From: an uncultured delta proteobacterium
Lineage (GTDB): Bacteria > Desulfobacterota > Zymogenia > Zymogenales > Zymogenaceae
Direction: 5' to 3'
NCBI GenBank assembly: GCA_963735595.1
Contig: CAVTLK010000001.1
Coordinates: forward strand, 544,001-608,000
Length of the DNA: 64,000 nucleotides
Positions 1-64,000 of the stretch are shown here, in pieces (the stretch's first letter is position 1; the number at the start of each line of letters is the position of its first letter). The notes under the pieces are model-generated. The model was not told where the DNA came from. It made no database searches and worked only from the letters and a program-made list of their open reading frames with translations. A program made the translations under genes and the position numbers.

Positions 1-697
1 CGCGTATCGTGTCTCCGATCCCCTCGGCCAGGAGTATTCCGATCCCCACCGACGACTTGATCGCACCCCTCAGGACCGTCCCCGCTTCGGTTACGCCCAC
101 GTGGAGCGGCAGATCGGTCCGTTCCGACACCAGTCGATATGCGGCGATGGTATCCAGCACACTCGTCGACTTGAGCGACAATTTTATGTTCGTATGCCCC
201 CATCCCGTGACGAGCGCCGCCGACCGCAGCGCACTCTCGACAAGGGCCTCGGGACAGGGGCCGCCGTACTTCTTCAGGATGTCTTTCTCCAGGGAGCCCG
301 AGTTGACGCCGATGCGAATCGCCACATCATCCTGCCGCGCCCGCTGGATAATCTCGAATAGTTTCTTTTCGCTGCCGATGTTTCCGGGATTGACGCGAAT
401 CCCCGAAGCGCCGGCGTCTATAGCGGCCAGCGCCAGGCGGCGATCGAAATGAATATCGGCTATGATTGGAACAGGGGAATCTTTAACGATAGCAATAAGG
501 GCCGATGCCGCCTCCATGTCCTTTACGGCAACCCGCACGATCCGGCACCCCGCCCGCGCAAGGCCCTGGATCTGGCCAACCGTCGCCCTTACGTCGGCCG
601 TATCGGTCTTAGTCATCGATTGGACAACGATGGGATTATCACCGCCAATCGGAACCCCGCCGACGCGGACGACTTTTGTTCTTCTTTTAGAGATCAT
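1..697 (-). CDS. ispG: 4-hydroxy-3-methylbut-2-en-1-yl diphosphate synthase (5' part; runs off window edge)
   Basis: Hand translation from ATG 697: MISKRRTKVVRVGGVPIGGDNPIVVQSMTKTDT...ADIHFD...RVNPGNIG, the GcpE/IspG signature motifs. ATGA overlap with the upstream GGDEF gene stop. Not in the ORF track because it is truncated. Confidence 0.95.
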   Translation of the reverse strand, partial: MISKRRTKVVRVGGVPIGGDNPIVVQSMTKTDTADVRATVGQIQGLARAGCRIVRVAVKDMEAASALIAIVKDSPVPIIADIHFDRRLALAAIDAGASGIRVNPGNIGSEKKLFEIIQRARQDDVAIRIGVNSGSLEKDILKKYGGPCPEALVESALRSAALVTGWGHTNIKLSLKSTSVLDTIAAYRLVSERTDLPLHVGVTEAGTVLRGAIKSSVGIGILLAEGIGDTIR

Positions 698-2550
698 TTC
701 GGATACGATAGATCGGAACAATAGGTAACGACCGCCTCCTTACCCTTGGCCTTGGCTGCGTACATCGCTTTGTCGGCGGAGTTTATGAAGTCTTCGAGTG
801 AGCTGATCTCGCTCATCGATGATATTCCTATCGAAATCGTCAATCCGTCGAGGCTCTTTTCGATCTTTTCCTTGATCCGATAGGCAATGATTTCAACCTC
901 CGATGTCGTCGTGTTAGGAAGGATGATCGCAAATTCATCCCCTCCGTAACGAAACGCCGAGTCCATAGTCCCACGAATAGTTAGTTGGATGATCCTTCCG
1001 GCCGCCTTGAGGATCTTGTTGCCGGCCAGATGGCCTTTTGTATCATTGTAGCGCTTGAAATTGTCGATATCAAACATCATGAGACAAATCGGGTAGAACA
1101 TCCTTTTGGCGCGGTCGGTTTCTTCACCGATCTTTTGGAAGAAATGCCGTTGATTATAAAGATCGGTCAGGCTGTCGGTGATGGACATGCGCCGCAATTC
1201 CTCTTCGGACCGCTTCCTCTCCGTGATGTCCTTTCCCAGCATCAGGACCCCTCGGATTATACCTGACTCGTCGAGCAGCGGAGAGGTCGACACGACGACA
1301 TTCCTCACCTGCGCCCCCCCTTTTTCAAACATCTCCACTTCGTAGACCTGTTTTGCACCCGTCGTAATCGTTTTCTTGAACCGGTTACCCTTGTGCTTCG
1401 GGGTGAGGATATCGAGAAACGGTTTGCCTATCAACTCTCGCGGATTATATCCGAATTCCTCGAATTTCCTGTTGGTGTAGGTAAACCTCGCTTCGGTATC
1501 AAGGATATAGATCAGGTCGTTGGCGCTTTCAAGGATGTTTTCCAGATAGGCCTTTGCCTCTTTGAGTTCCGACTCGGCGCGTTTCTTTTCCGTTATATCA
1601 TGGGCAAAACAGAGGATTGCCAGCCGGTCGTTAAAACGGGTATAGGTAGTTTTCATCCAGACGGCGATTGTCGTTTTGTCCTTCCGCATTGCAGAATACT
1701 CGTATTCGTCAGATACGGTAATCCCGTTGATAGAAGCCTCATACGACTTCAATATGGCCTCCCGGGATTCGGGGGCAAGTATCTCGATAAATCCCTTGCC
1801 GACAATCTCTTCCTCGGTATACCCGAACATCTTCTGAAAGACTCTGTTTACGAAGACAAACCGGTAATCCTGGACGATGAAAACGGCATCGGGCCCCCGC
1901 TCCACAAAACGTTGATACCGCCCCTGCGATGCCGCCAGTTCTCTGTTGATTTCCTGAAGCTGGCGGTTAGTTTTTTTGAGTCTATTGAATGTCTCGACGT
2001 TGGAGATGCACACCGAGAGGTGATCGGCAATTGTGGAGATTACGCGCCGATCGTTTTCGGAAAGAGGCCGGGAAATATACTTGTCATCAACGATAATAAT
2101 ACCGATAGAATCGTTACGAAACGAGATAGGAGCGATGATATATGAGCCGAAGTCGAAACGGTCGGTAAGCTCATGGTCTTGAAATGTGCGGTCGGCCATA
2201 AAATCGCGGCGATGTGCATCCGGTACCGATAATTCCCGGCCGTTCTTAAACGACCATGCCGATACCGACAATCGTCCGTCCTTGTCAGGCGTAAGGGAAA
2301 CCGGCGGAATCGACCTCAGGAGCTTTGTAAATTCCAGCCCCGCCATTTCCCGGTCCCTCCCGATTCGGAATTTGAGGACCGACGATTTCTTATCCTTCAA
2401 GGCGATAATGACGCGGCCGTACCCCATCGTGTCGATTATCTCCCTGGTGACGGACTTGAGGACCGAAAGGAGTCCGCTTCCGTGAGTCGATACCGTCGTG
2501 AGGTTTTTAATCGCAATGAGATGGTTATCTGATGACGGGTCAAGAGACAT
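694..2550 (-). CDS. Sensor diguanylate cyclase (GAF-PAS-PAS-GGDEF)
   Basis: GAF-like N-terminus, two PAS/PAC repeats ending in DITE(K/R)KR, TDSLT motif, intact RYGGDEF active site. Confidence 0.93.
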   Translation of the reverse strand: MSLDPSSDNHLIAIKNLTTVSTHGSGLLSVLKSVTREIIDTMGYGRVIIALKDKKSSVLKFRIGRDREMAGLEFTKLLRSIPPVSLTPDKDGRLSVSAWSFKNGRELSVPDAHRRDFMADRTFQDHELTDRFDFGSYIIAPISFRNDSIGIIIVDDKYISRPLSENDRRVISTIADHLSVCISNVETFNRLKKTNRQLQEINRELAASQGRYQRFVERGPDAVFIVQDYRFVFVNRVFQKMFGYTEEEIVGKGFIEILAPESREAILKSYEASINGITVSDEYEYSAMRKDKTTIAVWMKTTYTRFNDRLAILCFAHDITEKKRAESELKEAKAYLENILESANDLIYILDTEARFTYTNRKFEEFGYNPRELIGKPFLDILTPKHKGNRFKKTITTGAKQVYEVEMFEKGGAQVRNVVVSTSPLLDESGIIRGVLMLGKDITERKRSEEELRRMSITDSLTDLYNQRHFFQKIGEETDRAKRMFYPICLMMFDIDNFKRYNDTKGHLAGNKILKAAGRIIQLTIRGTMDSAFRYGGDEFAIILPNTTTSEVEIIAYRIKEKIEKSLDGLTISIGISSMSEISSLEDFINSADKAMYAAKAKGKEAVVTYCSDLSYPK

Positions 2551-2914
2551 GAGGGTTACTTCGCACCGTCCAGTATTAGCTTGCCCTTTTGTATCACGTT
2601 TTTGTCATTCTTACAATGATATTTTGAGTATTTGGTTTCTTATATCCTGAGCATTTTACACAGGACGGTCCTCTCCCTCTACACATCGACATGAGCAGCC
2701 GGTCGCCCGAAAAGCCCGATTCGGCAACCAACGCAACAAAAAATCCTCTCGCAAAATAGCACCTACGCACGCAACCCGTATCAGGGACAAAATACGCGGT
2801 CATCCGAAAGCGGCGCGATCTATGATATTCAGCGTGCATATTGCACTCGAACGCATACTGTGCTATTATACCCACGGACTATATAGAATATTATAATTTT
2901 TGCCGTTTTTTCGT

Positions 2915-3850
2915 ATGGATTACGACTCAAAAAGGGACAACCGCCTGGTCATGAAGGGAGTGCTCTCCATCCTCTCCCTTCCCGGACTCATCCAGACCAT
3001 AGATACCAAGAAAAAAATCCGGATCTATCTGAAACCCGAAAGCAAGAGGGTCGGTAGGCTCTTTTTCTCGGAAGGCAAGATCGTCCATGCATCCGTCGGC
3101 GACTCCGTTCTGGGGAAAAAGGCGTTCTTCAGGATGATGGGCTGGAAGGACATTCCCTTTGAGATGTTCGAGCTGCTCAAAGATATGGAAAGCCCCGACC
3201 CGAATATATCAATGGACACCATGGAGCTCATCATCGAGGGGACCCGCCAAGTCGACGAGATCGGCCGTCTCCAGGCTAAGCTCCCGGTCTATTATAAGAT
3301 CAAGTGCGCGGACCCCGGGCAACGGGAACTTTCCCGTGAACAACAGGAAATCCTCGCGCTGATAGAGCCCGGGGATTTCGTGCGCAACGTCCTGGATAAG
3401 AGCAGTGAAGATGATCTGGCTGTTTACAAGACCCTCGTTCACCTTTCAGGTCTGAAGACAATCACATTCCTTCGGATAAAGGTGCTTGTTATCGACGACA
3501 ATCAATTCTTTGCCGGTATTATCAACGACGTTATCGAAAAGCTCTTCAAGAACCTCTTTACCACTCTGGTGGTTGGCAGCGGGGAAAAAGGGATAACCCT
3601 GATAGAAGGACCGAACAAACCCGATCTAATTATTTCAGACCTGATCATGGAAGGCAGGGACGGTTTTGATGTTATCGAAGCCGCTAACAGGCACTCAATC
3701 CCGGTCATGATCCTAACCTCCGAACGAAGGAATAGGGAGCGGATAGTTGAAAGCGGCGCCCTGTATATGCATAAGTCGGTGCTCGGCACCGATGAATTCA
3801 CCGGTATATTCAAGAAGGTGATGTTCGATATCCTGACAGCCGACCATTGA
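2915..3850 (+). CDS. DUF4388 (PatA-N-like) domain plus C-terminal response-regulator receiver
   Basis: GRLFFSEGKIVHA...ELIIEGTRQVDE fits DUF4388. KVLVIDD...DLIISDLIMEGRDGF...ILTS is a receiver domain. Start uncertain (TTG 2900, ATG 2915 or ATG 2951). Confidence 0.8.
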   Translation: MDYDSKRDNRLVMKGVLSILSLPGLIQTIDTKKKIRIYLKPESKRVGRLFFSEGKIVHASVGDSVLGKKAFFRMMGWKDIPFEMFELLKDMESPDPNISMDTMELIIEGTRQVDEIGRLQAKLPVYYKIKCADPGQRELSREQQEILALIEPGDFVRNVLDKSSEDDLAVYKTLVHLSGLKTITFLRIKVLVIDDNQFFAGIINDVIEKLFKNLFTTLVVGSGEKGITLIEGPNKPDLIISDLIMEGRDGFDVIEAANRHSIPVMILTSERRNRERIVESGALYMHKSVLGTDEFTGIFKKVMFDILTADH

Positions 3851-4141
3851 TTTCGCTTTCTCCTCCACGGTTACCTTTCCGGCGATTCGCACGACGCTCG
3901 TTCGAAGGTGCCCAACCCGCCACGTGTAGTCATCACACGGCATCCCGGATGCGCGATAACGCATGCGAATAACGCCCGCCGAATAAAGCGTCCGTTCCCA
4001 CGTCCCGATATAACAACCAAGACGCGTATGAAGAATAACGGGTTAGTTGATTTAATTAGATTCCGGGTGCGGTATCAGCGGGAGGAGTGTTAAGAACGGC
4101 CGCACCGTGCGGCTCCGTTGAAATACAAGGACAATCTCCGT

Positions 4142-4432
4142 TTATCGGTCGGCATCTCCATCCACTCTCTTTTTTAACTCTCGTCCAACCTTGAAAAAGG
4201 GGAGCCTCTTCTCTTTGACCTGGATAGTGTCGCCCGTCTTCGGGTTCCTTCCGGTATACGGTTTATAGTGTTTGACCGTAAAGCTCCCGAAACCCCTGAT
4301 TTCTATCTTATCGTTTTTTTTCAGCGCATCGGTCATTTCACTAAAGACATGGTTAATCACCGATTCCGATCTCTTCTGAGTAAGATTCATTCTCTTGGCG
4401 AGGACCTCGATCAGGTCTGATTTATTCATCAT
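4142..4432 (-). CDS. ihfB: Integration host factor beta / HU family protein
   Basis: MNKSDLIE...KIEIRGFGSF...GRNPKTG...PFFKVGRELKKRVD. Confidence 0.9.
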   Translation of the reverse strand: MMNKSDLIEVLAKRMNLTQKRSESVINHVFSEMTDALKKNDKIEIRGFGSFTVKHYKPYTGRNPKTGDTIQVKEKRLPFFKVGRELKKRVDGDADR

Positions 4433-4481
4433 ACTGGCCCCCTATAGAACATAGAACCAATTGGAATGACCGAATCATACA

Positions 4482-4557
4482 TGGTGCCCCCGGCACGACT
4501 TGAACGTGCGACACACGGATTAGGAATCCGTTGCTCTATCCCCTGAGCTACGGGGGC
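4482..4557 (-). tRNA. tRNA-Arg(CCT)
   Basis: GCCCCCGTAGCTCAGGGGATAGAGCAACGGATT-CCT-AATCCG...GTTCAAGTC...GGGGGCACCA; 76 nt with encoded CCA. Confidence 0.97.
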
Positions 4558-4610
4558 CTTTCGCTCGGCGGTGCTTAACGAACATAAAACAGATAGCCAA
4601 AACAGGAAGA

Positions 4611-4639
4611 AAATTAACACCTTTTCCTATCTATGTCAA
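4611..4639 (-). promoter_or_regulatory. Sigma70-type promoter for tRNA-Arg/ihfB
   Basis: TTGACA-17 nt-TAATTT with a TGn extension on the minus strand, about 50 nt upstream of the tRNA. Confidence 0.6.
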
Positions 4640-4899
4640 GAAGATATTTGGATTTTTGACGTTTACCATAATAATCCGACACCCGCAATATCCTGGAGTG
4701 AAATTAAGCTTGCGGAAATTTGTTACCATAAAGCATTAGGGCGCCCGCGTCCCATGATATGCTGCAGATCATTGTAATGGCACACCGGACGGTCGACTAC
4801 ATCTTAAATAACCGGACCCGGTATTTCGGATAGTCCGCAATAAAACGGGCCGCCCTGAATCATCGATGATCCGGGTAACCCGCTGTCGGCAATAATCCG

Positions 4900-5472
4900 T
4901 TACGAGGAGGTTGCCTCTCTTTTCAGGATATCGATCATCTCATTGGTCGTGACTACCCGTGAAAAGACCAGCCCCTGAACCGCGCAGACCGCGGCGTGGA
5001 TCGAGGCGGCGCTGACGTCCCCGATGTCGATGGCGGCCGTCGCGTCCCTAAGAAAATGGACTGAATAGCCGCGGGCGTGGGCCTCCCGGGCCGTGGTGTC
5101 GCAGCACATGAAAGACATCAAGCCGCCGATGATCACGTGCTCGATTCCACGCCGGTCCAGGATATCCCCGAGATCCGTGAGGTAGAATGAGCCCGGCCTC
5201 GTCTTAGTGACGACCGGCTCGTTTGCTTGGGGAACGAACCCGTCGATGAATTCCACCGCGCTGCTTCCCGCCCGAAACGTGGCGTCTTGCGGGTTCTTGC
5301 TGATGTGCCTGACGTGGATGATATCAATTGATCGTTGTCGTGCAACCTCCATCAGAGAAAGGAGGTTATCGGCGACCTTCGGCCCATCGGGAATCTTGAG
5401 AAATCCGCCTTCCGAAAAGTATTCCTTTTGCATGTCTATGACGAGCAACGCGAACCGTTTTGTCGGCTTCAT
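4900..5472 (-). CDS. Isochorismatase-family cysteine hydrolase
   Basis: ALLVIDMQ, VVTKTRPGSF, CCDTTAREA (Asp-Lys-Cys triad). GAGGTG RBS before ATG 5472. Confidence 0.88.
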   Translation of the reverse strand: MKPTKRFALLVIDMQKEYFSEGGFLKIPDGPKVADNLLSLMEVARQRSIDIIHVRHISKNPQDATFRAGSSAVEFIDGFVPQANEPVVTKTRPGSFYLTDLGDILDRRGIEHVIIGGLMSFMCCDTTAREAHARGYSVHFLRDATAAIDIGDVSAASIHAAVCAVQGLVFSRVVTTNEMIDILKREATSS

Positions 5473-5490
5473 ACAACACCTCACCTATTA

Positions 5491-7224
5491 TCAATCGGCA
5501 TAAAGAGGCACAAGGTCGAATTTCTCCACGTCCACCAGTCCCCGGTCGGTTATCTTTAGTTTCGGGATGACTGCAAGCGGAAGAAACGACAGCGTCATGA
5601 AAGGGTTGGCAAGGACGCAGCCGATCTCGTGCGCAGCCTTCAGGTTCTTGGTCATTATGGAGTCAACCTCTTCGAGCGAGCGATCGCTCATCAATCCCGC
5701 GATCGGCAGTGCCAGCTCTGAGACAACCTCGCCGTCCCGCACCACCACCTGCCCTCCCCCCATCTCAATGATCCGGTTGGCGGCGCAATAGATGTCCGGG
5801 TCGCTCGTCCCCACGACCGTAATATTGTGTGAGTCATGCCCGACGGAAGACCCGACGGCGCCGGCCTTCAGGCCGCATCCCTTCACGAAGCCGACGGCGA
5901 CGTTACCCGTACCCCGGTGCCGCTCGATTACGGCGACCTTGAGTATATCACGCGCAACATCCGCGACGGCGGCGCCCGTATGTTCCGTAAGCCCGATCAG
6001 GAGTTGCTCGGTAAGTATCTGGCCGACAACGACCCCGATGACCCGCGCCGGGCCGTTCCTGAACGGGACCCTCAGCCTCTCGGGACCGAAGCCCTTCACA
6101 TTCATCGGCACACGCGGCATGTCCGAGGCTCCCTGAATCTCAAAGGTCGTCCCGCCTCCCCGGGCAACAAGGACTCCCTTCTTGAACACCTTGTCGACGC
6201 AGAAATCAGTCAGATCGTCCAGCACGGCCACGTCCGCCTGTCTGCCCGGGGCCAGCGCCCCGAGGTGAGAAACTCCTGCCCGCATCGCGGGTACAATCGT
6301 GGCCATTCTGACCGCGGTAACCGGATCGAGCCCGGCGGCGGCCGCGCGCTTCAGGAAATAGTCGATGTGCCCCCTTCTGAGGAGGTCGCCGGGGTGTATA
6401 TCGTCGCCGACCAGCGTCGCAAACCAGAAATTTCGCTCATTGATGAGGCCGATGAGCTCGTCGAGATTGCGGGCGTCGCTGCCCTCTCGGATCATAATAA
6501 ACATTCCCTGGCGCAGTTTCTCCCGGGCCTCCGATAACCCCATACACTCATGATCGGAGCCGATACCCGCCGAGATATAGGCCGTCAGGTCCCTGCCGGA
6601 AACCAGCGGCGCGTGCCCGTCGATCATCTTGTTCCTGCGCCGGGCCATAACGATCTTCTGGAGGACGTCCTCGGCGCCGTCTATTACGCCGGGGAAATTC
6701 ATCACCTCCCCCAGCCCGAGCACCCATGGCTCGTCGATCAGCTTCGATAGGTCTTCGGCCGAAAGAACGGCGCCCGAGGTCTCAAGTCCGGTTGCGGGAA
6801 CGCACGACGGCAGCATGAAATAGATATCGAGCGGCGTGAGCAGCCCGTCCTGCTGCATTGCCACGATCCCCGGCAAACCCATCACGTTTGCGATCTCGTG
6901 GGGATCGGCTATGACGGTCGTAGTCCCCCGGGCGGTCACGCCCCGGGCAAATTGCGATGGGACAAGACAGGAGCTCTCGATGTGGATGTGGCTTTCGATA
7001 AATCCGGGAGATAGGTATTTGCCGGAAACGTCGATCGTCTCGGCCGCCTCATAGGAGCCGACTCCCACGATACGGCCGGACAATATCCCGAGGTCCCCGC
7101 TTTCGGTCTCGCCGGTAAAGACGTTGATGATCCGCCCTCCCGAAAGAACCGTGTCGCACGGACGGATTCCCCGGGCCGCCTCTATGAGGGCCCGCAATTC
7201 ATTGGTTGGTATAGAAGTACTCAT
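5491..7224 (-). CDS. ade: Adenine deaminase
   Basis: PGFIESHIHIESS, ADPHEIANV, PSCVPAT, GEVMNFPG, DGHAP, SDHEC, GHDSHN motifs. Confidence 0.95.
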   Translation of the reverse strand: MSTSIPTNELRALIEAARGIRPCDTVLSGGRIINVFTGETESGDLGILSGRIVGVGSYEAAETIDVSGKYLSPGFIESHIHIESSCLVPSQFARGVTARGTTTVIADPHEIANVMGLPGIVAMQQDGLLTPLDIYFMLPSCVPATGLETSGAVLSAEDLSKLIDEPWVLGLGEVMNFPGVIDGAEDVLQKIVMARRRNKMIDGHAPLVSGRDLTAYISAGIGSDHECMGLSEAREKLRQGMFIMIREGSDARNLDELIGLINERNFWFATLVGDDIHPGDLLRRGHIDYFLKRAAAAGLDPVTAVRMATIVPAMRAGVSHLGALAPGRQADVAVLDDLTDFCVDKVFKKGVLVARGGGTTFEIQGASDMPRVPMNVKGFGPERLRVPFRNGPARVIGVVVGQILTEQLLIGLTEHTGAAVADVARDILKVAVIERHRGTGNVAVGFVKGCGLKAGAVGSSVGHDSHNITVVGTSDPDIYCAANRIIEMGGGQVVVRDGEVVSELALPIAGLMSDRSLEEVDSIMTKNLKAAHEIGCVLANPFMTLSFLPLAVIPKLKITDRGLVDVEKFDLVPLYAD

Positions 7225-7883
7225 GGGAGGAAAAACAACGGGTTTCTTACCTTATTATCCTTACGGACCTCAAAATGGAGGTGGGGGCCGGTGGACTTGC
7301 CGGTGCTGCCTATCAGGCCGATCTTTTTCCCTTTCGCGACGGTGTCCCCCACCGATACGGAGATGACCGACAGGTGGCCGTAGTAGGTCTCATACCCGTC
7401 GCCGTGTTTGAGGATCACAAGGTTTCCGTAGCCGCCTTTACGGCCGGCGTACACGACCGTAGCGTCTCCACCGGCCAGCACCGGGATACCCGCATTGGCC
7501 GATATATCGAGGCCCGAGTGCATCTGCCCCCACCTGACCCCGAACAGGGAGTAGACAGTCCCCTCGGTCGGCCATACAAACATCCCCTTATGGACGACAA
7601 TAGTGCCCGTCTCATCAGTGTCGACCTTGTAGACCTCCACCTCCAGCTGCTTCCCGGCCCCGGGAATGAAGATCTCCTGTCCCACATAGATGCGGCTCTT
7701 ATCGTAGATATCGTTATATTCGGCGATCGTCTGCATATCGACGCCGTAGGTCTTGGAGATCCTCCATAGGGTCTGTCCCTTCTTCACCGTGTGATAGACC
7801 CCTCCGGTCGTCGTCGTGGTGACGCAGGCCGAGAGCGCCAGGAGCGCTACCGCCGCAGCGATGAATATAGTCTTCCGTTTCAT
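7221..7883 (-). CDS. LysM / M23 peptidase lipoprotein (NlpD-like)
   Basis: Lipobox LSAC, LysM (YHTVKKGQTLWRIS), M23 motifs HSGLD and HLHFEVR. Lies in surE-pcm context. Confidence 0.9.
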   Translation of the reverse strand: MKRKTIFIAAAVALLALSACVTTTTTGGVYHTVKKGQTLWRISKTYGVDMQTIAEYNDIYDKSRIYVGQEIFIPGAGKQLEVEVYKVDTDETGTIVVHKGMFVWPTEGTVYSLFGVRWGQMHSGLDISANAGIPVLAGGDATVVYAGRKGGYGNLVILKHGDGYETYYGHLSVISVSVGDTVAKGKKIGLIGSTGKSTGPHLHFEVRKDNKVRNPLFFLP

Positions 7884-7961
7884 ATAATCAAGAACGAGGC
7901 TTTCAGATGAGACACCTTCGACCCTTGCGAGCCGTACACCGCGAAAAGCTAACCGAACGGG

Positions 7962-8591
7962 CTATCGACGGGCCGCCAGTTTATCCCTCACGTGCCGGTA
8001 GACAAACCATATAAACCCGATCACCAGCAACGCGGCAACGGTAAACGAGACCGGCTCAGAATAGTGTTTAATTCTGTCCCAGTGCTCCCCCAACAGATAC
8101 CCGGCGTATACCAGGATGAAGTTCCACATAGACGCGCCGGCGACCGTATACAGGCAGAACCGTTTGAGATCCATCTTCCCAATACCCGCCGGGATGGATA
8201 TCAGGTGCCTGACTACGGGTATGAACCGGCTGATGAATATGGTATACTCTCCCCGCTTTTCGAACCATCGCTCCGTCTTATTAAGGTCTTCCACGTCCAG
8301 CAATACGTATTTGCCGTATCTGATGACAAACGCGTTACCGCCGTATTTCCCCATATAGTAGGATATCAGGGAACCCGTGATGCTGCCCAGCGAGCTTGCG
8401 ATCATAACCCAGACGAAGCTGAAATCGCCCCGGGAGATGAGGAATCCCGCAAACGGCAGCACCAGTTCCGACGGTATCGGGATCACCATGCTCTCCATGA
8501 CCATAAGGAAGAAAACGCCGAGGTAGCCGATCCTCGATATTACATCTATCGCGAAGACCGCCAGCAGTTCCAACAATCCGTATAGGGTCAT
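7962..8591 (-). CDS. DedA family membrane protein
   Basis: ESMVIPIPSELVLPFAGF and RFIPVVRHLISIPAG motifs. Confidence 0.92.
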   Translation of the reverse strand: MTLYGLLELLAVFAIDVISRIGYLGVFFLMVMESMVIPIPSELVLPFAGFLISRGDFSFVWVMIASSLGSITGSLISYYMGKYGGNAFVIRYGKYVLLDVEDLNKTERWFEKRGEYTIFISRFIPVVRHLISIPAGIGKMDLKRFCLYTVAGASMWNFILVYAGYLLGEHWDRIKHYSEPVSFTVAALLVIGFIWFVYRHVRDKLAARR

Positions 8592-8646
8592 ACCTTACCT
8601 TCCTTCGTGCCTAATGCGATAGTACCGGAACCACCCGGACCATCGG

Positions 8647-9300
8647 CTAATGCATCCAACCGAATTCTCCAATCAGCTTCACGAACCTGCACGACCCGAG
8701 ATTCCTGCGGACAACCTCGTGCCCCTCCTTTACCGCCTGCACCAGTTCCTGCGAAGATCGCCCTCCCACCGGGATGACGAGCCTTCCCCCGTCTTTCAGT
8801 TGATCGATAAGCGGCCTCGGAATATCGGGGGACGCAGCGGCCACTACGATCGCGTCAAACGGGCATTGCTCTATCCAGCCCTGGGTTCCGTCATCCACCC
8901 TGATGCGGACGTTACTGAACCCAAGCTGCCTGAGGAGTCCGTCGGCCTTTTTCGCAAGCTCCTCAATCCGTTCGACGGAAAAGACCTCCCGTGCGATCTT
9001 GGCAAGAATCGCAGTCTGGTATCCCGACCCCGTTCCGATCTCCAGGACCCGATCCTTCGGAGAAAGCATAAGGCTTTCAACCATCAGTGCAACGATATAG
9101 GGCTGGGAAATGGTCTGCTCGTTTCCAATGGGCAGCGGGTAATCGTTGTAGGCCTGGTTCCTGAGAGCCTCTTCCACGAACAGGTGGCGCGGTACCGAAA
9201 GGAATGCGTCGATCGTTGCGCCGTCGCGTATCCCGCGGGAGACGATCTGTGCGTCGACCATGCGCTTCCTGGCTATTTCAAATCCGTCTCGATTCTCCAC
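8647..9300 (-). CDS. pcm: Protein-L-isoaspartate O-methyltransferase
   Basis: [28 protein letters not shown]; directly follows surE. Confidence 0.96.
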
Positions 9301-10028
9301 TTCCTTATCTCTCCGATGGATACGTAGTTTGTCAAATCAAGATGGAGCGGCGTTATCGATATATACCCGTGGGTCACGGCAAAGAAATCCGACTCGATAT
9401 CGTCTTCGAAGGTTATCTCACCCGATCCGATCGTAAATGATCCCGATCCCGGAGGCTCGACGCGCCCGACGACGGCATTGCTGTATACCCGTTTTCCCTG
9501 CCTGGTTACCTTGTACGGCCGCCGCTCCGCCACGATTGCATCGGGAATATTTACGTTAAGGACGGTGTCCCGCGGCATGGGGTGGGCGGCCAGATAATCG
9601 ACCAGATCCGCGGTAAACCGGGCGGCCGGCCCGAAATCACGGGCTGTCTTCATCTCGTACGAAACGGCGATCGACGGAATCGTAAGGAGGAGTCCCTCTA
9701 CGGCCGCCGATACCGTGCCGGAATAAAAGACGTCGTCCCCTAAATTTGCCCCGTGATTTATCCCCGATACTACGAGATCGGGGCGCACGGTGAGTATGCC
9801 GTTAACGGCAAGGTTCACACAGTCGGCCGGCGTTCCATCAACGGCATAGGAGCGCTCGCCCGTCTTCTGCACCGATAACGCCCTGCGCAGCGTGAGGCTG
9901 TGGCTCGAGGCGCTTTGTTCGCGCGCGGGGGCGACCACAAAGACCGTATGTTTGCGCTCGAGCTCACCTGACAGAGCCCTGATGCCTTCGGCCTCGATAC
10001 CGTCATCGTTTGAAACGAGAATAATCAA
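9273..10028 (-). CDS. surE: 5'/3'-nucleotidase SurE
   Basis: [41 protein letters not shown]. Confidence 0.96.
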
Positions 10029-10231
10029 CGGAAACCCGCAATCTGATCCATCGAATTACCGTACCACATCGAAATGTCAGGGTCAACTCATTTTAGGAAC
10101 GCGCCCGTGTTCATTTGGGGGCAATAGCGGCCGTTGAAGGGCGGCCGTGCGATGAAATAAAATGCTTCCCATAGGGTATATCCTTTAGTATAATGCCGGA
10201 TATTTCAACACTATTATGAGAGAGGTGTTTT

Positions 10232-11572
10232 ATGACCAACGGTTATTCAAAGGAAGGATACCTCGTCTCCAAGCGGTACGCCTACTACGTCTTCTTCGTC
10301 CTCTTCATCATCTACATGATCGACTACGCAGATCGCTACATCATTTCCGGACTCATCCCCTACCTCAAGGCGCCCGCGGCAGAGGGTGGACTGGGCTTTT
10401 CCGATGGGGACTGTGGACTCCTTGTGTCGGCAGTTTACTGGTCTATTGTCATCCTTACCTTCCCGCTTTCGATTATTATCGACCGCTGGCGAAGGACCCG
10501 GAGCCTTGGAATCCTCGTATTCCTCTGGAGCCTTGCCACCGGAGCCTGCGCGTTCGCCACGAACTTCAGACAGCTCTTTACGGCCCGGGTTGCTGTAGGC
10601 GTCGGCGAATCGGGTTACGTCCCGGGAGGGTACAGCCTCATCTCGGCCTTTTTCCCCGAGAAAAGGCGTGAGCTCATGATGGGTATCTGGAACGGCGCAA
10701 TCCCCCTCGGGATAGTCATGGGGTCGGTGCTCGGTGGTATCATCGCGGTGAATCTCGGGTGGCGCCATGCCTTCGGGATCATGGCGATACCGGGGCTTGT
10801 CCTGGCGTTTCTCTTCTTCTTCATGAAGGACTATAAGACCGTGGAGCTTCTGCGTACCGTAACCGATTCGAAGAAGACGCAGAAGGTCAAGATGAAGGCG
10901 AAGGATATCGTCAAGGAGTTCCTCGATACCCCGTCCCTGCTGTTGACCTATTTCGGCTACACGGGCTGCGTCTTCGTCACCAATTCCCTGATCCTCTGGT
11001 TACCCGCCTATTTTAACCGGATGGAGGGATTGCCCATGGACAAGGCGACGATGAAATCGTCGGTCGTCTTCCTGCTGGCGGTCCTGGGCGCCCCCCTCGG
11101 CGGAATTATCACCAACGCCCTGCGAAAGCGCTTTAAAACCGCGCGCCTTGCCTTTCCCGCCATCAGCACGTTCGCGGCGGCGATTCTGCTCTTTGCCGCC
11201 TTTCACTTTTTCACGGGAAAAGCCCAGTACTTCGTCCTCATCGCCATGGGGTTGGTCATTCCGATGTTTGTGGCGGGATCGGCCGCCGTCACCCAGGACG
11301 TTGTCCATCCGGGGCTCCGTTCCGTATCCCAGAGCCTGAACATCGTCGTCCAGAACCTCCTGGGGGCGTCCCTCGGACCTCTCTTTATCGGCCTTGTTTC
11401 CGACCACTATATCAGGAAATTCAACGTAGACCCGGCGATGGGCCTTGTTGCCGGATTCAAATACCTGCCAATCTTCCTCACCGTCGGGGCACTTTTCTTC
11501 CTGGCTGGATCCTTTTTCTACGTCAGGGACCTGGCGAAAGTCGAGCGCGTGGAGTTGAAGGCAGAGGAATAG
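10232..11572 (+). CDS. MFS transporter (spinster-like organic acid/anion family)
   Basis: About 12 hydrophobic segments; DYADRY, DRWRR, RVAVGVGES motifs. Confidence 0.9.
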   Translation: MTNGYSKEGYLVSKRYAYYVFFVLFIIYMIDYADRYIISGLIPYLKAPAAEGGLGFSDGDCGLLVSAVYWSIVILTFPLSIIIDRWRRTRSLGILVFLWSLATGACAFATNFRQLFTARVAVGVGESGYVPGGYSLISAFFPEKRRELMMGIWNGAIPLGIVMGSVLGGIIAVNLGWRHAFGIMAIPGLVLAFLFFFMKDYKTVELLRTVTDSKKTQKVKMKAKDIVKEFLDTPSLLLTYFGYTGCVFVTNSLILWLPAYFNRMEGLPMDKATMKSSVVFLLAVLGAPLGGIITNALRKRFKTARLAFPAISTFAAAILLFAAFHFFTGKAQYFVLIAMGLVIPMFVAGSAAVTQDVVHPGLRSVSQSLNIVVQNLLGASLGPLFIGLVSDHYIRKFNVDPAMGLVAGFKYLPIFLTVGALFFLAGSFFYVRDLAKVERVELKAEE

Positions 11573-11591
11573 CCTGCAAAACCGTGATAGG

Positions 11592-11628
11592 AAAAGGGCC
11601 GCGACGTCTGTCGCGGCCCTTCTTTTTT
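11592..11628. terminator. Bidirectional rho-independent terminator between the convergent MFS and iorB genes
   Basis: AGGGCCGCGAC-gtct-GTCGCGGCCCT stem, preceded by an A-run and followed by TCTTTTTT. Confidence 0.85.
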
Positions 11629-11646
11629 CTCACGGAAACCTGTTGG

Positions 11647-12276
11647 CTACGATGCCGACATCGCCTGAATACCTTCCTTGAATGCCTCGATGTTCTTCTT
11701 CAGGTGCTTTTCGGGCACGCTCTGTTTTATCGCCTCTTCGAACTCTTCGACGGTCACCGGAACCACGCCCCACCGGGCGAACGCGCCGAGCATAATGATG
11801 TTGGCGAGTATCGGTGTCTTTACCTTCAGGGCGATATCGGTCGCATCGATGAAAAAGGCCTCTTTCGCATGATCGGTGATAATCTTCTTGAGGTTATCCA
11901 GGTCCGGGTATTCGAACGCCCCGGTGATGACGTCCACCGGATATATGGGGCGGGTGTTGGAGAGGACCCGAACGTCCGGGTTACCGTACTCGCCCATGAC
12001 CCTGAGGGCCTCGGCCGGCTCCAGCGCTATAATATAGTGGGCCTTCCCCTTCGGGATGATCGGCGAGATCCCGCCCTGCTTGGCGACCCGGAGGTGGCTC
12101 ATGACTGAACCTCCCCGCTGTGACGCGCCGTAGGTCTCCCCGATGATAACCTCAAATCCCTTGCTGACCAACAGCCTCCCCAGCAGCTGGGACGCCATGA
12201 TGTTTCCCTGTCCGCCGACGCCTGCAATTATGATATTCGTGGGATCGTAGGTCAGACCCGCGCCGTTATGCTTCAT
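11647..12276 (-). CDS. iorB: Indolepyruvate ferredoxin oxidoreductase beta subunit
   Basis: AGVGGQG, ETYGASQRGGSVMSHLR, NIIMLGA; overlaps the iorA stop. Confidence 0.9.
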   Translation of the reverse strand: MKHNGAGLTYDPTNIIIAGVGGQGNIMASQLLGRLLVSKGFEVIIGETYGASQRGGSVMSHLRVAKQGGISPIIPKGKAHYIIALEPAEALRVMGEYGNPDVRVLSNTRPIYPVDVITGAFEYPDLDNLKKIITDHAKEAFFIDATDIALKVKTPILANIIMLGAFARWGVVPVTVEEFEEAIKQSVPEKHLKKNIEAFKEGIQAMSAS

Positions 12277-14188
12277 GGCTGACCTCCCTGATAATGGCGC
12301 CCTCCGGGCAGATATCCGCACATACCCCACAGCCGTTGCAGATCACCTCGTCGATCCGGGCGACCTTGTTGATTCTGTCCCAGATAATCCCCGGACATTT
12401 GAAGACCCGCGTGCAGAGCCGGTTGCACCCGCAGGCGTCGCCAAGACACCTTTTTTCGTCTACCCGAACCTCATACCGCTTATCGTCTTTCTTCAGGCGG
12501 TAGAGGCAGCATTCCTGTCGCATAACGATGACCTTGATCCCCTCATCATCCTGGATGGTGTCGTAGACTGTTTGCACGGTCTCTTCCACGTCGAACGGAT
12601 CGAGCACCCGTACCTTTGCACCCAGCGATTGACAGATCTTCTCGATGGATAACCCGTGGGCCGGGACACCCATCGCGCTGATATCGGAACCCGAGTGAGG
12701 CTGGGCCCCGGTCATGGCCGTCGTGCTGTTATCAAGTACGACCATCGTGAAGTTGGACTCGTGATGGGCGGCGTTGATGAGGGCCGGGATCACGGAGTGG
12801 TAAAAAGTCGAATCCCCCGAGACGGCCAGCACCGGCTGGTCGAGCCCGAAGGCCTTGAGCTGGCCCAGGCCCGTGGCCAGGCCCGACCCCGATCCCATCG
12901 CGTGCGTCGTCCTGAGCATTGAATACCCCTGCGGCCCCAGCCCGATGGTGTAGCACCCGATATCCCCGACGATAAAACCGTCGCGCCCATCCAGTTTGAG
13001 CGCCTTTTTAAGCTCCCAGTAGCTCGCCCGGTGAGGGCAGCCGGCGCAAAACGTGAGCGCCCGATAGGGCGAATTGGGAAGCGCCAGGCCCATGATCTTG
13101 GCCTGGTAGTCCGGGTCAACGGGGACGTAGCCGGTTCCCGTCAGGCCGCCGACGGCCTGTGCCATGATATCGGGAGACAGCTCGTTTTCCTTTGGAAGAT
13201 GACCGGAGGCCTTTCCGTAAAACTCGATGACCCCGAGGTCTTTGACGTGGTTCGCATAGGCCTCCTTGACGGACGCCTCGATAAACGGGAGCACCTCCTC
13301 TGCCACCAGGACCTTCTTCACCCCTTTCAAGTTCCGGGCGATAAACTCATCCGGCAGCGGGAAGGTCGTCCCGATCTTCAGAACGCCGACCTTGCCGGAA
13401 AGTCCCAGGAGATTGAGCGCCTCCTTCGTATAAAGATAGGCCGCGCCGGAGGCCGCCACGACGAGCTCCGCCCCTGCGGGGCCTTCGTACCGGTTGAAGT
13501 CGGACTCTTCGAACTTGTCCTTGATCGCGGCCATTTTATCGTGCAGGATCTTGTGGGTCCAGGGCACGGGAAATGCCAGGACGGTCCGGTTCGTGTCGAA
13601 CCGGGCCTTCTTGTTGGCTTTTTCGATCTGTGAATAGACGACGTTTCCCCTCCCGTGAGAGATCCTGGTGACGCTTCGGATCATGACCATGAGCCCGGTC
13701 TCCTCGGAGAGCTTAAAGGCGAACTTCGTCATGTCCTTGGCTTCCTGGAAACCTGACGGCTCCAGCAGCGGAATCTCCAGGAGCCGTGAGAAGTAGCGGG
13801 TATCCTCCTCGTTAGATGAGGATATGCCGCCGGGGTCGTCGGCGACGATCAGCACCATCCCCCCCGGCCCAACCCCGGTGAGCACCGCGTTGCTGATAAA
13901 ATCCGACGCGACGTTCAGGCCGTTTTGCTTCATTGCGCAGATGGATCGGAGACCGGCATAGGAGGCGCCGGCCGCCGCCTCTATAGCGACCTTTTCATTG
14001 GTCGACCATTCGACGTAAATGCCCAGTTCCTTACCCAGGCTTCCCAAGACGGTAATGATCTCCGAGGACGGGTTGCCCGGATACGCGGACGCGAAGGCCA
14101 CGCCGGCCTCGATCGCACCCCGGGCGATCGCCTCGTTGCCCATGAGGAGATTGATTTCTCCCGGGCTATCTTTCGAAAGGTAAGACAT
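12266..14188 (-). CDS. iorA: Indolepyruvate ferredoxin oxidoreductase alpha subunit
   Basis: LMGNEAIARGA, EWSTNEKVA, FCAGCPHR, GDIGCY, GDSTFYHS (TPP site), C-terminal ferredoxin motif. Confidence 0.93.
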   Translation of the reverse strand: MSYLSKDSPGEINLLMGNEAIARGAIEAGVAFASAYPGNPSSEIITVLGSLGKELGIYVEWSTNEKVAIEAAAGASYAGLRSICAMKQNGLNVASDFISNAVLTGVGPGGMVLIVADDPGGISSSNEEDTRYFSRLLEIPLLEPSGFQEAKDMTKFAFKLSEETGLMVMIRSVTRISHGRGNVVYSQIEKANKKARFDTNRTVLAFPVPWTHKILHDKMAAIKDKFEESDFNRYEGPAGAELVVAASGAAYLYTKEALNLLGLSGKVGVLKIGTTFPLPDEFIARNLKGVKKVLVAEEVLPFIEASVKEAYANHVKDLGVIEFYGKASGHLPKENELSPDIMAQAVGGLTGTGYVPVDPDYQAKIMGLALPNSPYRALTFCAGCPHRASYWELKKALKLDGRDGFIVGDIGCYTIGLGPQGYSMLRTTHAMGSGSGLATGLGQLKAFGLDQPVLAVSGDSTFYHSVIPALINAAHHESNFTMVVLDNSTTAMTGAQPHSGSDISAMGVPAHGLSIEKICQSLGAKVRVLDPFDVEETVQTVYDTIQDDEGIKVIVMRQECCLYRLKKDDKRYEVRVDEKRCLGDACGCNRLCTRVFKCPGIIWDRINKVARIDEVICNGCGVCADICPEGAIIREVSHEA

Positions 14189-14197
14189 ACGATGCCT

Positions 14198-15292
14198 CTA
14201 TCCCATGATTTTTTTCAGCCGGTCCCCGGGCCCGACGATATAGCCCCATTTGCCTTCCGGGTCTTTATCAGACAGGTTTTTCAACGCGCGCTTCTTCTTT
14301 GTGAGCGCCGACTCTTTGAGGTGGGTAAGCCCGCCATCGGGCATCTTCTCGACGCGTATGACCCCCGCATCCGCAGCCTCTCTCACGAGATCCTCGCCCC
14401 TTTTCGTCCGCACGATCAGGAGGTTCTGTAACGGGTCATCCTCCAGAACCCCCACCGATATATCGGCAAATTCCGAGGTCATGTCGATACAGTTTTTACA
14501 CGACTCTTTGACGAACGGCCTGATCTCCGAGAGGGGGAAGGTGAGTCTGCCCTTTCGGGTATCAACCACGAACAGCTCAGCCGGGGGCGGTGGGATATCG
14601 AAACCGGTAATGTCGCCGATTTCCACCCGGCTTGAAAGATACTCGAATAGCTTCCGGTAATCGAGGCCCCACGTGCAGAAGAGCCCGATCATGTACGAGA
14701 CCGTATTCCCCGGGTTTTTCTCGACGCCGTCAAGGGACGTCATCTTGGCAGCCGCCGTCACCTGGCATGGCGTCCCGACAACGGCCACCCGCTCATAGCC
14801 CTCCCTGGCCGCCCGGGACAATACCGAGAGCGTCGGCGCTGCGCTGTACCTGGAGCCGGACGCACGTCGCACCCCCGCCTTATCGGTCGCGAGGTCGGCC
14901 ACCGGCAATACCTTGTCGGCAGTCGTAAGGGCGGCGGCGTCAATCATCTTTCGGTCGAAGAGGAACTCCAGCAACGAGGTAACGGTCCCCCCGGCCTGGT
15001 ATTTCCCCGGTCCCGTCGCCCGCGACGAATATATTTCACGGTACGTCCCGAGTGCGTATTCACCGTAGGGAACACCGAAGCGCTTGTGCGACAGTGCGTC
15101 AAGGTCGAGCTCGGTGCGCGGGCAGAAGAGAAAACATCTTCCTTCCTCCTTGTCGCACGGGTCCAGGTTGATGGTCCTGCCCAGAAACGACGTAAAATAT
15201 GGGCAGAGCCCCACGCACGCTCCACAGCCGCTGCAAAGATCGGAAGTGAGCACCTCAGCAAGAAGCCTCTGCGGCCCGCGGGCATTACTCAT
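14198..15292 (-). CDS. FrhB/FdhB-family (F420 hydrogenase beta-like) Fe-S flavoprotein
   Basis: CSGCGACVGLCP, QAGGTVTSLL, VVGTPCQ, IGLFCTW, CKNCIDMTSEFADISVG, LIVRTKRG. Confidence 0.88.
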   Translation of the reverse strand: MSNARGPQRLLAEVLTSDLCSGCGACVGLCPYFTSFLGRTINLDPCDKEEGRCFLFCPRTELDLDALSHKRFGVPYGEYALGTYREIYSSRATGPGKYQAGGTVTSLLEFLFDRKMIDAAALTTADKVLPVADLATDKAGVRRASGSRYSAAPTLSVLSRAAREGYERVAVVGTPCQVTAAAKMTSLDGVEKNPGNTVSYMIGLFCTWGLDYRKLFEYLSSRVEIGDITGFDIPPPPAELFVVDTRKGRLTFPLSEIRPFVKESCKNCIDMTSEFADISVGVLEDDPLQNLLIVRTKRGEDLVREAADAGVIRVEKMPDGGLTHLKESALTKKKRALKNLSDKDPEGKWGYIVGPGDRLKKIMG

Positions 15293-15463
15293 AGAAACCC
15301 TCCCATTTTTCAGGCACGTGAACGTGCTTGGTGCACCTAAATATCCCACGCCGCATCTCGCCCCGTGCAGGCGGCGAAACCGGCTTTATCGGCATCGATC
15401 GGATCATCACATTCGGAAAGATACAGACTGTCAATAAATAATACCGGACTCTTTTAGTAGTAT

Positions 15464-15492
15464 AGTATACTCTCGATCCTTTCGAAGGTCAA
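15464..15492 (-). promoter_or_regulatory. Sigma70-type promoter for the frhB-like/iorA/iorB unit
   Basis: TTGACC-17 nt-TATACT on the minus strand. Confidence 0.6.
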
Positions 15493-15579
15493 TACTCGGC
15501 TGCGACAAATCACCGTCCTCTTCAAAAAGGGAAAGGATTGCCCCGCCCGTATTGCGAGAGCATCTTGATTATCGGGTAA

Positions 15580-15618
15580 GAATAACCGGGGGGGGGACGG
15601 CTGCGGCCGTCCCCCCGG
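15580..15618 (-). terminator. Rho-independent terminator after the second MFS gene
   Basis: Minus strand CCGGGGGGACGGC-cgca-GCCGTCCCCCC..CGG followed by TTATTCTT. Confidence 0.7.
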
Positions 15619-15629
15619 AAAACGGTTTC

Positions 15630-16940
15630 TTATTTCTCAGACTGGAGCTTCTTGCCTTTAACCTTGTCCATATCCGCCGGATACGTGCGCGACCCGATAA
15701 ACAGGATGATTGAGGCAATAAACCCGCTGCACGCCACAATGTACAGCGCACTCTGCAGCGAGGTGACATCGGTAAAGCCGGACCCTGAATTTAAAAAGGC
15801 GTCCGAGATCACACCGACCACCAGAGGGGCCCAGCCGCCCCCAAACACGTACATGCAGAAGACCGCCATGCCCCATGAGGTCCCTTTCAGGCCGGGGGTA
15901 ACGACGTCCTGTGAAACCGCGTTGAGGGCCGGGGTGCCCAGCATAACCAGCGCGCCCCACAGCAGGCCGACGTAAAAGCCCACGCCCTTGAATTCGAAGA
16001 AGAGCGCGGTAATCAGGACAATCGCGGCCAGCGCATCGCCGATGACCGGCAGCAACATCCGCGCCTTCCGGTTCTTCTTCTGCCACGAGTCTGCGAGGAA
16101 TCCGCCGAGGAGCGCCCCGATGATGGCCATCATCATGATCGCCCCGACGAGCCCCCCTGCCTTGGCGGCGTCGATTTCATGCGACCGCATCAGATATGCC
16201 GATAACCACATCAGTACGGAGAAGTTCATGATATTGCGGACGCCGTATCCGATGTACATCCACTTGAGGGTGGGAATCTTGAAGAGCGACATAGCCGACT
16301 TGAAGAAACCCTTGCGCTTTCCGGCAATATCTAATTCGTGGACCGTTTTGTAGTCTTTCATGAAGAGGGCGAGAATACCGAGGATTACGCCCGGGATGGC
16401 AAAGATAAAAAACGGCCTGCTCCAATCGCCGGTGGCCGTGGCGATCTTGCCACCCAGGATCATGCCGAGGGCCGCCCCCAGCGGGATGACCAGGTTAAAG
16501 ACCGCCATCGTCCTTCCCCGCTTTGCCGGGTCATAGGCCGCCGATATCAACGCGGTCCCCCCCGCCGAGAAACCGGACTCACCCACGCCGACCAGGGCGC
16601 GGGGGATGAGGACCGTGGCAAAGCTTCTCCCCAGGCCAGTCAGGTACGTGAACACGCTCCAGAGGATCGCCATAATGCCGACGGCCTTCCTGCGGCTCCA
16701 CCGGTCGACCATGAAGGAAACGGGGACCGAGAAAAACGCGATGGAGAGCAGGAACGCGGTGTTGAGGACGCCCAGCTGGGTCTCCGACAGTCCAAGGTCC
16801 ACCTTCATCATCTGAAGCACGGACGCCAGGACCTGCCGGTCCATGTAGTTCACCATGTAGAGGAGCGAACAGATTATGAGAATATAGGCAGCGCTCCATC
16901 CGCCGGTTTTGTACTCGTGTGTACCTCCCTTTTCTTTCAT
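15630..16940 (-). CDS. MFS transporter (spinster-like; paralog of 10232-11572)
   Basis: NYMDRQ, DRWSRR, RALVGVGESG; shares MKDYKTV and QDVVxPGL segments with the other MFS. Confidence 0.9.
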   Translation of the reverse strand: MKEKGGTHEYKTGGWSAAYILIICSLLYMVNYMDRQVLASVLQMMKVDLGLSETQLGVLNTAFLLSIAFFSVPVSFMVDRWSRRKAVGIMAILWSVFTYLTGLGRSFATVLIPRALVGVGESGFSAGGTALISAAYDPAKRGRTMAVFNLVIPLGAALGMILGGKIATATGDWSRPFFIFAIPGVILGILALFMKDYKTVHELDIAGKRKGFFKSAMSLFKIPTLKWMYIGYGVRNIMNFSVLMWLSAYLMRSHEIDAAKAGGLVGAIMMMAIIGALLGGFLADSWQKKNRKARMLLPVIGDALAAIVLITALFFEFKGVGFYVGLLWGALVMLGTPALNAVSQDVVTPGLKGTSWGMAVFCMYVFGGGWAPLVVGVISDAFLNSGSGFTDVTSLQSALYIVACSGFIASIILFIGSRTYPADMDKVKGKKLQSEK

Positions 16941-16999
16941 AACAGCTCCTTGATATATGGTTGTTAGAAAATCACCTCCAACTGATAGCGACAGATCGC

Positions 17000-18154
17000 C
17001 TAAAACGGCGGTGATACCGTGTTGATTGATAGGACGTCCTGCAGGTTTATCTCGGCCTTCGTCTGCTGTCCTTCGACAACCCGCGTAAACAACCCGACGA
17101 ATTCCTCGGTAGCCGCTTTCATGGCCATCCCTTCGAGCAACCTTCCGGCGTTTACATCCATGTCGTCTTCCATGGCCGTATAGAGCTCACTGTTTGAGGC
17201 CACCTTAATGAGCGGCATGATCGGAAATCCGACCGGCGTCCCCCTGCCGGTGGTAAAGATCATCACCTGTGCCCCGCCGGCCGCCATGCCGGTAATGGAA
17301 AAGATATCGGAGCCGGGCGTGTCCATAATGACGAAACCTTTCTTTGATGGACCGACGGCATAGTCGGATACTTCCATCAGTGGTGTCGTTCCCGCCTTTA
17401 TAATACAGCCCATCGACTTTTCCATAATGTTGGAAAGCCCGCCCTCGATATTGCCGGGGGAGATCACCATGTGCGCCAGGGGGCCCAGGATATCCTCGGT
17501 CTGTTTTCGCTGCTTCTTGATGAGATCGAAAATCTGTGTCCCGACCTCGGGGCTGGCTGCCCGCCGCGACAGGACATACTCGGTGCCGATCATCTCGGTC
17601 GTCTCCGAAAGCATTGTCGTCCCCCCGCGACCTACCAGCCAATCGGAAACCGATCCGACCAGCGGGTTTGCCGTAACGCCCGACAGGGCATCGGATCCGC
17701 CGCAGTTGGTCGCAAGGATCAGCTCGCTCCAATCGCACGTCTCTCTCTTCTGCTTTTCGGCATCTGCCAGCATTCTGCGCGCGATCTGGATGCCGGCATC
17801 GGTCGTCTTTCTCGAACCGCCCTTCTGCTGGATGACGAGGGATTCGGCCGGTTTCCTGGTTCCGGCAACGTCTGCGGCAAGTCCCGGGGCGGGGATAAAC
17901 TCGCAACCCAGTCCCACGACGAGCAACCCCGCAACGTTGGGGTTCTTGCCCAGACCCGTCAGGGTTCGCCAGGAGATAGCGATATCGGCCGGGCCCCGGC
18001 CGCACCCTTCGGTATGGGTGATGGTCTTGACGGCCGGCAGCGCCCTGCCGATCGCGTTGACCACTCCATTGGCGCATGACACCGAACTCATCACCACGAC
18101 ATGGTTACGGATTCCCACGGAGCCGTCCGGCCTGCGATATCCCATAAAACCCAC
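17000..18154 (-). CDS. UxaA-family dehydratase/lyase large subunit (altronate dehydratase / SuyB-like)
   Basis: GYRRPDGSVGIRN, HTEGCG, VGLGCE, CGGSDALSGVTANP, SPGNIEGGL, FTTGRGTP. Confidence 0.9.
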   Translation of the reverse strand: MGFMGYRRPDGSVGIRNHVVVMSSVSCANGVVNAIGRALPAVKTITHTEGCGRGPADIAISWRTLTGLGKNPNVAGLLVVGLGCEFIPAPGLAADVAGTRKPAESLVIQQKGGSRKTTDAGIQIARRMLADAEKQKRETCDWSELILATNCGGSDALSGVTANPLVGSVSDWLVGRGGTTMLSETTEMIGTEYVLSRRAASPEVGTQIFDLIKKQRKQTEDILGPLAHMVISPGNIEGGLSNIMEKSMGCIIKAGTTPLMEVSDYAVGPSKKGFVIMDTPGSDIFSITGMAAGGAQVMIFTTGRGTPVGFPIMPLIKVASNSELYTAMEDDMDVNAGRLLEGMAMKAATEEFVGLFTRVVEGQQTKAEINLQDVLSINTVSPPF

Positions 18155-18155
18155 G

Positions 18156-18422
18156 TTACGTCTCCTCGACCTTCAGATTATGGGTATGCACCCAGCTGCC
18201 CGCCGCAACGGCACGGCCGGCCGACCCGATCTTCTCGCCGTATTTTATCACCGGCGCATTCGCCGGGATGTCGACCAGGGCAATCTTGTGGTTCCTGGGA
18301 ATATCGTCCGCGGCCCGGACGGTAACACCGGCCCCTATGGCTACCGTCTCCCCCTTCTTGACCTCCGCGATCGCTACGCCCACGTTATCCTTCGGGTTGA
18401 TTACGACGACGGCAGTATCCAT
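18156..18422 (-). CDS. UxaA-family small subunit (SAF domain; SuyA-like)
   Basis: KDNVGVA, IPRNHKIAL, VIKYGEKIG, GSWVHTHN; abuts the large-subunit gene. Confidence 0.9.
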   Translation of the reverse strand: MDTAVVVINPKDNVGVAIAEVKKGETVAIGAGVTVRAADDIPRNHKIALVDIPANAPVIKYGEKIGSAGRAVAAGSWVHTHNLKVEET

Positions 18423-18607
18423 ATATGACTCCCTGTTTCCGGCCTAAAAAAAGGGCGGGGTATTGATAGAGGATATGTGAAACAACAGAGTAATAGCAAA
18501 TCATTATCCCGTCAATATCTTTAATAGACAGCAAAAAACGATACCTACCCGACGTCCCGAGTTGTATCAATAATAAATCGGGCGGTTTTGAGAATATATA
18601 CCCCGCA

Positions 18608-20302
18608 CTAAAAGGACATCAGACCGAAATGTGGAATATGAGCGGTCGTTACGTCCACGACCGACGGCCGACCGGAGGCCGCCGCCTCTTTGAGGGCCCG
18701 TCCGAGATCCGCCGCCTCCTTCACCTTGATTCCCATACATCCCATCGACCGGGCTGCACCCGCGAGATCCGCTTCCCTGTATTCGGTCGCTCCCTTATGG
18801 CCCGGGGCCATAAAGTCGTTGACGTTGCCCAGGACCGAGTTATTGAGGACGACGTACGTAACCGGAAGCTCATACTGGGAAGCCGTTTCCAGGCAGTTGA
18901 GCATCATCATGAGGCATCCGTCGCCGGTCGGGCAGATGACCCTCCTGGTGGGATTGAGCATCTGGGCCGCAAGCGCCGCCGCGACCCCCCACCCCATGCC
19001 GGCCACACCCCCGCCCGCGAAAACCTGCCCCCCGTTCTTGGACTTAAAGAGGTTGGCAAAGAATATCCGGTTGTTGCCGGTGTCAAGAACGAGGATATCA
19101 TCGACACCGATAAGGTCGTTAATCTCCCGCACGATCCGCCCCGGCATTACCGGGACGGCGTCCGACGAGAACATATCGCTTTTAAAAAAGCTCCGCGTCT
19201 CCTTGAACTTCTTTATCTCGCCCACCCGCGCCCCGGTATCGATTTTTTTTCCGGATTTCTTTATCCGCTCGATGATCATCTCCAGCGCAACGCGGGCATC
19301 CGATGTGATCCCGAGGACCGTCGGGTAGGTCCACCCAACGTTGAGCGGCTCGATGTCGATTTGGATAATTTTCTGGCGGTCCGGGTTGATAAAATCGGCC
19401 GACATCATCTTGGTATTTTCAGGCGCAAGACAGCTGCCGACAACCAGCAGAAGGTCGGCGTCAACGATCCGATCGTTGGCGCTCTTCTGGCCGAGTATCC
19501 CCATCATCCCGAGCGCCAGGTCGTGGGTCTCGGGGATGGCGCTTTTCCCCATATAGCTGGTCGCGACGGGGATGCCGACCAGCTCCGCGAGGGACCTGAC
19601 CGCCTCGTGCGCCTTTCCCACGTGGACTCCTCTCCCGCATATCATCACGGGACGCTCGGCGCTGGCAATAATGTCGGCGGCCTTTTCGGCGTCTTCCGGA
19701 TGGATACAGGGTCGGGAAACCGACAGGTGACCCGCCAAAGGATAGAGCTTCGGAAATATCGCCTCGGGCTGGACCTCCTCGTTTACGACGTTCCATCGGA
19801 CGATCACGCACGCCGGGCCGGGGCGTCCCGTAATCGCATGCTTGATGGCAAGACGCACCCCGTGAATGAACTCGCCGGCATTCGTGGCGACTGTCGTGAA
19901 CTTTGTCATTGATCGCATCATCGCCACGAGGTCCGCAGCGCCGTGATCACCGGAAGAATTCTGGTACACCCCGTGCTGTGTGAGCCCCGCGTAGTCGGAA
20001 AAATCGGTGACGATAACCATTGGAGATCCGGCATAGAACGCCTCGAGGATTCCCAGCGCCCCGCTGCTGCCGATCCATGGGCCCTGGCCGATCAACACGC
20101 CCGGCTTGCCGGTCATCCTCCCGTACATGTCGGCCATGCAGGAGGCCGAGCCTTCGTGGCGCCCGAGGACAACCCGGATCTTATCCTTCTTGCCTTCCAG
20201 GGCATCAAAGATAAATATCGTGCTTCCCCCCGGTATTCCGAAAACATGGTCAATCCCCGCCTCGATGAGAACGTCGGCGAACAGCTCGGGCGCCTTGGGC
20301 AT
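18608..20302 (-). CDS. Thiamine-diphosphate-dependent enzyme (acetolactate synthase-like family)
   Basis: VFGIPGG, RHEGSA catalytic Glu, GDG...LNN TPP motif. No ilvN/ilvH partner, so the substrate is uncertain. Confidence 0.88.
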   Translation of the reverse strand: MPKAPELFADVLIEAGIDHVFGIPGGSTIFIFDALEGKKDKIRVVLGRHEGSASCMADMYGRMTGKPGVLIGQGPWIGSSGALGILEAFYAGSPMVIVTDFSDYAGLTQHGVYQNSSGDHGAADLVAMMRSMTKFTTVATNAGEFIHGVRLAIKHAITGRPGPACVIVRWNVVNEEVQPEAIFPKLYPLAGHLSVSRPCIHPEDAEKAADIIASAERPVMICGRGVHVGKAHEAVRSLAELVGIPVATSYMGKSAIPETHDLALGMMGILGQKSANDRIVDADLLLVVGSCLAPENTKMMSADFINPDRQKIIQIDIEPLNVGWTYPTVLGITSDARVALEMIIERIKKSGKKIDTGARVGEIKKFKETRSFFKSDMFSSDAVPVMPGRIVREINDLIGVDDILVLDTGNNRIFFANLFKSKNGGQVFAGGGVAGMGWGVAAALAAQMLNPTRRVICPTGDGCLMMMLNCLETASQYELPVTYVVLNNSVLGNVNDFMAPGHKGATEYREADLAGAARSMGCMGIKVKEAADLGRALKEAAASGRPSVVDVTTAHIPHFGLMSF

Positions 20303-20446
20303 ACTACTCTCCTTTCAGCATTGTGTGTTGTTCCGTACCCCGGGGGTTATTCTCGTGTCCCCGCCTGCTGATACCGATCGGTAAAGCCGCCGACGTATGG
20401 CGTATTCCCCGGCAAGCGCCAAATCGGTAGTTTCTGGACGGTCCGG

Positions 20447-21565
20447 TCATTTGATCTTCTTCTGATACACGCAAAATTTCTTGACGAGTTTCATATTCAG
20501 ATTGACGAGAGACTGGTTCATCTTATGGTTGTCCTGGCGAATCCAGCTTGCTTCGAGACGGGCGTTCTTCTTGGACAGGGCATGAAAGATATGGTAATAG
20601 AGAAGCGTGTCCAGGGCCTTGTTCTGGAATTCCTTAACCAGTCCCAGTCCCCATAACCGATACTCCCTGAGCTTTTTCACGCCGTATTTGATCTTAAAGA
20701 TCCCGAAGGGAAAGAGCCTTCCGTTGAGCCTCTTGATAATGACGTTAACGTCGGGCAGTGCGATGGCATACCCGATGGGTTTTCCCTCGCGCTCCATGAT
20801 GAAGACGCACTCGGGGTCGACGATGTCCTTGAAGTCCTTGACGATCATATCGACCTCCGATACGTCGGCGGGGATAAAGTTCCACTCGTTCTGGTTGGCG
20901 TCGTTTGCCACGGTGAGTATCGCCGTGACTTCTTCCGGGATCTTCTTGAGGTCTATCCCGCGAACGCGAACGTTATACCGCTCCACCAGATAGTTATAGT
21001 GCCTGGAGAAACGCTCGGGAAACACGTAGTGCTCCAGGATGTCCCCGTAGTAACCGTTCATCTCCATGTTTGGGACAAAACCGGCGTCTTTGGCCAGATC
21101 GCCGTAATAGGGGAAATTATACGGAGAAAGCACCGTATGCGCCTGGTCAAAGCCGGCTATGAGAAACCCGACGCTTTGTGAAGTGAAGTTGAAGGGGCCC
21201 CGTATGTTCTTCATCTCCCTTTCTTGCAGCCAGTCGGCGGCCGCCCCAAAGAGCGCTCGGGAGACTTCCCGCTCGTTTACCGATTCAAAGGAGCCGAAAA
21301 ATCCAAGCGGTTCGTGCCAGTAGTCTATGTAGCCGTGATGGACGAAAGCGGCAATTCTGCCCTTGACGGCTCCCCGCCTGCGCGCCAGGAAAAACGCGGC
21401 ATCGCAGTTTTTAAAAAAGCCGTTTTTCTTTCGGTTGAATTCTTGCGCCGCGAACAGCCTGAGAGGAGGAACCCAGACGGGATGGTTCTTATAGAGATCG
21501 TAGGGAAACCTGATAAAATGCGCGAGGTCCCGGCGGCCGGTGGCCTCAATAACATCAACGCCCAC
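20447..21565 (-). CDS. GNAT-fold protein (YghO-like)
   Basis: FPYDLYK..P.WVPPL, GRIAAF, GFFGSFES, RGPFN, PYNFPYY, LNGRLFPFG, EASWI. Confidence 0.8.
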   Translation of the reverse strand: MGVDVIEATGRRDLAHFIRFPYDLYKNHPVWVPPLRLFAAQEFNRKKNGFFKNCDAAFFLARRRGAVKGRIAAFVHHGYIDYWHEPLGFFGSFESVNEREVSRALFGAAADWLQEREMKNIRGPFNFTSQSVGFLIAGFDQAHTVLSPYNFPYYGDLAKDAGFVPNMEMNGYYGDILEHYVFPERFSRHYNYLVERYNVRVRGIDLKKIPEEVTAILTVANDANQNEWNFIPADVSEVDMIVKDFKDIVDPECVFIMEREGKPIGYAIALPDVNVIIKRLNGRLFPFGIFKIKYGVKKLREYRLWGLGLVKEFQNKALDTLLYYHIFHALSKKNARLEASWIRQDNHKMNQSLVNLNMKLVKKFCVYQKKIK

Positions 21566-21732
21566 TGTCGAACACCTCTTTTCGACGACGATAGCGCATG
21601 TTTGTCACAAATTGTATATACCATTGACCGATAGCATAAATCAAGGTTTTTTATGGCATCGTGCCGTCCGAATATCCATCCGGCGGTATCCGCGGCCGGC
21701 CGTCGTGTATGCGGGATAGTAGACTATTTTTA

Positions 21733-21760
21733 TTGACTTTTGTCGGTTCGATGCTATCCT
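21733..21760 (+). promoter_or_regulatory. Sigma70-type promoter upstream of the Cys-repeat peptide gene
   Basis: TTGACT-16 nt-TATCCT with a TGn extended -10. Confidence 0.5.
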
Positions 21761-21918
21761 ATACGTACATATATTACCGCCCTACCGGGAAACACACACG
21801 GCCGATACCCGATAGAAACCCGTTCCCGCAGGGCCTGTCTTTCGTATCTCCTCTCACGGACATCCTGTCTCTCGGGCAATCTAGTTATCTGACGTTAAAC
21901 AGGTAATGAGGCTTACGA

Positions 21919-22116
21919 GTGGATAAAAAGAAAAAATACGAGCCTCCCCAGATAATCGATCTAAATGTCGATTATACCCAGGCGACCGGGGCATCGAAAT
22001 GCTGGAACGGGGCCACACAAGCAGTCCAGTGCAGGCCCGGAAGCGGCGCAAGTTTACAATGCAGGAACGGTCCAAGGGCGGGAAACCAGTGTCGAACGGG
22101 GAACAGCGCGCAATAG
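21919..22116 (+). CDS. Small Cys-repeat peptide, putative RiPP precursor (radical-SAM-target type)
   Basis: GTG start with GAGG RBS. Leader KKKYEPPQIIDL; Cys at 28/38/48/58, each in C-x-x-G. Confidence 0.75.
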   Translation: MDKKKKYEPPQIIDLNVDYTQATGASKCWNGATQAVQCRPGSGASLQCRNGPRAGNQCRTGNSAQ

Positions 22117-22451
22117 TGACAGTCGGTTTAACGAATAGTATCGCTAATCTATACCGTAACTGTGCATTTTATTTGCGTTATTATATCGACCACGGGCGAT
22201 CCAAGTTAGGGACGGAGATCAACCTGAGGACGAAAATATATGTATCGTAGTGTACATGAATACCGTCTATCATCAATGATAGTTCCGAAGCACTCTATAA
22301 CTCAAAACTGAAGATCTATTATCTTTTGAAATATAACAACGAAGGATTAGAACCACTTAATCTATTAATATCCTTGGGTTTTCCAAAACAAGCAAGCCCC
22401 TTTACGCTGAACTATCAATCTGACGTATCCTAACTTGGCCTTCCGAACCGG

Positions 22452-22772
22452 CTAATTATCGTCCGCTTCCTCCTCGCCTGACCCATCTTCATCGACCCCC
22501 ACCCCCTCGGGGATCGTCCCCATGGGCTCGCCCACGGTGCACAGGATCGTACCGTCCGCCGTAGTCCCGGTGACAATCACGCTGTGCCACGTGTTTGTTT
22601 TGAGATTACGTACCGGATAGGCCAGGCCGTTTTCGATTATAACCGTCGAATATCCCGCTACCGCGTCACCTTTTTCGTCGACCAGGAGGGCCTGTTCCGG
22701 TGCGGCAACCGCCCCCATCGCCGAGAACAAGAAAAGGCCCCCAACATAAATGAGGATTAATAAGGATTTCAT
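22452..22772 (-). CDS. Small exported hypothetical protein
   Basis: GGAGG RBS, signal-peptide-like N-terminus (..AMGAVA-APE), acidic tail. Confidence 0.65.
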   Translation of the reverse strand: MKSLLILIYVGGLFLFSAMGAVAAPEQALLVDEKGDAVAGYSTVIIENGLAYPVRNLKTNTWHSVIVTGTTADGTILCTVGEPMGTIPEGVGVDEDGSGEEEADDN

Positions 22773-22882
22773 CTGCCCCTCCCTCACAACCGCCCGATAC
22801 CGCCCGGCGGTCGGCTGAAATGTTCAATTGTCGGTCGCTCCTGCCGGTAATATCATCGAAACGGCAAGGCCTGTTCAGGTAT

Positions 22883-23845
22883 TCACGGCAACGTGATGTT
22901 GAAACCCATAAACTGGGCGGCAAGGAACAGTGCATAAATGGCAATCATCACCAGCGCCTCTAATCGCACGAGCTTTTTGCCCGTAGTTACAAACATCTGC
23001 ATGAGCACCCCCGCTACGACCAGCATGGGGAGGTCACGGTTCACGATCAACGGCTCGACCGGTAGCGGCAACGCCAGGCACAGGGCGCCCGCGACCACCA
23101 GGCCGGTGAAAATATTCGAGGCGTAGATCTCACCCAGGGTCACGTCTGCCTGGCGTCTGAGCACCGCGCCCATGGCGATGGCAAATTCGGGCAGAGAGGT
23201 GCCGAAGGCATAAAAGGTTACGCCGATGAGAAGGTCGCTCATTCCCAGCAGCTTCGCCAGCGCAGTCCCCTTTCCTACGACCAGGCTCGATCCCAGGACG
23301 ATCATGACCAACCCTGCTAAAAAGATAATGACATGGAGCCACGGTCGCGTTACGGTAACTGCGGGCGTTCTCCTCCTCTGACGGCGCGCGTCATCGAGGG
23401 TACCTTTGAAATAGGGATAGTACGCCATCAGGAGGATCAACCCGTCCGTGCGGCTGATCATACCGTCTAGCATGAGTACCAGAGGCAGGGCGGCCGAGAG
23501 TATCATCCAGCTCGATTCCCGTTCGCGCAGGCTCGGTCCGACGACGATCGGCCTCCAGAGGGCGCATATGCCGGCCACGAAGGTCAGCGTAACAAAATTG
23601 GATCCGTAGATATTCCCGACTGCTGCCGCCGGCTGTCCGCGCAGGGCGGCAAAAAGCGATACGGTAAACTCCGGCAGCGAGGTTATGACGGCCACCAGCA
23701 AGACCGTCACCACAAGTGACGAAACCCGGAGCCAGCTGGCCAGAATCGGTACGCGGCGCAGGACGGCATTGGTTCCTGTCCATATAAGGACAATACCCAA
23801 CGCAAAGAGTAAGATTGAAATCGCCACATCGCCTGTCATTATCAT
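22883..23845 (-). CDS. Ca2+/Na+ antiporter (YrbG/CaCA family)
   Basis: Two alpha repeats: TSLPEF...GNIYGSN and GTSLPEF...GEIYASN. Confidence 0.9.
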   Translation of the reverse strand: MIMTGDVAISILLFALGIVLIWTGTNAVLRRVPILASWLRVSSLVVTVLLVAVITSLPEFTVSLFAALRGQPAAAVGNIYGSNFVTLTFVAGICALWRPIVVGPSLRERESSWMILSAALPLVLMLDGMISRTDGLILLMAYYPYFKGTLDDARRQRRRTPAVTVTRPWLHVIIFLAGLVMIVLGSSLVVGKGTALAKLLGMSDLLIGVTFYAFGTSLPEFAIAMGAVLRRQADVTLGEIYASNIFTGLVVAGALCLALPLPVEPLIVNRDLPMLVVAGVLMQMFVTTGKKLVRLEALVMIAIYALFLAAQFMGFNITLP

Positions 23846-24007
23846 CTCCCTTCCTGAGATTCCGGCCGTCTCTCTTGAGTGCCCCGAGCTTTACTTTACG
23901 ATATAATACGGCAACATTGCGACGGCAACAAGGAGAAGGTTAGCACAAACCCGGTAATAGCTTCGGACTCCCGCCCACGTTACCTGATACCGCCTCCAGT
24001 GTGAATA

Positions 24008-24034
24008 GAAAAGACCGCGATCGTGATCGCGGCC
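24008..24034 (-). terminator. Terminator downstream of tRNA-Asn
   Basis: CCGCGATC/GATCGCGG inverted repeat followed on the minus strand by TCTTTTC. Confidence 0.65.
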
Positions 24035-24046
24035 TATTATCATTGC

Positions 24047-24122
24047 TGGCTCCCCGGGCAGGACTCGAACCTGCGACATGATGGTTAACAGCCATCCGCT
24101 CTACCAACTGAGCTACCGAGGA
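24047..24122 (-). tRNA. tRNA-Asn(GTT)
   Basis: TCCTCGGTAGCTCAGTTGGTAGAGCGGATGGCT-GTT-AACCATC...GTTCGAGTCC...GGGGAGCCA; 76 nt. Confidence 0.97.
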
Positions 24123-24290
24123 ATATGTAATTTTGCTATGATACCAAACAATTCAATAATTTCAAGAAAAAAACGCGGCGCATCTAAAATATGTCGCCAC
24201 GCTCCGCAGAGATTTGCCCTACTCTGCCTGTCTATGATCGACCGCCGCACCGCCCGTTACCGACCTCGTTCGTCCGGTCGGTATGCTCTC

Positions 24291-24884
24291 TCATCCGCCG
24301 GCGCCTTTCTTAAGCTCAATGAGGACCAGCTTCGCCACCGCCTTGAGGGTCTCGAAGACCCCGGTGCCTTCAGTGGCGACCGAGTCAAAATCCGGGAGTC
24401 CATTGGGGTTGAGGAGCTTCTTCATCTCGGCGACCGGCGCGGCGTTGGGAAGGTCACGCTTGTTGTACTGGACGACATAGGGAACCGCGTCCAGACTGTA
24501 GCCCTGCTCGATAAGATTGGCCTTCAGGTTCTCGATGCTCTCGATGTTCGCTTCCATCCGCTCAATCTGGGAGTCGGCCACGAAGACGACCCCGTCGACC
24601 CCTTTGAGGATCAATTTACGGCTGGCGTCATAGAAGACCTGCCCCGGTACGGTATAGAGGTGGAAGCGGGTTTTGAACCCTCTGATTTCCCCGAGAGAGA
24701 GCGGGAGAAAGTCAAAGAAGAGGGTCCTCTCCGTCTCGGTCGCCAGAGAGATCATCTTGCCTTTGGCGTCGGGATTGGTTTTCTTATATATCCACTGAAG
24801 ATTTGTGGTTTTTCCGCAGAGACCGGGACCATAATATACGATCTTACAGTTTATTTCTCTGGCGGGGTAGTTAATAAAAGACAT
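24291..24884 (-). CDS. mglA: MglA small GTPase
   Basis: [55 protein letters not shown]. Confidence 0.97.
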
Positions 24885-24900
24885 CGAATGACGCTCTCCT

Positions 24901-25389
24901 CTATTCGCTAAAGAGCCTGTCTATATCTTCGTCGGTTATCTCTGCGAACGGCGATGCGCCTTCGCTGGTCTTTGACTCAACCTTTTTCATAAGGTTATCG
25001 AAAATGACAGTCAGATCCTCGCCGGCCTTTTTAGCCCGTAATCTCACCAGCCCGAGTGATGAGCGCTCATCGAAGATAACCACCATGATGACACGACGGC
25101 CTACGATCGAGATATAGATGTTGTCCCGATATCCCTCGTGAAATATGATAGTGAATTCCTTCTCGCCGAGCAGTTTGGCGATACTTCCCGTAGCCGCAAT
25201 GTTACCCGCCGTCAGCGACGCCAGCGATGTGGTATCAAGGTTTTCGGTTTCACCGGTGCTGGCGATCAACTGCCCGTTTCTGTCGACCAGAAAGATGACC
25301 TTGGAGTTTGTTTCGGAGTAGAGCTTTGTGATGACGTCGTTTATTTTCTTAAACTCTTCGTCGTAGAGGATAAGCTGCGTAAAGCTCAT
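24901..25389 (-). CDS. mglB: MglB roadblock/LC7 GTPase-activating protein
   Basis: [40 protein letters not shown]. Confidence 0.96.
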
Positions 25390-25470
25390 CTACTGTCTCC
25401 CAATGTAACCCGCGTTCCCACTTCTTCTATTTATACCAAACGAAAATTAAAATAGCAACACTTTTTTCGA

Positions 25471-26190
25471 TTACCTGCAGCTGAAGCAGAGTTCATAGAA
25501 ATCCTCCGGCAGATCGGCGATCTTTCTGATGTAATCGAGCTGCCGCTTGGGTGCGATATACATCCCGCATTTCTTACAGGTGGCAAGCTCCAGCTTGACC
25601 TTCCAGTTATGGATATGTCTGGCGCCGTCCTTATCCTCCATCGTGATATACCCGGTAGGACAGATATAGACACACGATCCGCATCCGATGCAGGTCTCGG
25701 AGGCCTCGGCAAATGGCGTCGTAGGCATCCGAGACGTTCCCCGGGAGAAATATCCCAGGGCGCTTACGCCAACCACCTCGTCGCAGGCGCGCACGCACAT
25801 GCCGCAGAGGATGCAATCGTCGTTGACCGGGGTGAGCCGCCCCCCCGTAACCCCGAGACGAGCCGCAAGCTCGACGATCGCCTTGTTGCCGGGCGCTCGG
25901 GCAAGCAGCAGCTCCATGACGATGTTCCTGGTCTTCAGCACCCGCTCGGTATCCGTCTTGACCGTCAGGCCCTCCTCGGCGGGGTAGTTACAGGAGGTAA
26001 CGACCCGCGTGCGGCCCCCTTTTTCGATCTGGACCAGGCACATCCTGCATACGCCGTACGGGATCAGCGCCTCGTTGTGACACAGGGTGGGAATATAGAC
26101 GTTCATACCGCGGGCTATTGTCAGGAGGGGCGTCCCTTTCTGAGCCTTTACCTCGGCACCGTTGAGCGTAATGGTAACCATCTCGTCCAT
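25471..26190 (-). CDS. NuoG/HydA N-terminal-like Fe-S subunit without catalytic domain
   Basis: IPTLCH...GVCRMC...TSC [2Fe-2S], CILCGMCVRAC and CIGCGSCVYICP [4Fe-4S], C-terminal CKKC...CFSC. No H-cluster or molybdopterin domain. Confidence 0.88.
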   Translation of the reverse strand: MDEMVTITLNGAEVKAQKGTPLLTIARGMNVYIPTLCHNEALIPYGVCRMCLVQIEKGGRTRVVTSCNYPAEEGLTVKTDTERVLKTRNIVMELLLARAPGNKAIVELAARLGVTGGRLTPVNDDCILCGMCVRACDEVVGVSALGYFSRGTSRMPTTPFAEASETCIGCGSCVYICPTGYITMEDKDGARHIHNWKVKLELATCKKCGMYIAPKRQLDYIRKIADLPEDFYELCFSCR

Positions 26191-26198
26191 AGTAACCT

Positions 26199-27992
26199 CT
26201 ACCGTATTTTCACCGCGTCAACCGGGCAGACCTCGTGGCAGGCCCGGCAGCGGATGCAGATCGATTCATCGATAACATGGGGAACCTTCTTTGCCCCCTG
26301 GATGCAATTGACCGGGCAGACCTTCTTGCACTTGCCGCAGGCGATACAGGTCTCGGCGTCGATCGAAAGAGTGATGAGCTTCGTGCAGACCCGGGCCGCA
26401 CATTTCTTGTCCCGAATGTGGGCGTCATACTCACCGCGAAAGTATCTGATCGTGCTCATAACCGGGTTCGGGGCGCTGCCCCCCAACGCGCACAGAGAGC
26501 CCCAGACCATGCCCTCGCCAATCTCCTCAAGAAGCTCAACGTCCCCCTCTCTCCCCTCCCCCTCGGTAATACGCGTGAGAATATCCAGATAATGCCTGAG
26601 ACCTTCCCGACACGGCGTGCACTTGCCGCATGACTCGTCGACGAGGAAGTTGATGAAGTAGCGGGCGACGTCCACCATGCAGGTGTCCTCGTCCATGACG
26701 ATCATGCCGCCGGACCCCATCATGGAGCCCAGCCTGGTCAGTTCGTCAAAATCTACCGGCGTATCCAGGTGTTCGGCGGGGATGCATCCTCCGGACGGGC
26801 CACCGGTCTGCACCGCTTTGAATTTCCTATCTCCCTTGATACCGCCGCCAATATCGTAGATAATCTTGCGCAGCGTTATTCCCATCGGCACTTCCACCAA
26901 TCCGACGTTATTGACGCCCCCAACGAGCGAGAATACCTTCGTGCCTGTGCTCCCCTTTGTGCCGATGGAAGAAAACCACTGCGAGCCGTGATTGATGATT
27001 AATGGAATATTCGCCCACGTTTCCACGTTATTGAGGTTCGTGGGCATGTCCCAGAGCCCCTTCTCGGACGTATGGATGTACTTGGCCCTCGGCTCGCCGG
27101 CCTTGCCCATGATCGACTGCATGAGCGCCGAAGACTCTCCGCATATGAAGGCGCCGCCGCCGCGGTTTATCTCGATATCGAACGAAAAACCGGACCCGAA
27201 GATATTGTCGCCCAGAAGCCCGTACGCCCGCGCGTCGGCTATCGCCTTGGTGAGGTTCTTGACCGCCAGCGGGTACTCCATGCGAACGTAAATATACCCC
27301 TTGGATGAGCCGATGGCGTATGCCCCGATAATCATCCCTTCTATGACGCTGTGGGGGTCGCCCTCCATTACCGAGCGATCCATAAAGGCGCCCGGATCGC
27401 CCTCATCGCCGTTGCAGATGACGTAGCGAACCGCGCCCGGCGCGTTTTTTGTGGTGCGCCATTTGCGGGCGGTAGCAAATCCACCTCCACCCCTTCCCCG
27501 CAATCCCGACTTTTCGACTTCGTCGATGATCTGGTCCGGCGTCATTTCGGTAAGGGCCTTGACCAGGGCGCTGTACCCGTCACGACCTATATATTCGTCT
27601 ATTTTCTCGGGATCGATAAGGCCTCGGTTTCGGAGCACCCTTAGCTCCTGCTGGGCAAAGAAGGGGATTTGCTGCATGGTGGGGATCACGGCCTTGGTCA
27701 CCGGGTGCATATAGAGAAGCCGTTTTACGACCCTCCCCTTGATGAAGTGATCCGAGACCAATTCCGGGATGTCCTTGGGCTTTATCGCCACGTAGATCAC
27801 GTCATCCGGTTGCACGACCAGGATCGGCCCAAGGGCGCAAAACCCGTTACACCCGGTAACGACGACCTTCATTTCGTCGGCCAGGCCTTTCTTTTCGAGC
27901 TCGGCCTCCAGGACATCCTTGATGGTCATCGCCGCTGAGGCGCGGCATCCCGTCCCACCGCACAACAGTAAATGGGATCTAACCGCCTTCAT
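26199..27992 (-). CDS. NuoF/HydB-like NADH/FMN-binding subunit
   Basis: N-terminal thioredoxin-like [2Fe-2S] (CGGTGC...GCNGFC), SGLRGRGGGGF, CNGDEGDPGAFMDR, ESCGKCTPCREG, C-terminal 2x[4Fe-4S]. Confidence 0.93.
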   Translation of the reverse strand: MKAVRSHLLLCGGTGCRASAAMTIKDVLEAELEKKGLADEMKVVVTGCNGFCALGPILVVQPDDVIYVAIKPKDIPELVSDHFIKGRVVKRLLYMHPVTKAVIPTMQQIPFFAQQELRVLRNRGLIDPEKIDEYIGRDGYSALVKALTEMTPDQIIDEVEKSGLRGRGGGGFATARKWRTTKNAPGAVRYVICNGDEGDPGAFMDRSVMEGDPHSVIEGMIIGAYAIGSSKGYIYVRMEYPLAVKNLTKAIADARAYGLLGDNIFGSGFSFDIEINRGGGAFICGESSALMQSIMGKAGEPRAKYIHTSEKGLWDMPTNLNNVETWANIPLIINHGSQWFSSIGTKGSTGTKVFSLVGGVNNVGLVEVPMGITLRKIIYDIGGGIKGDRKFKAVQTGGPSGGCIPAEHLDTPVDFDELTRLGSMMGSGGMIVMDEDTCMVDVARYFINFLVDESCGKCTPCREGLRHYLDILTRITEGEGREGDVELLEEIGEGMVWGSLCALGGSAPNPVMSTIRYFRGEYDAHIRDKKCAARVCTKLITLSIDAETCIACGKCKKVCPVNCIQGAKKVPHVIDESICIRCRACHEVCPVDAVKIR

Positions 27993-28076
27993 AGAGAACC
28001 TTCCTCTTTACTGTGAATACCGTTACAGCAACCGTTAATGCTATTGCGGATAATTTCTTGGGCTGCTTCGGTTCTA

Positions 28077-28437
28077 TTATCCTTCACAGGATTCTTCCTG
28101 CCCGGCGCCGACGATGTGTTCCTTGAAGATGTGCCTCATCTTGTCCGGATCCATATTCTCGTATTTAATCGGCGTCTGCCCCGGCTTATGGATTATCACC
28201 AACGGCTCCCTGTCGCACAGGCCGATGCAGTCATCCACCGCCACGACGACATCCGTCGCCTTGTGCCGGGCCATATCGATCAGAAGCGATGTCCAAGACG
28301 TCCCGCGCCCCGGAGGCGATACCGCAGGTCCCCATATGAATAGTCACCTTAGTGCGTTCAATGCCGTGTCTGATAGCGTTTTCGTTTTGAATCTTCGTTC
28401 GAATTTTCCGTAAGTCGTCCGCGGATAGTGGGGACAT
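28077..28437 (-). CDS. Thioredoxin-like [2Fe-2S] ferredoxin (HndB/HydD-like), one frameshift at about 28292
   Basis: ORFs 28231-28437 (HMGTCGIASGA) and 28077-28274 (CIGLCDREP) join as ...RDVLTSLLIDMARHK... if one G is removed from TTGGAC. Confidence 0.8.
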
Positions 28438-28457
28438 TTTTCCCTCTGAGAAATAGG

Positions 28458-28916
28458 TTATTTGTAGTGGCCGAGAATCTCGGCGATCTTGGACGGTTTA
28501 ACCATGCCGTGGACTTCTTCATCCACCATAACTACCGGCGCCAGGCCGCACGCCCCGACGCAATTAACCGTTTCAAGGGTGAAACTGCCGTCCCTGGTCG
28601 TATCGCCCGTTTTAACCCCGAGCTCTCCTTCGAACCCCTCGGCGATCCTCTTTCCCCCCGAGATATGGCAGGCCGTGCCGAGGCAAACCCTGATCTCGTG
28701 CTTTCCCCGGGGTACGAGCGAAAAGGCCTTGTAGAACGTTACGATATGATAAATCTGGGCCTCCGGGATAGCCAGCACATCGCCAAGCCGGCGGACCGCC
28801 TCGCGCGGTATGTAGCGGAACCTGGTCTGGATATCCTGAAGCATGAGGATGATGCTGGACGGCTTTGCGCCGTAACTCTTAATGACCTCGTCTACCTGTG
28901 CGACATCATAATCCAT
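28458..28916 (-). CDS. NuoE/HydC-like [2Fe-2S] subunit
   Basis: VTFYKAFSLVPRGKH, VCLGTACH, VNCVGACGLAP. Confidence 0.93.
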   Translation of the reverse strand: MDYDVAQVDEVIKSYGAKPSSIILMLQDIQTRFRYIPREAVRRLGDVLAIPEAQIYHIVTFYKAFSLVPRGKHEIRVCLGTACHISGGKRIAEGFEGELGVKTGDTTRDGSFTLETVNCVGACGLAPVVMVDEEVHGMVKPSKIAEILGHYK

Positions 28917-28919
28917 GGC

Positions 28920-29858
28920 TTACCCGTTAGTGATTTTTGCGAGCATAATGATTTTCTCGTATTCCTCGGTCACCCGTTTCTGAATAACGTCGATATCGGT
29001 ATCCGTGAGGTGTCGAAACCTCCCCTGTCCCGATAGATAGTCTTTGATCGGCCGGAGTTTCGGGATATCCATCGTCAGCCGGTATTTTCCCTCCTGAACT
29101 TCGAAGAGGGGGAACGCCCCGGTCTCCACGGCAAGCCTCCCGTACTTAATGGCCAGGTGCGACGGAATCCGCCAGCCGGTGGGGCAGACCGATAAAACGT
29201 GCAGGTAGGCCGGCCCGCCGGACTCAACCGCTCTTACCACTTTGGCCTGCAGGTCAAACGGGTAGCTCGAACAGGCGGTCGCGACGTACGGTATATTGTG
29301 CGCGACCGCGATGGCCGCCATATTCTTCTTCCACGTGTGTTGCCCGATTGATCCCTTGCCGGCAGGCGACGTCGTCGTAGACGCGCCATACGGCGTTGAG
29401 CTCGACCGCTGGATACCGGTGTTCATATAGGCCTCGTTGTCAAAGCAGACATAGACGAAGTCCTCGTGCATCCTTTCCAGCGCGCCGGAAAGCGCCTGGA
29501 AGCCGATGTCCGTGGTGGCGCCGTCGCCGCCCATCCCGACAGAGACGATACGCTTCGTGGGGATCTTACCCTTCCGCATCAGCGCCTTGAGTCCCGAGGC
29601 GACGCCCGAGGCTACCGCCCCGGCGTTCTCGAACGCCACGTGAATCCAGGGGACGTTCCAGGCCGTCAGCGGCAGGGGAGAAGAGACGATCTCCATGCAT
29701 CCGGTGGCGTTGGAGATAACGATATCACGGCCGAAGGCCTTAAGGACGTGCCGGACGGCCAGCGCCTCCGCACATCCCTGGCAGGCCCGGTGTCCCGAGG
29801 TGAAGTTTTCCGCGCGATTGGTCAGATTGGGGACATATACTGCGTATTTATCGATCAT
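28920..29858 (-). CDS. porB: Pyruvate/2-oxoacid:ferredoxin oxidoreductase beta subunit
   Basis: GHRACQGC, NATGCME, GGDGAT.DIG, DNEAYMNTGIQRSSSTP, CPTGW. Confidence 0.93.
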   Translation of the reverse strand: MIDKYAVYVPNLTNRAENFTSGHRACQGCAEALAVRHVLKAFGRDIVISNATGCMEIVSSPLPLTAWNVPWIHVAFENAGAVASGVASGLKALMRKGKIPTKRIVSVGMGGDGATTDIGFQALSGALERMHEDFVYVCFDNEAYMNTGIQRSSSTPYGASTTTSPAGKGSIGQHTWKKNMAAIAVAHNIPYVATACSSYPFDLQAKVVRAVESGGPAYLHVLSVCPTGWRIPSHLAIKYGRLAVETGAFPLFEVQEGKYRLTMDIPKLRPIKDYLSGQGRFRHLTDTDIDVIQKRVTEEYEKIIMLAKITNG

Positions 29859-31030
29859 TGCCGCACCCCTACCATCGTGAATTCATCCCAGCGGTTATTT
29901 TTGATTCCCTCCATGGCCGTCTCGTACATCTCGATGAATTTATCCGGCGGCACGTCCCTGCCGGACAAACCCGCGATAAAAGAGAAGACATTGGGACGGT
30001 TATCGAGGCGGTAGAGGGCCGTCTTGATCTCGGAGGCCAACGGCCCTCCTACCCCCCCCACCGAGAGGGCGCGGTCGACCACCAGGAGGTTCTTGAATTT
30101 TCCGAGTGTGCCGGTGATATCGGCATACGGAAACGGTCGGAAAAGCCTGATTTTAACCAGGCCGACCTTCTTCCCGGCCGTCCTGAGCCTGTCAACGACC
30201 TCCATGCCGAGCTCCCCGTAGCTTCCCATGGTAACGAAGACGGTATCGGCGCCCTCGGTCATGTATTCCTCAACCGGAAGATACCGACGGCCCGTGAGCT
30301 CTCCCCACCGGTCCCATGCCTCCCTGATTACCGTGTACGAATCGCGGATCGCTATCTCGTGGACCATCTTGGTCTCGGTAAAAAGTTCCGGCATCGCGAA
30401 GGCGCCCATCGTGACCGGCCGATCGGGATGCAGCGTATATAGCGGATCAAACGGGGGAAGGAACTCTTTTACGATATCGTTACCGACGGTCTGGTAGGGC
30501 TCAATGACGTGGCTGAGAATAAACCCGTCCATATTAACCGCGACCGGCAGCGACACGCGGCGGTCTTCGGCGATCCGAAACGCGCAGAGCGTCTGATCGA
30601 AGCTCTCCTGTCCGTTCTCGGCAAATATCATGATCCAGCCGCAGTCCCGGTTCGCCATAATGTCGCTCTGATCGTTCCAGATCGACAGCGGCGCCGACAG
30701 CGTCCGGTTGACCACCGTCATAACGATAGGCAGGCGCATGGCCGAGACAATGTAGAGGATCTCGCTCATGAGCTGGAGCCCCTGTGAGCTGGTGGCGGTG
30801 TAGGTGCGGGCGCCCGTTGCCGAGCTGCCGGCGCACGCGCTCATGGCCGAGTGTTCGCTCTCCACGCAGATATACTCCGCGTCGAGGTGGCCGTCGGCCA
30901 CCAACTCCGAGAGATGCTCAACGATATGGGTCTGGGGCGTGATGGGGTAGGCCGCGATGACGTCCACGTCGGCGAGCTTGACCGCCTCCGACACCATGAG
31001 GGAGACCTCCAAACCGATACGCTTGGCCAT
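29855..31030 (-). CDS. porA: Pyruvate/2-oxoacid:ferredoxin oxidoreductase alpha subunit
   Basis: AAYPITPQT, VESEHSAMS, TATSSQGL, FRPFP, GLSGRD. GGAGG RBS before ATG 31030. Confidence 0.93.
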   Translation of the reverse strand: MAKRIGLEVSLMVSEAVKLADVDVIAAYPITPQTHIVEHLSELVADGHLDAEYICVESEHSAMSACAGSSATGARTYTATSSQGLQLMSEILYIVSAMRLPIVMTVVNRTLSAPLSIWNDQSDIMANRDCGWIMIFAENGQESFDQTLCAFRIAEDRRVSLPVAVNMDGFILSHVIEPYQTVGNDIVKEFLPPFDPLYTLHPDRPVTMGAFAMPELFTETKMVHEIAIRDSYTVIREAWDRWGELTGRRYLPVEEYMTEGADTVFVTMGSYGELGMEVVDRLRTAGKKVGLVKIRLFRPFPYADITGTLGKFKNLLVVDRALSVGGVGGPLASEIKTALYRLDNRPNVFSFIAGLSGRDVPPDKFIEMYETAMEGIKNNRWDEFTMVGVRQ

Positions 31031-31323
31031 CAGACCACCTCCTCCACCAACGTAATACACTGCGTGACGCATTCGTGGGCGCAGATACCGCATCCCTTAC
31101 AGTATTCGTAATCGGCGATAAAATAACCGCCTTCCTTTCTCATAATGGCATTGTCCGGACAAAAATTCCAGCAGACGCCGCACTTGATGCACTTCTGCTC
31201 GTTCCATACGGGCCGCTGCGACTTCCAGTCTCCGGTATGATAGACAACCGCGTTGCCCGGCTCATCAATAACGCTTCCCGGATTGAGGTCCGCGACCTTG
31301 TATTCTTCCATCGGCTTGGGCAC
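31030..31323 (-). CDS. porD: POR delta (ferredoxin-like) subunit
   Basis: TGDWKSQRP, CIKCGVCWNFCP, CKGCGICAHEC. Confidence 0.93.
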   Translation of the reverse strand: MPKPMEEYKVADLNPGSVIDEPGNAVVYHTGDWKSQRPVWNEQKCIKCGVCWNFCPDNAIMRKEGGYFIADYEYCKGCGICAHECVTQCITLVEEVV

Positions 31324-31326
31324 TGG

Positions 31327-31875
31327 CTATACCTCCGTCTTGGTTTCGGTCATCGCCCGTTTCATAACGGCGATATTTTTCTCCGCGATTTTACCGAACC
31401 GATTCTTGAGGGGCTCTATGAGATGTTCTTCTTCGACCACGTCCGTTACGGCCAGGAGGGCCCCGAGCATCGTCGTATTGGTGATGGGCAGGCCCAGCAC
31501 CTCTCTGGCGATGGCCGTTGCATCCACGACCGCCATGCGGACGGTAAAGCCGTACTGCTTTCTCAGATCGGCAATCCCTCTATGGCTGTTGATGATGAGG
31601 ATTCCCCCCTCTTTGAGTCCCTTCGCAGGGTTGACAATAGCAAGGAGGCTTGGGTCCAGCACAACCGCCACGTCGGGCGTATAAATCTTAGTCCTGAGCC
31701 TTATCGGCTTGGTGTCTATACGGGCAAATGCCACAACCGGCGCACCTCGCCTCTCCGGGCCGAAATTCGGGAACGCCTGGGCGTATTTGCCTTCTCCGAT
31801 AGCGGCCAGCGCCAGCATCTCGGCCGACGTCACCGCACCCTGCCCGCCCCTCCCGTGGAAGATAATCTCGATCAC
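31327..31875 (-). CDS. porC: POR gamma subunit
   Basis: HGRGGQGAVT, FPNFGPERRGAPV, NTTMLGA. Confidence 0.93.
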   Translation of the reverse strand: MIEIIFHGRGGQGAVTSAEMLALAAIGEGKYAQAFPNFGPERRGAPVVAFARIDTKPIRLRTKIYTPDVAVVLDPSLLAIVNPAKGLKEGGILIINSHRGIADLRKQYGFTVRMAVVDATAIAREVLGLPITNTTMLGALLAVTDVVEEEHLIEPLKNRFGKIAEKNIAVMKRAMTETKTEV

Positions 31876-32009
31876 GTCTCCTCCTCACCCGGCATCACCA
31901 CAGGAAAAGATGCCGCAGGTTAGTCGCACTTACCATAAAAGAGATGATATCTAATACCAGAACCTCTTTTTTGTCAAGCGAAAAGGAACCTAATTCGCTC
32001 ATATCTCCG

Positions 32010-32606
32010 TTATAGTTCCCGGCGGTTTGTCAAGGCCGCCGTCAGCGTCTGGGAATCAAAATATTCGAGATCTCCTCCGGCCGGAAGCCCCTGAGCAATT
32101 CGGGTGACCCGGACGTCCGTATCCTCAAGCCGCTGGCGTATCAGGTGCGAGGTCAGCTCCCCTTCCTTTGTCGGGTTGGTGGCGATTATGACCTCCCGCA
32201 CCCCTTCGGCGGTAACACGGTGCCTCAGTTCCTCGATCCTTAGCTCGTCTACCCCGGTATTGGTTATCGGGGAGACCAGACCGCCCAGGACATGGTAGAC
32301 CCCCTTGAACGACCCGCTCTTCTCCAGCGCGACAAGATCCCGCGGCTCCTCGAGAACACAGATGATCGACCGGTCCCTCCTGGGGTCGGTGCAGATCGGG
32401 CACGGGTCTGTTTCGGTCAGGTTATAGCATACCGAACAGACCTTGATGCGTTCTTTTACCTCGATAATAGTCTGCGCGATGAGCCGCGCATCCCTGCCCG
32501 TCATTCCGATGATGAAATAGGCAAATCGCTGCGCGGTCTTTTCGCCGACGCCGGGTAAGCGCCTGAGGGCGTCCATGAGGTTCTTTATCGGGTCTTCCCG
32601 GATCAT
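32010..32606 (-). CDS. recR: Recombination mediator RecR
   Basis: LPGVGEKTAQR, C4 zinc finger, YHVLGG, toprim ATNPTKEG. Confidence 0.96.
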   Translation of the reverse strand: MIREDPIKNLMDALRRLPGVGEKTAQRFAYFIIGMTGRDARLIAQTIIEVKERIKVCSVCYNLTETDPCPICTDPRRDRSIICVLEEPRDLVALEKSGSFKGVYHVLGGLVSPITNTGVDELRIEELRHRVTAEGVREVIIATNPTKEGELTSHLIRQRLEDTDVRVTRIAQGLPAGGDLEYFDSQTLTAALTNRREL

Positions 32607-32609
32607 CGA

Positions 32610-32936
32610 CTATCCGGTAAGTCCCGGGATGGGCAGTCCCCCCGTTACCTTGGCCATTTCGCTCTTTGTCATTTCCTGCGCCTTTGCGATTCCCTCGTTG
32701 ACGGCCGCCAGCACCAGATCCTGAAGCATCTCGATATCCCCGGGATCGACCACGTCTTTTTCAATCTTTATGGACACAAGCTCCAGCCGTCCGCTGACCA
32801 CCACGGTAACCATGCCGCCCCCTGATGTCGCCTCTACGGTCTTTGTCGCTAATTCTTCCTGTATCCGCAGCAGTTCTTGCTGCATCTTCTGGGCCTGTTT
32901 CATGATATCACCCAGGCCGCCGCCCATCCTGACCAT
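32610..32936 (-). CDS. ybaB: YbaB/EbfC nucleoid-associated protein
   Basis: MKQAQKMQ, SGGGMV, DIEMLQDLVLAAVNE; lies between dnaX and recR. Confidence 0.95.
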   Translation of the reverse strand: MVRMGGGLGDIMKQAQKMQQELLRIQEELATKTVEATSGGGMVTVVVSGRLELVSIKIEKDVVDPGDIEMLQDLVLAAVNEGIAKAQEMTKSEMAKVTGGLPIPGLTG

Positions 32937-32953
32937 AGCCGCCTCCTATTGTC

Positions 32954-34619
32954 CTATTTCTTACGGGGGGTATACCCTTCGATTGTCGCCTCGGAAAATA
33001 CTCTTCTTGACGTTCTGTGCCGTTTTTGATTCAACGATTTGCGTATATGTATCGCCGCCTTCCGAAACCGCCGGCGGAGCTTCGTCTGCCGGAGTATCGA
33101 ATTGCCCGTCGACACCGACCAGCGAAACGGATAAGCTCCCGTTTGAAATACTCGTAAAACTCCTTCTGTATCTTCTCGAACCGTATCCCTGCCCGAGACG
33201 AGGTGGAGGTATTTCTTGGGCAGCTCAATGACGGCTGTAGTCCCCTCAACTCGTATGGAAACCGCGTAGACGAGGTACGAATGAATGACCGGGTCCCTGC
33301 CCGCGAGATAGGAGAGAAATCCCTTTATCTGATCCTGCTCCGATCTCCCCGCCCTTAGCAGGCATCGTCCCCGTCTCCGGCTTTTCGGAGGGTATGCGTT
33401 GCCCTCCGAGGGACGCACGGGAAGGTTCGGTCTTGGGCTCAAATTCGAATGATAACGAGCCCGCCGCGGCACCCTCGGGAGCCTGACCCCCCAATCGGGA
33501 GAGCTTCTCGATGACGTCCGTAATCGACTCAACCGATCCGGCACGGGCCATCTTTATGAGCACCAGTTCCATCGCGATTCTCGGGTCACTGCTGTTCTTG
33601 ATGGAATACTCCGCCGAAAACAATATGTTGAATATCTGTGTCAATTCATCGATCGAGAGCGGCTGGCCGACCGCGGTCAGCTCCTCGCGCTCTTCGTTTG
33701 TCAGGTCGGGAGTCGATATCGTCGGGGCCGCCTTAATGAGGAGCAGGTTACGCATCAGCTCAACCAGCTCTCGATAGTACTGTATGATGTCGTATCCCTG
33801 GGTATAGACCTCCGCAAGATTGTGGATCGCCAGGGAAGCGTCGTATCGCGCCACCGCCTCGATCATCTTGAAAAGGAGTGCGCGGTCTGTAAGGCCGAGC
33901 ACCTCGCGTACTGCTTCTTCCGAGATCGAGTCGCCCGAATAACCAATGACCTGATCCATGAGGCTCTGGGCATCCCGCATGCTGCCGGCGGCTTCCCGTG
34001 ATATGATGGTAAGCGCCCCCTGGGCCGCGGTGATCCCCTCCTTCTGGGCGATATCGGCAAGCCGGCTCATGATATCTTTTGCGGCGATTCTCTTGAAATC
34101 GAAACGCTGAGTTCGCGAGAGAATCGTCACCGGGATCTTATGGGATTCGGTGGTGGCAAAGATAAAGATGACATGCGCCGGAGGTTCCTCGAGGATCTTG
34201 AGTAACGCGTTAAACGCGTTGATCGACAGCATGTGAACTTCGTCGATGATATAGATGTTATAACGTCCTGCCGACGGCAGATACCGAACGTTCTCCCTGA
34301 GCTCCCGGATATCGTCTACTCCAGTATTCGAGGCCCCGTCGATCTCGTAGACGTCCGTCACGTTTCCGTCAACGATTCCCCGGCACATGGGGCATTCGTT
34401 GCAGGGTTCCGGCGTGGGGCCCTTCTGGCAGTTGAGCGCCTTTGCCAGTAGTCGGGCGATCGTGGTCTTGCCTACTCCCCGGGGACCTGAAAAGAGGTAC
34501 GCGTGAGCGATTCTCTCCTGCGTGATAGCGTTTTTCAGGGTACGGGTCACGTGGCTCTGCCCGACCACCTCTTCGAAGGTCTGGGGACGATATTTTCGGG
34601 CGATAACAAGGTATGACAT
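32954..34619 (-). CDS. dnaX: DNA polymerase III gamma/tau subunit; 3' end broken by about 4 indels (33.0-33.4 kb)
   Basis: ARKYRPQTF, GPRGVGKTT, EIDGASNTGVDDIR, IDEVHML. C-terminal tau-like segments (GFLSYLAGRDPVIHSYL, FEKIQKEFYEYFKREL, VFSEATIEGYTPRKK*) lie in shifting frames. Confidence 0.9.
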
Positions 34620-34642
34620 CTATGTAACTAAAAACGGATATG

Positions 34643-34750
34643 TGTGATAGCTAGGCGCCCCTGCGGCACATAGAGAGGTCCTCTACCGCTGCTTCCTTCC
34701 GGACCTGGCGGGGTTCGAGGGCATCTATTGCACAGGACCCAGCTATCACA
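34643..34750 (-). ncRNA. ffs: Signal recognition particle RNA (4.5S)
   Basis: Conserved domain IV CCAGGTCCGGAAGGAAGCAGC within a long hairpin, at the usual position upstream of dnaX. Confidence 0.95.
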
Positions 34751-34774
34751 GATATCCGTTTTTGATTGGTTTTG

Positions 34775-34865
34775 TGGCGGAGAGAGTGGGGTTCGAACCC
34801 ACGGTGCGCTATTAACGCACACACGATTTCCGGTCGTGCTCCTTCAGCCGCTCGGACATCTCTCC
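34775..34865 (-). tRNA. tRNA-Ser(GGA)
   Basis: GGAGAGATGTCCGAGCGG...CACGA-CCGGAAA-TCGTG, long variable arm, GTTCGAACCC, GCCA end. Has C at position 33. Confidence 0.92.
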
Positions 34866-34991
34866 GTTAAATCGTTTCTTACCTGAATATCTGTCTACAC
34901 CGGGCTCTCGCGGTAACGATCCCAACCATCTAAATACCGAGAAGGTCCTTCGGGCCTTCTCGGGTGCCGGCGGTCCGCTAAATCAAGTGTG

Positions 34992-35085
34992 TGGCGGAGA
35001 GGGTGGGATTCGAACCCACGTGGGGGGTATGAGCCCCCAAGCCGATTTCGAGTCGGCCCCGTTACGACCACTTCGGTACCTCTCC
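34992..35085 (-). tRNA. tRNA-Ser(CGA)
   Basis: GGAGAGGTACCGAAGTGG...GCCGA-CTCGAAA-TCGGC, long variable arm, GTTCGAATCC, GCCA end. Confidence 0.96.
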
Positions 35086-35093
35086 CTGTTACC

Positions 35094-35576
35094 TCATCGC
35101 TTCTCTCTAAAAAAACGCGCAACAAGTGTTCGCGACTCTTCCTCGAGGATCCCCGCCGTTACCTCCACGCGGTGATTGAGCCGATCGTCACCCAACAGCT
35201 TATGGAGAGAATCAACGGCCCCCGCTTTGGGATCAGGCGCCCCATAAAAGAGCCTGTCCACCCGCGCCTGTATGATTGCCCCCGCGCACATTGCGCAGGG
35301 CTCGACGGTTACATAAAGGTCTACGCCGGTAAGCCGGTAGTTCCCGAGCTTTTGCGCGGCCTGCCTGAGCGCGACGACCTCGGCGTGGGCCGTGGGATCA
35401 GCATCGCCGATGACACGGTTAGAGCCCCTGCCGATTATCCGCCCTCCCATCACCGCCACCGCGCCGATGGGGACTTCCCCCTGCCCCAGCGCCCGTTCGG
35501 CCTCCCGCAACGCCTCTCGCATGAACGATGCCGGACGTTGCGAGGGTCCTTCCTCATAATCGCCTGTCGTCCCCAT
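35094..35576 (-). CDS. tadA: tRNA adenosine(34) deaminase
   Basis: [35 protein letters not shown]. Start uncertain. Confidence 0.94.
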
Positions 35577-35745
35577 CGTCAGCACCCGGCATCGGCGCCC
35601 CTCACATGCCCCCGCGCTCTCGGTGGAGTAAACGCCGCGCAATTACAGCAGTATATCAAATATCAACGCCGTTTCAAGCGAAATAGATCATCCTACCCCA
35701 CCCGACCGTCCGGTATCGTTTGCCGATCCTCCGACGTTTTGAAAG

Positions 35746-35823
35746 TGGTGCGCCCGGCAGGATTTGAACCTGCGGCCTACAGATTCGTAGTCTGGCGCTC
35801 TATCCGGGCTGAGCTACGGGCGC
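35746..35823 (-). tRNA. tRNA-Arg(ACG)
   Basis: GCGCCCGTAGCTCAGCCCGGATAGAGCGCCAGACT-ACG-AATCTG...GTTCAAATCC...GGGCGCACCA. Confidence 0.96.
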
Positions 35824-36004
35824 ATTCAGTATGAATGGTAGATTGTAACCTCTACCGTATATATTGTCAATACGAGAGTTGCGAAAATTGTATAGATAGG
35901 TACGGTTACAGTGGACGGGTTTGATGTCGTAAGGCCCCGGACAGGTTGATGAGGTGAGCTTATGAGAGGTTCATCGGATCGGCCCGGGGCCCGGGACGCT
36001 GTTC

Positions 36005-36154
36005 TTATACGAAATAGCGCGGCAGCATGTGCGGCAGCGCCCGTATCTGTTGTTTGAGGAAGACCCTCTTGGCTTTACTCATCAACAGGTACCGAACCCA
36101 GCCCAGCAGGGCAATCCCCACGATAACCGCAATGATAATCAACAGGATTTTCAT
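36005..36154 (-). CDS. 49-aa single-pass membrane peptide (not in ORF track)
   Basis: GGAGG RBS, then MKILLIIIAVIVGIALLGWVRYLLMSKAKRVFLKQQIRALPHMLPRYFV*; starts 13 nt after the oxidoreductase stop. Confidence 0.7.
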   Translation of the reverse strand: MKILLIIIAVIVGIALLGWVRYLLMSKAKRVFLKQQIRALPHMLPRYFV

Positions 36155-36167
36155 ATCTGCCTCCACA

Positions 36168-37673
36168 TCAGCTGTTTTGCTCGTATGTTTTGATAAGCTC
36201 TGCCGCGATCACCGAGGAACAGATGACCGTGGGCAGGCCGCCGCCCGGATGCGTCGATGCCCCCACGAGATACAGCCCCTGGATGCTCTTTGATTTGGCC
36301 GATGGCCTGAAGACCCCTGAATGACCCATGTCCTGGGCGAGCTGATAGATTCCACCTTCGGGCGCCAGGAGGTCCCGCTCGAAATCTCGGGGCGTGCCCA
36401 GCATCGCGACCGTTACGTGTTTTTTCATCCCCGGCAGGTATTTCTTCGTGAAGTAATCGACGTACTGCTCCGTCAGGGAGTGCTTGAGGTTGTCCCAGTC
36501 GGTCCCGGCCAGGTGATACGGGCCGAACAGCGTCATCACGATCGTGTGGTGGCCCGTGGGCGCCATGCCGGGGTCCGAGTGGGTCTTCCAGCTGATGAGG
36601 CCGACCTGCCGGTCGGGGAGCCGCTTCTCGACGATCATCTGGTGGAAGAAGAGATCGAACTCTTCCGGCGTGGCCGTCAGAATGGTGTGATGCGACTTGA
36701 GAGGCGGCGCGGTATCGAGCCCAAGGAAAAACATGAGGGCCGAGGGAGAGTTTTTCAGGCTCTTGACACCACGGCGCGCCATCGGCCCCAGGTGCTCCAG
36801 CCCGATCAGGTCGGTATAGAGGGTCTTGGCGCTGATGTCCGAAACGACGACGTCTGCCGTGATCGTTGTTTTGTCGGAAAGGACCACACCGGACGCCCGC
36901 TTGTCTTTTACGATGATCTTTTTGACCAGCGTCTTCGTGCGAAATTCCATACCGGCCTTCTTGCTCACCCGAAGTATCGCCTCGGGCACGGCGATAAGGC
37001 CGCCCTTGCTGTAGTAGAAATCGTTGTGTTCGTTCCACGGCAGGATGGAAAAAACGCCGGGGACAAGGGTGGGCGGCATCCCCATGAACGTACCCTGGAA
37101 TGCGAGCATTTCACGAACGACGGGGTGCTTGAAATATTTATCCATAACCATCTGGTAGCTGGAGCCGAACAGCGAGCGGTACTTCAAGAGTTTCGGCTGC
37201 TCCTTGAACATCCCGACCATATCGCCGAGCGTGAGCATGGGGGCATAGAAGTACGCGGGGATTACCGCACTGAAAAATTCCCCCATGTCTTCGCAGTACC
37301 GGACCCATCCGTCGGCGTCGGCCGGCGAGAGCTTCCTGAATTCCTCGGCGACCGCCCGGCTTGGGGACGGGTATTTGACCTCGGAGCCGTCCCTGAGGAT
37401 ATAGGTATAGACCGGATCGATGGGAATCAGCCCAACTTCCTTGGCCAGGGATGTCCCCATGCGCGTGAAGAACTGGTCAATGACCTGCTCCATCTCGATG
37501 ATGGACGTACCAACGTCAAACCGGTATCCCTTGTGTTCGAACGTGGAACAAAAACCCCCGATTCGCTCGTTTTGCTCCAGGACGAGTGTCTTCCTGCCCT
37601 CTTTGGCCAGGAGCCCGCCGACGGCAAGGCCCGCGACCCCTCCTCCGATAACGATAACGTCATAGTCGGACAT
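36168..37673 (-). CDS. Phytoene desaturase (CrtI)-family FAD-dependent oxidoreductase
   Basis: VIGGGVAGL dinucleotide motif, GYRFDVG, YSKGG, DPGMAP.G, LYLVGASTHPGGGLP. Confidence 0.88.
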   Translation of the reverse strand: MSDYDVIVIGGGVAGLAVGGLLAKEGRKTLVLEQNERIGGFCSTFEHKGYRFDVGTSIIEMEQVIDQFFTRMGTSLAKEVGLIPIDPVYTYILRDGSEVKYPSPSRAVAEEFRKLSPADADGWVRYCEDMGEFFSAVIPAYFYAPMLTLGDMVGMFKEQPKLLKYRSLFGSSYQMVMDKYFKHPVVREMLAFQGTFMGMPPTLVPGVFSILPWNEHNDFYYSKGGLIAVPEAILRVSKKAGMEFRTKTLVKKIIVKDKRASGVVLSDKTTITADVVVSDISAKTLYTDLIGLEHLGPMARRGVKSLKNSPSALMFFLGLDTAPPLKSHHTILTATPEEFDLFFHQMIVEKRLPDRQVGLISWKTHSDPGMAPTGHHTIVMTLFGPYHLAGTDWDNLKHSLTEQYVDYFTKKYLPGMKKHVTVAMLGTPRDFERDLLAPEGGIYQLAQDMGHSGVFRPSAKSKSIQGLYLVGASTHPGGGLPTVICSSVIAAELIKTYEQNS

Positions 37674-37733
37674 ACGTTACTCCTCTATGAATTCAGTATA
37701 ACGACCATACTTCGCGTGAACCGCAAAAAATAG

Positions 37734-38372
37734 CTATTTCTGCGCCGGCCTGCCGCCTCCGGTCATCATCAGGTCAATTATCATTTTCCTGAAATAAACA
37801 ATGAAACGGGGAAAATCCGTCGTTTCCCGCGCAATCAGGTACGACATCGAAAACCCGTTTGCCATCGCTACCATCATCGAGGCCAGGACCTGAAGATCCA
37901 CCTCGAGCGATAGCCCTTCTTCATCCCGCGCCCTGCTCAGGGCTTGGGCCGTCAGATCCCGGATGCGGACGTGCTGTGAGAACACGTCGCGGGTACCGGC
38001 CGGATTCTTAATGCCCAGGAGCGTCAGCTCCATTACCACGACAAACCAGTCCGGGTTCTCCCGTATGTACGAATAGAACGCGTCAAACAGCATCCCGATC
38101 TTCTCTTCCAGCGGCGCCGGCCGTTCGAAGATCGAAATGGCCCTCCCCAGATACTCCGACATCGCGAAGTCATAGATCTCCCCCACCAGCGCGTCCTTGT
38201 CCTTGAAGTAGTAGTGGAGGAGCGCCTTGCTGATCCCTGCCTCCTTGGCGATATCGGCAAGGGATACGTTCACGAATCCCTTGCGGCCCATGATCCCGTA
38301 AGCGGCCCGGATGATCGTCTCCACCCGTTCGCTTTTTTTGGTCCCATTTTCTAAAACGGTCTGTTTCGTCAT
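37734..38372 (-). CDS. TetR/AcrR family regulator
   Basis: KGF..VSLADIAKEAGISKALLHYYFKDKD helix-turn-helix. Confidence 0.93.
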   Translation of the reverse strand: MTKQTVLENGTKKSERVETIIRAAYGIMGRKGFVNVSLADIAKEAGISKALLHYYFKDKDALVGEIYDFAMSEYLGRAISIFERPAPLEEKIGMLFDAFYSYIRENPDWFVVVMELTLLGIKNPAGTRDVFSQHVRIRDLTAQALSRARDEEGLSLEVDLQVLASMMVAMANGFSMSYLIARETTDFPRFIVYFRKMIIDLMMTGGGRPAQK

Positions 38373-38403
38373 AGCGGCACCCTCTCCGTACGAGCAGCAA
38401 TCC

Positions 38404-38455
38404 TGACTGGCCGGCCAATCAAGATTATGCTACAAAAAAATGCATCCCGTGTCAA
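38404..38455 (-). promoter_or_regulatory. tetR promoter with overlapping palindromic operator
   Basis: TTGACA-17 nt-TAGCAT (38455-38427), followed by the 18-bp near-palindrome TGACTGGCCGGCCAATCA (38404-38421, one mismatch). Confidence 0.65.
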
Positions 38456-38691
38456 GAGAATATGCGATCCTGCCGGCATGCTATTTTGTTTTATGATGTA
38501 TATGATCGCCGTCTCACCCGGTCAGCCAACGTCCTGCGCGGTATCGCCCCGTGCCGGGCCAGGTCTCCCTCAAAATGGATAAAAGCCCATGCGCGTGCTT
38601 TTCGCGACATTCGATGTCCTGCCGCCCAATGACGGACAGGCCTGTTTTTGTTGTACCGCCTTGCATACCCTGTTATCCCCTGCCCCTTCCG

Positions 38692-39795
38692 CTATCCTTC
38701 GATAATCGTCTCCTCTCTTATCTCTTTCTCGGTCCCGCCAAAGACGCCCGCGTCGATCTTCAGGTGTGCGTCGTCCAGGCTTTGAAGGAGCATCGTTTTC
38801 AACTCCGATAGGTCGCCCGGCCCCGATACCCGCCGGATGGTATCCCATAGGCTGGCAACCGCTTCCGTCGCACGGACCTTGAGATCAATGATAGAGGTGC
38901 CGGCAATAACGAATATCGTTGTAAACGTCCCTGTCTTTTTCAGCTCCTCCAGGAGCGTCGTGCGAAGGGCCGGGTGTCTCGTTCCCACGAAATCAAGAAA
39001 CGAGTTGACCGCGGACAGGAAAAACTCCTTTTGCGACTCCTCCTGCTTAATGATGTCAAAACCGACTTCGAGATCCATGAGCCGGGTCAGGAATTCAACA
39101 ACCAGGTCACCCCTGATCACGTCGCCGTGCTGAGGGGCTATAATATCGGGGATCGGATTCAGCAGGCCGATACGCTGGATTGCTTCGCGCAGCGCGCCCG
39201 TGGACGGCATATAGAGCTGATGGAAAATGGAAATACCGCTCCACGATTCCTCCGTCGCATAAATGCCGCTGCCTTTCCGGGTGTCTATCCCACCCAGAAG
39301 GTCACCCGAGAAGAGTATCCCGGACTCGAAATCATAGAACATCATCGCCCCCCGGAAGTGACAGAACTGCGCAGGGACGAATCGAACGCGATGTCCCGTC
39401 TTCCCAATCCTGAGAACCTTACTCTTGAAGTTCTCGACAGCATAGTAGCGGTTATCCTCTATGCCATACATCCTGACCAGTCGCCACGTGTCTATCGAGC
39501 AGACGATCTTGGCGGTAGGACTTCCCGTCAGAAATACGTTAATGTTGGAGGTAAGATCGGGGTCCTGGTGGGAAAGGAAGACCAGGTGGATGTTTTCGAT
39601 CCCGCGGGTCAGCTCCTTGAGTGCATCGATGACAAGGGCAATGTCCAAACGCGTGCCCGGATCGCAGATCATGTTAATGGACGATCCATCGCTTCCGAAA
39701 AAACGTTTCAGGTAAATATTGCGATGGAAATCCTTTTCATCACTTCTAAAAAGGAAAAAGTCCTTTCCAATTTCGTGTATCATTTCCTTTTTCAT
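38692..39795 (-). CDS. Metallo-beta-lactamase-fold protein of the ODP (oxygen-binding di-iron) type with C-terminal extension
   Basis: DPG, SHQDPD, QFCHFRG, FSGDL, FHQLYMP, APQHG motifs. Confidence 0.78.
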   Translation of the reverse strand: MKKEMIHEIGKDFFLFRSDEKDFHRNIYLKRFFGSDGSSINMICDPGTRLDIALVIDALKELTRGIENIHLVFLSHQDPDLTSNINVFLTGSPTAKIVCSIDTWRLVRMYGIEDNRYYAVENFKSKVLRIGKTGHRVRFVPAQFCHFRGAMMFYDFESGILFSGDLLGGIDTRKGSGIYATEESWSGISIFHQLYMPSTGALREAIQRIGLLNPIPDIIAPQHGDVIRGDLVVEFLTRLMDLEVGFDIIKQEESQKEFFLSAVNSFLDFVGTRHPALRTTLLEELKKTGTFTTIFVIAGTSIIDLKVRATEAVASLWDTIRRVSGPGDLSELKTMLLQSLDDAHLKIDAGVFGGTEKEIREETIIEG

Positions 39796-39954
39796 TTCCC
39801 CTTGTCTCCACTAACCCCTAACGGAGGGTGTAAATAGTATGCATGCCTAATGATATTCCGCCGACATTATGCGTCGGCAGGGTAAAACAATATCCGATTT
39901 TCTCATCTTATATTCTACCCCGTCTGCTAAATACAGTCAATCTAATCATAGGGG

Positions 39955-39983
39955 TTGACAGGATATCCCCCTCCTGTTATGGT
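39955..39983 (+). promoter_or_regulatory. Sigma70-type promoter for the MBL hydrolase
   Basis: TTGACA-17 nt-TATGGT with TGn extension; an ACAGGA-N8-TCCTGT inverted repeat overlaps the -35 and spacer. Confidence 0.6.
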
Positions 39984-40009
39984 ATTTTTCTACTACAGTA
40001 AGGACGACC

Positions 40010-40678
40010 ATGAAGATCACCGATAACCTCTTTGCCTACCCGTGGACGAGCATGTGGGAAAATAACTGCAACAGCTATTATATCGGGAGCGACGCCCGTG
40101 TCCTGATCGACCCCGGACTGCTGATGTCTTTCCCGGAGCTGGTAAAGGGACTGGCGCGTGACGGTATCGATACCGAGACAATCCGGCACGTCCTGATTAC
40201 CCATTCCCACCCCGACCACTTCGAAGCGATCGAGCGATTCTCAAACAATCCCGCGGTTGAGCTTCTCATGAGCGGGGCGGAAGCCCGTTTTATGGAAGAG
40301 GTCGGATTAAAATTCTATCCCGCCTTCGGCCTGGATGTGCCCGAATACCGCATTGACCGGGAACTGGAAGACGGGACGATTGAACTGGGCGGCGAGGAGT
40401 TTGAGGTAATCATTACCCCCGGGCACTCGCCGGGGTCTCTCTGTCTCTATTGGCCCAAAGAAAGGGCCCTTTTTTCAGGTGATCTTATCTTCAGCAGAAA
40501 CGTGGGGAGAACCGATTTTCCCGGCGGCGACGGCTCGCTCCTTAAGGAGAGCATCGAGCGTATCTCGCAGCTCGATATCGAGTACCTGCTGCCGGGGCAC
40601 ATGGAGATAGTCGTGGGAAGCGACGAAGTCAAGAGGAATTTCGATATCGTCAAGCGGTCGGTCTTTCCCTATCTATAG
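40010..40678 (+). CDS. MBL-fold metallo-hydrolase (glyoxalase II-like)
   Basis: THSHPDH, TPGHSPG, FSGD, GRTDFPGG, PGH. Confidence 0.9.
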   Translation: MKITDNLFAYPWTSMWENNCNSYYIGSDARVLIDPGLLMSFPELVKGLARDGIDTETIRHVLITHSHPDHFEAIERFSNNPAVELLMSGAEARFMEEVGLKFYPAFGLDVPEYRIDRELEDGTIELGGEEFEVIITPGHSPGSLCLYWPKERALFSGDLIFSRNVGRTDFPGGDGSLLKESIERISQLDIEYLLPGHMEIVVGSDEVKRNFDIVKRSVFPYL

Positions 40679-40800
40679 ATCAAAACAGCGGGTCCGCGAG
40701 CTACGCTCCCGAAACCGCGCCCGGATGTCCCTGGTCTTTAAATACGCGTGAGCCGCCGGATCCGTCATCCGGCGCGCGTCTCCCAACGTAACCGCGCCGG

Positions 40801-41778
40801 TCACTCCGTTCCGCTATCCCGCCTGACCTTGCTGATCCCCCCCCAGCATCCGATCCACACCGTCCCCTCCCGGTCAACCGCGACGGCTGTCACCCGGTCG
40901 TCCACAATACCGCTCTCCGTATTCAGAAACATCCACTCTTTGCCGTTATAGACACCAACCCCGCCGCCCCAAAAGCCGGCCCAGACGTTTCCCTTCATAT
41001 CCACGGCAACAGCGGTTACCTCGTTTGATACCAGGCCGTTTTTTACCGAGAACGTCTTCTTTACCTTCCCTCCCGACAGGAAAGCCAGTCCCCGGGCCGT
41101 CCCCACCCACGCGTTGCCGTCTGCATCGAACGCAATCGCCGACACAAGATTTGACGGAAGGCCGGACGCATCGTCGACGATGCTCAGCGCCGTCCCTTCA
41201 ATGATGCCGATCCCCATTTCGTAGGTACCGATCCAGAGTGAGGCCGTTGGGCTCTTGACGATCCTATTGACGACCGGAGTGAGCATGTCCTCGCCAAACC
41301 CGAGCTTGGCCCACCGCTTGCCGTTAAACACACCGATCCCGGAGTGGGTGCCTACCCAAATGGTGCCCTCCGGCCCCGCCGCAATATCGTATATAGTGTC
41401 GCTGGGAAGACCGTCCCTGGAGCGGTAGGTTTTCCAGGTCCCGTCAAATACCGACACCCCGTTCTGCGTCCCGAACCAGAGCCTCCCCGCATCGTCCCGG
41501 GTCATCGACGTTACCAGATCATCGGCGAGGCCGTCCTTCTCCCGGTAGATCGTTACGCCCGTGTCGTATTTCAACACGCCGCCCTCGGTGCATATCCAGA
41601 CCGCTCCATCCATGCAGTATATGTTCGTTACGGCGTTCTGATCCTTGGCCTTGCTGACGATATTTTCTACGCGTATCGTATCCTGGGCAATAGCGGCGGA
41701 CGTACAGACACCAATGACCAGTGATATACAGACGACGTACGCTATCCGCCAAAATACGGTGCTCTTCTTCAGCGGCAT
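40801..41778 (-). CDS. Exported beta-propeller protein (two-component regulator propeller repeats)
   Basis: Signal peptide plus repeated GL.S..V.....D..G.LW.GT..G units. Confidence 0.85.
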   Translation of the reverse strand: MPLKKSTVFWRIAYVVCISLVIGVCTSAAIAQDTIRVENIVSKAKDQNAVTNIYCMDGAVWICTEGGVLKYDTGVTIYREKDGLADDLVTSMTRDDAGRLWFGTQNGVSVFDGTWKTYRSRDGLPSDTIYDIAAGPEGTIWVGTHSGIGVFNGKRWAKLGFGEDMLTPVVNRIVKSPTASLWIGTYEMGIGIIEGTALSIVDDASGLPSNLVSAIAFDADGNAWVGTARGLAFLSGGKVKKTFSVKNGLVSNEVTAVAVDMKGNVWAGFWGGGVGVYNGKEWMFLNTESGIVDDRVTAVAVDREGTVWIGCWGGISKVRRDSGTE

Positions 41779-41855
41779 GCCGGACTCCAGTCGGTAAAAA
41801 GAATTCTATAGTAACAGAACAGATTACTATGAGTCAAGGAATGGTTTTTGTTGGA

Positions 41856-42740
41856 TCAAGAGCGGGGATGGTACTTTTTGTGGACCTGTTTGAGCCTCGT
41901 CCGGTCGACGTGCGTGTATATCTCGGTGGTGGCTATGTCGGCGTGGCCCAGCATCATCTGAACCGACCTCAGGTCCGCCCCCCCCGAAAGGAGGTGGGTG
42001 GCAAAGGAATGTCTGAAGGTATGAGGGCCGATCTCTTTCTTGATATTGAGCGCCAGTGCGTAGGCTTTAATCGTCCGCCAGAAAAATTGACGCGACAACC
42101 CCGCCCCCCGCCTGTTGAGAAAGACGAGGTTAGTGCCCTTTCCCCGGTCCAGGAGGGGCCGCGCCTGGGTCAGGTAGCGGTTCAGCCAGGAGAGCGCCTC
42201 TGTCCCGAGGGGGACGACGCGTTCCTTGTTCCCCTTGCCGGTTACGATCAGGAATCCCGCATCCAGGTTTATTCGATCTCGGACGAGGCCGAGCAGTTCC
42301 GAGACCCTGAGGCCGCAGGCATAAAGTACCTCGATCATCGCCCGATCCCGCATTCCCCAGGGCGTCGTCAGCGACGGCACAGAAAGGAGCTGCTGCACCT
42401 CGCGGTACGTGAGATATTCCGGGAGTCTCTTCGTGAATTTCGGCGTCTCCAGAAGCTCCATCGGGTTTTTCGGAATATCCCCCTCCCGGACGAGAAAGGT
42501 GAAAAACGAGCGGATCGAGCTCATAAATCTGGCCCGGCTCCTGAGCGAAGTGCGCGGGCAGCCGAACTCGATAAACGAGGTGATATGGCCCTCTTCAACC
42601 GCGGACGGTTCGGAGATCCCGTTTTCGATAAGGAACGATGAGAAGCGGGCGAGATCGCTCGAGTAGGCCCAGATGGTATGCCGGGAGAGGGCCCGCTCCA
42701 CACCGAGGTGCCGGAGAAACCGGTCGATCTGCTCGTTCAT
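41856..42740 (-). CDS. xerD: Site-specific tyrosine recombinase XerD
   Basis: RDRAMIEVLYACGLRVSEL, GKGNKER, PHTFRHSFATHLL.GGADLRSVQMMLGHADIATTEIYTHV, YHPR. Confidence 0.93.
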   Translation of the reverse strand: MNEQIDRFLRHLGVERALSRHTIWAYSSDLARFSSFLIENGISEPSAVEEGHITSFIEFGCPRTSLRSRARFMSSIRSFFTFLVREGDIPKNPMELLETPKFTKRLPEYLTYREVQQLLSVPSLTTPWGMRDRAMIEVLYACGLRVSELLGLVRDRINLDAGFLIVTGKGNKERVVPLGTEALSWLNRYLTQARPLLDRGKGTNLVFLNRRGAGLSRQFFWRTIKAYALALNIKKEIGPHTFRHSFATHLLSGGADLRSVQMMLGHADIATTEIYTHVDRTRLKQVHKKYHPRS

Positions 42741-42741
42741 G

Positions 42742-44466
42742 TCAGCCCCCGGCCCGGACAACGCTCGTCTCCTTGATGTATCGCTGGACCCCGTTGAAGA
42801 TTCCCCGCGCCAGCGACTTGAGATAGTCGTCGGTCATAAGCCGCTTCTCTTCCCGCCTGTTTGAGATGTAGGAACACTCCACCAATATCGAGGGCATTTG
42901 GGCGCCCACCAGGACCCAGAACGGCCCCTGACAGACACCGATGCTGTTTATGGTATCGTATCCCTTTTTTACCGAATTGACCATACCTTCCTGGACGAAT
43001 TTCGCGAGCAGGCTCGACTCATTGCGCTTGGCCGAAACCACCAGATCCGTGAGGATATAGTCAAGCTCGGATAGCTCCTCGATCGTCGTATCGTTCTCCC
43101 TTGCGGCCACGGTAAGCGCCTTCTTATCGGAGGTAACCGCCAGGTAGTAGGTGCTGACACCGTAGGGGTTTCGGCTCGTGCTCGCGTTGTTATGGATCGA
43201 TATAAAAAGGTCGGCGCCCTTGTCGTTGGCGACGGCCGTCCTCTTTTTGAGGTCGAGGTATGTATCACCGCTTCGAGTCATAATCACCGTCAGGCCCAGC
43301 TCCTTTTCGAGGTATTCCTTCAGGTAGAGCGCGATCTTGAGGTTGGCCTTTTTTTCATAGTATCCGGTCGGCCCGACGGCTCCCGGATCCTTGCCGCCGT
43401 GGCCCGGGTCAATGACCACAACCTTGATCGTCTTTGAATAAGTCTTGTCCGACGCGTCGTGGGTACCGGTTATCGTGTTTGCATCATCGGACGCCTCGCC
43501 GCTCCAATGTGAGTCGTAGACGTCGATGACAATCCGGTTGGGTCCTGAGAGCGCGAACACCCGATACGTTGAGGCGGCATTTGGAGAAAGCAGAACCCGT
43601 AAGGGATTCGATTTCGCATTGATGCTGATTGTCTTGACTATCCCTCCGGAAATAGGACAATCTCCGGGAACCCCCGCACCCAGAACACCGCCGGGTATTT
43701 CTATATAGATCGGCGACGCGCCCGTTTCCATTGCGCCGTCCTTGACCCTGCCGTGTGAGTAGTCGGCCGCCGCCGATATATCGAGCACCACCCGGGTGTG
43801 GTCGGTCGAATTAAAACTTCTTACCCCGGTGATCCGGGTGGTTTCCTTGGCCGGGCTTTCCTTACCGGGCATACTGTCCTTTTTTGAGATGCCGCTGGTA
43901 ATCGTATCGCAATCGGAAGTCGCAGCATATTCCCCGAGTTCCTTGAGCCGTGCCTTGGCCTTGGGGGCCATATCTCCGGACGGATACGAGGTCGTGATCA
44001 GCCGATACCAGCAGTAGGCCTGTTTCGGGTCCTTAAAATCGCTGCGCGTGATTTCCGCTATTTCGTATACTGCATCGTCTGCCAGCATGCTGCCGGGATA
44101 ATCCCGAACCAACCGTTCAAACGCCTCGACCGCTTTTTCGAGGTCTTTCTTGGCCCATGAGCGCTCATAGAGGCGTCCGTAGAGTATACCTGTCATATAG
44201 CCGGCGTCATCCGCCCGCTCATGAGACGGGTATTCGAGGTATACGGTGCCGAACGATTCGATTACGGAAAGCCAGCAGTCCCTGCGCGAGAGTTGCTTCT
44301 CCGACGCGTTGAGCAGGGCCAGCTTTTTCTTGGCGGATTCATAAGCGCCGGCGCCGTCCTCGGCGCCGGTCGATACCACCGGCGGAAAAGAGACGAGCAG
44401 CGTCGCGGCGGCAACAATGATACAGAACCATCGAATGGGCGATCGGCGGGCCATATTTTTATTCAA
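42742..44466 (-). CDS. N-acetylmuramoyl-L-alanine amidase (TPR-like, AMIN, Amidase_3)
   Basis: VVIDPGHGGKDPGA, EK..NL, FISIHNNA, PSILVECSYISN; AMIN domain (PNRIVIDV). Confidence 0.93.
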   Translation of the reverse strand: MNKNMARRSPIRWFCIIVAAATLLVSFPPVVSTGAEDGAGAYESAKKKLALLNASEKQLSRRDCWLSVIESFGTVYLEYPSHERADDAGYMTGILYGRLYERSWAKKDLEKAVEAFERLVRDYPGSMLADDAVYEIAEITRSDFKDPKQAYCWYRLITTSYPSGDMAPKAKARLKELGEYAATSDCDTITSGISKKDSMPGKESPAKETTRITGVRSFNSTDHTRVVLDISAAADYSHGRVKDGAMETGASPIYIEIPGGVLGAGVPGDCPISGGIVKTISINAKSNPLRVLLSPNAASTYRVFALSGPNRIVIDVYDSHWSGEASDDANTITGTHDASDKTYSKTIKVVVIDPGHGGKDPGAVGPTGYYEKKANLKIALYLKEYLEKELGLTVIMTRSGDTYLDLKKRTAVANDKGADLFISIHNNASTSRNPYGVSTYYLAVTSDKKALTVAARENDTTIEELSELDYILTDLVVSAKRNESSLLAKFVQEGMVNSVKKGYDTINSIGVCQGPFWVLVGAQMPSILVECSYISNRREEKRLMTDDYLKSLARGIFNGVQRYIKETSVVRAGG

Positions 44467-44576
44467 TTATATCTTAATTTACTTATTATATGCATAATTA
44501 TACTATGATAACTCATATCTTTCAAGTATTTTTTTCACTTTTTGACTTTTCGTCTGATGTATGGTAGGGTATCGCC

Positions 44577-45002
44577 ATGTCTCGAGAGTACCCTGCCCGC
44601 CCCATCCTGGGCGTTGGAGCGGTGGTCGTCAGCGACGGCCGTGCGCTCCTGATCAAACGCGGCAAAGAGCCGGCCAAGGACGTATGGAGTATTCCCGGCG
44701 GAATGGTGGAGATCGGGGAGACGATTCACGATGCGGTTGTCCGTGAGATCAGGGAGGAAACGGGGCTCGAAATCGAGGTCGGCGACCGGCTCTCGACCCT
44801 GGAACGGATATTCAGGGATGATTCCGGACGCGTGAGATATCATTACGTCCTGATCGACTACCGCGCGGTACCTATTGGGGGGACGCTCGCCGCATCCAGC
44901 GACGCCACCGAGGCCGCATTCTTTACAGCCCGTCAACTGGGGCAATTGGGCCTTGCCGACGTTACCGCCCAGGTGGTGGCCCGTGCACTGGACGGCCGTT
45001 GA
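44577..45002 (+). CDS. NUDIX hydrolase
   Basis: WSIPGGMVEIGE...VREIREETGL NUDIX box. Confidence 0.92.
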   Translation: MSREYPARPILGVGAVVVSDGRALLIKRGKEPAKDVWSIPGGMVEIGETIHDAVVREIREETGLEIEVGDRLSTLERIFRDDSGRVRYHYVLIDYRAVPIGGTLAASSDATEAAFFTARQLGQLGLADVTAQVVARALDGR

Positions 45003-45057
45003 ACTCATGCCACGGAACATTTCCGGCCCGTTTGGGTCAAATAGATAGGATGACCCC

Positions 45058-45645
45058 GTGACTCAAAGAGAGTGGGACAGTCGTGACGAAGCCGAGCTGA
45101 TCGCCGCATCCCAGACGGGAGACCATGACGCGTTCGGGTTCCTCATGAGACTCTATAAGGACCGCGTCTTCAATACGGCGCTGCGTTTCGTCGGAAACTG
45201 GGCCATCGCCGAGGAGCTGACCCAGGATATCTTTATTTCGGTCTATCGGAACATCGGGGGGTTCAAAGGCGAATCAAAGTTTTCCACCTGGCTCTATCGC
45301 GTTACGGTGAATCACGCAAAGAACCGTATCGGGTATATGTCCCGAAAGGGGTATTTCAGGAGCGATGAGCTTTCCGACAATACCGGCGGAGACGGCGTAT
45401 GGGCCCTCACCGGCAGGACGTCAAATCCCGGAGAGTACGCCGAAGACAAGGAGCTGATCGGCATTCTCATGGAATGCTTCAAGAAGCTTTCGGACAACGA
45501 TCGGCGCATCATCACCCTCAAAGATTTCGAGGGATTGAACTACGATGAAATCGCCGGGGTCCTGGAGATTAATCTCGGTACGGTAAAATCGCGGCTATCT
45601 CGCGCGCGGGACCGCCTGAAAGAGATGATGAAGGAATACCTGTGA
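45058..45645 (+). CDS. ECF sigma factor (RpoE-like)
   Basis: AEELTQDIF, SKFSTWLYRVTVN, YDEIA..L.INLGTVKSRLSRAR. Confidence 0.93.
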   Translation: MTQREWDSRDEAELIAASQTGDHDAFGFLMRLYKDRVFNTALRFVGNWAIAEELTQDIFISVYRNIGGFKGESKFSTWLYRVTVNHAKNRIGYMSRKGYFRSDELSDNTGGDGVWALTGRTSNPGEYAEDKELIGILMECFKKLSDNDRRIITLKDFEGLNYDEIAGVLEINLGTVKSRLSRARDRLKEMMKEYL

Positions 45646-45705
45646 TCGAGCCGCACGGCCGGCGCAGGTTTTACATTTGATATACCTTCGTATGACTATT
45701 GACGT

Positions 45706-46758
45706 ATGGACAGAGACCTAAAACGGGCAAAGATGCTTATTTCGCTGGTCCACGACGGCGAGCTCACCGACGAGGAGCACCGTTTTCTCGAACGGGCGGT
45801 TCTCCGTTATCCGGAGCTTAAGCTCGAGATCTACCAGTACGAGCGTCTCCACGACCTTCTGGGCATGGCACCGGCGGCAACCGCGCCTGCGGATGTCGAG
45901 CGCCGCGTCCTCGAGGCCATCCGGCCCCAACAGCTTACCGCTACTCCGGGCAGGGTCATACCCTTTGCCCGTTGGAGGTTTCCCGTCGAGGTCGCCGGCG
46001 CCGTGGCGACGGCCGTCATCCTCGTCTTTGTGGTCCTCATCTCATACCCCCGGCTGATGGGCACCGGCAGTAAAATGGCGGTCCTCCCTCATGATGCGGC
46101 CGGGACTTCGACCGCTTCCACGGTCATGCCTGATTCGACGCCGGCGGCCGCCGAAGACGTGGCTCTGGTCCCCCATACCGGCGAAGACAAATCAAGCGAC
46201 CCCCTCCTGATGGGCGAAATGGACGATACTATCCACCCTGCCCCCGGGGTTGACAAGAAAACCTTTTCCTCGGAAATTAGTCCATTCGGGACTGTAACCT
46301 CCGCCGGGGTGACCGCGGAGAAGGTCTCCAAGATCATCGTCCCCACGCGGGATGCCCTGCTGTCAGCCGCAAAGAAAGAGGCACCGATGATTTCCACGAC
46401 GTTCATATCCTCTCCCTCGGAAGAGCTTGTGCTTCCCACCATCCTCCTGATCTACCATAATGATCCAATGAAGGCGCAAAAAGATATCATGGATAAGGCG
46501 GTATCCCTGGGAGGGACTGTCACAAGAATGGAGATGGAGTATTTCAAGGGAAAAGACGAAGGCAAGACCGACGTGGACGCGGAGACGACGGAGGAAGAAG
46601 ACCAGGGAGAGATGATCAGCCTTCCGCCCGAAAAGGTCGGCGAGCTGCTCGATTACCTCGTTTCCCGGTATCCCGGGATAGACAAAGAGGTCGGTGACAT
46701 CAGGGCCAACAAGGCATCCCTATTTATCAGGATCGATGTCGTCCCGACCATCCAGTAG
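45706..46758 (+). CDS. Probable membrane-anchored anti-sigma factor
   Basis: Immediately follows the ECF sigma; ISLVHDGELT N-terminus, single TM segment, periplasmic tail. Confidence 0.7.
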   Translation: MDRDLKRAKMLISLVHDGELTDEEHRFLERAVLRYPELKLEIYQYERLHDLLGMAPAATAPADVERRVLEAIRPQQLTATPGRVIPFARWRFPVEVAGAVATAVILVFVVLISYPRLMGTGSKMAVLPHDAAGTSTASTVMPDSTPAAAEDVALVPHTGEDKSSDPLLMGEMDDTIHPAPGVDKKTFSSEISPFGTVTSAGVTAEKVSKIIVPTRDALLSAAKKEAPMISTTFISSPSEELVLPTILLIYHNDPMKAQKDIMDKAVSLGGTVTRMEMEYFKGKDEGKTDVDAETTEEEDQGEMISLPPEKVGELLDYLVSRYPGIDKEVGDIRANKASLFIRIDVVPTIQ

Positions 46759-46760
46759 AT

Positions 46761-47249
46761 TCAGATATCCCGAACCATGATAAGAGCGTTTTCCTTCGTG
46801 TCGGTATAGTATCCCTTCCGCGTATACACGATGCGAAACCCCATCTTCTTGTAGAGGCCGATGCCGGCATCGTTATGCTCCCTCACCTCAAGAAAGACGT
46901 ATTTCCCTCCGAGCTGTTTGGCGGCGTCGAGTGAGCGTTCGATGATCTCAGTACCGAAGCCGAACCTCCTCAGGTCTCTGCGCACGGCAATGCTCATGAT
47001 GTGCACCTCACCCTCAATCAACCAGAATACAATATAACCCGCCACGCCCCCCCCAAAATCGAAAACATACCGGTGGGAGAACTCGAGCTCGAATTCCCGC
47101 ATAAAGATCCCCATTGTCCATGGGGTGGGAAACGACGACTCCTCGATTTGCATCACGTCGTCGAGGTCCTCAACGCCCATCGGCTTCATCTCCAGATCGC
47201 GGGCATCGGGACGGACGCCGGGCTGATGACGGCTGCTCTTCACGTTCAC
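46761..47249 (-). CDS. rimI: Ribosomal protein S18 alanine N-acetyltransferase
   Basis: SFPTPW, HIMSIAV, FLEVREHN, RKGYY..TKENALIM. Confidence 0.9.
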   Translation of the reverse strand: MNVKSSRHQPGVRPDARDLEMKPMGVEDLDDVMQIEESSFPTPWTMGIFMREFELEFSHRYVFDFGGGVAGYIVFWLIEGEVHIMSIAVRRDLRRFGFGTEIIERSLDAAKQLGGKYVFLEVREHNDAGIGLYKKMGFRIVYTRKGYYTDTKENALIMVRDI

Positions 47250-47301
47250 ATATCCCTGTGGTGTCGGTTCTGGTCGTTAACTCGTTGATTCGTGCGCGGC
47301 A

Positions 47302-47904
47302 TTATGTGGACTTCATCACGATAGACAGAATAATATTCGCGGCCTCGTCGCCCCGATCGGCGCAATTCGACAGGTGCCGATAGACCTCCCGCATCTTGAG
47401 CATATAGATCGGGTCGGTTCCCTTGAAAAGATCGGAGAGCGCCCGATGGTAGGCCTTCTCCATATCGTTTTCAAGCTTCTTGGCCCTCACGGCATGGTCG
47501 TTGGCGATATTCGGGTATTCCTTGAGGTATTTGATCGCGTTCACGAGCTCTTCATAGGCCAGGATCATAATGTCGATCATATTCCTGATATGCTCATCGG
47601 CCGAAAGCTCATAGGCCGTCATCTCGATGACGGTATTGTCCGCGTAATCCATGACATCGTCGAGCGCGCGGGAGAGCTGGAAGATATCCTCCCGATCGAT
47701 CGGTGTAGCGAATGTGCGGTTGAGCTCGGCGATAATGATCCTGCGGTGCTCATCGGCCTCCTTTTCGAGGGTTTTAACGGCCTGGGCGCAGTCGCTGCAC
47801 TGGTCGGTCGCATACCCCTTGAGCGCCTTGACGCCTTCCAGGACTTTCTCCGACTGTTTGCTGAGAAGCGAATAGAAATCGGGTTTCTTTTTAAAAAAGT
47901 TCAT
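47302..47904 (-). CDS. DUF47 phosphate transport regulator
   Basis: EKEADEHRR, TFATPIDREDI, LDDVMD; follows the Pit gene. Confidence 0.9.
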   Translation of the reverse strand: MNFFKKKPDFYSLLSKQSEKVLEGVKALKGYATDQCSDCAQAVKTLEKEADEHRRIIIAELNRTFATPIDREDIFQLSRALDDVMDYADNTVIEMTAYELSADEHIRNMIDIMILAYEELVNAIKYLKEYPNIANDHAVRAKKLENDMEKAYHRALSDLFKGTDPIYMLKMREVYRHLSNCADRGDEAANIILSIVMKST

Positions 47905-48943
47905 GGATCTCCCGTATCGTTATGTAGATGATGCCTCCGGCTATGGCAGTGAAGGGAAACGTAATAGCCCAGGTCGATACGATCCTGCCGACCATATTCC
48001 ATTTGACGGCCGATATCCTCTGCGCCGCTCCGGCGCCCACAACCGACGACGAGATCACCTGCGTGGTGCTCATCGGAAATCCGAAAATAGCCGACGCGTA
48101 CACGATGGCCGCCGACGCCGTCTGCGCGGAGAAACCGTGCACCGACCGGATACGGTAGATCTTCGCGCCGAGGGTCTTCATCGTCCGGTATCCGCCCGTT
48201 AAAATCCCGATGAATATCGCCGCGGCACAACTGATCCTCACCCAGGCCGGCACGGACACATCCGGTCCACCCCCGAAGAAAGGGGACATCTCAGCCGGAT
48301 ACAGCCGATACATGATGAAAAGGCCCAGGGTCAAAATACCCACGGTTTTCTGCGCGTCGTTTGCCCCGTAGGCCACCGAGATAGCCGACGAACTGAGGAG
48401 CTGTAACCGTTCAAAGAACCGTCTTACCGTTCCCGGGGACTGTGCCCCGAATAGTCGCAGCGCACCCCTGGTCAATAGGTATCCGAAAAGAAGCCCCACG
48501 AAGGGTGAGATCAACAATACGAGCAGCATCTCGACGATGAATACCCAGTGGAGGGCATCCGGGCCGGCCGAAATCAGCGTTGGGCCCAGCAGGCCGCCGA
48601 TCAGGGCGTGCGTCGAACTGGTGGGTATGCCCCGTATACCGGCAACCACGTTCCAGAGCAGCGCCGAAACAAGCGCCGACCAGATCACGAGCAGATCCAG
48701 GCGCTCTGGATCGGCGATCCCCCGGACGAAGGTCAGGGCCACCGCCGTCGGCAGGAGGAGCGCGCCGAGGGCTGAAAAGATCGCGACGAGTACGAGGGCC
48801 CATCCCGGCGCGACCGCCCCGGTATATACCAGAGTGGCGACAATCGACCCGGAATCATTGAAGCCCTGGACATACTGGAAGAGCAGCGAAACCGCCGCCA
48901 ACCCACAGATAAGTATCAGGACGCTTGATACGGGCAAACCCAT
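47891..48943 (-). CDS. Inorganic phosphate transporter (PiT family)
   Basis: GFNDS, PTSSTHALIGG, GANDAQKT, PMSTTQVISS. Confidence 0.92.
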   Translation of the reverse strand: MGLPVSSVLILICGLAAVSLLFQYVQGFNDSGSIVATLVYTGAVAPGWALVLVAIFSALGALLLPTAVALTFVRGIADPERLDLLVIWSALVSALLWNVVAGIRGIPTSSTHALIGGLLGPTLISAGPDALHWVFIVEMLLVLLISPFVGLLFGYLLTRGALRLFGAQSPGTVRRFFERLQLLSSSAISVAYGANDAQKTVGILTLGLFIMYRLYPAEMSPFFGGGPDVSVPAWVRISCAAAIFIGILTGGYRTMKTLGAKIYRIRSVHGFSAQTASAAIVYASAIFGFPMSTTQVISSSVVGAGAAQRISAVKWNMVGRIVSTWAITFPFTAIAGGIIYITIREIHELF

Positions 48944-49389
48944 TACCTCATAACCTTAACCGTCAGCACCGGGCACTCGGCCCCCCGGAGAACGCGTTCT
49001 ACGGTGCTGCCGAAGATAAGGTGGTCGAGGCCCGACCTGCCGTGAGTCCCCATAATAATCACGTCCACCTTCTTCTCGGCGGCGATCTTCAGGATCTCCC
49101 GATAGGGGTCGCCCTTTGCCAGTATCGACTCATGCTGAATCTTCTTGTCGAAGTACTTCAGGCAAAACTCATTAAGGCTCTTCTTGGCGGAGAGATAGAC
49201 CTCCCCCATTACCGTCTCCAGCGAGATGTGCGGAAGGTAGAGTCCCGTGTAGTCATCGAGGCTTGACACAACATGCAACACAAATACCTTGGCCGAGAAG
49301 CATGTACCGAATGTCAGGGCGTATTCGGCCAGCAACTCCGACGAATCCGAAAAGTCCACGGGAATCAGAACCGTTTTGATTTCTTTCAT
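48943..49389 (-). CDS. Universal stress protein
   Basis: LIPVDFS, IIMGTHGRSG, FGSTVERV...CPVLTV. Confidence 0.93.
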   Translation of the reverse strand: MKEIKTVLIPVDFSDSSELLAEYALTFGTCFSAKVFVLHVVSSLDDYTGLYLPHISLETVMGEVYLSAKKSLNEFCLKYFDKKIQHESILAKGDPYREILKIAAEKKVDVIIMGTHGRSGLDHLIFGSTVERVLRGAECPVLTVKVMR

Positions 49390-49662
49390 GGTCCGCTATT
49401 CCCCCCTTGATCTACCTATGCCGCCCTATGTTGCCCTATGTCGCCATGGCCGGGCCTATAACGATCAAGAGCGCCCCAAAGTCGACTAATTTTATCAAAA
49501 GCATCCGTCAAAGACAAGAAGGAATAAAATACTTGACATGAGAGATTTTTTAATATATATTTTAGGCATATTTATCTATATTTTTACGTATTTAAGACAT
49601 ATATAAGGTATAATTTAGCATATTTTAGAAGAATACCACGTCCGCACAGGACTTGAGTGACC

Positions 49663-50582
49663 ATGAAAGGTAAGATTCTCTGTGCCGTCTCTCTCGCAAT
49701 GATGCTCGTCTTTGCCGCTTCGGTCCTCTGCGAGGCCGACACCGCCGGCGTCCTGATGAACACCGCCCAGGATAAATACGAGACACTTCTGAAATCCGAA
49801 AAACGGCGGTCGTCCAAGTCGATGTGGCTTGAGGTCATCAACGCGTTCGATCGGGTCGTAAAGGGGTATCCAGGCTCCGAGGAGGCGCCGCTGGCCCTCT
49901 TCGCAGAGGCGTGTATCTGGCGGGAGATGTTCAACTACTCTATCACGCTCGGTGAGCTCTACCGCTCCGAGGCGACGTTCAAGAAGTTCATCAAGACATA
50001 TCCCAAACACAAACTGGTTGTCGACGCTAAACGGAATATCGAGGAGATCCAGAACCAGAAGAAGAATAACAGCCTCATCACCGTATCGACGGCCAAACCG
50101 GATCCGGAAAAGTTCCCGGGCCGTACGACCGCCCTAAAGGACGACCCGAAGGACACCGCGTGTCCGCCAATCAATAGCTATTCCGAGAAGATCACGAAGG
50201 TCGATAAGAAAGACACGAAGAAATCCGGGACCGGTTCCGTTGCGTCGCCGGCGTCTATCGAGAAGATTCGCTATTTTACCGACGACGCACGGACACGGAT
50301 AGTGGTTGACCTGGACGCGACCGTTGCCTTTGAAGACGCGGCCCTGCCGCCCGATTCGCCCGGCGGCATTCCGCCCCGTATCTACGTGGACCTGGTCGGC
50401 GCAAGCGTCTCCTCGGGCCTGTACGGCCCCCTGGCCGTTAAAGACGGCCTGGTCTCGCGGATACGCTGGTCAAAAAAGGAAGGGGCCGTGCGGGTAGTGC
50501 TCGACCTGGAAAAAAAGGCGGACTACACCGTATTCCGCCTGGCGAACCCACACCGTTAGTCATCGATGTATCACGAAACTAA
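49663..50582 (+). CDS. Exported TPR-like plus AMIN domain protein with no catalytic domain; 1-nt deletion near the 3' end
   Basis: Signal peptide, AMIN (TRIVVDL...PRIYVDL...VRVVLDL). The ORF stops at NPHR*, but adding one T gives the canonical PHRLVIDVSRN* ending at 50582. Confidence 0.78.
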
Positions 50583-50762
50583 GCAATTGCTCCCTCATGA
50601 GATCCTGTAATTCCCAACACGGTTAACGTCAACTCCCGTAATCCCGTGCTCGCCACAGCACCCTTTCCCCCCGTACCGGGACAATCATAAGGGATAATAC
50701 CGCCGGCAAAACCTCAAGGACATCGAGGCTCCGTCCGATGGCACATACGGGATGCGGTGCCG

Positions 50763-51402
50763 TTAGGCCGAGAGGACATTCTCGAAGACCTTGACGGCCT
50801 TGACCGCGTCTTCGCCGTACGCGTCAACACCCATCTCTTTGGCGAGCTTTTCGGAGGTACAGGCCCCGCCGATAACGATCTTCACCTTGTTGCGAAGTCC
50901 CGCTTCCGTAAGCGCGTCAACGGTGTCCTTGATGCTGCCGATCATCGTGGTCAGCAGGATCGAGAGCCCCAGCGCCGGCGCCTTGGCGTCTCTAACGGCG
51001 GCAACGATCTTATCCTCGGGCACGTCAACGCCCAGGTCGACAACCGTATAGTCCGACGCCGAAAGCATCATGCCCACGATGTTCTTTCCGATATCGTGGA
51101 TATCGCCCTTGACGGTCGCCAGCACCACGGTCCCCTTCTTGCCCGCGTCTTTTTTGTCTATCTTATCGTCAAGAACGGCCATCCCCTCCTTCATCACCTC
51201 ACCGGCCAGAATCAGGTCGGCCAGGAAGTATTCACCGCTCTCAAAACGCTGCTCCGACTACCGCCATTCCCTCTCCCATTCCCTCTTTGATGATGGTCCA
51301 CGGATCGACTCCTTCGTCGAGGGCTTTCTTGATAAGGCCCTGAACATTGTCGAGGTCCAGGTCCACTATCGCCTCTTTTACCATCCGTACGGATTCCTTC
51401 AT
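50763..51402 (-). CDS. Cobalamin-binding corrinoid protein (B12 cap + B12-binding), one frameshift at about 51250
   Basis: MKESVRMVKEAIVDLD...GMAVVG continues in another frame as RFESGEYFLADLILAGEVMK...GDIHDIGKN (DxHxxG), IGGA. Confidence 0.88.
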
Positions 51403-51425
51403 GGTCGTTGCACTCCTTCTTGGAA

Positions 51426-52223
51426 TTACGGGATAATATTGTTCTTTCGAAACTGGGTAAGATAGTTCCTGCAGTAGGGATCTTTACCGAGGAGCATTTC
51501 GGAAACGGCGGCCGCCGTCGTGAGCTTTTTGTCAAGGGGGTCGATAATGGCCGCGTCAAGTCCCGCACCCACGGCCAGCGTCAGGAAGGTCCGATTGATA
51601 AGGAATCGCTCGGGCATCCCGTACGAAATATTGGAAAGGCCGCAGATGATGTGAACACCGGGTATCTCGGCCCTGATACGTCCGATCGTCTCCAGCACCA
51701 TCGTGCCCTTGGTGTGGTCGGCGCTGATCGTCTGGACGAGCGGGTCAAGGAATATGTGTTCCCGTGAGATGCCGATCCCCTCGAGGGTCTGGACCATCCG
51801 TTCGGCGTTGCTGTACGCCTGGTCGGCGGTCTTGGGAAGTCCCGAATCGTCCATGCAAAGCGCGACGATATCCGCCTCGCGCTCCGTCAGCGCGGGCTTC
51901 ATCTCGGCCAGCTTCTTTGACTCCAGCGAAACCGAGTTGATCATCGGGGTCTTGGTGAGCTTGTGGATATTCTTGAGGATTACACGGCTGCTGGAGCTGT
52001 CGATGGAGATGCGCGAGTCCACCACCCCCTGGACGAGGTCGATCATCCAGGCCATGTCGGCCTCTTCACGATCGGGGTGGGCCCCGGCGTTTATGTCGAT
52101 GATGTCGGCCCCCGCGGCGAACTGATCGGTCGCCTCCTTGATAACGAGGGCTTCATCCTTTTTCTCTATGGCTTCCCGAACCGCTTTCCGCGCGGCGTTG
52201 AGCCTTTCCGCAACAATGATCAT
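51426..52223 (-). CDS. Methyltetrahydrofolate:corrinoid methyltransferase (AcsE/MetH pterin-binding family)
   Basis: IVAERLN, DINAG, ISIDS, INSVS, FLDPLV, CGLSNISYGMPER, AAIIDP. Confidence 0.92.
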   Translation of the reverse strand: MIIVAERLNAARKAVREAIEKKDEALVIKEATDQFAAGADIIDINAGAHPDREEADMAWMIDLVQGVVDSRISIDSSSSRVILKNIHKLTKTPMINSVSLESKKLAEMKPALTEREADIVALCMDDSGLPKTADQAYSNAERMVQTLEGIGISREHIFLDPLVQTISADHTKGTMVLETIGRIRAEIPGVHIICGLSNISYGMPERFLINRTFLTLAVGAGLDAAIIDPLDKKLTTAAAVSEMLLGKDPYCRNYLTQFRKNNIIP

Positions 52224-52348
52224 CGCGATCCTCTCTCAACGATCAGAGCCTTGTACTCGTGCTGGATGACGCTACCATACCGCCCGGGTATTGTCAAGGC
52301 AAATGGGATACTGCACCGGCGCCTGCACCCGGTTATAATCGGCAACCG

Positions 52349-53013
52349 TCATTTGCTCATAACCATATGGAGCGCCGCCATCGTCGGGGGTATCAGCGGG
52401 AAATCCGCCCGATCGGTTTCGTTCGAGTGCCGCTGTCCGGCGTCGACCCAGAGCCACTGTTCGACCTCGGGACGTATTCCATCGCCCGCCTCCTGTCCCT
52501 CGGGCATCTCGGTGAGAAAGAAGACGGTGTAAAACCGCATCGGAGCAAACGCCGGCGTGGTAAAGAGCTGCAGGAACTCCAGCCGGTGTCCTGCAAAAGA
52601 ACAGGTTACGCGCGACCACCTCGTCGATGAATGGGATGTCTCCCCGGTAATCGACCGGCTAATCTCCCGGTAGGACTCGCCCGAGACTATCCTCCCTGCC
52701 TCATCGCACAGGAGCAGCACACCCGATTCCTCGAACAGCTCGCGCACGGCCGCCGTGTAGAATCCGAGGGGGTCGTGTCCGTCCCGGTCGAGTCTTTTCG
52801 AGGTCATCCGGACGCGCGCCCAGGATCCTGTCGGTCGCCCGGGATTCGTAGGTCGGCGGCATCAACCCTGCCGCCGGGAAAAACATAGTACCCGCCCAAG
52901 AAACGCCATGGATCGCGGCCTTCGGGTGAGGAAGACTTCCTGCGTCCCCCGGTTCGCCGCACAGCGACCACCGTGGCGGCAGGTTTCGGCGTTACCGGTG
53001 GATCAGGAGCCAT
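52349..53013 (-). pseudogene. NUDIX hydrolase (NUDT19-like) broken by at least 4 indels, possibly sequencing errors
   Basis: Fragments in alternating frames: PKPAATVV / EVFLTRRPRSMAF / GGYYVFPGGRVD / AAVRELFEESG / TTP..APMRFYTVFF / LIPPT. The 3' end is approximate. Confidence 0.75.
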
Positions 53014-53968
53014 TGATACTCCTTGATGTGGTCGATAAATTCCCCGATGATCTCGTGGCTTTTCCGTCTGTATGGAACCCGAAGGTGAGGATATAGCGAA
53101 TCTCGGGGTCGTCCCTGATCTGAAAGAGGTCCATCAGGCCGCCCCCCTCCCACGAAATGCCCCCTCGACGCAGCGCCCGCTTGAGGTGCTCGAAACAGAT
53201 CGTTACCTCATGGTGGGAAAAGAGGATGATCTTCTTCGGCCAGCGGTCGGTCCGGGTGTCGCGCAGGAGCCCGGTCATCGGCTCCGGACAGCGACCAGTC
53301 CGACGAGTGTTCGATGACAAACAGTCGATCGGTCTTGCCATCGCCATCCTCGATGAATCGACCGCGCCCGTGTTGAGGTGGATGGTATCGGGGGCCTCCG
53401 CGGATCGATGTCGAGCGTTCGGATGAAGTCGCGGGCCTGTTCGAGTAGGGAATCCTGTCGTCCGATCCGTTTGGCTCGCTCGGGCCCGGATGCCGCCCGG
53501 TAGCGCCGGTGAGGCGCCTCTTCGGTATATCGACCAGCGCCGGGAAGTCGCCCATGTTTTCGTTGGATATGATCAGGTCAAACCGGTCGGACCGCCCCAA
53601 GAAGTCGAATACGTCGGCCTCGATAACTGCGGCCCGGTCTCCAAAGCCGGCGAGCGTCTGCCGCTGGCGCCCGCAGAAGACCGGGCTGATATCCACCATT
53701 GTCATCGTTATGGCGGGAAACCGGCCGAGAAGGTATCGGGCGAGATTGCCGTATCCTCCTCCCACCTCCAGGATCCGAAAACCGTCCCGTATCATCCCCC
53801 GGCCTTCCAGGAAGTCGCCGATGACGTCGCCGTAGGCCCTCCGGACCTCAAGCGCCTCCGTGTAGGGAGACGCCGGGTCTCTCAGGCTCTCGCTGATTGT
53901 CTGCTCCCAGCCGAGGCTCGCCCGATCGGACCGGTGGTAGGGCTCGTGTCGTTTTCGGAGATGGTCAT
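52992..53968 (-). pseudogene. Class I SAM-dependent methyltransferase broken by several indels, possibly sequencing errors
   Basis: Reconstructed MTISENDTSPYHRSDRASLGWEQT...ILEVGGGYG...VDISP...ISNENMGDFP...EYQWLLIHR*; fragments lie in different frames. Confidence 0.65.
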
Positions 53969-55000
53969 CGGCCCTTCTGAAACACCTCCCGAACAGGCCC
54001 CGATCGCCGTCTCGATATCGTCTGAGGACACCTCGAGATTGGCGACACACCTGACCTTCGTCGGGCCGAAGGGAAACATCATCACCCCGCGTTTGCCCAT
54101 CTCGATGACGACATCGACCGGAGTCATCCGCGCGGGATCGACTTCAAATATAACGATATTGGTATCCACCTCTTCAGGATTTACGATAACGTCGGGAAGC
54201 CTGGAAAGCGCCTCCGCAAGCTTCCTGGCATTGGCGTGATCCTCGGCCAAGCGGCCGATGTGGTGGTCTATCGCATACAGGGCGGCGGCGGCGGCAATAC
54301 CAACCTGACGCTGCCCTCCGCCCACCATCTTCCGGTAGCGGTGAACCCGCTCGATAACGGCCCCGTCCCCGGCGATCATCGAGCCCATCGGGGCCCCCAG
54401 CCCCTTTGAGAAACAGATCGTAACGGTATCGAAGTGCTGCGTATATTGCGCGGCGGCGATCCCCGAGGCGACCGCGGCGTTGAGGAGCCGGGCCCCGTCC
54501 ATGTGCATGGATATCCCCCGCTCGGCGCAGAGCTCCCTGATACGCGCAATCTCGTCTATCGGGATGATGGCCCCCCCGGCGCGGTTATGGGTGTTCTCGA
54601 TGACGACGACCGAACTCCTCGGCTGGTGTACGTCGGGCGGCCGGATCGCCGCCTCCACCTGCTGGCGCGTGATGAGCCCCCGCCTGCCCTCGATGGGCCT
54701 GAGCTGCACGCCGGAAAAGACCGCCGACCCGGCGGCCTCGTAGATAAAGACGTGGCTTTCCGCCTCGAGGATAACCTCCTCCCCCGGCTGGGTAAGCGCC
54801 TTGATGGAAAGGAGGTTTCCCATCGTGCCGGAGGCGACCCAGAGGGCCCGCTCCTTGCCGAGGAGCGCGGCCACGCGTTCCTGAAGCCGGTTGACCGTTG
54901 GGTCTTCGTAGAATACGTCGTCCCCGACCTCTGCCTCGAAGATGGCCCGGCGCATCGGTTCGGTGGGTTTGGTAATGGTATCGCTTCTTAGATCGATCAT
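53965..55000 (-). CDS. ltaE: Low-specificity L-threonine aldolase (1-nt insertion near the 3' end)
   Basis: IDLRSDT, VGDDV, SGTMGN, ENTHNR.GG, HMDGARL.NA, CFSKGLGAPMGS. The natural end REVFQKGR* (ATGA overlap at 53965-53968) is in a shifted frame. Confidence 0.92.
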
Positions 55001-55026
55001 TGAGCGGCCTTTCATGGTATGGTGAG

Positions 55027-56247
55027 TTATGCTCTACTCCCGAGAGCCCGATCGAGCTCCCGCAGGAATGACTCGCTGTCGGTGACAATGCCGAGGGCCT
55101 GAAACGAGCCGCGGTCCGAGAGCTTCGTGGCGGCCGCAGGGTTTATGTCAACGGCTACCGTCCTGACGTACGCCGGCAGCAGGTTCCCGGTGGCCACCGA
55201 GTGGAGGGTAGAGGCCACCATGATCACCAGGCCGACGCCCCGCGACAGCCTCCTCATCTCGGCCTGCGCCTCCTGGGTGTCGGTGATCACCTCCGGCAGC
55301 GGCCCGTCGTCCCTGATGGAGCCCGCCAGCACGAAGGGGATGTCTTTCATGACCAAGCTATACATGACACCCGAAGTAAGGACTCCCTGCCGGACCGCGT
55401 TCCGTATCCCCCCGAGCCGGCGGATCGTATTGATGGCCCTCAGGTGATGTTCGTGTCCGCCGGCCGCCGGCATTCCCCGATCGAGATAGAACCCCAGGGA
55501 CGTGCCGAACAGGGCATACTCGATATCGTGGACGGCCAACGCGTTGCCGGCAAACAGGACGTCAACATACCCGGTCTCGATAATCCGGGAAAGATAGACG
55601 CCCGCCCCCGTGTGAATGACGGCGGGTCCGGCCACCACGAGGATCTTTTTTTTCGCCTCCTTGGCGGCCCTCATCTCGGCGGCTATCTTCTTAATCAGCT
55701 CGCCCTTCGGTTTCTCCGACGAGACCCCCGATCCCATGAACTCGAAGATCTCCCGTTCCCGTGACCGTTCGAGCGGGACGACCCTGATGCCGTCGTGCCC
55801 CACGACAAATGCGTCTCCCTTTTTCACCTCCCCGATAGGCACTGTCTCGGCATTGCCCTTTTTGGGATCAATCCTTATTCCGCAATCCATTTCCGGGTTG
55901 GCCACTTCACGCCAGAGACCTCCGATAAACACGCGGGTTTCCAGGTTTGTCGTCGAATAGAAACCTTCCGGAAAAACGCCGTCCATAGACGCATTCTCCC
56001 ATTTTACCTCGCGGTCATGGGCGACCAGCGCCCCCATGCCCTGGACCGTTTCCAGGATATCAATAAGGGAAGCGTCGGTATCGGCGAAGACCCGTATCCG
56101 GGCGTAGCTCGTCTCGGTCTTCTGCTTTCCCATTCGGAACTCTTCGACATCGAAGTTCCCTCCCCGTTCCATGATCTCGGTAAGCACGCGGGGAAGGATG
56201 AGAGAGTCGATGATGTGTCCCGATAGCTCGATCAATTCCTCGGGCAT
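55027..56247 (-). CDS. TIGR00300-type LOR/SDH-domain protein (ornithine cyclodeaminase-like)
   Basis: GHIIDS, FYSTTN, EMDC, FEFMGSGVSSEKP, GNALAVHDIE, LAGSIRDDGPLP, LHSVATGNLLP, KLSDRGS. Confidence 0.85.
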   Translation of the reverse strand: MPEELIELSGHIIDSLILPRVLTEIMERGGNFDVEEFRMGKQKTETSYARIRVFADTDASLIDILETVQGMGALVAHDREVKWENASMDGVFPEGFYSTTNLETRVFIGGLWREVANPEMDCGIRIDPKKGNAETVPIGEVKKGDAFVVGHDGIRVVPLERSREREIFEFMGSGVSSEKPKGELIKKIAAEMRAAKEAKKKILVVAGPAVIHTGAGVYLSRIIETGYVDVLFAGNALAVHDIEYALFGTSLGFYLDRGMPAAGGHEHHLRAINTIRRLGGIRNAVRQGVLTSGVMYSLVMKDIPFVLAGSIRDDGPLPEVITDTQEAQAEMRRLSRGVGLVIMVASTLHSVATGNLLPAYVRTVAVDINPAAATKLSDRGSFQALGIVTDSESFLRELDRALGSRA

Positions 56248-56379
56248 ACGATGGTTTCCTTGATTACGGTGTAGCTATTTATATCAAAAAAAGGGCATTC
56301 CGGCAACTCCATATTGACAGTTGCGGCAAATTTTGGTAAGAATCATTCATCAGATTATCAATGAAGATTGGAAGACTCC

Positions 56380-57420
56380 ATGGGTATTACCTATAAAGAC
56401 GCCGGCGTCGATATCAACAGGGGCAACCTTTTCGTCAGCATGATCAGGCAGGCGGTCGAGTCGACCCGGACGAAAGGAGTTATCGGGGGTATCGGCGGGT
56501 TCGGCGGTTTCTTTCGCCCGAATATTACCGGCATGAAGGAGCCGGTTATCGTCTCATCTACCGACGGCGTCGGAACAAAACTCGCCGTTGCCCAGATGAT
56601 GGGTATTCACGATACCATCGGGATCGACCTGGTGGCCATGTCGGTCAACGATATAGTCGTGACCGGGGCCCTTCCCCTCTTCTTCCTGGACTATATCGCC
56701 ACCGGAAAGCTCGAAGAGGGGGTGCTCGTCTCCGTCGTCTCCGGTATTGCCGCCGGTTGCCGGGACGCCGGCTGCGCGCTGATCGGCGGAGAGACCGCCG
56801 AGATGCCGGGATTTTACCCCGAAGGTAAGTACGATCTGGCGGGATTTGCCGTGGGCATGGTAGACCGGCGCTCCATCATCGACGGGAGCGCTATCAAGAA
56901 GGGGGACGTTATCGTCGGCATCCCTTCTTCGGGGCTGCACAGCAACGGTTACTCCCTGGCCCGCAGGATTGTCTTTGACACGCTTAAGCTCAAACCCGGC
57001 GATACCGTCCAGGGGCTTGAGAAAACCATCGGCGAGGAGCTCCTGGTTCCGACCAGGATCTACGTCCGGGCGATCCGCGCGCTGGTCGGGAACGTCACGA
57101 TAACGGCGCTGGCCCACATTACCGGCGGAGGCCTCATCGACAATATCGAGCGGCTGCTGCCCGAGGGGCTCTCTGCCGTTATCGACCGCAGATCCTGGGA
57201 GGTCCCGCCGATCTTTGCATTTCTTCAACGGGCCGGCTCCGTCGACTCCATCGAGATGCTGCGGACCTTCAACAACGGCATCGGGATGGCGGTCATAGTG
57301 CGGGAACGGACCGCCGATCGGGCCTTGAAGATACTCAGGACGATGGGCGAGGACGCTACCGTCATCGGCCGGATCGAGAAGCGGCAGGAAGCCGCACCGG
57401 CCGTATCGTTCGTACCATAA
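56380..57420 (+). CDS. purM: Phosphoribosylformylglycinamidine cyclo-ligase
   Basis: YKDAGVD, TDGVGTK, GIDLVAM, GGETAEMPG, SSGLHSNGYSL, HITGGG, TFNNGIG. Confidence 0.97.
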   Translation: MGITYKDAGVDINRGNLFVSMIRQAVESTRTKGVIGGIGGFGGFFRPNITGMKEPVIVSSTDGVGTKLAVAQMMGIHDTIGIDLVAMSVNDIVVTGALPLFFLDYIATGKLEEGVLVSVVSGIAAGCRDAGCALIGGETAEMPGFYPEGKYDLAGFAVGMVDRRSIIDGSAIKKGDVIVGIPSSGLHSNGYSLARRIVFDTLKLKPGDTVQGLEKTIGEELLVPTRIYVRAIRALVGNVTITALAHITGGGLIDNIERLLPEGLSAVIDRRSWEVPPIFAFLQRAGSVDSIEMLRTFNNGIGMAVIVRERTADRALKILRTMGEDATVIGRIEKRQEAAPAVSFVP

Positions 57421-57438
57421 TGATCCGGGGAAGATGTC

Positions 57439-58098
57439 ATGTATTCTATCGCCGTTTTCATCTCGGGCAGCGGCTCCAATCTCCAATCGATCATCGACGC
57501 CATCCATGACCGCCGGGTGTCGGCCCGGATCGCTGTCGTCCTCTCCAACGAACCGGACGCCTACGGCCTTGTCCGGGCGCAGCAGCACGGCATACCCACC
57601 GCCGTCGTCAACCACCGGGACTACGCGAACCGTCAGGAGTTTGAAGAGGCCGTCCTTTCGGTGCTCGGGGATTTCCCGGTCGATCTCATCTGCCTCGCCG
57701 GTTTCATGCGGCTGTTGACCCCCGGGTTCCTGAGACGATTCCCCCATCGGGTAATCAATATCCACCCCGCACTCCTGCCGTCGTTCCCCGGCACGCATGG
57801 GCAACGCGACGCCTATAATTACGGGGTGAGGTTCTCCGGCTGTACGATCCACTTCGTGGACGACGGCGTTGATACCGGACCCATCATCATGCAGGCCGTT
57901 GTTCCGGTGCTGCCCGACGACGATGAAGAAAAGCTCAAGGCCAGGATTCTGGCGCAGGAACATAAAATCTATCCTCAGGTGATTCAGTTTTTCGCCGAAG
58001 GCCGCGTAACGGTCGCCGGCAAAAAGGTCGTCATCGCCGGAGCCAAGATCGATACCAAGCTCGCGTATACCAACCCGCCACTTGAGATATTTACATGA
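57439..58098 (+). CDS. purN: Phosphoribosylglycinamide formyltransferase
   Basis: SGSGSNLQ, LAGFMRLL, NIHPALLP, HFVDDGVDTGPII. Confidence 0.97.
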   Translation: MYSIAVFISGSGSNLQSIIDAIHDRRVSARIAVVLSNEPDAYGLVRAQQHGIPTAVVNHRDYANRQEFEEAVLSVLGDFPVDLICLAGFMRLLTPGFLRRFPHRVINIHPALLPSFPGTHGQRDAYNYGVRFSGCTIHFVDDGVDTGPIIMQAVVPVLPDDDEEKLKARILAQEHKIYPQVIQFFAEGRVTVAGKKVVIAGAKIDTKLAYTNPPLEIFT

Positions 58099-58538
58099 TC
58101 TACCTGGTCAGCGCCTGTCTTGTCGGGATCAATTGCCGCTACGATGGGGCCAGTTCTTATTCGGCGAGGGTAGCGTCGTTCCTTGAGAACCGGCAGTTCC
58201 TGCCGGTATGTCCCGAGATCCTCGCCGGCCTGGGGGTTCCGCGCCCTCCCTGCCGCTTTTCCGGTGGGGACGGGCAGGCATTGCTTGCCGGCTCAGCCCG
58301 GATCATGGACGAAAACGGAAATGACCTGACCGAATCGTACCTGATTGGCGCAAACAAGGCGCTGGCGTTTGTGCGGGAGAGGGGGATTGAGTACGCACTC
58401 CTCAACGAACGCAGCCCCTCCTGCGGGGTGCACGAGGTCTACATCGGCCGCGACAAGTCCCCGGGGATGGGCGTAATGACGGCCCTGCTCGTGAGAGAAG
58501 GGATCCGGGTGATGTCCGATGAGCGGCCTTTCATATAG
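58095..58538 (+). CDS. DUF523 / thiouracil desulfurase-family Fe-S protein
   Basis: VSACLVG..CRYDG, VCPE..GLGVPR, ERSPSCG; ATGA overlap with purN. Confidence 0.9.
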   Translation: MIYLVSACLVGINCRYDGASSYSARVASFLENRQFLPVCPEILAGLGVPRPPCRFSGGDGQALLAGSARIMDENGNDLTESYLIGANKALAFVRERGIEYALLNERSPSCGVHEVYIGRDKSPGMGVMTALLVREGIRVMSDERPFI

Positions 58539-58660
58539 CGCGCGGTCTGCTATCGCCGCCGGCCGCACGCGACATTACCGTGGATTTATGTCTTCCTTTG
58601 TGATACCGTTTCCTTTACATACAGCCATTATCAATCTCACACCCTAACGGGGGACCTATC

Positions 58661-59584
58661 ATGAAAGCAAAGACGTTTACGATCAAGGGCAAGGGCGGGG
58701 CGAAGGTCTTCGTCTACTCCTGGCTTCCGGATTCAAAGCCGTTGGCCGCCGTCCAGATAGCTCACGGCATGGCCGAACACGCGGCCCGCTACGAGAGGTT
58801 TGCGGAGGCTCTGACGAAGTCGGGATTCGCCGTTTACGCCAACGATCAGCGTGGACACGGTAAGACCGCAGGCCCGCTGGAAAAGGTCGGCTGGGTCGCC
58901 GAAAACGACGGCTGGGACCTCATCGTTGACGATCTCCACCAACTTTCCGATACCATCCGCAAGGAACATCCCGGAGTCCCTCTCTTCCTCTTCGGGCACA
59001 GCATGGGCTCGTTTCTGTCCCGCAACTACATCTCCCGCTGGGGCGGCGACCTCCAAGGGGTCGTCCTGTCCGGTACGGGCGGAAACCCCGGCCTGCTGGG
59101 GAAGGTCGGAGCTCTCGTAGCGGGGTTAGAAAAGAAAATCAAGGGCGGTAAGGCCAAGAGCCCGCTCTTGACGTCGCTTTCGTTCGGCGCGTTCAATAAA
59201 CCATTCAAGCCCAACCGTACGGAATTCGACTGGCTCTCCCGTGATAACGCCGAGGTGGACAAATACGTCGCCGACCCCTATTGCGGCGGTGTCTTTTCTA
59301 CCGGTTTCTGGGTCGATTTCCTCAAGGGGCTGGCGGTCCTCTATCGGTCTGACTACTTCCCCAAAGTCCCCAAAAGCCTTCCCGTATACCTCTTTTCGGG
59401 GGAGAAGGACCCGGTGGGAAACAACACCAAGGGCGTGAAAGAGGTATACGACTCGTATAAGAAAGCGGGATTTACCGACGTGAGCATGAAGATCTATCCC
59501 AACGGACGCCATGAGATGCTCAACGAGACCAACCGCGCCGAGGTCTTTAAGGACGTAATCGATTGGCTCAAGAAACATATGTAA
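58661..59584 (+). CDS. Alpha/beta hydrolase (lysophospholipase-like)
   Basis: HGMAEH..RY, DQRGHG, GHSMG nucleophile elbow, GEKDPV, RHEMLNE. Confidence 0.92.
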   Translation: MKAKTFTIKGKGGAKVFVYSWLPDSKPLAAVQIAHGMAEHAARYERFAEALTKSGFAVYANDQRGHGKTAGPLEKVGWVAENDGWDLIVDDLHQLSDTIRKEHPGVPLFLFGHSMGSFLSRNYISRWGGDLQGVVLSGTGGNPGLLGKVGALVAGLEKKIKGGKAKSPLLTSLSFGAFNKPFKPNRTEFDWLSRDNAEVDKYVADPYCGGVFSTGFWVDFLKGLAVLYRSDYFPKVPKSLPVYLFSGEKDPVGNNTKGVKEVYDSYKKAGFTDVSMKIYPNGRHEMLNETNRAEVFKDVIDWLKKHM

Positions 59585-59680
59585 TAGGCGATTGATCGCG
59601 AGGCGTGTCGCGCCGCGGCTGCCGGGGCACCGTTCATAGAAATGCACATGACCAGACTCCCGATATAAGAGGAGTTAACA

Positions 59681-59896
59681 ATGACCGACAAGATCATTAT
59701 TTACGGCAAGGGCGGCTGACCCTACACCGATAAGGCCAGGGCGGCCTACGGCGATCGCGCCACCTATTACGACGTTGACCGGGACTCGGAGCGGCTGGAC
59801 GAGATGCTCGTTTATTCAAAGGGTAAACGCAGCGTCCCGGTAATCGTGGAGGGGGGAAACGTCACCGTCGGATACGGCGGCACCTGAGGGGTATGA
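59681..59896 (+). CDS. Glutaredoxin-like selenoprotein with two in-frame UGA (Sec13, Sec69); 'Uxx-star'-type
   Basis: GAGGAG RBS; MTDKIIIYGKGG-U-PYTDKARAAYGDRATYYDVDRDSERLDEMLVYSKGKRSVPVIVEGGNVTVGYGGT-U-GV*. Glutaredoxin fold motifs continue through the first UGA. Confidence 0.85.
59727..59751 (+). promoter_or_regulatory. Putative SECIS hairpin for UGA 59717-59719
   Basis: CCG.T.AGGCC-[AGGGC]-GGCCT.A.CGG; the apical loop starts 18 nt after the UGA and has G at loop position 2. Confidence 0.6.
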
Positions 59897-59897
59897 C

Positions 59898-59916
59898 GGC
59901 GCGCCGTGAGCGCGCC
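59898..59916 (+). promoter_or_regulatory. Putative SECIS hairpin for UGA 59885-59887
   Basis: GGCGCGC-[CGTGA]-GCGCGCC; the loop starts 17 nt after the UGA with G at loop position 2. No U-tract follows, so it is not terminator-like. Confidence 0.6.
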
Positions 59917-60094
59917 TAATAAGGTACTGACAAATTAACCGTTCTATCGGCCGAGGGCGCCGGTTTCCCTCGATCTACTCGGTATAACCCGATCGTCCGG
60001 TCCCGTTAATCGGAATCCCCTGCCCGGGTATTGGCGGAGGTAAATGCCGCGGGGGACTGGGCACCACCGATACCGCGGGCCTTCAGCGCCCGCA

Positions 60095-60457
60095 TCAGTT
60101 CGCCTCAAACGCGTTCCGGATCACCCGGATGCGGGGCAGCATCCCGGACAGGTCTACGGTTACCACGTCAAATCGGCAGGCCGTGTCGTCTCCTCCGCCC
60201 CGTTGTGTCAAATACATGAGCGCCGTTCGCGCGATCTTCTGCCGTTTCTTCTCGTCAACGGCCTCCTCGGGCGGGCCGTAGTCTTTCGATCGTTTCGTCT
60301 TGACCTCAACGAATACCAGATCGTCTCCGTGTCCGGCCACGATATCGATCTCCCCGTACCGGGTGCGGTAGTTTGTCTCGATAATCCGATACCCGGAAAG
60401 GATAAGCCTCCATCGGGCAATCCGCTCCCCGAGCCTTCCCTCAGTATCACGCTTCAT
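60095..60457 (-). CDS. yraN: YraN family (UPF0102) endonuclease
   Basis: GRLGE, NYRTRYGEIDIVA, LVFVEVKT, CRFDVV. Confidence 0.93.
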   Translation of the reverse strand: MKRDTEGRLGERIARWRLILSGYRIIETNYRTRYGEIDIVAGHGDDLVFVEVKTKRSKDYGPPEEAVDEKKRQKIARTALMYLTQRGGGDDTACRFDVVTVDLSGMLPRIRVIRNAFEAN

Positions 60458-61055
60458 GGATCAATTCCTTCACGCCGGAAAAGGTTTTCCGATGGATGGG
60501 ACACGGGCCGTATCGGCGCAGGGCCCTCAGATGTTCCGCGGTCCCGTATCCCTTGTTTCGGGCAAAATTATATTGGGGATAGGAGGCATGAAAGACTTCC
60601 ATGATCCGGTCCCTCGTGACCTTGGCGATGATAGACGCCGCCGCGATGTGTGCGGATTTCCGATCCCCCCCCACAATGGCCCGGCACGGGACAGGCCCAC
60701 ACAGCCCGTATCTCCCGTCAACCAGTACGAGATCGCAGGCAATATCGAGACCCTGAACCGACTCTTCCATGGCCGCCAGAGACGCCCGTAGGATATTAAT
60801 CCGATCGATTACGTCGTGATCGACGACGGCCACCCGCCAACCGGCGGCGCGCTCAACGATCATGCAATACAGCGCTTCTCTTTTTCGGGGGGTGAGTTCC
60901 TTGGAATCCCTGACCCCCTCGATCCGCAGATCCGGGCCAAGCACCACTGCCGCCGCCACGACAGGCCCGGCCAGCGGGCCTCTCCCTGCCTCATCGACGC
61001 CGCAGACAAGCTCTACGCCGTCAGCGTAAAACTGGTGGTCGTATTGAAACAGCAT
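60447..61055 (-). CDS. rnhB: Ribonuclease HII
   Basis: GVDEAGRGPLAGPV, DSK, IAAASIIAKVTRD, KGYGT..H, HRKTF. Confidence 0.96.
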   Translation of the reverse strand: MLFQYDHQFYADGVELVCGVDEAGRGPLAGPVVAAAVVLGPDLRIEGVRDSKELTPRKREALYCMIVERAAGWRVAVVDHDVIDRINILRASLAAMEESVQGLDIACDLVLVDGRYGLCGPVPCRAIVGGDRKSAHIAAASIIAKVTRDRIMEVFHASYPQYNFARNKGYGTAEHLRALRRYGPCPIHRKTFSGVKELIHEA

Positions 61056-61058
61056 GGG

Positions 61059-63020
61059 CTACTTTATCTGGAACGAAAGGTCGGCCCCCTTGGCGGCCGC
61101 CTGTTTTGAGGTCAGGTGGATAACCTGCGTCTTGGTGGAAAGCTCCTTAAGAATAGTCAGGACCGTCGCGAGCCGCTTGTCGTCAAACAGGAGGAACGGA
61201 TCGTCGAAGATGATCGGCAGCGCCCTCTTGGCGATGATCGAGCCGATGAGGGCGAACTTGAGCGAAAAGAACATGCTGTCCTTGGCGGCGGGCGACATAC
61301 TCTCAAGCCCCACCCGCATGAGGTTATCTCCTTTCAGGAACTTGATGATACCGTCATTACTGATGCTGGAGCGCGCGTAGTTGTTGTTGGAAAGGGCCTG
61401 AATGTACTTGTCGAAGTTTTTCTGAAGGTCACTCAGCGATTCCATCCGCCCTTTCTGTACCAGCTCCGTCGCGATGGCGATCAGGCGGGAGAAATGGTCT
61501 TCCGGGAAGCGGGAGGGCTTTCTTTCGGCCCCGAATGTCTTGACCGGCCCTGCGCCCCCCTCCTGGTATGGCGCTACCTGGATTCCCTTCTTTTTCAACA
61601 GCGTCTCAACCCTCTTGATCTCGTCCTTCATCTCCTGATGCGTATAACCGAGACCTCCGAGGGATTCCAGCTGGGACTCCAGTTCTCCGATCTTCTTTTT
61701 TATCGCGGCCTCGTCCGCGACGATGGCCTCGTATTTGTGCTCTTTCACGAGATCGCGGTAGCGTTGCTCAAGTGCGTTCTTCTTCGCCTCCGTCTGCTCA
61801 ACGCCGGCAAGTTTCGCCTTGAGGTCTTCGATGTTGCTTGAGCCGAGCGTCCTCATGACGTCTCTGAAGTCTTTCGTCTCGGATTCGAACTTTGCCTGGA
61901 TTTGTCTGATATCCGTATCGGCCTCGTTTATCGTCGACCTGAGGGCCTGGATCTGGTTCTGGGCGTTGATGAACTGCCAGACACCCCAGGCGACCAGCCC
62001 CAGCCCGGCCAGAATGCCAAACGTAATTATCTTAAAGGCTATCGAAATCGGGTTGGAGTATTCGGGTAGAAACGACAGGACGTTACCCTGGAAAAAGTTA
62101 AGAAGAATCCCTCCCAGGGCGATTCCGGCCCCGGGCAGGAGATACTTGTTGTCCTTCATGCTCGGCACGGCGGTATTGCCCAGCTGTGCCTCGGCCTGAC
62201 CCCGTCTGCTCTTGATCTCATTGATCTGGGCGTCCTTTCTCCGCTCTGAGTCGATATACCGGTCCATGCGGCTCTTGATTCCGGCGATATCGCCCAGTGA
62301 CTTGGATCGGTCGAAAAAGGCGTTGATCTCCTGGAGTTTTCCCTCCAGTTCCTTGACTTCCTTTGTCTTGGACTGGATATCATAGAGCTTTCCGTTGAGG
62401 TCATCAAGATCTACCTGAACCTGGTCGATCTCTTTGCCCCGGGAAATCTCCCGCTTGAGTGTTTCAAGCCGCTCCTTGAGGGTTTCCGGGTCTTCGTCGT
62501 CACCGTCGGCGTCTCCCACGGATGCTGAGCCGGACGGGGATGACGAGGCGACCGGTTTCGGAACGGCGCCGATAACCCCGAATGGATTGGAGGAAGGCAG
62601 GTGCAGGAAATCGGAATAAAAGACGCTTGAGTATATCTCTTCGTCAAAAAGGCCGAGCTTATCGGTCAGAAAACCGGCGATCTCCTTTTCGTCCTTGGTG
62701 ACCAGCGCAAAGGTCTTCTTATCCGGAACGTACCGGGCAAGGTTGGAAAGCTTCTGGGAGAAATCCCTGGTAAGCCGGTATACGTCGTTACCCTCTTTGA
62801 CGGTAACGTATGCACGGGATGTACCGGAAAGCTGCCAGTTGACAAAATCGGGGGCCTTGCCGTATACCTCCGGGTAGAACACCGCCATGGCCGCGCGGGC
62901 AAAGGTCGTCTTACCGGTCTCGTTCAGTCCGAAGACGACCGTATATCCCTTATGAAACGAAAACCGGGTAGGTTGAGCAAACCGGCCCACCCCCACGATC
63001 ACCAGGTCCAACAGAATCAT
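61059..63020 (-). CDS. SMC/Rad50-like (YhaN-type) coiled-coil ATPase with central transmembrane hairpin
   Basis: Walker A GLNETGKT, long coiled coils flanking two hydrophobic helices, degenerate signature MSPAAKD, Walker B IIFDDPF, TQVIHLT. Confidence 0.8.
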   Translation of the reverse strand: MILLDLVIVGVGRFAQPTRFSFHKGYTVVFGLNETGKTTFARAAMAVFYPEVYGKAPDFVNWQLSGTSRAYVTVKEGNDVYRLTRDFSQKLSNLARYVPDKKTFALVTKDEKEIAGFLTDKLGLFDEEIYSSVFYSDFLHLPSSNPFGVIGAVPKPVASSSPSGSASVGDADGDDEDPETLKERLETLKREISRGKEIDQVQVDLDDLNGKLYDIQSKTKEVKELEGKLQEINAFFDRSKSLGDIAGIKSRMDRYIDSERRKDAQINEIKSRRGQAEAQLGNTAVPSMKDNKYLLPGAGIALGGILLNFFQGNVLSFLPEYSNPISIAFKIITFGILAGLGLVAWGVWQFINAQNQIQALRSTINEADTDIRQIQAKFESETKDFRDVMRTLGSSNIEDLKAKLAGVEQTEAKKNALEQRYRDLVKEHKYEAIVADEAAIKKKIGELESQLESLGGLGYTHQEMKDEIKRVETLLKKKGIQVAPYQEGGAGPVKTFGAERKPSRFPEDHFSRLIAIATELVQKGRMESLSDLQKNFDKYIQALSNNNYARSSISNDGIIKFLKGDNLMRVGLESMSPAAKDSMFFSLKFALIGSIIAKRALPIIFDDPFLLFDDKRLATVLTILKELSTKTQVIHLTSKQAAAKGADLSFQIK

Positions 63021-63050
63021 CGGGTAGACCCCTTAACACTCACGGGTATA

Positions 63051-63398
63051 TTAGAAGTTCCGCAGCTCTTTGATTCTGGCGGCCTTGCCCTTTCTCTGTC
63101 TCAGGTAGTAGAGACGAGCCCGGCGAACCTTACCCCTGGTAATGATATCTATCTTCTCGATAACCGGCGAATGAAGGGGGAAAATCCGCTCCACCCCTAC
63201 CCCGTAGGAGATCTTCCTGACGGTAAACGAGGAACGGGTCAATCCACCGGTTCTTTTGATCACCGTCCCCTCGAATACCTGAATCCGTTCCTTTTCGCCT
63301 TCCTTGATCTTGACGTGGACCTTTACGGTATCCCCTACGCTGAAGCGCGGAATATCCATCCGCATCTGTTCTTTTTCAATTGCTTCCAGTTGATTCAT
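63051..63398 (-). CDS. rplS: 50S ribosomal protein L19
   Basis: [44 protein letters not shown]. Confidence 0.98.
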
Positions 63399-63973
63399 GA
63401 CGTACTCCTCTCGTCTGTTCTTCCTCTGACTCTGTCCAGCACGATGGCCGCCGCCGATCTCACCGAAAGATGCTGATAATCGCCGGGACCTTGTATCGGT
63501 TCAACCATATAAGTGCATAAATCCTTGACTTCTTCCGTCATCCCCCATCCCGTCCCGAAGAGCAACAGGTACGGGGCACGATGCTCCCTGATCATGGTCC
63601 GCAGACTGTCGTAGTCTATCGTATCTTTTCCTGACCGCGCGGACGTCCCAACGATAACCGGCTCTTGTTTTGTTGCCTCGGTAATCCAGTCGATCGCCGA
63701 GGCCAGGCTATCCACGATCGAAATCGTGGTCAGCGCCCTTCCCCGATCGGGGTTATACGAGCCCCCGTACCCAACGGTCCAATGATCCACTATACGCCCA
63801 ACCAGCCGCCTTTGGGACTGCATGGGGGTAATGACAAAATAGCGAGAAACCCCATACGTTGCGGCCGCCCTGGCGATATCATGAATGTCCAGGTTCGTGA
63901 CCGCGGTGGCGACGACCTCTCCCCGCTTATTGGTCACCGGGTAGTGGACGAGGCCGATGAACAACTCACCCAC
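63395..63973 (-). CDS. SPOUT-class RNA methyltransferase (TrmD-associated, DUF2168-type)
   Basis: [48 protein letters not shown]. Confidence 0.88.
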
Positions 63974-64000
63974 GTTCTACCTTCCGTCCCTTTCCCGTTT

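Follow-up and report, generated by a model that had tools for sequence, protein, structure and literature searches.

The 64-kb window, by which we mean the whole stretch of DNA analyzed, lies on contig C1 of the source genome (G000) and holds a small gene, hereafter the orphan, whose 65-residue product consists of a predicted leader with a Y-x-x-P motif and a core of four C-x-x-G units (Table 1). The reading frame, its GTG start, its sequence and the positions of its cysteines were all re-read in the DNA and are as the initial annotation gave them. Among the 65,998 stop-to-stop frames of at least 30 aa in the genome just two carry four C-x-x-G units at exact 10-residue spacing: the orphan and a paralog on contig C2. 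The proposed repeat consensus, Q-C-R-x-G-x-x-A, describes three of the four units but not the first, which reads K-C-W-N-G. In the DNA the units are alike at 10/24 to 18/30 bases (42–60%), in keeping with their earlier description as degenerate. The leader may end after A22-T23-G24, a guess from its small-x-small pattern; the core is free of Asp or Glu acceptor residues.

Table 1. Features of the orphan precursor locus (positions in the window)
Feature	Position	Strand	Basis or remark
Sigma-70-type promoter-like site, extended -10, TTGACT-16-(TG)TATCCT	21733..21760	+	9/12; kept at 4/4 loci
Shine-Dalgarno-like GAGG, 7 bases 5′ of GTG	21908..21911	+	sequence reading; weakly conserved
Orphan ScmA-like precursor gene, 65 aa	21919..22116	+	GTG start; TIGR04252 24.5 bits (cut-off 35)
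Predicted leader, residues 1-24, with Y7-x-x-P10-x-I12 (21937-21954)	21919..21990	+	leader conservation
Core, four C-x-x-G units, Cys 28, 38, 48, 58	22000..22113	+	Gly at +3 of each Cys
Left neighbor, divergent GNAT-like gene	20447..21565	-	PF00583 at cut-off
Right neighbor, convergent 111-aa gene	22452..22787	-	no family match

In agreement with the initial annotation, Pfam scans of 62 reading frames of the window (58 plus four neighbors; overlapping frames of at least 100 aa number 149 in the window) turned up no radical SAM, SPASM or PqqD family, and genome-wide PqqD and SPASM searches placed none there either. An M23/LysM peptidase and two MFS transporters are present in the 64 kb, which had been described as holding no peptidase or exporter gene, but nothing ties them to the peptide. 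A radical SAM gene with a CxxxCxxC motif but no SPASM or PqqD match lies about 5 kb to the left of the window (G000:C1:537781-538782); we think it irrelevant. As to the immediate neighbors, the GNAT-like and 111-aa genes of a second genome, G002, are 320 bases apart with no peptide gene between them, and near the GNAT orthologs in G005 and G006 a search found none either. The GNAT-like gene is thus present without the peptide in three genomes. The flanking genes therefore mark an insertion site; they probably stand outside the peptide system.

Orthologs of the orphan occupy the same site in two genomes of the same genus (G001 and G003) and in a metagenome locus (L082), with identities of 68–86%. 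Between pairs of orthologs 56–81% of synonymous sites differ as against 10–21% of non-synonymous sites, and dN/dS is 0.05–0.24 in five of the six pairs, the sixth being saturated. The leader (dN/dS 0.03–0.06; four of six pairs unsaturated) is under stronger constraint than the core (0.11–0.26), in which none of the eight Cys and Gly positions has been lost from the four orthologs, seven of the eight showing synonymous codon changes. The orphan is a real gene under purifying selection. Its promoter-like element, which taken alone is within chance (three such sites found, 2.0 ± 1.5 in shuffled sequence), is present as claimed and is kept at all four orthologous loci: the -35 TTGA and the extended -10 TGCTAT are invariant while the remaining 5′ region diverges. 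The ribosome-binding site was also where it had been placed, and an Rfam search of positions 21560-22460 returned no matches. Three sequencing runs of the same study gave no contig on the stretch, an outcome that speaks neither for nor against expression of the orphan. In G000 and G003, but in neither G001 nor L082, a six-codon, out-of-frame reading frame (window 21906-21926) extends over the GTG start; it could tune translation of the orphan or be there by chance.

No Pfam family matches the orphan, and its only NCBIfam match is to TIGR04252 (ScmA) at a score under the curated cut-off. The C2 paralog scores 28.3 bits against this model; of three peptides adjoining ScmF genes that pass their own cut-off, two give no hit and one gives 14.9 bits. 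The model is narrow. Given its score the orphan is not filed as a TIGR04252 member; that it works like ScmA stands. Its build – a short peptide with a YxxP leader and a periodic Cys-x-x-Gly core – is that of precursors resident in SynChlorMet (SCM) cassettes, and whereas the C2 paralog is inside such a cassette the orphan is outside any. The best match to ScmA and the leader held in common with the cassette paralog bear out the initial annotation in reading the gene as a SynChlorMet-related RiPP-type precursor with an RRE-type leader. The suggestion of a possibly undescribed RiPP system falls, since cassette and precursor are already defined in NCBIfam (TIGR04248-TIGR04252), and ‘dispersed’ barely applies to a genome with two precursors, one in a cassette and the orphan. 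We found no publication on Scm enzyme chemistry in the literature searched, although subscription journals and supplements could hold Scm data; Scm terms are absent from the texts of PMC10288494 and PMC7470986. The claim that CxxG cores are typical substrates of radical SAM/SPASM enzymes is for this reason unestablished, and ranthipeptide or sactipeptide, as the initial annotation classed the product, is a putative label.

A profile search of 1.84 billion representative proteins returned 513 at E 0.001, of which the best 150 were examined; 13 of these, longer than 170 aa, were left out of the cysteine and leader counts. Long proteins at the top of the search proved to be unrelated low-complexity repeats and were dropped. 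Among the 137 best family peptides kept, 134 have a [YWF]xxP leader, 801 of 883 cysteines are followed by glycine in a C-x-x-G motif (91% conservation of Gly at +3), and 79 peptides have an odd number of cysteines. Gaps of 10 or 11 residues between cysteines are by far the most frequent (576), so that the 10-residue spacing, exact in the orphan as had been noted, is a family norm rather than a peculiarity of this peptide. Ser26, considered as a conserved phosphorylation site, was left as a weak candidate: Ser or Thr is there in 15 of 18 close sequences, but family-wide the position is not enriched. Ser or Thr stands two residues before the first cysteine in 32% of 134 family peptides against 23% at later cysteines, which defines no family-wide phosphorylation site. 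An Atlas search gave three unnamed clusters only, and none of five matches in a PDB sequence search with the peptide profile fell under E 0.05. AlphaFold2 predicted no folded core (mean pLDDT 49 from 18 sequences, and 52 for a longer family member from 119 sequences), which is weak evidence; a Foldseek search with the pLDDT-49 model gave no matches and is meaningless at that confidence.

Several members depart from the usual form. The precursor at L085:7857-8465, and that at L087, have two tandem YEPP leader motifs ahead of a long Cys-repeat core. In P0075 a ScmA-like leader and KCQPG repeats are fused to a C-terminal FlgD-Ig/secretion-tail domain; some family members may accordingly be exported or surface-linked, or the fusion could be a read-through artefact. 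One of two cassette precursors at L080 (1065-1487) has an in-frame TAG just past the leader, and at L081:11442-11624 a peptide of this type survives as a remnant that lacks the leader: precursor copies turn over quickly in the family.

The genome-wide paralog search that had been proposed found exactly one paralog, a peptide of 84 residues at C2:473422-473676 (tblastn E 1.8e-16); profile searches give no third copy. Nine of 11 other YxxP-like DNA matches were read and none is a precursor. Orphan and paralog have 20 of the first 28 residues in common, and 16 of the 19 from Y7 to A25. The paralog belongs to a SynChlorMet-type set (G000:C2:473422-478788) that also comprises two radical SAM/SPASM genes, a PqqD-like gene and ScmC: both kinds of gene to be sought genome-wide, RRE/PqqD and radical SAM/SPASM, are therefore in this genome and outside the window. 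The order is Wza, Wzc, Wzy-like, GT4, NTP_transf_5, tandem PqqD, ScmE-like, ScmF-like, ScmC-like, precursor, S24/S26-type peptidase and acyl-CoA ligase. Scores against the cassette models are under the cut-offs (ScmC 29.8 against 125, ScmD 54.7 against 100, ScmE 218 against 400, ScmF 355 against 400), and the ScmF cut-off is passed by none of the nine genomes of the host’s family that have a match. The ScmC-like identity was also returned by Atlas (score 0.97).

The tandem PqqD/RRE protein (C2:476909-477526) also matches ScmD, and the nearest solved relatives of its second RRE domain are TfuB1, PqqD, LppB (9X8Z) and TbiB1; TfuB1, TbiB1 and LppB are YxxP-binding RREs. According to the accessible text of PMC13381572, binding by LppB needs YxxP and an Asp of the RRE holds the leader Tyr. 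One Asp is invariant in all seven RREs that we compared and, judging from its spacing, may be the counterpart of that residue. The ScmF-like enzyme has a seven-Cys SPASM domain (Cys 252, 269, 313, 316, 322, 326 and 344) and the ScmE-like enzyme at least eight conserved cysteines. The cassette peptidase scores 43.9 bits against TIGR02228 (cut-off 51.85) and has Ser12, His50 and Asp69; the ScmC-like protein has His, Walker A and Asp-Asp motifs, with weak HprK-related scores of 16–17 bits. No ABC or MsbA-like exporter was found among the cassette reading frames scanned.

Elsewhere in the genome there is an RRE-fused radical SAM/SPASM gene (C2:677745-679109). It directly follows a gene for a 517-aa protein with an apparent Cys-Ala-repeat tail, which was read from the reading frame of the opposite strand, and the pair (C2:676191-679109; L093:6192-9110) is a candidate second peptide-modifying system. 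The remaining PqqD gene (C4:52045-52249) lies in a low-GC stretch, with its coding sequence divided between frames. The first 80 kb of that contig (G000:C4:1-80000; L092) have a GC content of 0.42–0.48 against about 0.57 further on, with genes that look Bacteroidota-like by eye; this may be a chimeric join, or else a large block of acquired DNA.

Zymogenia are described as fermentative anaerobes in the accessible part of 10.1101/2021.03.22.436540. Among 401 genomes of the phylum a match to the peptide was found in 32, an ScmF-like match in 33 and both in 24, where 2.6 would be expected, a figure inflated by kin that are not independent. Without the ten genomes of the host’s family 15 of 22 peptide-positive genomes are also ScmF-like (1.35 expected, with the same dependence among kin). 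Of the eight peptide-only genomes two have long leaderless repeats and one has three internal stops, and most others are fragmented or incomplete assemblies. Within the ten family genomes the orphan was found in three, while all ten have a sequence resembling a precursor next to ScmC- or peptidase-like genes.

Evidence of a different kind comes from G001 and G003, in what amounts to a natural knockout. The two assemblies are 89% and 91% complete, which means that a further precursor could have gone unassembled. The in-cassette precursor of G001 has decayed through a frameshift and a deletion, with the leader Tyr changed to Phe and the second Pro to Arg; that of G003 has a TAA in the leader and has lost most of the core. 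Over codons 2-28 the decayed copies differ from the four intact sequences at 9–15 residues, whereas intact sequences differ from one another at 2–6. In both genomes the only intact precursor found is the orphan, whether by a profile of 119 sequences, with every one of the 30 and 35 candidates scored, or by a triple-CxxG pattern. One match to this pattern on contig C69 of G001 was discarded, as it contains stops and runs antisense to a gene of 291 codons. The cassette genes are uninterrupted, six of six in G001 and four in G003; both radical SAM genes and the RRE are open in both genomes, and all ten ScmF cysteines are kept. Between G001 and G003 dN/dS is 0.16–0.25 for ScmE, ScmF, the RRE and the nucleotidyltransferase, constraint that could predate the loss of the precursor. 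In G003 ScmC is in three frames and the peptidase is without an ATG; the assembly is error-prone, also splitting Wza, Wzc, the TPP enzyme and the GNAT gene, and the cassette there may be decaying or mis-called. G001 is thus one clean case and G003 a weaker second. Decay of the in-cassette precursor beside maturases that remain open supports maturation of the orphan in trans.

Both of these cassettes (L036 in G001, L037 in G003) also differ from those of G000, G002 and G005 in lacking two genes: GT4, which there precedes the nucleotidyltransferase, and the acyl-CoA ligase that follows the peptidase. The two genes may serve the cassette-type precursor only. There are two core types, that of G000 and L082 and that of G001, G003, P0001 and P0002. 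Between G000 and G003 dS is 0.16–0.26 for Wzc, Wzy, the TPP enzyme and MglA as against 0.7–1.5 for the Scm genes (C2 cassette/L001 versus C4/L037), and 56% of the synonymous sites of the orphan differ (window 21919-22116 versus L008). By this comparison the Scm cassette and the orphan allele look to have been swapped by recombination. The peptide tree has low support (two of 15 inner branches starred) and does not place the parent copy of the orphan.

Taken together, these observations make it likely that the orphan is a substrate of the C2 cassette in trans. Such maturation, as the initial annotation envisaged, has in its favor the cassette maturases encoded elsewhere in the genome and the knockout pattern of G001 and G003; the processing itself we infer. 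The orphan would be transcribed from its own promoter and its YxxP leader captured by the tandem RRE, a step against which it counts that RREs can tell similar leaders apart (PMC13381572, accessible text). The ScmF-like enzyme would then close one Cys-to-carbon thioether ring per repeat. Thioether rings are proposed because the seven-Cys SPASM pattern of this enzyme matches that of a thioether-forming enzyme: in CrpC three cysteines of the SPASM domain ligate the first auxiliary cluster, so that one of its irons would be open to a cysteine of the substrate (PMC13692751, in the portion available), and the ScmF-like domain would likewise keep one auxiliary iron available to a thiol of the peptide. 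By this analogy, and granting that the orphan is a substrate of the cassette, the case for rings and the case against appear to us evenly balanced. A four-residue ring joining each Cys to the near-invariant Gly at +3 is possible, a guess made because that Gly is so well conserved. The ScmE-like enzyme would perform a second radical step of unspecified kind, and the S26-type peptidase would cut off the leader with help from the RRE, like LppS in LPP clusters, where leader cleavage by a SpI-like enzyme depends on the RRE according to the same portion of PMC13381572. ScmC and the nucleotidyltransferase may add a phosphate and a nucleotide or sugar.

Four other readings were weighed. The orphan might be an unmodified mini-protein, its cysteines serving for metal or disulfides and its leader a relic of origin from a cassette precursor: the strict periodicity could serve a repeat fold, and four cysteines could bind one metal. 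We consider this improbable, for the leader is more constrained than the core, more than half of the best family peptides have an odd cysteine count, the family tracks ScmF across genomes and (weak evidence) no folded core is predicted. Nor does it seem probable that the peptide is processed otherwise, either by the RRE-fused radical SAM/SPASM enzyme at C2:677745-679109 or by the Scm cassette without Cys thioethers, for example by phosphorylation only as in LPPs. The genome does have this second RRE-bearing radical SAM gene, and the cassette has peptidase, RRE, kinase-like and nucleotidyltransferase genes in common with LPP clusters, whose shown modification in the accessible text of PMC13381572 is serine phosphorylation. 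However, the second enzyme directly follows a protein that has a Cys-Ala-repeat tail of its own, the remaining PqqD gene, at C4:52045, is broken, and phosphorylation alone would not explain why the great majority of family cysteines are in Cys-x-x-Gly. A decoy or regulator, whose leader titrates the RRE while the core stays unprocessed, would suit a gene that has its own promoter, stands at a site of its own and conserves its leader much better than its core; it is nevertheless very unlikely, given that the eight Cys/Gly positions have all survived synonymous codon changes and that G001 and G003 were found to have no other intact precursor to regulate. The last reading has the orphan as a leftover duplicate that is being lost. 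In its favor are the decay seen in G001 and G003, the in-frame TAG that one copy has in G009, the remnant of G008 and the empty site of G002. This reading is largely refuted and merits next to no credence, since at four of four loci the open frame, the promoter and the Cys/Gly pattern have stayed intact despite 56–81% synonymous difference.

With the orphan as a probable substrate of the C2 cassette, a broader proposal can be put forward, tentatively and as one that we rate as possible rather than probable. SynChlorMet cassettes would constitute an undescribed RiPP class that joins an LPP-like chassis (RRE, S26 leader peptidase, kinase and nucleotidyltransferase) to two radical SAM enzymes closing small Cys-to-Gly thioether rings; in this genus the role of substrate would have passed to a separately regulated, allele-swapping orphan, the sole surviving substrate in two species.

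Of known systems SynChlorMet is the closest. The orphan is matched best by ScmA, the C2 radical SAM genes by ScmE and ScmF, the ScmC-like gene by ScmC and the PqqD gene by ScmD, all under cut-off, and peptides beside ScmF genes over the cut-off have the same leader and CxxG build. The differences are that the orphan is on another contig, at least about 0.9 Mb from the cassette if both contigs are one chromosome, that the C2 RRE is a fused tandem, and that the C2 cassette, with an acyl-CoA ligase among its genes, stands at the end of an exopolysaccharide operon. The orphan system is accordingly a variant of a database-defined RiPP system. Of the 401 genomes sampled, 33 have an ScmF-like gene, yet we found no publication on SynChlorMet chemistry; as a short four-cysteine candidate substrate, the orphan makes the function of ScmE and ScmF testable with a minimal gene set.

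LPP clusters, so far as the accessible text of PMC13381572 describes them, share with the locus and its cassette a YxxP leader, a discrete RRE, an archaeal-type signal-peptidase-like leader peptidase, a kinase-like gene, an NTP transferase and a polysaccharide locus. They differ in coming from Bacillota and in having an MsbA-like exporter, and that text makes no mention of radical SAM enzymes. Their leader consensus, YxxPxVLxHQxIxFETxxS, goes with a Ser acceptor, whereas the orphan shares YxxPx-hydrophobic only and its family has no general Ser acceptor. CrpA and CrpC of Methanococcus voltae (PMC13692751, in part) resemble the present system in repeated Cys motifs after a leader and in the seven-Cys SPASM layout, found in CrpC as in the ScmF-like enzyme, but CrpA has 17-residue C-x-x-Q/D repeats and the RRE is fused to the enzyme. 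For unnested four-residue thioether rings there is precedent in type 2 sactipeptides such as streptosactin (PMC9389541, in part). In these sources CrpA and the sactipeptide substrates, unlike the orphan, have their genes next to those of the modifying enzymes.

Precursor genes scattered away from their maturase are already known from the prochlorosins, ProcA and ProcM (PMC10783134, in the part available), although these involve lanthipeptide chemistry, a Nif11 leader and dozens of precursors, as opposed to two precursors and a radical SAM cassette in G000. To such systems the present locus adds a natural knockout and the LPP-like chassis of a SynChlorMet-type cassette, and with them comparative-genetic evidence that SynChlorMet-type cassettes serve far-encoded precursors; a mining tool confined to the surroundings of the enzymes would, in G001 and G003, pick the pseudogene.

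Follow-up and report, generated by a model that had tools for sequence, protein, structure and literature searches.

A 71-codon gene for a glutaredoxin-like protein, with two UGA codons that very probably encode selenocysteine

The frame that opens at ATG 59681 of the window (the whole stretch of DNA analysed here, 64,000 nucleotides in length) runs through two TGA codons before it reaches a third, and this raises the question of which of the three encode selenocysteine (Sec, or U), which one ends translation, and what a second Sec might do in so small a protein. The 71-amino acid frame is missing from the list of table-11 open reading frames (ORFs) of at least 60 amino acids. An earlier reading of the window, made from the sequence alone, had pointed to this omission and to a GAGGAG ribosome-binding site ahead of ATG 59681, and both are seen in the sequence and in the ORF list. 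Translation with TGA as U yields 71 amino acids, with U13 in GKGG-U-PYT, followed by RSVPVIV and VGYGG, and U69 in GYGGT-U-GV directly before the last TGA. This reproduces the motifs given by the sequence-only reading (YGKGG-U-PYT, RSVPVIV, VGYGG, and U69-G-V-stop).

59669..59674, + strand: Shine-Dalgarno-like GAGGAG, 6 nt 5' of ATG 59681, recognized from the sequence
59681..59896, + strand: gene for a 71-amino acid UXX-star selenoprotein family 1 member with a predicted glutaredoxin fold, stop included (assigned by NF041114, PF00462, and the fold model)
59717..59719, + strand: TGA for putative Sec13, at the N-terminal Cys position of the glutaredoxin C-P-Y-x site, here U-P-Y-T
59733..59747, + strand: SECIS-like hairpin 1, within the coding region; loop AGGGC, 18 nt past the Sec13 codon
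59831..59839, + strand: S51-V52-P53, loop of the glutaredoxin cis-Pro position, with predicted pairing to the C-terminal tail
59885..59887, + strand: TGA for putative Sec69, within the C-terminal G-G-T-U-G-V tail
59894..59896, + strand: TGA taken as the true stop, with 8 nt between it and the hairpin 2 loop
59898..59916, + strand: SECIS-like hairpin 2, wholly within the 3' UTR; loop CGTGA, 17 nt past the Sec69 codon

Family assignment and locus

The protein translated with TGA as U matches the profile NF041114 ('UXX-star selenoprotein family 1') from end to end (profile positions 1–70 of 70) with 108.5 bits against a cut-off of 72, and the same gene is recovered above this cut-off in a six-frame search of the genome (94.3 bits). 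It also passes the cut-offs of NF041212 (Uxx-star glutaredoxin-like (seleno)protein; 79.3 bits, cut-off 66) and, in a profile search, of PF00462 (32.4 bits, cut-off 22.9). The profiles of families 2 (NF041211) and 3 (NF047338) and of the HUGP/GUXX-star fusion (NF045501) give 46–52 bits, far under their cut-offs of 97–325. The cut-offs for dithiol glutaredoxins (TIGR02181; 31.5 bits, cut-off 90), whose site is C-x-x-C and not U-x-x-T as here, for YruB-like proteins (TIGR02196; 28.2 bits, cut-off 88.55), and for TIGR02194 are likewise not reached. The sequence-only reading, according to which the protein 'resembles' Uxx-star proteins, had the family right and understated the link, as the curated cut-offs of both NF041114 and NF041212 are passed.

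The protein shares with NF041114 members the full-length match, the UxxT motif, two Sec, the glutaredoxin fold, and the C-terminal U-x-x-stop, which is U-G-V-TGA here (from the family name, 'star' presumably means the stop). It is a shorter form, without the three-residue insertion after helix 1 that is found in many NF041114 relatives. Its tail is the same as that of the NF041212 group, and, unlike the fused HUGP/GUXX-star members, it stands alone. We hold with high confidence, on the basis of these sequence comparisons and those described below, that the gene belongs to UXX-star family 1 and that both of its UGA codons are recoded.

The family is a catalogued one. A table in a 2026 review (PMC13188914) names NF041114 as 'Distant Grx-like protein 1', with motif UxxT and two Sec, and a 2022 review (PMC9312934) lists the same family with UxxT. 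The type of gene, both Sec, and the Thr of UxxT are already in print, and this is not a new kind of gene. A literature search for 'uxx-star', outside which Haft and Tolstoy (2025) lies, returned one review and no experimental study of the family. The name 'distant Grx' does not occur in the main text or four supplements of the 2008 GOS paper, to which PMC13188914 refers for the family, and the family terms were not found in the main text of the BSepDB paper.

The upstream neighbor of the gene, on the same strand, encodes an alpha/beta hydrolase, and on its other side the gene faces one of the YraN family. A scan of positions 59500–60150 for promoters and terminators returned none of either; purine-rich, AGGAG-like stretches precede the starts of related genes. 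A contig of the locus from another run (59560–60055) carries 30 substitutions and has all three TGAs unchanged, a comparison at the level of contigs rather than raw reads. Two genes upstream, at window positions 58095–58538, lies a member of the DUF523/2-thiouracil desulfurase family (PF04463) with Cys in its S-P-S-C-G motif; selenoprotein forms of this family are among those listed in PMC13188914.

Selenocysteine codons, hairpins, and stop in relatives

UXX-star family 1 is common in the phylum. A search of 301 of its genomes with NF041114 passed the cut-off in 70, with 72 matches including the gene here; 66 of these were parsed by pattern and six read by eye, and as kin are not independent the results are given as counts and not as statistics. 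The codon at the tail site is TGA in all 72 matches. At the first site, which in an alignment with PDB glutaredoxins falls on the first Cys of their CPYC, it is TGA in 63, Cys in eight, and Tyr in one. None of the 72 has Trp at either site. A search for homologs had been proposed as a check on the sequence-only reading, and the outcome, TGA or Cys at the first site and TGA at the tail, supports two Sec. The Thr of UxxT is kept in 60 of 66 parsed matches, and P53 is invariant in the 61 proteins aligned.

Database entries present a different picture. Pattern matching of 167 database proteins finds Cys at the tail position in seven, Trp in 25, the end of the chain in 74, and another residue in 12, with 49 unparsed. 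The Trp probably comes from gene callers that use TGA=W. Callers naive to recoded stop codons miss or misread the family, with 74 of 167 relatives ending just before the tail Sec and 25 of 167 showing Trp there.

Some relatives depart from the short form in other ways. One subgroup (L005-L007, L057, L063, L065, L067, and L068) has an insertion of 11–13 residues before the tail, often with U/C-P-F-C at the first site. Its members also carry two to five extra residues past U-x-x and so end later than the family name implies.

A hairpin follows each putative Sec codon. Hairpin 1 has a stem of 5 bp (59733–59737 with 59743–59747) and hairpin 2 one of 7 bp (59898–59904 with 59910–59916) that begins 1 nt past the stop; G occupies loop position 2 in both. 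The bSECIS model, as given in the legend to Fig. 2A of PMC13188914, has a loop of 3–9 nt, a stem of 4–16 bp, G in the first two loop positions, a spacing of 16–37 nt, and an energy of at most -7.5 kcal/mol. The SECIS test applied here is our own coding of these published constraints and not bSECISearch itself. Both Sec codons pass it, with regional energies of -14.7 and -16.3, and the apical stem of hairpin 1 by itself has -7.4. The hairpins described from sequence, with loops 17–18 nt past each TGA and G at loop position 2, are thus present and fit the bSECIS model.

At a spacing of 16–22 nt, the test is passed by 53 of 66 tail sites, 39 of 58 first sites with TGA, and three of eight first sites with Cys, as compared with 54 of 600 random genomic TGAs (9%). 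A simpler hairpin test gives similar counts (tail sites, 59/66; TGA-type first sites, 40/58; Cys-type first sites, 2/8; random TGAs, 429/4000). With a background of 9%, a single hairpin of this kind is weak evidence, and it is conservation across the compared sequences that lifts the SECIS evidence above chance. Hairpin 1, which is constrained by coding and fails the test in 19 of 58 TGA-type relatives, is the weaker case of the two.

The stronger case is hairpin 2. Covariation was scored over 65 aligned sequences (all 64 relatives and the window), with the structure taken from the window sequence, which favors the hairpin somewhat. Pairing was found in 90.1% of 383 cells as compared with 32–42% when the pairing was slid, changes occur on both sides in six of six pairs, and the covariation score is 0.809 as compared with 0.09–0.17 for slid partners. 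The loop G is nearly invariant in these sequences. Family match, TGA conservation, covariation, and the SECIS test together bear out the earlier claim of a selenoprotein with two Sec, each UGA being served by a bacterial SECIS of its own.

The third TGA is of a different sort. Three codons past the tail Sec, the 66 parsed matches have TGA in 33, TAA in 16, TAG in nine, and a sense codon in eight, so that a stop is found there in 58. As TAA or TAG is used at this place in relatives, TGA 59894 is taken to be the true stop. It fails the SECIS test even over the full range of 16–37 nt, and none of the 33 TGA stops passes. These results are in keeping with the earlier suggestion that the distance to one SECIS sets the Sec codon apart from the stop, which fits the published 16–37 nt rule. 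A TGA stop beside the tail Sec is the ordinary state of the family. We also considered a reading with three Sec, by read-through of TGA 59894, and rejected it: 25 of 66 relatives have TAA or TAG there, the codon has no fitting SECIS, and the next 13 residues are unconserved. With 71 residues, two Sec, and one SECIS free of coding constraint, the gene is a handy test object for a long-range diselenide and for how SelB distinguishes the UGA of a Sec from one that ends translation only three codons on.

The surroundings of the gene in relatives vary. Among 51 flanking ORFs (the longest on each side at 28 loci), which are of mixed families, no shared operon that names a pathway was found; 12 of these ORFs are without a Pfam match, several probably being wrong-strand frames. 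The recurring flanks are nucleoside diphosphate kinase, at four loci, and an HhH-GPD repair enzyme, at three. At L019, L023, L026, and L029 the gene lies just 5' of the nucleoside diphosphate kinase, and in three of these 3' of the HhH-GPD repair enzyme, an arrangement that probably reflects shared descent.

Fold model and possible role of the C-terminal selenocysteine

The structure of the protein was predicted with AlphaFold2 from 61 sequences, with Cys in place of both Sec. The best model has a mean pLDDT of 93.4, with 79–84 for the other four, and has a four-stranded sheet along with short strands at residues 51–52 and 69–70. A second prediction, with each of the 61 sequences shortened by its last four residues, lost the 51–52 strand and was otherwise unchanged. 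Because this strand vanishes without the tail, the model implies pairing of the tail with the residues that precede Pro53. The U-G tail thus appears to pair with the cis-Pro loop, as read from the secondary-structure strings of models with Cys surrogates.

The top fold matches are small glutaredoxin- and NrdH-like chains, with Z up to 9.3 and an rmsd of 2.1 over 64 residues. PDB entries 3zij, 7c10, and 1h75 and the YruB family (TIGR02196) have the same fold (Z 8.9–9.3, rmsd ~2 Å over 63–64 residues). In a Foldseek search no match reached E 0.001, and the top rows are glutaredoxins. The x-P-Y-x site and the V-P motif are common to the protein and to small dithiol glutaredoxins and NrdH-like redoxins. 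It differs from these in having U-P-Y-T rather than C-P-Y-C and, in the model, the G-G-T-U-G-V tail where they have a C-terminal helix.

According to PMC2665069, the cis-Pro loop of thioredoxin-fold proteins is the place at which a partner adds on as a transient antiparallel strand pairing, and the residue preceding the cis-Pro is usually within 4 Å of the nucleophilic Cys. With this geometry, pairing of the tail before Pro53 would put Sec69 next to Sec13. In the scheme that we consider most likely, SelB on the hairpin 17–18 nt past each UGA would deliver Sec-tRNA for Sec13 and Sec69, while the third UGA would be too near its hairpin (8 nt) and would end translation. The flexible G-G-T-U-G-V tail would then dock on the cis-Pro loop, the partner site of thioredoxin-fold proteins, and set Sec69 beside Sec13, where a substrate Cys would otherwise sit. 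A reversible Sec13-Sec69 diselenide would make the protein a two-electron thiol/selenol oxidoreductase, with the tethered x-U-G arm in place of glutathione.

The x-U-G tail may be likened to the Cys-Gly end of glutathione. Neither gshB (TIGR01380) nor gshA (PF04262), the two glutathione-synthesis families searched, has a match in the host genome, which is 93% complete, and this makes a dependence of the protein on glutathione doubtful. Tail docking, the Sec13-Sec69 diselenide, and the glutathione stand-in, taken as one mechanism, form the likeliest reading, if by a modest margin. More tentatively, UXX-star proteins might be glutaredoxins with a built-in glutathione mimic, the tail lying in the cis-Pro groove and the Sec13-Sec69 diselenide giving a self-contained cycle in glutathione-free anaerobes. 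The tail-in-groove mechanism was not found in the literature searched, which did not extend to Haft and Tolstoy (2025), and it may be the only part of this account that is new.

Two known systems offer a comparison. The UxxU selenoproteins reportedly described by Shchedrina and colleagues in 2007 are said to form diselenides, and mammalian thioredoxin reductase has a C-terminal G-C-U-G arm. What they have in common with the protein here is either a pair of Sec that can join or a Sec-bearing, flexible C-terminal arm that acts as a redox carrier. Here 56 residues separate the two Sec, which the fold would have to bring together, and no homology to UxxU proteins or to thioredoxin reductase is claimed.

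The earlier reading had cast the tail Sec as the resolving residue of a diselenide, and had explained it as a replacement for the Cys lost from the active site. The first part gains indirect support from the pairing of the tail with the cis-Pro loop in the model. The second is too simple, as U/C-x-x-C occurs together with the tail TGA in five of 66 parsed relatives, and x-x-C and the tail Sec are also kept together in a CPYC paralog domain of the same genome (C2:755967-756173). Because the two coexist, the tail would be ancestral to the family rather than simply a remedy for a lost Cys.

Two other roles for the same pair of Sec deserve consideration. The selenols might serve as ligands of an iron-sulfur cluster or of a soft metal or metalloid (Hg, As, or Cu) and undergo no diselenide cycling, a role raised for metals in PMC13188914 and one that two Sec held close together in the model would suit as well. 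However, no metal-resistance family recurs among the 51 flanking ORFs at the 28 loci, and we regard this role as rather unlikely. The tail Sec might instead act between molecules, either by docking in the groove of another copy of the protein or by passing electrons to a separate reductase, and form no intramolecular diselenide. The tail is short and glycine-rich and is found also in members with an intact C-x-x-C (5/66) and in the HUGP fusion paralog, and its Sec is better conserved than Sec13 (72 as compared with 63 of 72), all of which would agree with an intermolecular role. In the single-chain prediction, by contrast, the tail lies on the cis-Pro loop of the same chain, confidently so in the best model, and we regard action between molecules as improbable. 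Docking within one chain remains the reading that we prefer.

Selenocysteine machinery and paralogs of the host

The sequence-only reading had called for the genes of Sec synthesis and insertion in the host, and selC, selB, and selD were found, along with a selA that is split by one base. The tRNA-Sec gene (C2:688975-689072) is the only one of 47 tRNA genes with a TCA anticodon. For selB the match is 319 bits (cut-off 242), and for selD, which has an in-frame TGA of its own, 355 bits (cut-off 125). The selA gene (458.8 bits; G000:C4:329754-331101) has its frame split by a one-base insertion near C4:330135. This base is missing from three genomes of the same genus, in which the gene is whole; in all, selA is intact in four of five relatives searched and in pieces in the fifth.

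If the insertion were real, no Sec would be made, both UGAs would stop translation, and the gene would be silent in this strain. We consider this very unlikely. Apart from that single gap, selA is 95.8% identical to the intact gene of a relative (G217), and tRNA-Sec, selB, and several TGA-bearing genes are retained. One of two tuf copies, the HUGP fusion gene, and a second copy of selD also have broken frames in the same assembly, which argues that the extra base in selA is an assembly indel; it is probably an assembly error. Still less can be said for the reading of TGA as Trp (code 4 or 25), which has in its favor W at both sites in 14 of 17 database homologs, most likely the product of callers choosing TGA=W, and which is ruled out by tRNA-Sec being the sole TCA-anticodon tRNA and by the site codons of the 72 genomic matches (no Trp at either site, and exchange with Cys at the first); a pseudogene with nonsense mutations is equally implausible, as two TGAs kept across the phylum and a covarying hairpin behind the second do not suggest decay. 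Recoding of both UGAs as Sec accordingly stands as the favored reading.

Several features of the assembly and of related genes were seen along the way. The broken tuf copy (G000:C4:550906-551806) has a one-base insertion relative to the other, to which it is 99.2% identical, a sign of assembly indel errors. The two selD copies, at C3:6046-6975 (+ strand) and C3:24665-25476 (- strand), lie in opposite orientation on the 143-kb contig G000:C3, and both have A-A-G-U-A-A-K; the copy at C3:24665-25476 has several frame breaks. Paralogs of another family lie near both (C3:2293-2697 and 28901-29326), and the arrangement may reflect either an inverted duplication or an error of assembly.

The HUGP/GUXX-star fusion gene (NF045501; G000:C2:755961-756672, - strand; L011) combines H-U-G-P with the CPYC glutaredoxin domain and ends in G-G-G-U-A-V-stop, past which lies a strong hairpin. 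It is frame-broken here and whole in four of four relatives. A glutaredoxin of the YruB family with U-P-Y-C, over the TIGR02196 cut-off, is encoded at G000:C1:780941-781491 (- strand; L012, L014). Its neighbors are a rubredoxin-like gene on one side and, on the other, a CPFC glutaredoxin domain (near C1:781100) that continues into a reductase-like frame of ~400 codons bearing GGGPAG. We take the rubredoxin and reductase labels from motifs, and the CPFC glutaredoxin-reductase frame is a candidate reductant for the UXX-star protein.
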